A DNA stretch of 5,645 nt. Source: Clostridia bacterium. GTDB lineage: Bacteria; Bacillota; Clostridia; Christensenellales; Aristaeellaceae. This document shows positions 1 to 5,645 of this stretch, in pieces. Below the pieces are notes generated by a model. That model saw nothing but the letters and a program-made list of their open reading frames with translations. It ran no database searches and was not told the origin of the DNA. A program made the position numbers and the translations under genes. Within the stretch, counting starts at the first letter, position 1; the number at the start of each line of letters is the position of its first letter. The stretch is taken from contig JAUNDF010000030.1 of the NCBI GenBank assembly GCA_030526225.1, forward strand, positions 19,795 to 25,439. The letters are read 5' to 3'.

Positions 1-568
1 TGGGTTTGCCGCAGTGGGGGCAAACGGGCAGCAGCGCCGTGGGGATGCGCATATCCTGCTGATGGGCGACCATCTGCCGGATGATGGCCTCGTTGTCGAA
101 GGTCTCCTTGCAGCAGGGGGTGCTGCACTGGAACAGGCCGTAATCCCCCTGGGTGTAGAACAGGCGCTGTTTGTCGAACCCGGCCTTCTGAAAGCAGTGA
201 TCCACATTGGTGGTGATGACGAAGTAGTCCTTGTCCCGCACCAGCTGCAGCAGGGTGTCGTAGACGGGCTTGGGGGTATCCTCATAGCGGTTGATGTGGA
301 TGTAGCGGCTCCAGTAGGCCCAATGCTCCTCCGGGGTTTCATAGGGATAGAAGCCGCCGGAGTACATATCCGGGATACCGTAGACCTCGGCGAAATCCCC
401 GAAGTGCTTCAGAAAGCGCTCGCCGCTGTAGGTGAAGCCTGCCGATGCGGACAACCCTGCACCTGCGCCGATGAGCACCGTGTCGCAGGATTGCAGAGCG
501 GAGGTCAGCTGGTCAATCAGCCCGGAGCAGTCGGGTGTAGATGTCCTTGTCTGTGTCCTTGAAAACAT
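1..568 (-). CDS. sirTM: Class-M sirtuin (SirTM-type Sir2-family protein mono-ADP-ribosyltransferase). N-terminal ~189 codons only; the 3' end runs off the window.
   Basis: Absent from the supplied ORF track because it is open to the window edge. My manual minus-strand translation from ATG 568..566 gives MFSRTQTRTSTPDCSGLIDQLTSALQSCDTVLIGAGAGLSASAGFTYSGERFLKHFGDFAEVYGIPDMYSGGFYPYETPEEHWAYWSRYIHINRYEDTPKPVYDTLLQLVRDKDYFVITTNVDHCFQKAGFDKQRLFYTQGDYGLFQCSTPCCKETFDNEAIIRQMVAHQQDMRIPTALLPVCPHCGKP. It carries the Rossmann GAGAG motif, TTNVDH, QGDYG, and a Zn-ribbon Cys pattern (C..CC...CPHC). From memory it is collinear with the Streptococcus pyogenes SirTM. An SD-like AGGTGA (575..580) sits 6 nt upstream of the ATG. 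The start overlaps the macro gene by 56 nt, so its exact position is less certain than the product call. Confidence 0.85.
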   Translation of the reverse strand, partial: MFSRTQTRTSTPDCSGLIDQLTSALQSCDTVLIGAGAGLSASAGFTYSGERFLKHFGDFAEVYGIPDMYSGGFYPYETPEEHWAYWSRYIHINRYEDTPKPVYDTLLQLVRDKDYFVITTNVDHCFQKAGFDKQRLFYTQGDYGLFQCSTPCCKETFDNEAIIRQMVAHQQDMRIPTALLPVCPHCGKP

Positions 569-1307
569 TGAAAATCACCTTTTTGATACTCGTTTGCTGT
601 GTCATAAATTCCCGGACGGTCTGCAGCGCGATTTCTGCCGCCAGCTCATTGGGGAAGTGGAATTCTCCGGTGGAAATGCAGCAGAAGGCTACGCTTTCCA
701 GCTGGATGTCTGCCGCCAATGTCAGGCAGGCGCGGTAGCAGGAGGCCAGCAATTCCTTGTCCTTCTCCGTTACATCGCCCTGAATGATGGGCCCCACGGT
801 GTGCAGTACATACCTGCAGGGCAGATTAAAGGCCGGGGTGATTTTGGCCTGCCCTGTGGGTTCGGGATGCCCCTGCGCCGCCATCATGCAGTCACAGGCA
901 CGGCGCAGCTGCACCCCGGCAAAGGTGTGGATGGCGTTGTCGATGCAGCGATGATTGGGGGCATAGCAGCCGGTCATACCGCTGTTGGCGGCGTTGACGA
1001 TGGCATCGCACCGCAATGTGGTGATGTCCCCCTGCCACAGGTACAGCCCCGGCTGAAGGGGCGTCAAGTCGTCGACATCGGTGATGCCCTTCGATGCGAT
1101 TTCCTCCTTCAGGTATTCATCCTGCACGGCCAGAAAATCATCGCTGACAGGATCGGCCTCCCGGATGTTCATCAGCCCCCGGAGCATCAGCCACTGGCTT
1201 TCCGCATCCGTGGGAATGCGCCGTCCGCGAAAATCCCGGTTCTCATCCAGCAGGGCGCGCAGCAAAAACCGCCTGCGCCGGGCTTGGGTCATGGGTTGTT
1301 CGTTCAT
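513..1307 (-). CDS. MacroD-type macrodomain protein-ADP-ribose hydrolase (the SirTM-partnered class).
   Basis: This is the ORF-track entry 513..1319. Motifs seen: WQGDITTL..DAIVNAANS..G, HTVGPI and CCISTGEFHFP, the macrodomain ADP-ribose-binding signatures. The N-terminal helical extension (RRRRFLLRALLDENRD...LRGLMNIREADPVSDDFLAVQDEYL) matches, from memory, the S. aureus/S. pyogenes SirTM-operon macrodomain. I prefer ATG 1307..1305 (MNEQPMTQ...) because GAGGTG (1312..1317) lies 4 nt upstream and the resulting length matches homologues. The alternative ATG 1319 forms an ATGA overlap with the DUF1848 stop. Confidence 0.9.
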   Translation of the reverse strand: MNEQPMTQARRRRFLLRALLDENRDFRGRRIPTDAESQWLMLRGLMNIREADPVSDDFLAVQDEYLKEEIASKGITDVDDLTPLQPGLYLWQGDITTLRCDAIVNAANSGMTGCYAPNHRCIDNAIHTFAGVQLRRACDCMMAAQGHPEPTGQAKITPAFNLPCRYVLHTVGPIIQGDVTEKDKELLASCYRACLTLAADIQLESVAFCCISTGEFHFPNELAAEIALQTVREFMTQQTSIKKVIFNVFKDTDKDIYTRLLRAD

Positions 1308-1315
1308 GGGGCACC

Positions 1316-2248
1316 TCATTCAAACAAGGTCAGCTGACGGTCGATGTAGGATTCCTGCCGGGCTTCAATCACCGTGTCGCCGGGCTGTGCACCACCGATG
1401 AGGAAGGGCGAGGCCGGGTCGTGTCGGCGGATGTTGCGCTCTACGGTTTTGCGGTCATAATTGGCGTAGCAGTAGATGCAGCCGTGGGGACAGGTGTTGT
1501 ACATGCCGATGTCGGCCCCCAGCAGGCAATTGCACTGGCTGCGGGTGGATTTCTTCGACCTGGGCACACGGAGGCGGCAGTCAGCGGCCTTTTCCAACAC
1601 GGCTTTCGTCATGCAACCGGATACATCTGCGCCGAATTCAGCCAATGCGGCGTTCTCACAGCAGGTGCGGATGGGAATGCCGTATCTCATGCCGATTTTG
1701 ACGAAAGCCTCCATCAACGCCGCCTGCTCCAGGGTGCTGACCGCCCGCACGGAGGGGAAGTTCCGCTTCGTCTTCTCGTACAGGTCGATGAAGCTGATGA
1801 CGCAGAAGCTCACCTTGCCGGCCATGGTGGATGCCATCCGCTCGAAGGACTTGATATGGAAGTCCATGGAATACTTCTCTGTGATGAAGATGGGGTCATA
1901 ACGCCAGCCCACAGCTTTCGCACCCACCTTTTCAGACAGCTGCGACACGGACTGCATCACCTTTCCGCAGTCCGGCACAAAGGGCTCAATTTCCCGGCCG
2001 TAGGGGGTAACGGTGACGAACCAGAACTGCCGGAAATCGTCCAGCTCGCTCAGGCGGGGCAGCATGGGGGCAGGGTTCTTCGTGCAGAAGCACAGGATAT
2101 CCACCACCTTGGGGTCCAGGCGATAGCGGATGACCTGATTGGGATGGTAGGGGTTCCGGGTGCACACAAAGCCCTCTCGGATGCGGTTGTAGAACCAATC
2201 GCTGTAATAGGCCGGAATGTCCGTCCGGCAGCCGGTGTTGAGTATCAT
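1316..2248 (-). CDS. DUF1848-family protein with a C-terminal CX3CX2C cluster (putative Fe-S / radical-SAM-like enzyme, function unknown).
   Basis: This is the ORF-track entry 1316..2263. The N-terminus MILNTGCRTDIPAYYSDWFYNRIREGFV..RNPYHPNQV is the DUF1848 signature as I remember it. The C-terminal NTCPHGCIYCYAN motif (C258/C262/C265 in track numbering, nt 1469..1492) has canonical CX3CX2C spacing, with upstream CNC and CC pairs. I prefer ATG 2248 (GGAG at 2258..2261, 9-nt spacer) over TTG 2263. Confidence 0.8.
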   Translation of the reverse strand: MILNTGCRTDIPAYYSDWFYNRIREGFVCTRNPYHPNQVIRYRLDPKVVDILCFCTKNPAPMLPRLSELDDFRQFWFVTVTPYGREIEPFVPDCGKVMQSVSQLSEKVGAKAVGWRYDPIFITEKYSMDFHIKSFERMASTMAGKVSFCVISFIDLYEKTKRNFPSVRAVSTLEQAALMEAFVKIGMRYGIPIRTCCENAALAEFGADVSGCMTKAVLEKAADCRLRVPRSKKSTRSQCNCLLGADIGMYNTCPHGCIYCYANYDRKTVERNIRRHDPASPFLIGGAQPGDTVIEARQESYIDRQLTLFE

Positions 2249-2846
2249 GGAGATTCGCTCCAATTCGCAGAATGCGGCCCTCCTTGCGGGGCTTGGGGGT
2301 GGGATGCTTGTCGCCGGTGCGGGGATAGCCCAGCAGCAGCTGCATCACGGCGTAATGGGTGGCGGGGATGGCCCAATCCCGCAGGATTTCCTGCCCGTAG
2401 GGGTCGGCAAAGGCGCCCCAGCCCTCCCCAATATAGCACGAACCGATGCCCAGCGCATCCCCCGCCAGCATCATATTTTGGGCGGCCAATGCGCAATCCT
2501 CCTTGGCGAAGAGGAAGTTCTTCGGGGCAAAGAGGGTGATGACCGTGGGCGCGCCGTAGAAGGCATCGGTGATGGATGCGTCATCCGCAATGCTGGGCTG
2601 CTCCCGGGAGACATAGTTGTTGCCCTGTGCCATGCGGGGATGGGCGTTGGCCCGCTTGATGCGGCCAAGACGCAGATTGACCTCCCTGTCCTGACACACG
2701 GCGAAGAGCACGCCCTGCCGTCCTCCGGCACTGGGGGCATACAGCCCGGCCTCAAAGATTTGCTGCAATGCGCCTTCCTCAAGCTGCCGGTCATCAAAGC
2801 GTCGGATGGAGCGGCGGTGGCGGATGGTGTCCATCACGGATGTCAT
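1986..2846 (-). CDS. Nitroreductase-family FMN oxidoreductase. The recognisable domain is roughly codons 1-195. As sequenced, the ORF continues about 90 further codons into the DUF1848 gene in another frame.
   Basis: N-terminal IRHRRSIRRF and APSAGGRQ motifs are typical of the NfsB/NfnB-like nitroreductase fold. The C-terminal LLLGYPRTGDKHPTPKPRKEG resembles the usual end of such proteins. GAGGAGG (2854..2860) lies 7 nt upstream of ATG 2846..2844. That ATG overlaps the stop of the upstream gene as ATGA. The 3' end is doubtful because the tail after about nt 2262 is P/G/H/R/L-rich and overlaps DUF1848 by 263 nt. Confidence 0.8.
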   Translation of the reverse strand: MTSVMDTIRHRRSIRRFDDRQLEEGALQQIFEAGLYAPSAGGRQGVLFAVCQDREVNLRLGRIKRANAHPRMAQGNNYVSREQPSIADDASITDAFYGAPTVITLFAPKNFLFAKEDCALAAQNMMLAGDALGIGSCYIGEGWGAFADPYGQEILRDWAIPATHYAVMQLLLGYPRTGDKHPTPKPRKEGRILRIGANLHDTQHRLPDGHSGLLQRLVLQPHPRGLCVHPEPLPSQSGHPLSPGPQGGGYPVLLHEEPCPHAAPPERAGRFPAVLVRHRYPLRPGN

Positions 2847-3409
2847 TTTGCGGCCTCCTCATCAAAGCGGTTGGGCAGATAGTAAACCTGTCGGGGCAGG
2901 CTTTCGGAGAAGGAGTTGAACTCGGCCCACACCTCGGTCAGGTAGTAGCCGATAACAAATTCCCGGCGGTCGCCGAACTGGGAGGTCAGCACCGGGCTTT
3001 CCTCAAAGCAGCGGTTGATGATGTCCTCATCCTTGGTGAAATTCACCTTGCCGCCCAGCCGCACATAGGTCATGGTCTCCTGATCGCAGATGCACAGCTG
3101 GATATAGGGGTGGGCCAGCAGCTCGGCGTAGGTGCTGTAGAACACCACGGTGTCGAAGTACAGCACGCCGTCCTGCTCGAACTTGAATTCGATGGGGCGA
3201 ATCTGCGGATTGCCGTCGGTGCCCAATGTGGCGGCATACTGCAGGGGGAAGCGCTCAAAGACCCTGGTCACCACCTCAAGGCCGTTGTCAAAATTAAGGG
3301 ATTCAAAAAAGGCAAGGTTGCTCATAGGCTCCTCCTCACACAGGGCAGAGGGAATCAGCGCGGTCAGCATCAGCAGGGCGCACAGCAGCGCAAGGCATTT
3401 CTTCATCAT
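2843..3409 (-). CDS. Pyridoxamine-5'-phosphate-oxidase-like (FMN-binding split-barrel) family protein with a hydrophobic signal-peptide-like N-terminus.
   Basis: The core FPLQYAATLGTDGNPQIRPIEFKFEQDGVLYFDTVVFYSTYAELLAHPYIQLCICDQETMTYVRLGGKVNF resembles small clostridial PNPOx-family proteins (pattern ..YLAT...G.P.VRP..F....G.LYF.T.....Y..L..NP.V......G...R..G.A.F). The N-terminus MMKKCLALLCALLMLTALIPSALC has signal-peptide n- and h-regions. AAGGAG (3418..3423) lies 8 nt upstream of ATG 3409, which overlaps the rSAM stop as TGATG. A second possible start is ATG 3325 (MSNLAFF...), preceded by GAGGAGGAG. Confidence 0.65.
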   Translation of the reverse strand: MMKKCLALLCALLMLTALIPSALCEEEPMSNLAFFESLNFDNGLEVVTRVFERFPLQYAATLGTDGNPQIRPIEFKFEQDGVLYFDTVVFYSTYAELLAHPYIQLCICDQETMTYVRLGGKVNFTKDEDIINRCFEESPVLTSQFGDRREFVIGYYLTEVWAEFNSFSESLPRQVYYLPNRFDEEAAK

Positions 3410-4443
3410 CAGTCAAGCTCCTTCCAGCATTGGGGGTCGGCGGCGTAGAAGTTGCCGTCCTTGCCGCTGGCCACGGCGGGACAGCCCCGGCACCAGCCCA
3501 GCAGCTCGCACCGGCTGCATTTCTCGAACTTCGTGTAGTCACGGTACTGCTCCATCTGGCACACCCATACATCAGCCAAAAGGTCGGTGAACACATTGGC
3601 CACCTTGCTGTTCTGTACCCGGCGGCAGGCGTACACATCGCCCGTAGGCAGGATGGTCAGGTGGCAGTTGCCGCAGTTGCAGCCGCCGTACACCATGCCA
3701 TCCTCGGCGTAATCCGGGATTTTGAACGCGCCGGTTTCGTACTCATACAGGGTCCACAGGTGGTCCTTCTTGTTGAAATACGTCTGGCATCCGGCAGCCT
3801 CGTATGCCTTGAATTTGGCATCGCAGTCGGCCAGCAGCTGACGATAACGGAGCGGCTCGATGCCCACATCCTTATCCTCAGCCGTGGGGCAGTACCGGGC
3901 AAAGGCGAATACATTCACACCCGCTGCCACCGCCGCATCAATGATGCCGGGGACCTCGTCGATGTTCTTGTCGGACACGGTGGTCATCACCACAGAGCGA
4001 ATCCCCGCCCGGTTGATGCAGCCGATTTTCTCCAGGGTGATGTCAAAGCTGCCGGGCTTGCGGAACCAGTCGTGGGTCTCCCGCAGACCATCCAGGGACA
4101 ACTGATACTTCTCACAGCCATGCTCCTTCAACCGTCGGCACACATCATCCGTCAGGTGGAAGGGGTTGCCCAAGATGGTGAAGGGGATGCCGTGCGCCTT
4201 CATCAGCCCCAACAGCTTCCAGAAATCCGGGTGCAGGATGGGATCGCCGCCGGTGATGTAGAAGTAAGGCAGGCGGTCATACGCCTTGCAGAAATCAAGG
4301 CAGTTATGGAAGGTGTCCTGCATCTGGTCCCAGGTCATGGCATCCAGCTTCTTGCTGCAGTCCTCGGAGAAAATGTAGCAGTGCTTGCAGCGCTGGTCGC
4401 ATTCGTCGGTGATGTGCCACTGGAAAGAAAAATACTGTTTCAT
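3409..4443 (-). CDS. Radical SAM/SPASM-domain enzyme, the putative maturase of the adjacent ACGX-repeat peptide.
   Basis: CDQRCKHCY gives CX3CX2C at residues 15-22 (nt 4378..4401). YITGGDP is a SAM-binding GGE-like motif. The C-terminal SPASM pattern is C255xC257xxC260-x12-C273 (with G-x4-C), then C309xxC312x5C318xxC321, then C339 (nt 3427..3681). That Cys pattern fits a full SPASM domain with auxiliary Fe-S clusters. GGAGG (4450..4454) lies 6 nt upstream of ATG 4443. Confidence 0.92.
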   Translation of the reverse strand: MKQYFSFQWHITDECDQRCKHCYIFSEDCSKKLDAMTWDQMQDTFHNCLDFCKAYDRLPYFYITGGDPILHPDFWKLLGLMKAHGIPFTILGNPFHLTDDVCRRLKEHGCEKYQLSLDGLRETHDWFRKPGSFDITLEKIGCINRAGIRSVVMTTVSDKNIDEVPGIIDAAVAAGVNVFAFARYCPTAEDKDVGIEPLRYRQLLADCDAKFKAYEAAGCQTYFNKKDHLWTLYEYETGAFKIPDYAEDGMVYGGCNCGNCHLTILPTGDVYACRRVQNSKVANVFTDLLADVWVCQMEQYRDYTKFEKCSRCELLGWCRGCPAVASGKDGNFYAADPQCWKELD

Positions 4444-4501
4444 GGTGAGCCTCCTTGCTTGGCGGGACGCATGTCCGAAAGCACCGCGTTTGCCGTACCC
4501 T

Positions 4502-4539
4502 CGGAAATACGCCCCAGGATGATTCCTCGGGCGTATCCG
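4502..4539 (-). promoter_or_regulatory. Intercistronic RNA stem-loop between the peptide gene and the rSAM gene (candidate attenuator or processing/stability hairpin).
   Basis: On the plus strand, ATACGCCC (4507..4514) pairs perfectly with GGGCGTAT (4529..4536). An inner AGGA (4516..4519) pairs with TCCT (4524..4527), and an outer CGG (4502..4504) pairs with CCG (4537..4539) across a 2-nt bulge. It begins 6 nt after the peptide stop codon. There is no U-tract after it on the minus-strand RNA, so it is not a canonical intrinsic terminator. Confidence 0.55.
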
Positions 4540-4544
4540 GCTGA

Positions 4545-4757
4545 TTACTTGTCGCCGGCACCACAGGCAGAGCCGCAGGCAGCGGGAGCCTGAGCGGGCT
4601 TGTCAGCGGCACCGCAGGCAGCGGGCTGCTCGGCAGGCTTATCGGCGGCACCGCAAGCGGAGCCACAGGCAGCAGCGGGCTTATCGGAAGCACCGCAGGC
4701 GGCAGCAGGAGCGGCTTCGGCCTTCTTGGCCCAGCCGAAGAGGTTGGAAAGAGCCAT
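4545..4757 (-). CDS. ACGX-repeat peptide (70 aa, six Cys), a putative radical-SAM-modified precursor or carrier peptide.
   Basis: Translation from ATG 4757: MALSNLFGWAKKAEAAPAAACGASDKPAAACGSACGAADKPAEQPAACGAADKPAQAPAACGSACGAGDK. GGAGGG (4765..4770) lies 7 nt upstream of the ATG. There are six A-C-G-[A/S] motifs, and the gene sits immediately 5' of a radical SAM/SPASM gene on the same strand. The 120-aa version in the ORF track (to 4907) runs through the upstream terminator and has no RBS, so I use the shorter form. Confidence 0.85.
   Translation of the reverse strand: MALSNLFGWAKKAEAAPAAACGASDKPAAACGSACGAADKPAEQPAACGAADKPAQAPAACGSACGAGDK
4548..4706 (-). repeat. In-frame degenerate tandem repeat encoding the ACGX/DKP modules.
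   Basis: Related plus-strand units are gcgggcttgtcagcggcaccgcaggc (4594..4619), gcaggcttatcggcggcaccgcaagc (4633..4658) and gcgggcttatcggaagcaccgcaggc (4675..4700). They are spaced 39 and 42 nt apart (13 and 14 codons). The protein modules are AAACGASDKP / AAACGSACGAADKP / AEQPAACGAADKP / AQAPAACGSACGAGDK. Confidence 0.8.
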
Positions 4758-4781
4758 GGTTGTACCCTCCTTTTTATTTGT

Positions 4782-4817
4782 CAGACAGTATGTTTCCCTG
4801 TCTGCAAGGTTATTGTA
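4782..4817 (-). promoter_or_regulatory. Candidate -10 box plus a 7-bp inverted repeat in the 5' leader of the peptide gene.
   Basis: Minus-strand TACAAT (plus 4812..4817) lies 55-60 nt upstream of the ATG. No good -35 is present; a T-run sits at the expected distance. The perfect inverted repeat CAGACAG (4782..4788) / CTGTCTG (4798..4804), with a 9-nt spacer, lies between the putative -10 and the RBS. It could be an operator or a 5'-UTR hairpin. Confidence 0.3.
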
Positions 4818-4877
4818 GCGGATGGCAGACATGAAAAAAAGTACGCACTTTTTTGTAACCACCCCCTCATTCAGGAC

Positions 4878-4916
4878 AAAAAAGGGCAGGAAGACGGACG
4901 CTGCCATCTTCCTGCC
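4878..4916 (-). terminator. Rho-independent terminator of the upstream hypothetical gene.
   Basis: A perfect 10-bp stem, GGCAGGAAGA (4885..4894) with TCTTCCTGCC (4907..4916), encloses a 12-nt loop. On the minus strand it is followed by C then TTTTTT (4878..4883). It starts 15 nt after the TAA stop at 4932..4934. Confidence 0.85.
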
Positions 4917-4931
4917 AAAGGGGGTTACCGA

Positions 4932-5645
4932 TTACTGATACAGCATGCCGGCAGACATTTCCAGATAGTTCTCGCCAACATACTCGGGGAAGGCTTCCTT
5001 CATGGCAGCCACGAAGCCCTCGGCAGTGTCGTTGGCCTCAGCCAGCTCCTTGGCGGTGGCCACATAAGCCAGCTTCTCGGTCACGGCATCCTGACCTTCC
5101 ACACCGCTGTGGGAGGAGAGAATCATGTCATAACCGGCAGCCTGATACTCCTTCAGGATTTCGGTCATCACATCCATGTGAGCGGCACCGGCCATGATGG
5201 AGTGGCAAGTCTTGCCCAGCATGTGGGTGTAGATGGCGTTCATGGAGGGGATTTCCAGATCGTAGGTGTCGCCGCGGTCAATCAGGTTGAAGTCGATACC
5301 GGCCACATTCACGGTGCCGGACACCACATTGTTGATGTTGGCCATGTCGGGGCCGCCGTGGAACACATCGCCGAAGGTCTCGTACAGGCCCTGGGTGGTG
5401 GCAAAGGTGGAGCCGGAAGCGATGGCATCCTGAGCACCCTGAGTGCCGTAGATGGTCATGCCCTCCACATAGCTGGCACCGGTGGCATGGTCGCACAGGA
5501 ACAGGTCGTTCATGGGCTTGTTCAGGGAAGCAATATAGCCCTTCCAGGCATCCAGGCTGTCGGTGAAGCTGGGCAGCTCGATGCCCACCAGTGCATCAGC
5601 GCCTTCCACGATGAAGGCCACATCGCCCAGAGCATCGCCGGTGGC
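4932..5645 (-). CDS. Hypothetical protein, C-terminal 237 codons; the 5' end runs off the window. It may be a degenerate metallo-beta-lactamase-like fold.
   Basis: The ORF-track entry 4932..5621 starts at an internal GTG. The frame stays open to the window edge (..ATGDALGDVAFIVEG..). Amino-acid composition looks like real coding sequence. The only fold hints are weak ones (VAFIVEG..ALVGIE, LFLCDHATG, MILSSHSG) vaguely reminiscent of MBL-fold strands and motifs. The terminator downstream makes it a separate transcription unit. Confidence 0.6.
   Translation of the reverse strand, partial: ATGDALGDVAFIVEGADALVGIELPSFTDSLDAWKGYIASLNKPMNDLFLCDHATGASYVEGMTIYGTQGAQDAIASGSTFATTQGLYETFGDVFHGGPDMANINNVVSGTVNVAGIDFNLIDRGDTYDLEIPSMNAIYTHMLGKTCHSIMAGAAHMDVMTEILKEYQAAGYDMILSSHSGVEGQDAVTEKLAYVATAKELAEANDTAEGFVAAMKEAFPEYVGENYLEMSAGMLYQ

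Follow-up and report, generated by a model that had tools for sequence, protein, structure and literature searches.

A DUF1848 protein encoded next to a Zn-macrodomain/SirTM pair in a Clostridia bacterium, a candidate circularly permuted SPL-like radical SAM enzyme

The window analyzed here, a stretch of 5,645 nucleotides from a Clostridia bacterium, carries a DUF1848 gene as part of an array of seven co-directional genes, directly ahead of Zn-Macro and SirTM genes, and raises the question of what kind of enzyme this protein is and how it relates to its neighbors. DUF1848 is a large uncharacterized family, with 4,227 representatives after clustering at 50% identity, and occurs in bacteria, in viral contigs, and in one candidate defense system. 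Some sources label DUF1848 proteins as "DNA repair photolyase." The literature searched contained no biochemical data and nothing functional on DUF1848 (also as PF08902/IPR014998), and nothing functional on ACGX, TcmP, or the combination of Macro, SIR2, and radical SAM. All features described below lie on the minus strand. The DUF1848 gene (1316..2248, 310 amino acids) is contained in an open reading frame at 1316..2263, and its probable start is the ATG at 2248 because all relatives open with MIL. The family membership proposed in a sequence-only reading of the window is borne out by a PF08902 match over profile positions 1–262 of 262, above the gathering score (E 4.2e-96, 322 bits, cutoff 30.5). 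Relatives span 100% of the protein, with identities of up to 74%, while an exact look-up of the protein in the contig index gave no record.

The sequence-only reading had described a motif with canonical radical SAM spacing at nt 1469..1492, including an aromatic residue before the third cysteine. These are exactly the codons of C253-X3-C257-X2-C260 (CPHGCIYC), the presumed SAM-binding [4Fe-4S] site as judged by conservation and radical SAM profile alignments, and the motif is a family-wide feature, with the three cysteines 96–98% and Tyr-259 96% conserved among 103 diverse representatives (34–54% identity to the query). It is present in all viral homologues checked (22–40% identity), and the seven conserved cysteines of the protein are kept down to 22% identity together with T9, D10, K57, T79, E88, and R116. 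The DUF1848 CX3CX2C is not a chance motif. It is located near the C terminus, at residues 253–260 of 310, as had been noted, but the protein does not end there as had been stated; roughly 50 partly conserved residues follow. The other four of the seven cysteines, C196, C212, C239, and C241 (1526..1663), are each 95–98% conserved, and the CCCC pattern is found in 129 of 140 aligned sequences. The earlier description quoted the CNC within this group but did not count the four residues as a site; their conservation suggests that they may form a second metal site, binding either an Fe-S cluster or Zn. General radical SAM profiles detect the motif and little else. The native protein gave no PF04055 hit, and a doubled DUF1848 sequence reached 20.9 bits (cutoff 29.5) over residues 249–268 only, consistent with the radical SAM resemblance that the sequence-only reading had attributed to the Pfam entry. 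Radical SAM models in Pfam and NCBIfam matched the doubled sequence over the 18–24 residues of the Cys motif only, and PA0069-type radical SAM profiles were likewise confined to this motif.

In ordinary radical SAM enzymes a strand and the CX3CXΦC loop form the start of the barrel. In DUF1848 the motif comes after all six predicted β/α units instead of in the N-terminal part of the barrel, in the loop that follows β1. Comparison with SPL (SplB; COG1533-type; PDB 4FHC family) shows a CX3CxYCY-type cluster motif in both proteins and a GGE motif in neither, with the order of the parts permuted: the SPL motif precedes the barrel (C91–C98 of 342), whereas that of DUF1848 comes after it (C253–C260 of 310). 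When the DUF1848 barrel was compared by hhalign without its Cys motif, it aligned with SPL residues 169–312, C-terminal to the SPL cluster motif, with a score of 29.3 (P 0.0025), as against 15.5 ± 2.7 (sd; maximum 28.3) for column shuffles and 16.5 for the reversed alignment. An independent tool run matched DUF1848 74–153 to SPL 191–268 (P 6e-4 and 5e-3), a β-α-β-α-β barrel segment. Unrelated control families gave P values of 0.09–0.32, and the ACGX radical SAM maturase in the same profile comparison aligned over a 12–14-residue Cys motif only. In its permuted form the alignment runs colinearly through the junction. Within the barrel segment at 1892..2224, T9, D10, K57, T79, E88, and P119 align with SPL S143, D144, K175, S196, E207, and P236 at similar spacing, so that all six SPL SAM-binding or invariant residues (6/6) fall on equivalent DUF1848 residues that are at least 93% conserved, compared with 0 to 2 in 80 shuffles. 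The SAM-contact residues of SPL have been reported as S142, D143, K174, and S195 (PMC3467042); by alignment, their counterparts in DUF1848 are T9, D10, K57, and T79.

The similarity is seen with a diverse SPL alignment, obtained after the addition of eight divergent SPL-family proteins from plasmids; with a shallow SPL alignment (77–90% identity) the barrel score was no better than that of shuffles (16.7 versus 15.4 ± 2.9). HHalign probabilities for the pair are only 7–29%. A DUF1848 HMM compared with SPL in HMMER gave E values of ~0.07–0.2, over the Cys motif only, and the SPL HMM gave E >1 against DUF1848; the likeness of the barrels is visible by HH profile-profile comparison only, not by HMMER or Foldseek. 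Taken at this modest significance, the match of the barrel to the post-motif part of SPL (P 0.0006–0.005), together with the six residues, supports DUF1848 as a putative circularly permuted SPL-like radical SAM enzyme, in keeping with the permuted arrangement that the sequence-only reading had raised. A cluster-binding Cys triad located C-terminal to a (β/α) barrel has also been described for ThiC and other radical SAM enzymes whose cluster is not N-terminal (PMC4389238). According to the literature, ThiC differs in its CX2CX4C motif, its complete (β/α)8 barrel, and the way in which it binds SAM; DUF1848 retains the canonical CX3CX2C spacing, and no sequence relationship between the two was seen. 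Orthology with SPL was rejected, as the H-atom-relay cysteine of SPL (Cys140/141) is not conserved in DUF1848: at the aligned position, residue 7, the window protein has Cys, 58% of the representatives have Arg, and even close relatives vary (C/S/M/N). DUF1848 also differs from SPL in having the four-Cys site and, at residues 27–43, a β-hairpin. A scan of loci L001–L205 and the window with the SPL HMM and the Cys motif found no other SPL/COG1533-type protein.

The AlphaFold model of DUF1848 (pLDDT 86) has six β/α units in a (β/α)6-type layout. Conserved polar residues are positioned at the C-terminal ends of the predicted β-strands, with T9, D10, K57, T79, E88, and P119 each at or just past such an end. 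Confidence is low in the Cys-rich region at residues 240–265, which is expected because the model was built without metal. The 50 Foldseek matches listed against the PDB are exclusively TIM-barrel folds and are weak (E ~1e-3, TM 0.22–0.37); the top query-normalized TM-score among them (0.37) belongs to the radical SAM enzyme MqnE, the strongest matches are to ordinary hydrolases and oxidoreductases with TIM barrels, and SPL is absent from the 50. Searches of solved structures by sequence revealed no PDB relative with the protein itself, and a permuted 20-sequence DUF1848 profile found no radical SAM enzyme or other relative in the PDB. The nature of the best structural matches, the subthreshold PF04055 score, and the lack of a GGE motif would fit a non-radical TIM-barrel enzyme (a hydrolase, nuclease, or glycosylase, for example) in which the seven cysteines bind metal for structural or redox-sensing purposes and the CX3CX2C spacing arose by convergence. 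We regard this as very unlikely, since the motif has the aromatic residue and the following Y-A of COG1533-type enzymes, the counterparts of the SPL SAM contacts are conserved in the right order and spacing, and one phage lineage encodes a SAM-synthetase-like protein directly downstream of DUF1848. In this lineage of about 10 related viral contigs, the S-AdoMet-synthetase-N protein begins 5 nt after DUF1848 and is followed by ParB_N/methyltransferase genes. Elsewhere in the family, DUF1848 is fused to a PcrA/UvrD Tudor domain or to TcmP; among the fetched loci there was no match to TcmP partners and one Tudor match, ~4 kb from the DUF1848 gene (L067). The PADLOC model RTasDUF1848 matches residues 1–265 of the window protein (1.2e-35), and the association of reverse transcriptases with DUF1848 has been described in a survey of UG/Abi reverse transcriptases. 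The UG25 reverse transcriptase-methylase loci share with the window a protein of the same Pfam family, but neither a reverse transcriptase nor a methylase is found in the window or among the recurrent neighbors, and the partner here is an ADP-ribosylation pair. The family-wide context suggests a connection with nucleic acid and SAM.

The two genes downstream of DUF1848 were identified as a Zn-macrodomain protein-ADP-ribose hydrolase (513..1319) and a SirTM-class sirtuin (2..568), of which the N-terminal 189 amino acids are encoded before the window ends. The former matches NF003163 (E 6e-107, 357 bits, cutoff 272) and the Zn-Macro structures 8rsi (2e-77) and 5kiv (2e-71), with a conserved GC..P.H.CID..IH loop. 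The SirTM fragment matches Streptococcus pyogenes SirTM (5a3a, 1.4e-44), with the TTN and QG (instead of HG) motifs aligned, and the full-length orthologue in L001 gives 1.7e-71. The start of SirTM overlaps the 3′ end of Macro by 56 nt, and the stop codon of DUF1848 overlaps, in the ATGA at 1316–1319, the first ATG in the Macro open reading frame. Translational coupling of DUF1848 and Macro, as had been claimed, agrees with this overlap; the true Macro start may, however, be a downstream Met, because relatives and the NCBIfam alignment begin at residue 10 of the frame, in which case the gap would still be less than 30 nt. In the published SirTM operon the order is GcvH-L, Zn-Macro, SirTM, LplA (PMC11490716), and because of this order DUF1848 occupies the GcvH-L slot, as the sequence-only reading had it. 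The window resembles the extended SirTM operon of Staphylococcus and Streptococcus (GcvH-L, Zn-Macro, SirTM, LplA2) in having Zn-Macro and then SirTM in overlapping reading frames, a third gene directly upstream of Macro, and flavin oxidoreductases nearby (nitroreductase and PNPOx-like here, OYE and LLM there). In contrast to that operon, no GcvH-L/GCV_H or LplA/lipoate ligase domain was found among the window proteins or in the 17-kb L001 context, the upstream slot encodes a predicted Fe-S enzyme of 310 amino acids and not a small lipoyl carrier, and some genomes additionally carry an ACGX peptide and its maturase alongside. GcvH-L is the sole known SirTM target, and the targets of other SirTM/Zn-Macro systems are unknown (PMC11490716).

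The remainder of the array begins with an ACGX-repeat precursor peptide (4545..4757; TIGR04341, 5.7e-25), separated from the gene upstream of the array by a terminator-like hairpin (4885..4916) whose 13-bp stem contains 8 GC pairs and precedes a T-run. Next come a canonical radical SAM/SPASM maturase of the ACGX system (3409..4443; TIGR04340, 6.4e-181; PF04055, 9.4e-20, plus SPASM), a PNPOx-like flavoprotein with an N-terminal signal-peptide-like segment (2843..3409; PF01243, 2.4e-8), which is missing from the otherwise syntenic L001–L004, and, immediately upstream of DUF1848, a nitroreductase-family gene (1986..2846; PF00881, 1.2e-23). The nitroreductase frame runs ~260 nt into DUF1848 in another frame, whereas in L001 and L008 it stops at an ATGA shared with DUF1848; the stop appears to have been lost in the window because the junction is 1 nt shorter than in these loci. 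This arrangement, in which DUF1848 directly follows ACGX, maturase, and nitroreductase in the window, L001–L004, and L008, could mean that DUF1848 is a second tailoring enzyme for the Cys-rich ACGX-repeat peptide, acting beside the SPASM maturase, with Macro and SirTM being incidental. ACGX cassettes near DUF1848 in L055, L065, L077, L078, and L083 are consistent with such a role. We nevertheless consider it very unlikely: the cassette or its TIGR04340 maturase is found in only 6 of the 80 DUF1848 genome loci, a co-occurrence on which an obligate role in the ACGX pathway was rejected, the DUF1848-Macro-SirTM trio occurs without a cassette in L005/L011, L012, L013, L049, L079, L093, L161, and L167, and L137 has the cassette and Macro-SirTM without DUF1848. 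Moreover, the barrel has its nearest detectable relatives among the DNA-acting SPL enzymes, not among peptide maturases.

Genomic linkage to the operon genes is recurrent, as the earlier reading had anticipated. Of 80 genome loci, 13 have Macro, SirTM, or the ACGX cassette adjoining DUF1848, and 11 have Macro or SirTM within 4 kb of it; linkage is seen in roughly 15–25% of assessable loci. The adjacency recurs with frames that overlap or nearly abut, takes at least three gene orders, and spans Bacillota and Bacteroidota. Orders of the trio include DUF-Macro-Sir and Macro-Sir-DUF, and in L005 a minimal three-gene module stands alone between unrelated genes. Apart from an ABC-ATPase cluster, the only recurrent non-generic neighbor clusters of DUF1848 are Macro and SirTM. 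The linkage is facultative. In the clade of the window protein, 43 of 62 assessable DUF1848 genes have no Macro, SirTM, or ACGX neighbor, and most Zn-Macro/SirTM pairs lack DUF1848, which is adjacent in only 9 of 80 Macro-anchored loci, two of these with fragments; therefore, an autonomous role of DUF1848 with facultative coupling is indicated. On the DUF1848 tree, linked and unlinked genes are interleaved, and at least seven gains or losses of the linkage are needed. These distributions, along with the family contexts that do not involve ADP-ribosylation, can also be read to mean that DUF1848 acts alone, for instance in nucleic-acid repair or modification, and that its adjacency to Zn-Macro/SirTM reflects shared regulation or co-transfer in a stress island rather than a biochemical partnership, DUF1848 then being neither a target of ADP-ribosylation nor a co-worker in that pathway. 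This is a rather unlikely alternative, against which stand the recurrence of closely spaced frames across gene orders and the two phyla, the isolated module in L005, and the fact that no other specific neighbor recurs.

From the family membership, the conserved residues, the similarity to SPL, and the recurrent linkage, we infer that DUF1848 is probably a permuted SPL-branch (COG1533-type) Fe-S enzyme, most likely a locally encoded client of reversible ADP-ribosylation. The role as a client is favored because the Zn-Macro/SirTM genes adjoin or overlap and the module recurs without GcvH-L and LplA. Residues 1–230 would form the (β/α) barrel holding the SAM-anchoring residues, with T9-D10 replacing the GGE motif, K57 and T79 positioned for the SAM carboxylate and ribose, and E88 and P119 completing the set. 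The CX3CXΦC loop (C253, C257, C260) lies at the C terminus, where the four-Cys site (C196, C212, C239, C241), probably holding a second cluster or a zinc ion, may tie it to the barrel. The reduced [4Fe-4S] cluster would cleave SAM to a 5′-deoxyadenosyl radical, which would then attack a substrate over the barrel mouth; the family-wide context points to a nucleic acid or nucleotide-linked substrate. DUF1848 itself may be the target modified by the ADP-ribosylation pair, or it may act on the same substrate. The setting is likely to be redox stress, as marked by the nitroreductase, the PNPOx-like proteins, and HxlR-type regulators nearby.

If DUF1848 is a permuted SPL-type radical SAM enzyme with SAM-binding residues, biochemical work on the family gains a specific hypothesis and defined mutants, and the DUF1848-Zn-Macro-SirTM module offers a locally encoded candidate partner or target for the ADP-ribosylation pair. 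A more speculative extension, which we think unlikely as it stands, is that in gut anaerobes the "orphan" SirTM/Zn-Macro pairs use reversible ADP-ribosylation to control DUF1848 as a circularly permuted SPL-like radical SAM enzyme that repairs or modifies nucleic acids, with the ACGX cassette and flavoproteins, where present, serving as a redox-sensing arm. If true, DUF1848 would be the first SirTM client besides GcvH-L and would connect ADP-ribosylation by bacterial sirtuins to radical SAM chemistry for the first time.

The window DUF1848 gene (2248–1316, minus strand) is a member of an already known DUF family, with a 310-residue product that the Pfam DUF1848 model matches over its whole length (E 4.2e-96) and a start at 2248 consistent with its relatives, all of which begin MIL. 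The family is large: a library clustered at 50% identity contains 4,227 representatives of it at E≤1e-3. No NCBIfam model for DUF1848 was found, and a PDB sequence search with the protein detected no entry. The sequence-only reading had assigned the protein to DUF1848 and placed a CX3CX2C motif near its C terminus; both observations are correct, with Cys-253, Cys-257, and Cys-260 at nt 1492–1469 as claimed, and are refined here by the roughly 50 residues that follow the motif and by four more cysteines. Among 103 cluster representatives (34–54% identity to the query) the motif cysteines are 96–98% conserved and the aromatic Tyr-259 96% conserved, and the cysteines are kept in viral homologues at 22–40% identity, indicating that the motif marks the whole family and did not arise by chance. 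Cys-196, Cys-212, Cys-239, and Cys-241 are conserved as strongly, giving the family seven invariant cysteines, a number sufficient for both a radical SAM cluster and a second metal site.

AlphaFold, run with a 47-sequence alignment, predicts six β/α units for residues 1–205 (pLDDT 86), followed by a Cys-rich, low-confidence stretch and a short C-terminal helix. The 50 matches that Foldseek listed for this model were weak, and all were TIM barrels. The tandem-doubled sequence and a permuted profile matched radical SAM models at the motif only, and the similarity to spore photoproduct lyase (SPL), a radical SAM enzyme of DNA repair, was marginal in HMMER. Because some sources call DUF1848 proteins "DNA repair photolyase," an SPL alignment was built for comparison. 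With close Bacillaceae SPLs only, the barrel match did not exceed what shuffles gave; the alignment was then broadened with eight divergent SPL-family proteins from plasmids. Against the broadened alignment, DUF1848 residues 1–228 (the barrel without the Cys motif) matched SPL 169–312 with a score of 29.3 (P 0.0025), compared with 15.5±2.7 (maximum 28.3) for 80 column shuffles and 16.5 for the reversed alignment. Independent runs of the comparison tool aligned DUF1848 74–153 with SPL 191–268 (P 6e-4 and 5e-3), whereas control alignments of the macrodomain, sirtuin, and nitroreductase gave P 0.09–0.32 and the match to the operon's SPASM maturase was limited to the 12–14 residue Cys motif. The aligned barrel region lies before the cluster motif in DUF1848 and after it in SPL, as circular permutation predicts, and the permuted DUF1848 alignment (229–310 then 1–228) is colinear with SPL 77–313. 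The earlier proposal of a permuted radical-SAM-like enzyme is supported as far as computation goes.

In the SPL structure Ser-142 and Asp-143 stand in for the GGE motif, Lys-174 and Ser-195 hold the SAM carboxylate, and Ser-195 and the backbone of Ala-234 touch the SAM adenine and ribose (PMC3467042). These SAM-contact residues, together with the family-invariant Glu-207 and Pro-236, align to Thr-9, Asp-10, Lys-57, Thr-79, Glu-88, and Pro-119 of DUF1848, all ≥93% conserved; shuffled alignments matched 0, 1, or 2 of the six SPL residues. The spacing among the six is alike in both proteins except for a β-hairpin insertion in DUF1848 (27–43), and each is positioned at, or just past, a predicted strand end in the AlphaFold model. 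Cys-7 (window 2228–2230, minus strand) aligns with the SPL radical-relay Cys-141, with equal spacing ahead of the Thr/Ser–Asp pair. The window protein shares Cys at residue 7 with about two thirds of the proteins closest to it; most of the family has Arg there, and the position varies even among relatives. As the relay cysteine is not conserved, DUF1848 is ruled out as an SPL orthologue, and the family is SPL-like.

Every recognisable window gene is carried by the minus strand, in a single tight co-directional array that starts after a strong terminator-like hairpin (4916–4885). The hairpin sets apart an upstream gene (4932–5645) that runs off the window end and has no Pfam match and a faint metallo-β-lactamase-fold match (NF040580, E 0.0097). 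The array begins with an ACGX-repeat peptide (4757–4545; TIGR04341, 5.7e-25) and its radical SAM/SPASM maturase (4443–3409; TIGR04340, 6.4e-181), followed by a PNPOx-like protein (3409–2843), which has a hydrophobic N terminus resembling a signal peptide and is missing from the otherwise syntenic loci L001–L004, and a nitroreductase starting at 2846. The nitroreductase lacks the stop that normally lies in an ATGA overlapping DUF1848: the junction (~2250–2262) is 1 nt shorter than in L001 and L008, so that the ORF (1986–2846) extends ~260 nt across DUF1848, in a different frame, and gains a Pro/Gly/His-rich tail. This difference reflects a genuine indel or else a fault in the assembly.

Directly after DUF1848 lies a zinc macrodomain (Zn-Macro; 1319–513), which scores above the cutoff of NF003163 "protein-ADP-ribose hydrolase," matches PDB entries 8rsi (2e-77) and 5kiv (2e-71), and conserves the Zn loop. 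The sirtuin that follows (start 568, running off the window end) is of the SirTM class: the fragment matches 5a3a at 1.4e-44, the full-length orthologue in L001 does so at 1.7e-71, and the QG motif is present. Since the published extended operon order is GcvH-L, Zn-Macro, SirTM, LplA (PMC11490716), DUF1848 fills the position of GcvH-L, as the sequence-only reading had held. Neither GcvH-L nor a lipoate ligase was found in the window or in the 17 kb that surround its nearest syntenic relative. GcvH-L is the sole known SirTM target, those of other SirTM/Zn-Macro systems being unknown (PMC11490716). DUF1848 may be a target of ADP-ribosylation, a co-worker of the pair, or just a neighbour under shared regulation. 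Many close Zn-Macro relatives (~68% identity) at about 30 loci (L090–L133) have no SirTM within 5 kb, indicating that this macrodomain clade is not always sirtuin-paired.

Contigs with a 72%-identical DUF1848 keep the order ACGX, maturase, nitroreductase, DUF1848, Macro, SirTM, and a locus with a 66%-identical DUF1848 has DUF1848-Macro-SirTM alone, flanked by unrelated genes. In 80 loci with DUF1848 at 55–73% identity from a species-representative genome collection (genome_contigs), Macro and/or SirTM lay ≤4 kb from DUF1848 at 11, the ACGX maturase at 6, and at least one of the three at 13; among the gene orders, Macro-SirTM-DUF1848 occurs in contigs labelled Bacteroidota. By our estimate, chance adjacency would be expected at far below 1 of 80 loci for a gene pair present at most about once per genome. 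Neighbour clustering gave nitroreductase, SirTM, Macro, ACGX maturase, and a PNPOx-type protein as the only recurrent specific neighbours, apart from an ABC-ATPase cluster. In the reverse survey, 80 metagenome loci were anchored on Macro relatives, and DUF1848 is adjacent in 9 (two of the nine are fragments). When 86 DUF1848 proteins are placed on a neighbour-joining tree, linkage requires at least 7 gains or losses. The linkage is real but facultative: 43 of 62 assessable loci have no Macro, SirTM, or ACGX neighbour.

ACGX peptide/maturase cassettes adjoin SirTM where Macro is missing (L055, L065) or DUF1848 is missing (L137), and such cassettes also occur at L078 and L083, indicating a three-way variable neighbourhood of ACGX, SirTM/Macro, and DUF1848; the ACGX peptide, which is rich in Cys and Asp, may be a substrate of SirTM in its own right. 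A ~200-residue PNPOx-type protein recurs upstream of Macro/SirTM (L001 4641–5255, with Pfam matches to PNPOx_N plus ferredoxin-type Fer4 domains; L012, L013, L116, L117, L125, L126, L129), as do HxlR-type regulators among the neighbours (cluster 18), and both are in keeping with a role in redox or electrophile stress.

As to other contexts, the window protein matches PADLOC's RT-associated DUF1848 model (1.2e-35), and a UG/Abi reverse transcriptase survey places DUF1848 beside UG25 RT-methylase fusions. Homologues occur on 38 viral contigs; in one lineage of about 10 (L171–L181, L203; e.g. L173 3557–8098) a 264-residue S-AdoMet synthetase N-terminal-domain protein (41 bits, cutoff 33.1) lies 5 nt after DUF1848, followed by three ParB_N proteins, of which one also has a methyltransferase domain, a block that looks like a phage DNA-modification block. 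Single longer representatives carry a PcrA/UvrD Tudor domain, TcmP (TIGR04474, 2.3e-50), or GNAT. These contexts and the SPL relationship point to SAM use and, we infer, to a nucleic-acid or nucleotide-linked substrate. On balance, DUF1848 is probably a radical SAM enzyme of permuted order whose function is coupled to that of the Zn-Macro/SirTM pair; that it is a regulated client of the pair acting on nucleic acid is a stronger reading that we consider unlikely. Relative to the searchable papers, the evidence for DUF1848 as a permuted SPL-type radical SAM enzyme with retained SAM-binding residues and an extra four-Cys site, and the recurrent DUF1848-Zn-Macro-SirTM module with DUF1848 in the GcvH-L slot, appear to be new.

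Follow-up and report, generated by a model that had tools for sequence, protein, structure and literature searches.

Gene content of the locus

The window, that is, the whole stretch of 5,645 nt that was analysed, carries on its minus strand a gene for a small Cys-rich peptide, followed by a gene for a radical SAM (rSAM)/SPASM enzyme and by the further genes listed in Table 1. Direct reading of the minus strand at 4545-4757 gives a peptide of 70 aa, MALSNLFGWAKKAEAAPAAACGASDKPAAACGSACGAADKPAEQPAACGAADKPAQAPAACGSACGAGDK, with its ATG at 4755-4757 and its TAA stop at 4545-4547. A terminator-like hairpin ends the gene upstream, so the peptide gene would be the first of its transcription unit. A promoter scan found no sigma-70 consensus 5' of it. 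The spacer between the peptide gene and the maturase gene is 101 nt long and contains two stem-loops; none of 200 shuffled sequences folded equally well. The terminator scan does not call these stem-loops because they lack a T-tract. Possibly they act as an attenuator or as an mRNA-stabilising element.

Table 1. Coordinates of genes, peptide regions and signals in the window
Feature	Position	Strand	Evidence
Class-M sirtuin (SirTM), N-terminal 189 aa, cut by the window edge	1..568	-	frame translation, tblastn
Zn-macrodomain protein-ADP-ribose hydrolase	513..1319	-	NF003163, 357 bits (cut-off 272)
DUF1848 protein, inserted	1316..2263	-	PF08902, 322 bits
Nitroreductase-family flavoprotein, ORF over-long at its 3' end	1986..2846	-	PF00881, 84.5 bits
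PNPOx-like protein, hydrophobic N-terminus, inserted	2843..3409	-	PF01243, 34.8 bits
Radical SAM/SPASM maturase of the ACGX system, 344 aa	3409..4443	-	TIGR04340, PF04055, PF13186
Two adjacent stem-loops in the peptide-maturase spacer	4474..4537	-	MFE -50.6 kcal/mol, z = -4.41
ACGX-repeat precursor peptide gene, 70 aa plus stop	4545..4757	-	TIGR04341 match
Repeat core, residues 18-70 (A18-K70)	4548..4706	-	direct translation
Module 4, C-terminal double ACGSACGAGDK, most conserved unit of the family	4548..4580	-	peptides of relatives
Module 3, single ACGAADKP	4596-4619	-	direct translation
Module 2, double ACGSACGAADKP	4635-4670	-	direct translation
Module 1, single ACGASDKP	4677-4700	-	direct translation
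N-terminal leader-like region, residues 1-17, MALSNLFGW...	4707..4757	-	alignment conservation
Shine-Dalgarno GGAGGG, 7 nt 5' of the peptide ATG	4765..4770	-	read from sequence
Terminator-like hairpin plus T-run closing the upstream gene	4885..4916	-	13-bp stem with 8 GC pairs, then CTTTTTTGTC

The peptide contains six Cys, six ACGX units, four Asp at C-x3-D spacing and two C-x3-C spacings. A preliminary description had assigned the C-x3-D spacings to C21/D25, C35/D39, C48/D52 and C65/D69 and the C-x3-C spacings to C31/C35 and C61/C65. All of these numbers check, and the translation confirms the module sequences that it gave. Four C-x3-D spacings arose in only 7 of 200,000 shuffles of the 54-residue core, a rarity explained by the repetitive nature of the peptide. 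As had been described, the repeat is degenerate in the DNA: TRF reports one 39-nt unit with 2.1 copies and 81% matches at 4573-4655.

The peptide and the maturase belong to curated partner families

The peptide matched the NCBIfam family TIGR04341, 'ACGX-repeat peptide', with 87.7 bits (cut-off 28; residues 1-70 on profile 1-65), and the maturase matched TIGR04340, 'radical SAM/SPASM, ACGX system', with 601 bits (cut-off 400; residues 3-342 on profile 1-340). Judged by these matches, the two are almost certainly members of curated partner families and not a new kind of system. Homologous peptides form 1,284 clusters, several of which are already named 'ACGX-repeat peptide' by NCBI or JGI. Among the homologues listed, PF27855 was precomputed on 120 of 120. 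Exact matches to the peptide, the maturase and the macrodomain protein of the window were looked for, and none was on record. Gene order, leader and repeats are the same here as in the family. The copy in the window differs from other ACGX loci in having two extra inserted genes (PNPOx-like and DUF1848) and no adjacent HxlR gene inside the window.

Across 80 species loci the peptide gene lies directly upstream of the maturase gene in 74. Of the remaining six, five have less than 300 nt of DNA upstream, and L012 has 470 nt. The maturase is carried by at least 587 species-representative genomes, mostly gut Clostridia, and some of its clusters contain thousands of member sequences. Cultured carriers include Blautia hominis KB1 (L071) and Lachnospiraceae KGMB03038. 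The maturase is at least 76% identical across bacterial families, which indicates a very constrained, specific function. Among the orphan radical-SAM peptide systems of gut Firmicutes, the ACGX pair is one of the most widely distributed. No publication on the ACGX system, its product or experiments with it was found in the literature searched; the only apparent match to 'ACGX' was a GenBank accession prefix and is not relevant.

The ORF itself might be thought to be a GC-rich, low-complexity repeat in a fortuitous frame, and mirror ORFs do exist, at 4600-4818 on the plus strand and at 4304-4693 in a further frame of the minus strand. Against this stand the family match, the strong Shine-Dalgarno sequence, the conserved non-repetitive leader, and a reading frame and C-terminal ...GDK-stop that are kept in hundreds of species. 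The probability of a non-gene is practically nil, and this reading is effectively refuted. Judged from its sequence match and the homologous clusters, the peptide ORF is real.

Repeat grammar across the family

The family repeat reads P-A-A-C-G-A-x-D-K-P in single modules and P-A-A-C-G-(S/T)-A-C-G-A-x-D-K-P in double modules, the commonest form. In 73 species-level peptides, 190 double modules were counted against 75 single ones. Thirty of these peptides are built of double or triple modules only, and 64 end in a double module. The same invariant A-C-G frame surrounds every Cys, also the first one of double modules. The alternating 1-2-1-2 order of the preliminary description is true of the window peptide. 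It does not hold as a family rule: it occurs in only 9 of 121 close relatives and is absent from the twelve commonest orders in the species-level set. Module number ranges from 1 to 9 per peptide across species, in many orders. The copy number of the repeat is therefore variable, as had been suspected, also among the nearest relatives: where the maturases are about 90% identical, the peptides of L001 and L002 have 96 aa and 65 aa, compared with 70 aa in the window. The C-x3-D spacing is conserved in orthologues; the module count is not.

The leader region is 16-17 residues long and is common to the 74 locus peptides. M1, L3 and W9 are invariant in it, and A2, S4, N5 and L6 are at least 90% conserved (alignment A2). 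The smallest natural peptides, those of L025 and L031, have 30 aa and consist of the leader and one C-terminal double module. The L025 peptide is MALSNLFGWNKKDDTAPAAACGSACGAGDK.

The residue at +4 from the last Cys of each module was evaluated in three samples of increasing diversity. It was acidic in 442 of 467 modules (95%) from close relatives, in 251 of 268 modules (94%) from 73 species-level loci, and in 395 of 441 modules (90%) from 141 representatives at 50% identity. Orthologues without a conserved Asp at this position would have spoken against the Cys-Asp thioether proposed in the preliminary description, and this was not the case. The commonest acidic substitution is Asp to Glu, and Cys and Asp are separated only by small residues, first G, then A, then A, G or S. 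However, A(-1), G(+1), A(+2), K(+5) and P(+6) match the Asp in conservation, so that conservation alone cannot mark Cys and Asp as the reacting pair. The conserved Asp might just as well serve in recognition, solubility or metal binding. Moreover, double modules predominate and hold two Cys for each Asp; if Cys and Asp were linked 1:1, the first Cys would be left unexplained.

The maturase and its nearest relatives

The maturase has Pfam matches to PF04055 (71.9 bits) and PF13186 (26.6 bits, cut-off 21.5). Its motif CDQRCKHC corresponds to CX3CX2C, with C15, C19 and C22 invariant, and further invariant Cys are found in the C-terminal part (C255, C257, C273, C309, C312, C318, C321 and C339; alignment A1). 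PDB sequence and profile searches gave no close solved relative. With the exception of BlsE, all solved relatives at E <1e-8 are peptide maturases, namely SkfB, CteB and SuiB. The CX3CX2C motif, the SPASM domain, the invariant Cys and the predominance of peptide maturases among solved relatives argue for a peptide-modifying enzyme.

The PapB model NF047865 gave 55.9 bits with a cut-off of 340, which places the enzyme outside the PapB family. The best non-ACGX family was SbtM (TIGR04082), with 156.3 bits (E 1e-45) over profile positions 198-515 of 516; AhbD gave 108 bits and PapB 56 bits. Membership in the SbtM family fails on the score (cut-off 350) and on the full-length architecture. The Pfam scan returned Radical_SAM and SPASM only and no RiPP-recognition domain (RRE); the rSAM core begins at about residue 8, which would leave no room for an N-terminal RRE. 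The AlphaFold2 model has a mean pLDDT of 63.5, with the SPASM half below 50, and is too poor to inform on the chemistry. Foldseek with this low-confidence model gave generic rSAM matches only, with TM-scores mostly below 0.5 and a highest value of 0.51.

Gene neighbourhood of the ACGX cassette

Neighbouring genes from -4 to +6 kb around the 80 loci were clustered without bias, and four clusters were scanned against Pfam. The nitroreductase, whose homologues have 200 aa, lies directly 3' of the maturase in 59 of the 80 loci and in 36 of the 44 with full flanks. A quinone-oxidoreductase-like gene replaces it in seven of these 44, and 43 have either one. The nitroreductase is the most tightly linked accessory gene of the cassette. 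Its solved relatives are generic structural-genomics entries only, and no azoline-dehydrogenase-type family was found for it in the NCBIfam or Pfam scan. An HxlR regulator, usually divergent, is present in 39 of the 44 full-flank loci, and its representative resembles the redox regulators RrpA/RrpB. Judged from the sequences of the neighbour clusters, no exporter-like or protease-like family recurs near the cassette, and neither a GcvH-like lipoyl carrier nor a lipoate ligase was recognised among the recurrent clusters in the same interval.

Upstream genes, the PNPOx-like gene and the DUF1848 gene were rejected as members of the cassette, since none of the 80 ACGX loci carries them. The PNPOx-like gene is found in some metagenome loci, for example L098, and its product is only distantly related to a PNPOx-ferredoxin fusion (31% identity over 101 aa). 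DUF1848 stands beside the macrodomain gene in L110, L126, L136 and L157.

The macrodomain protein matched the PDB entries 8RSI (264 bits) and 5KIV (244 bits). The ATG of the adjacent SirTM gene, at 566-568, overlaps its 3' end. By tblastn, the SirTM fragment of the window is 70% identical to the SirTM of an ACGX locus, which in turn matched PDB 5A3A with 245 bits (E 8e-72). In this alignment TTN, TQG and NLR fall at N118, Q137 and R192 (chain numbering +10), the catalytic N/QG/R residues (PMC8120803). The ACGX-locus protein is thus a QG sirtuin with Asn and Arg, encoded next to a Zn-macrodomain hydrolase. The fragment in the window shows TTN and TQG, and the catalytic Arg would lie beyond the window edge. 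SirTM is present in 22 and the macrodomain gene in 18 of the 44 full-flank ACGX loci, and the loci with SirTM or the macrodomain gene span Oscillospiraceae, Lachnospiraceae and Pyramidobacter. In the reverse direction, 39 closely related SirTM loci with 5 kb or more of upstream DNA were compared, and only 8 of them carry the ACGX peptide and maturase. The remaining ones hold HxlR, PNPOx-like, macrodomain and SirTM genes and no ACGX-like ORF. A defence system was also considered and rejected: PADLOC gave nothing for SirTM or the macrodomain protein, and the pVip matches of the maturase reflect generic rSAM similarity.

Comparison with characterised systems

Freyrasin, made from PapA by PapB, is a ranthipeptide with thioethers from Cys S to Asp C-beta in six CX3D motifs. 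Both systems have an rSAM/SPASM maturase and a repeated C-x3-D with small spacers (CSAND in PapA, CGA[AGS]D in ACGX), and PapB tolerates Glu for Asp. With four motifs, the window peptide is a Cys-X3-Asp/Glu repeat of this kind. It does not offer one acidic acceptor per Cys, with six Cys and four Asp. The two systems also differ in the maturase, which is far below the PapB cut-off and has no RRE detected by Pfam, and in their setting, since the freyrasin cluster is bacteriocin-like and the ACGX genes form a putative redox-stress operon near which no recurrent exporter or protease-like family was recognised.

In the SbtM/SbtA thio(seleno)oxazole system, the maturase acts on the Cys itself. It is the nearest named maturase family to ACGX. 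The ACGX maturase scores below the cut-off and lacks the SbtM N-terminal region, and there is no Sec in ACGX. The SCIFF/CteB system (thermocellin) is also a small Cys-rich peptide with a single rSAM/SPASM maturase and is widespread in Clostridia, and CteB (44.9 bits) belongs to the closest solved structures. In a further parallel, SCIFF clusters are not known to have a dedicated exporter. The families and the motif are different, as SCIFF has one core without repeats and a Cys-Thr link; the ACGX maturase has no N-terminal extension, and CteB aligns from its residue 100.

The SirTM/Zn-macro/GcvH-L/LplA2 operon of Staphylococcus and Streptococcus (Rack et al. 2015) has the SirTM and Zn-macro pair and flavin oxidoreductases in common with ACGX loci, as well as a small sulfur-rich carrier, a conserved Asp nearby and a link to oxidative stress. 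Judged from sequences, the recurrent neighbour clusters of ACGX included no recognisable GcvH-L or LplA2. The carrier at ACGX loci would instead be a Cys-repeat peptide of ribosomal origin that an rSAM enzyme matures, and the linkage is facultative, at about 50% when counted from ACGX and about 20% when counted from SirTM.

Proposed function and alternatives

In the explanation that we favour, the ACGX-repeat peptide would be ribosomally made and then serve as substrate of the rSAM/SPASM enzyme encoded about 100 nt downstream. That this enzyme acts on the peptide is very probable. With a 5'-deoxyadenosyl radical and its auxiliary Fe-S clusters it would act on every module, and Cys is probably the modified residue. 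The product would stay inside the cell and work with the adjacent nitroreductase or quinone reductase in a response to thiol, redox or electrophile stress, which would usually be under the divergent HxlR-type regulator. The nitroreductase, the SirTM/Zn-macro pair and the divergent HxlR regulator point to such an intracellular role. It is further favoured by the lack of a recurrent exporter or protease-like family, by the frequency of HxlR and reductase genes and by the resemblance of HxlR to RrpA/RrpB. We put the redox-stress role at about even chances, and the explanation as a whole may equally well be right or wrong.

Which bond is formed is a separate matter. A PapB-like Cys-Asp thioether, as suggested in the preliminary description, is a tentative possibility. 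The acidic residue at +4, the tolerance of PapB for Glu, the small spacers and the conservation of Asp independent of SirTM speak for it. The analogy does not extend to the enzyme, which fails the PapB model, is much closer to SbtM and shows no RiPP-recognition domain in Pfam. Furthermore, some of the Cys must stay outside such thioethers; in a double module, the first Cys would be free, be a cluster ligand or be joined elsewhere. If a Cys-Asp thioether is formed, ranthipeptide chemistry would extend into a maturase lineage distant from PapB and into an intracellular role linked to stress; any other result would probably mean new rSAM chemistry.

An SbtM-like or other Cys-only chemistry, in which each A-C-G unit is modified independently, is rather unlikely. 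As described in PMC11002830, SbtM turns Cys into thiooxazole without any acceptor residue. Cys and the preceding carbonyl would, for example, become a 5-thiooxazole (-4 Da per Cys), giving a peptide with several heterocycles and thiolates for binding metal or carrying redox equivalents, with D-K-P as spacer, recognition or ligand element and not as crosslink partner. Such chemistry explains every Cys in the invariant A-C-G frame, including the first of double modules, and suits a family that is named after ACGX and not after CX3D. SbtM is the best non-ACGX match over the whole catalytic region, and the title of a preprint calls thiooxazole peptides metallophores. The score is nevertheless below the SbtM cut-off, the N-terminal region of about 197 residues and selenocysteine are absent, and an acidic residue in 90-95% of modules at exactly +4 is left without a reason. 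A peptide that works unmodified as a free-thiol metal or redox buffer, with the rSAM enzyme acting on another substrate, would suit the six Cys in 70 residues, the C-x3-C pairs and the redox-stress neighbourhood. It has only a slight probability, given that peptide and maturase genes are adjacent essentially always and form curated partner families, that the leader-like N-terminus is typical of enzyme-recognised precursors, and that the maturase is so strongly conserved.

The conserved Asp may also be acceptors of reversible mono-ADP-ribosylation, written by SirTM and removed by the Zn-macrodomain protein, which would gate the thiol-rich or rSAM-modified peptide as SirTM gates lipoyl-GcvH-L at Asp27. 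Either rSAM chemistry would be compatible with it. In the system already characterised, an Asp beside a sulfur cofactor is the acceptor, and ADP-ribosylation requires the cofactor to be in place; flavin oxidoreductases are encoded in the operon, which is responsive to oxidative stress (PMC4518038). The preliminary description had named ADP-ribosyl acceptors as an option, and it gained from finding both genes in the window and in about half of the ACGX loci, with SirTM a clear relative of 5A3A and the macrodomain protein above the NF003163 cut-off. Conversely, SirTM is not tied to ACGX in the reverse sample, and the half of ACGX loci without the pair conserves Asp equally well (91%, compared with 97% where SirTM or the macrodomain gene is linked). 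The two modules therefore look like co-regulated neighbours and not like obligate partners. The reverse linkage argues against ACGX as the obligate target of SirTM, and Asp acceptors in general are improbable.

To the database label the analysis adds four points, namely the family-wide Cys-x3-Asp/Glu rule, the double C-x3-C-x3-D module as basic unit, the natural 30-aa peptides as putative minimal substrates and the conserved redox-stress gene context. Together they give a direct experimental test, as mass predictions separate thioether from thiooxazole. A bolder reading, which we consider very improbable, is that the peptide is an rSAM-matured ribosomal sulfur carrier and the counterpart of lipoyl-GcvH-L in gut Clostridia. 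Cys-Asp rings or another Cys-derived redox group would be cycled by the adjacent nitroreductase and PNPOx-ferredoxin. At loci that have them, SirTM and the Zn-macrodomain protein would switch the carrier on and off through ADP-ribosylation of the invariant Asp beside the modified Cys. If true, extended SirTM operons would come in a second, peptide-based type, and ADP-ribosylation would for the first time be seen to regulate a RiPP-like product. The facultative link with the SirTM/Zn-macro module bears on SirTM targets in organisms without GcvH-L.

The ACGX-repeat peptide and its module grammar

Direct translation of the minus-strand ORF gave the 70-aa peptide MALSNLFGWAKKAEAAPAAACGASDKPAAACGSACGAADKPAEQPAACGAADKPAQAPAACGSACGAGDK, with GGAGGG lying 7 nt 5' of its ATG. 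Modules are ACGX units ending in C-x3-D, single with one Cys or double with two Cys in C-x3-C. The residue numbers, four modules, four C-x3-D and two C-x3-C spacings of the preliminary description were all exactly right. Four C-x3-D spacings were reached in only 7 of 200,000 shuffles of the peptide core. As had been described, the DNA repeat is degenerate (a single 39-nt unit, 2.1 copies, 81% matches). Because a terminator-like hairpin closes the upstream gene, the peptide gene is the first of its unit. The stem-loops between its stop codon and the maturase start lack a T-run and may set the peptide:enzyme expression ratio. The upstream inverted repeat may be an operator; a sigma-70 consensus promoter was looked for near it and none was found.

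Features of the peptide locus, with positions counted in the window
Feature	Position	Strand	Remarks
SirTM, first 189 residues	1-568	-	operon end
Macro	513-1319	-	Zn-macrodomain protein-ADP-ribose hydrolase; NF003163 357 bits, 8RSI 264 bits
DUF1848 gene	1316-2263	-	PF08902, 322 bits; between nitroreductase and macro genes
Nitroreductase ORF	1986-2846	-	286 aa
PNPOx-like protein	2843-3409	-	between maturase and nitroreductase; start overlaps maturase stop
Maturase	3409-4443		344 aa; TIGR04340 'radical SAM/SPASM domain protein, ACGX system', 601 bits, cut-off 400
Two adjacent GC-rich stem-loops	4474-4537	-	in 101-nt peptide-maturase spacer; -50.6 kcal/mol, z = -4.4
ACGX-repeat peptide ORF	4545-4757	-	ATG 4755-4757, TAA 4545-4547
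Repeat core	4548-4706	-	residues 18-70
Inverted repeat	4793-4837		TTTCCCTGTCTGC / GCAGACATGAAAA; 13 nt arms, 85% complementary, 19 nt apart
Terminator-like hairpin	4885-4916		ends upstream gene
Upstream gene	4932-5645	-	Pfam: none; weak MBL-fold hint only

The grammar was followed through three samples of rising diversity. Four residues past a module's last Cys (+4), an acidic residue stood in 442 of 467 modules (95%; D 413, E 29) of 121 close relatives, in 251/268 (94%) of 73 species-level peptides taken from loci directly upstream of the maturase, and in 395/441 (90%) of 141 representatives (each standing for a 50%-identity cluster; 1.8 billion proteins were searched with a profile). The C-x3-D/E spacing, whose absence from orthologues had been named as refuting, is a rule of the ACGX family. 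The 1-2-1-2 alternation described for this peptide is no such rule, being shared by just 9 of 121 close relatives; the commonest species-level orders were 2-2-2, 2-2-2-2, 1-2-2 and 2-1-2. Double modules dominate the species-level peptides (190 double, 75 single, 3 triple): 30/73 contain double or triple modules exclusively, and the C-terminal module is double in 64/73. The double-module consensus reads P-A-A-C-G-(S 70% / T 23% / A 7%)-A-C-G-A-x-D(93%)-K-P, with A(-1), G(+1), A(+2), K(+5) and P(+6) about as conserved as the Asp.

Module number ranges from 1 to 9 per peptide. The smallest peptides (loci L025 and L031) have 30 aa, a leader plus one ACGSACGAGDK, and that of L010 has 142 aa. Copy-number variation, guessed at for strains, was found between species, and even the window's closest relatives, with about 90% maturase identity, differ from one another (L001, 96 aa; L002, 65 aa). 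In several database peptides (P0020, P0035, P0247, P0296, P0360 and that of L016) the repeat gives way to unrelated C-terminal tails. Repeat DNA seems prone to frameshifts or assembly errors, so module counts from metagenomes need care.

Family identity and distribution

By NCBIfam the peptide belongs to TIGR04341 'ACGX-repeat peptide', scoring 87.7 bits where the cut-off is 28. The maturase carries Pfam Radical_SAM and SPASM domains, with the CX3CX2C and C-terminal cysteines invariant. Peptide and maturase belong to a two-gene system that databases have already curated and are no new kind of element. Homologues of the peptide fall into 1,284 protein clusters; PF27855 is carried by all 120 matches listed, and several are labelled 'ACGX-repeat peptide' by NCBI or JGI. 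For the maturase, 3,598 clusters were found at E < 1e-10, the best 120 of which share at least 77% identity. A scan with one genome per species found relatives in at least 587 genomes, those listed being mainly Oscillospiraceae, Lachnospiraceae and other gut Clostridia, plus Pyramidobacter. Maturase identity is at least 76% across Oscillospiraceae, Lachnospiraceae, Christensenellales and Pyramidobacter (Synergistota) among the species-level loci L001-L080. Few accessory genes are so conserved, which suggests that the gene is strongly constrained, has spread horizontally, or both. Short Alloprevotella, Bacteroidaceae and 'Candidatus Brocadia' contigs (L003, L006, L056) hold maturases 77-88% identical to the Clostridia-type gene, likely through binning contamination or recent transfer.

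No paper on the ACGX system was found in the searchable literature by name, model accession or peptide sequence string. Its chemistry therefore appears uncharacterised, and the element joins a family that is known yet still an orphan in experimental terms. Our analysis extends the database label with a C-x3-D/E spacing that runs through the family, the double module as its basic unit, minimal substrates that occur in nature, a redox-stress and SirTM setting, and clear mass-spectrometric predictions that tell the candidate chemistries apart.

Candidate chemistries

Peptide and maturase are partner families, adjacent in all loci with enough upstream DNA, and the modules are built on invariant A-C-G with the acidic residue four places after the last Cys. 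The maturase very probably modifies the peptide, and the reacting residue would probably be Cys. Tentatively, we favour a PapB/QhpD-like thioether that would join each module's last Cys to the C-beta of Asp(+4), because of the exact spacing, the small residues between and the D/E interchange. PapB crosslinks Cys S with Asp C-beta in six CX3D motifs; its native motif is CSAND, and Glu is also accepted (PMC9413430; PMC11002830). The motif resemblance proposed earlier is therefore real, but the maturase lies outside the PapB family (55.9 bits, cut-off 340). Its best other NCBIfam match is SbtM, the thio(seleno)oxazole maturase (156 bits, cut-off 350, catalytic region only), followed by AhbD (108, cut-off 500), NirJ (93, cut-off 515) and MftC (75, cut-off 265). 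Solved relatives are weak only (SkfB 51.7, CteB 44.9, SuiB 41.1 bits); the SPASM half of the AlphaFold2 model is poor, and the model's fold matches are generic. The Pfam scan detected no RRE in the maturase. SbtM-like, acceptor-independent modification of every Cys is the main rival; it agrees better with what the enzyme resembles and with the 2:1 ratio of Cys to Asp, but leaves the Asp unexplained, and we regard it as rather unlikely.

Compatible with either chemistry, ADP-ribosylation of the conserved Asp is improbable. The Sir2-like protein of the ACGX loci is a class-M sirtuin (SirTM; PDB 5A3A, 245 bits), whose catalytic Asn, Gln-Gly and Arg align; the window has its first 189 residues and a macro gene. 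Characterised SirTM ADP-ribosylates Asp27 of lipoylated GcvH-L and the macro protein reverses this; their operon includes flavin oxidoreductases and responds to oxidative stress (PMC4518038), a suggestive parallel. The Asp is, however, equally conserved in ACGX peptides with (97%) and without (91%) a linked SirTM or macro gene. That the peptide is an unmodified thiol buffer is very unlikely, given the obligate maturase. The preliminary description is confirmed in its observation and partly supported in its interpretation.

Gene neighbourhood

ORFs around 80 loci were clustered without prior assumptions, then searched by tblastn, and counted in the 44 loci with adequate flanks. A divergent HxlR-type regulator was present in 39/44 and a nitroreductase directly 3' of the maturase in 36, replaced by a quinone-oxidoreductase-like protein in 7. 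A PNPOx-like/2x[4Fe-4S] fusion occurred in 24, a Sir2-like protein in 22 and a macrodomain protein in 18. Judged on cluster sequences (four clusters Pfam-scanned), no exporter-like or protease-like family was seen to recur near the cassette. Together with the regular presence of a reductase and HxlR, this suggests a role inside the cell in redox or electrophile stress, to which we give an even chance.

For the reverse linkage, 80 metagenome loci were found through SirTM (L081-L160), 39 with at least 5 kb upstream. ACGX peptide and maturase were present in 8 of the 39; the others consisted only of HxlR, PNPOx-like, macro and SirTM genes, and no ORF there resembled ACGX. The usual layout was HxlR(-) / small PNPOx-like protein / macro / SirTM, without GcvH-L/LplA2 or ACGX. 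The simplest reading is of two modules, ACGX-rSAM-reductase and PNPOx-macro-SirTM, free-standing beside the same kind of regulator and often fused. One candidate for the physiological target of SirTM in these gut Clostridia is the PNPOx-like flavoprotein.

No HxlR gene lies within the window; one may lie beyond the right edge. The upstream gene is 37% identical (E 4e-51) to a protein between HxlR and macro-SirTM in L108 and L119, and so is part of the same wider neighbourhood. The PNPOx-like protein has a signal- or lipoprotein-like N-terminus, MMKKCLALLCALLMLTALIPSALC, and is no more than a distant relative (31% over 101 aa) of the cytoplasmic PNPOx-ferredoxin fusion found 3' of the nitroreductase elsewhere. 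A secreted flavoprotein is odd within an otherwise cytoplasmic cassette. This gene and the DUF1848 gene are insertions in the window's cassette, and neither was found in any of the 80 ACGX genome loci. Nitroreductase homologues have 200 aa (e.g. L002 11037-11639); the surplus of about 85 codons shares about 260 nt with the DUF1848 gene, read in a different frame, and it looks as if the original stop codon was lost through DUF1848 insertion. The DUF1848 gene recurs beside macro-SirTM in four metagenome loci (L110, L126, L136, L157) and also matches the PADLOC model 'RTasDUF1848' (121 bits).
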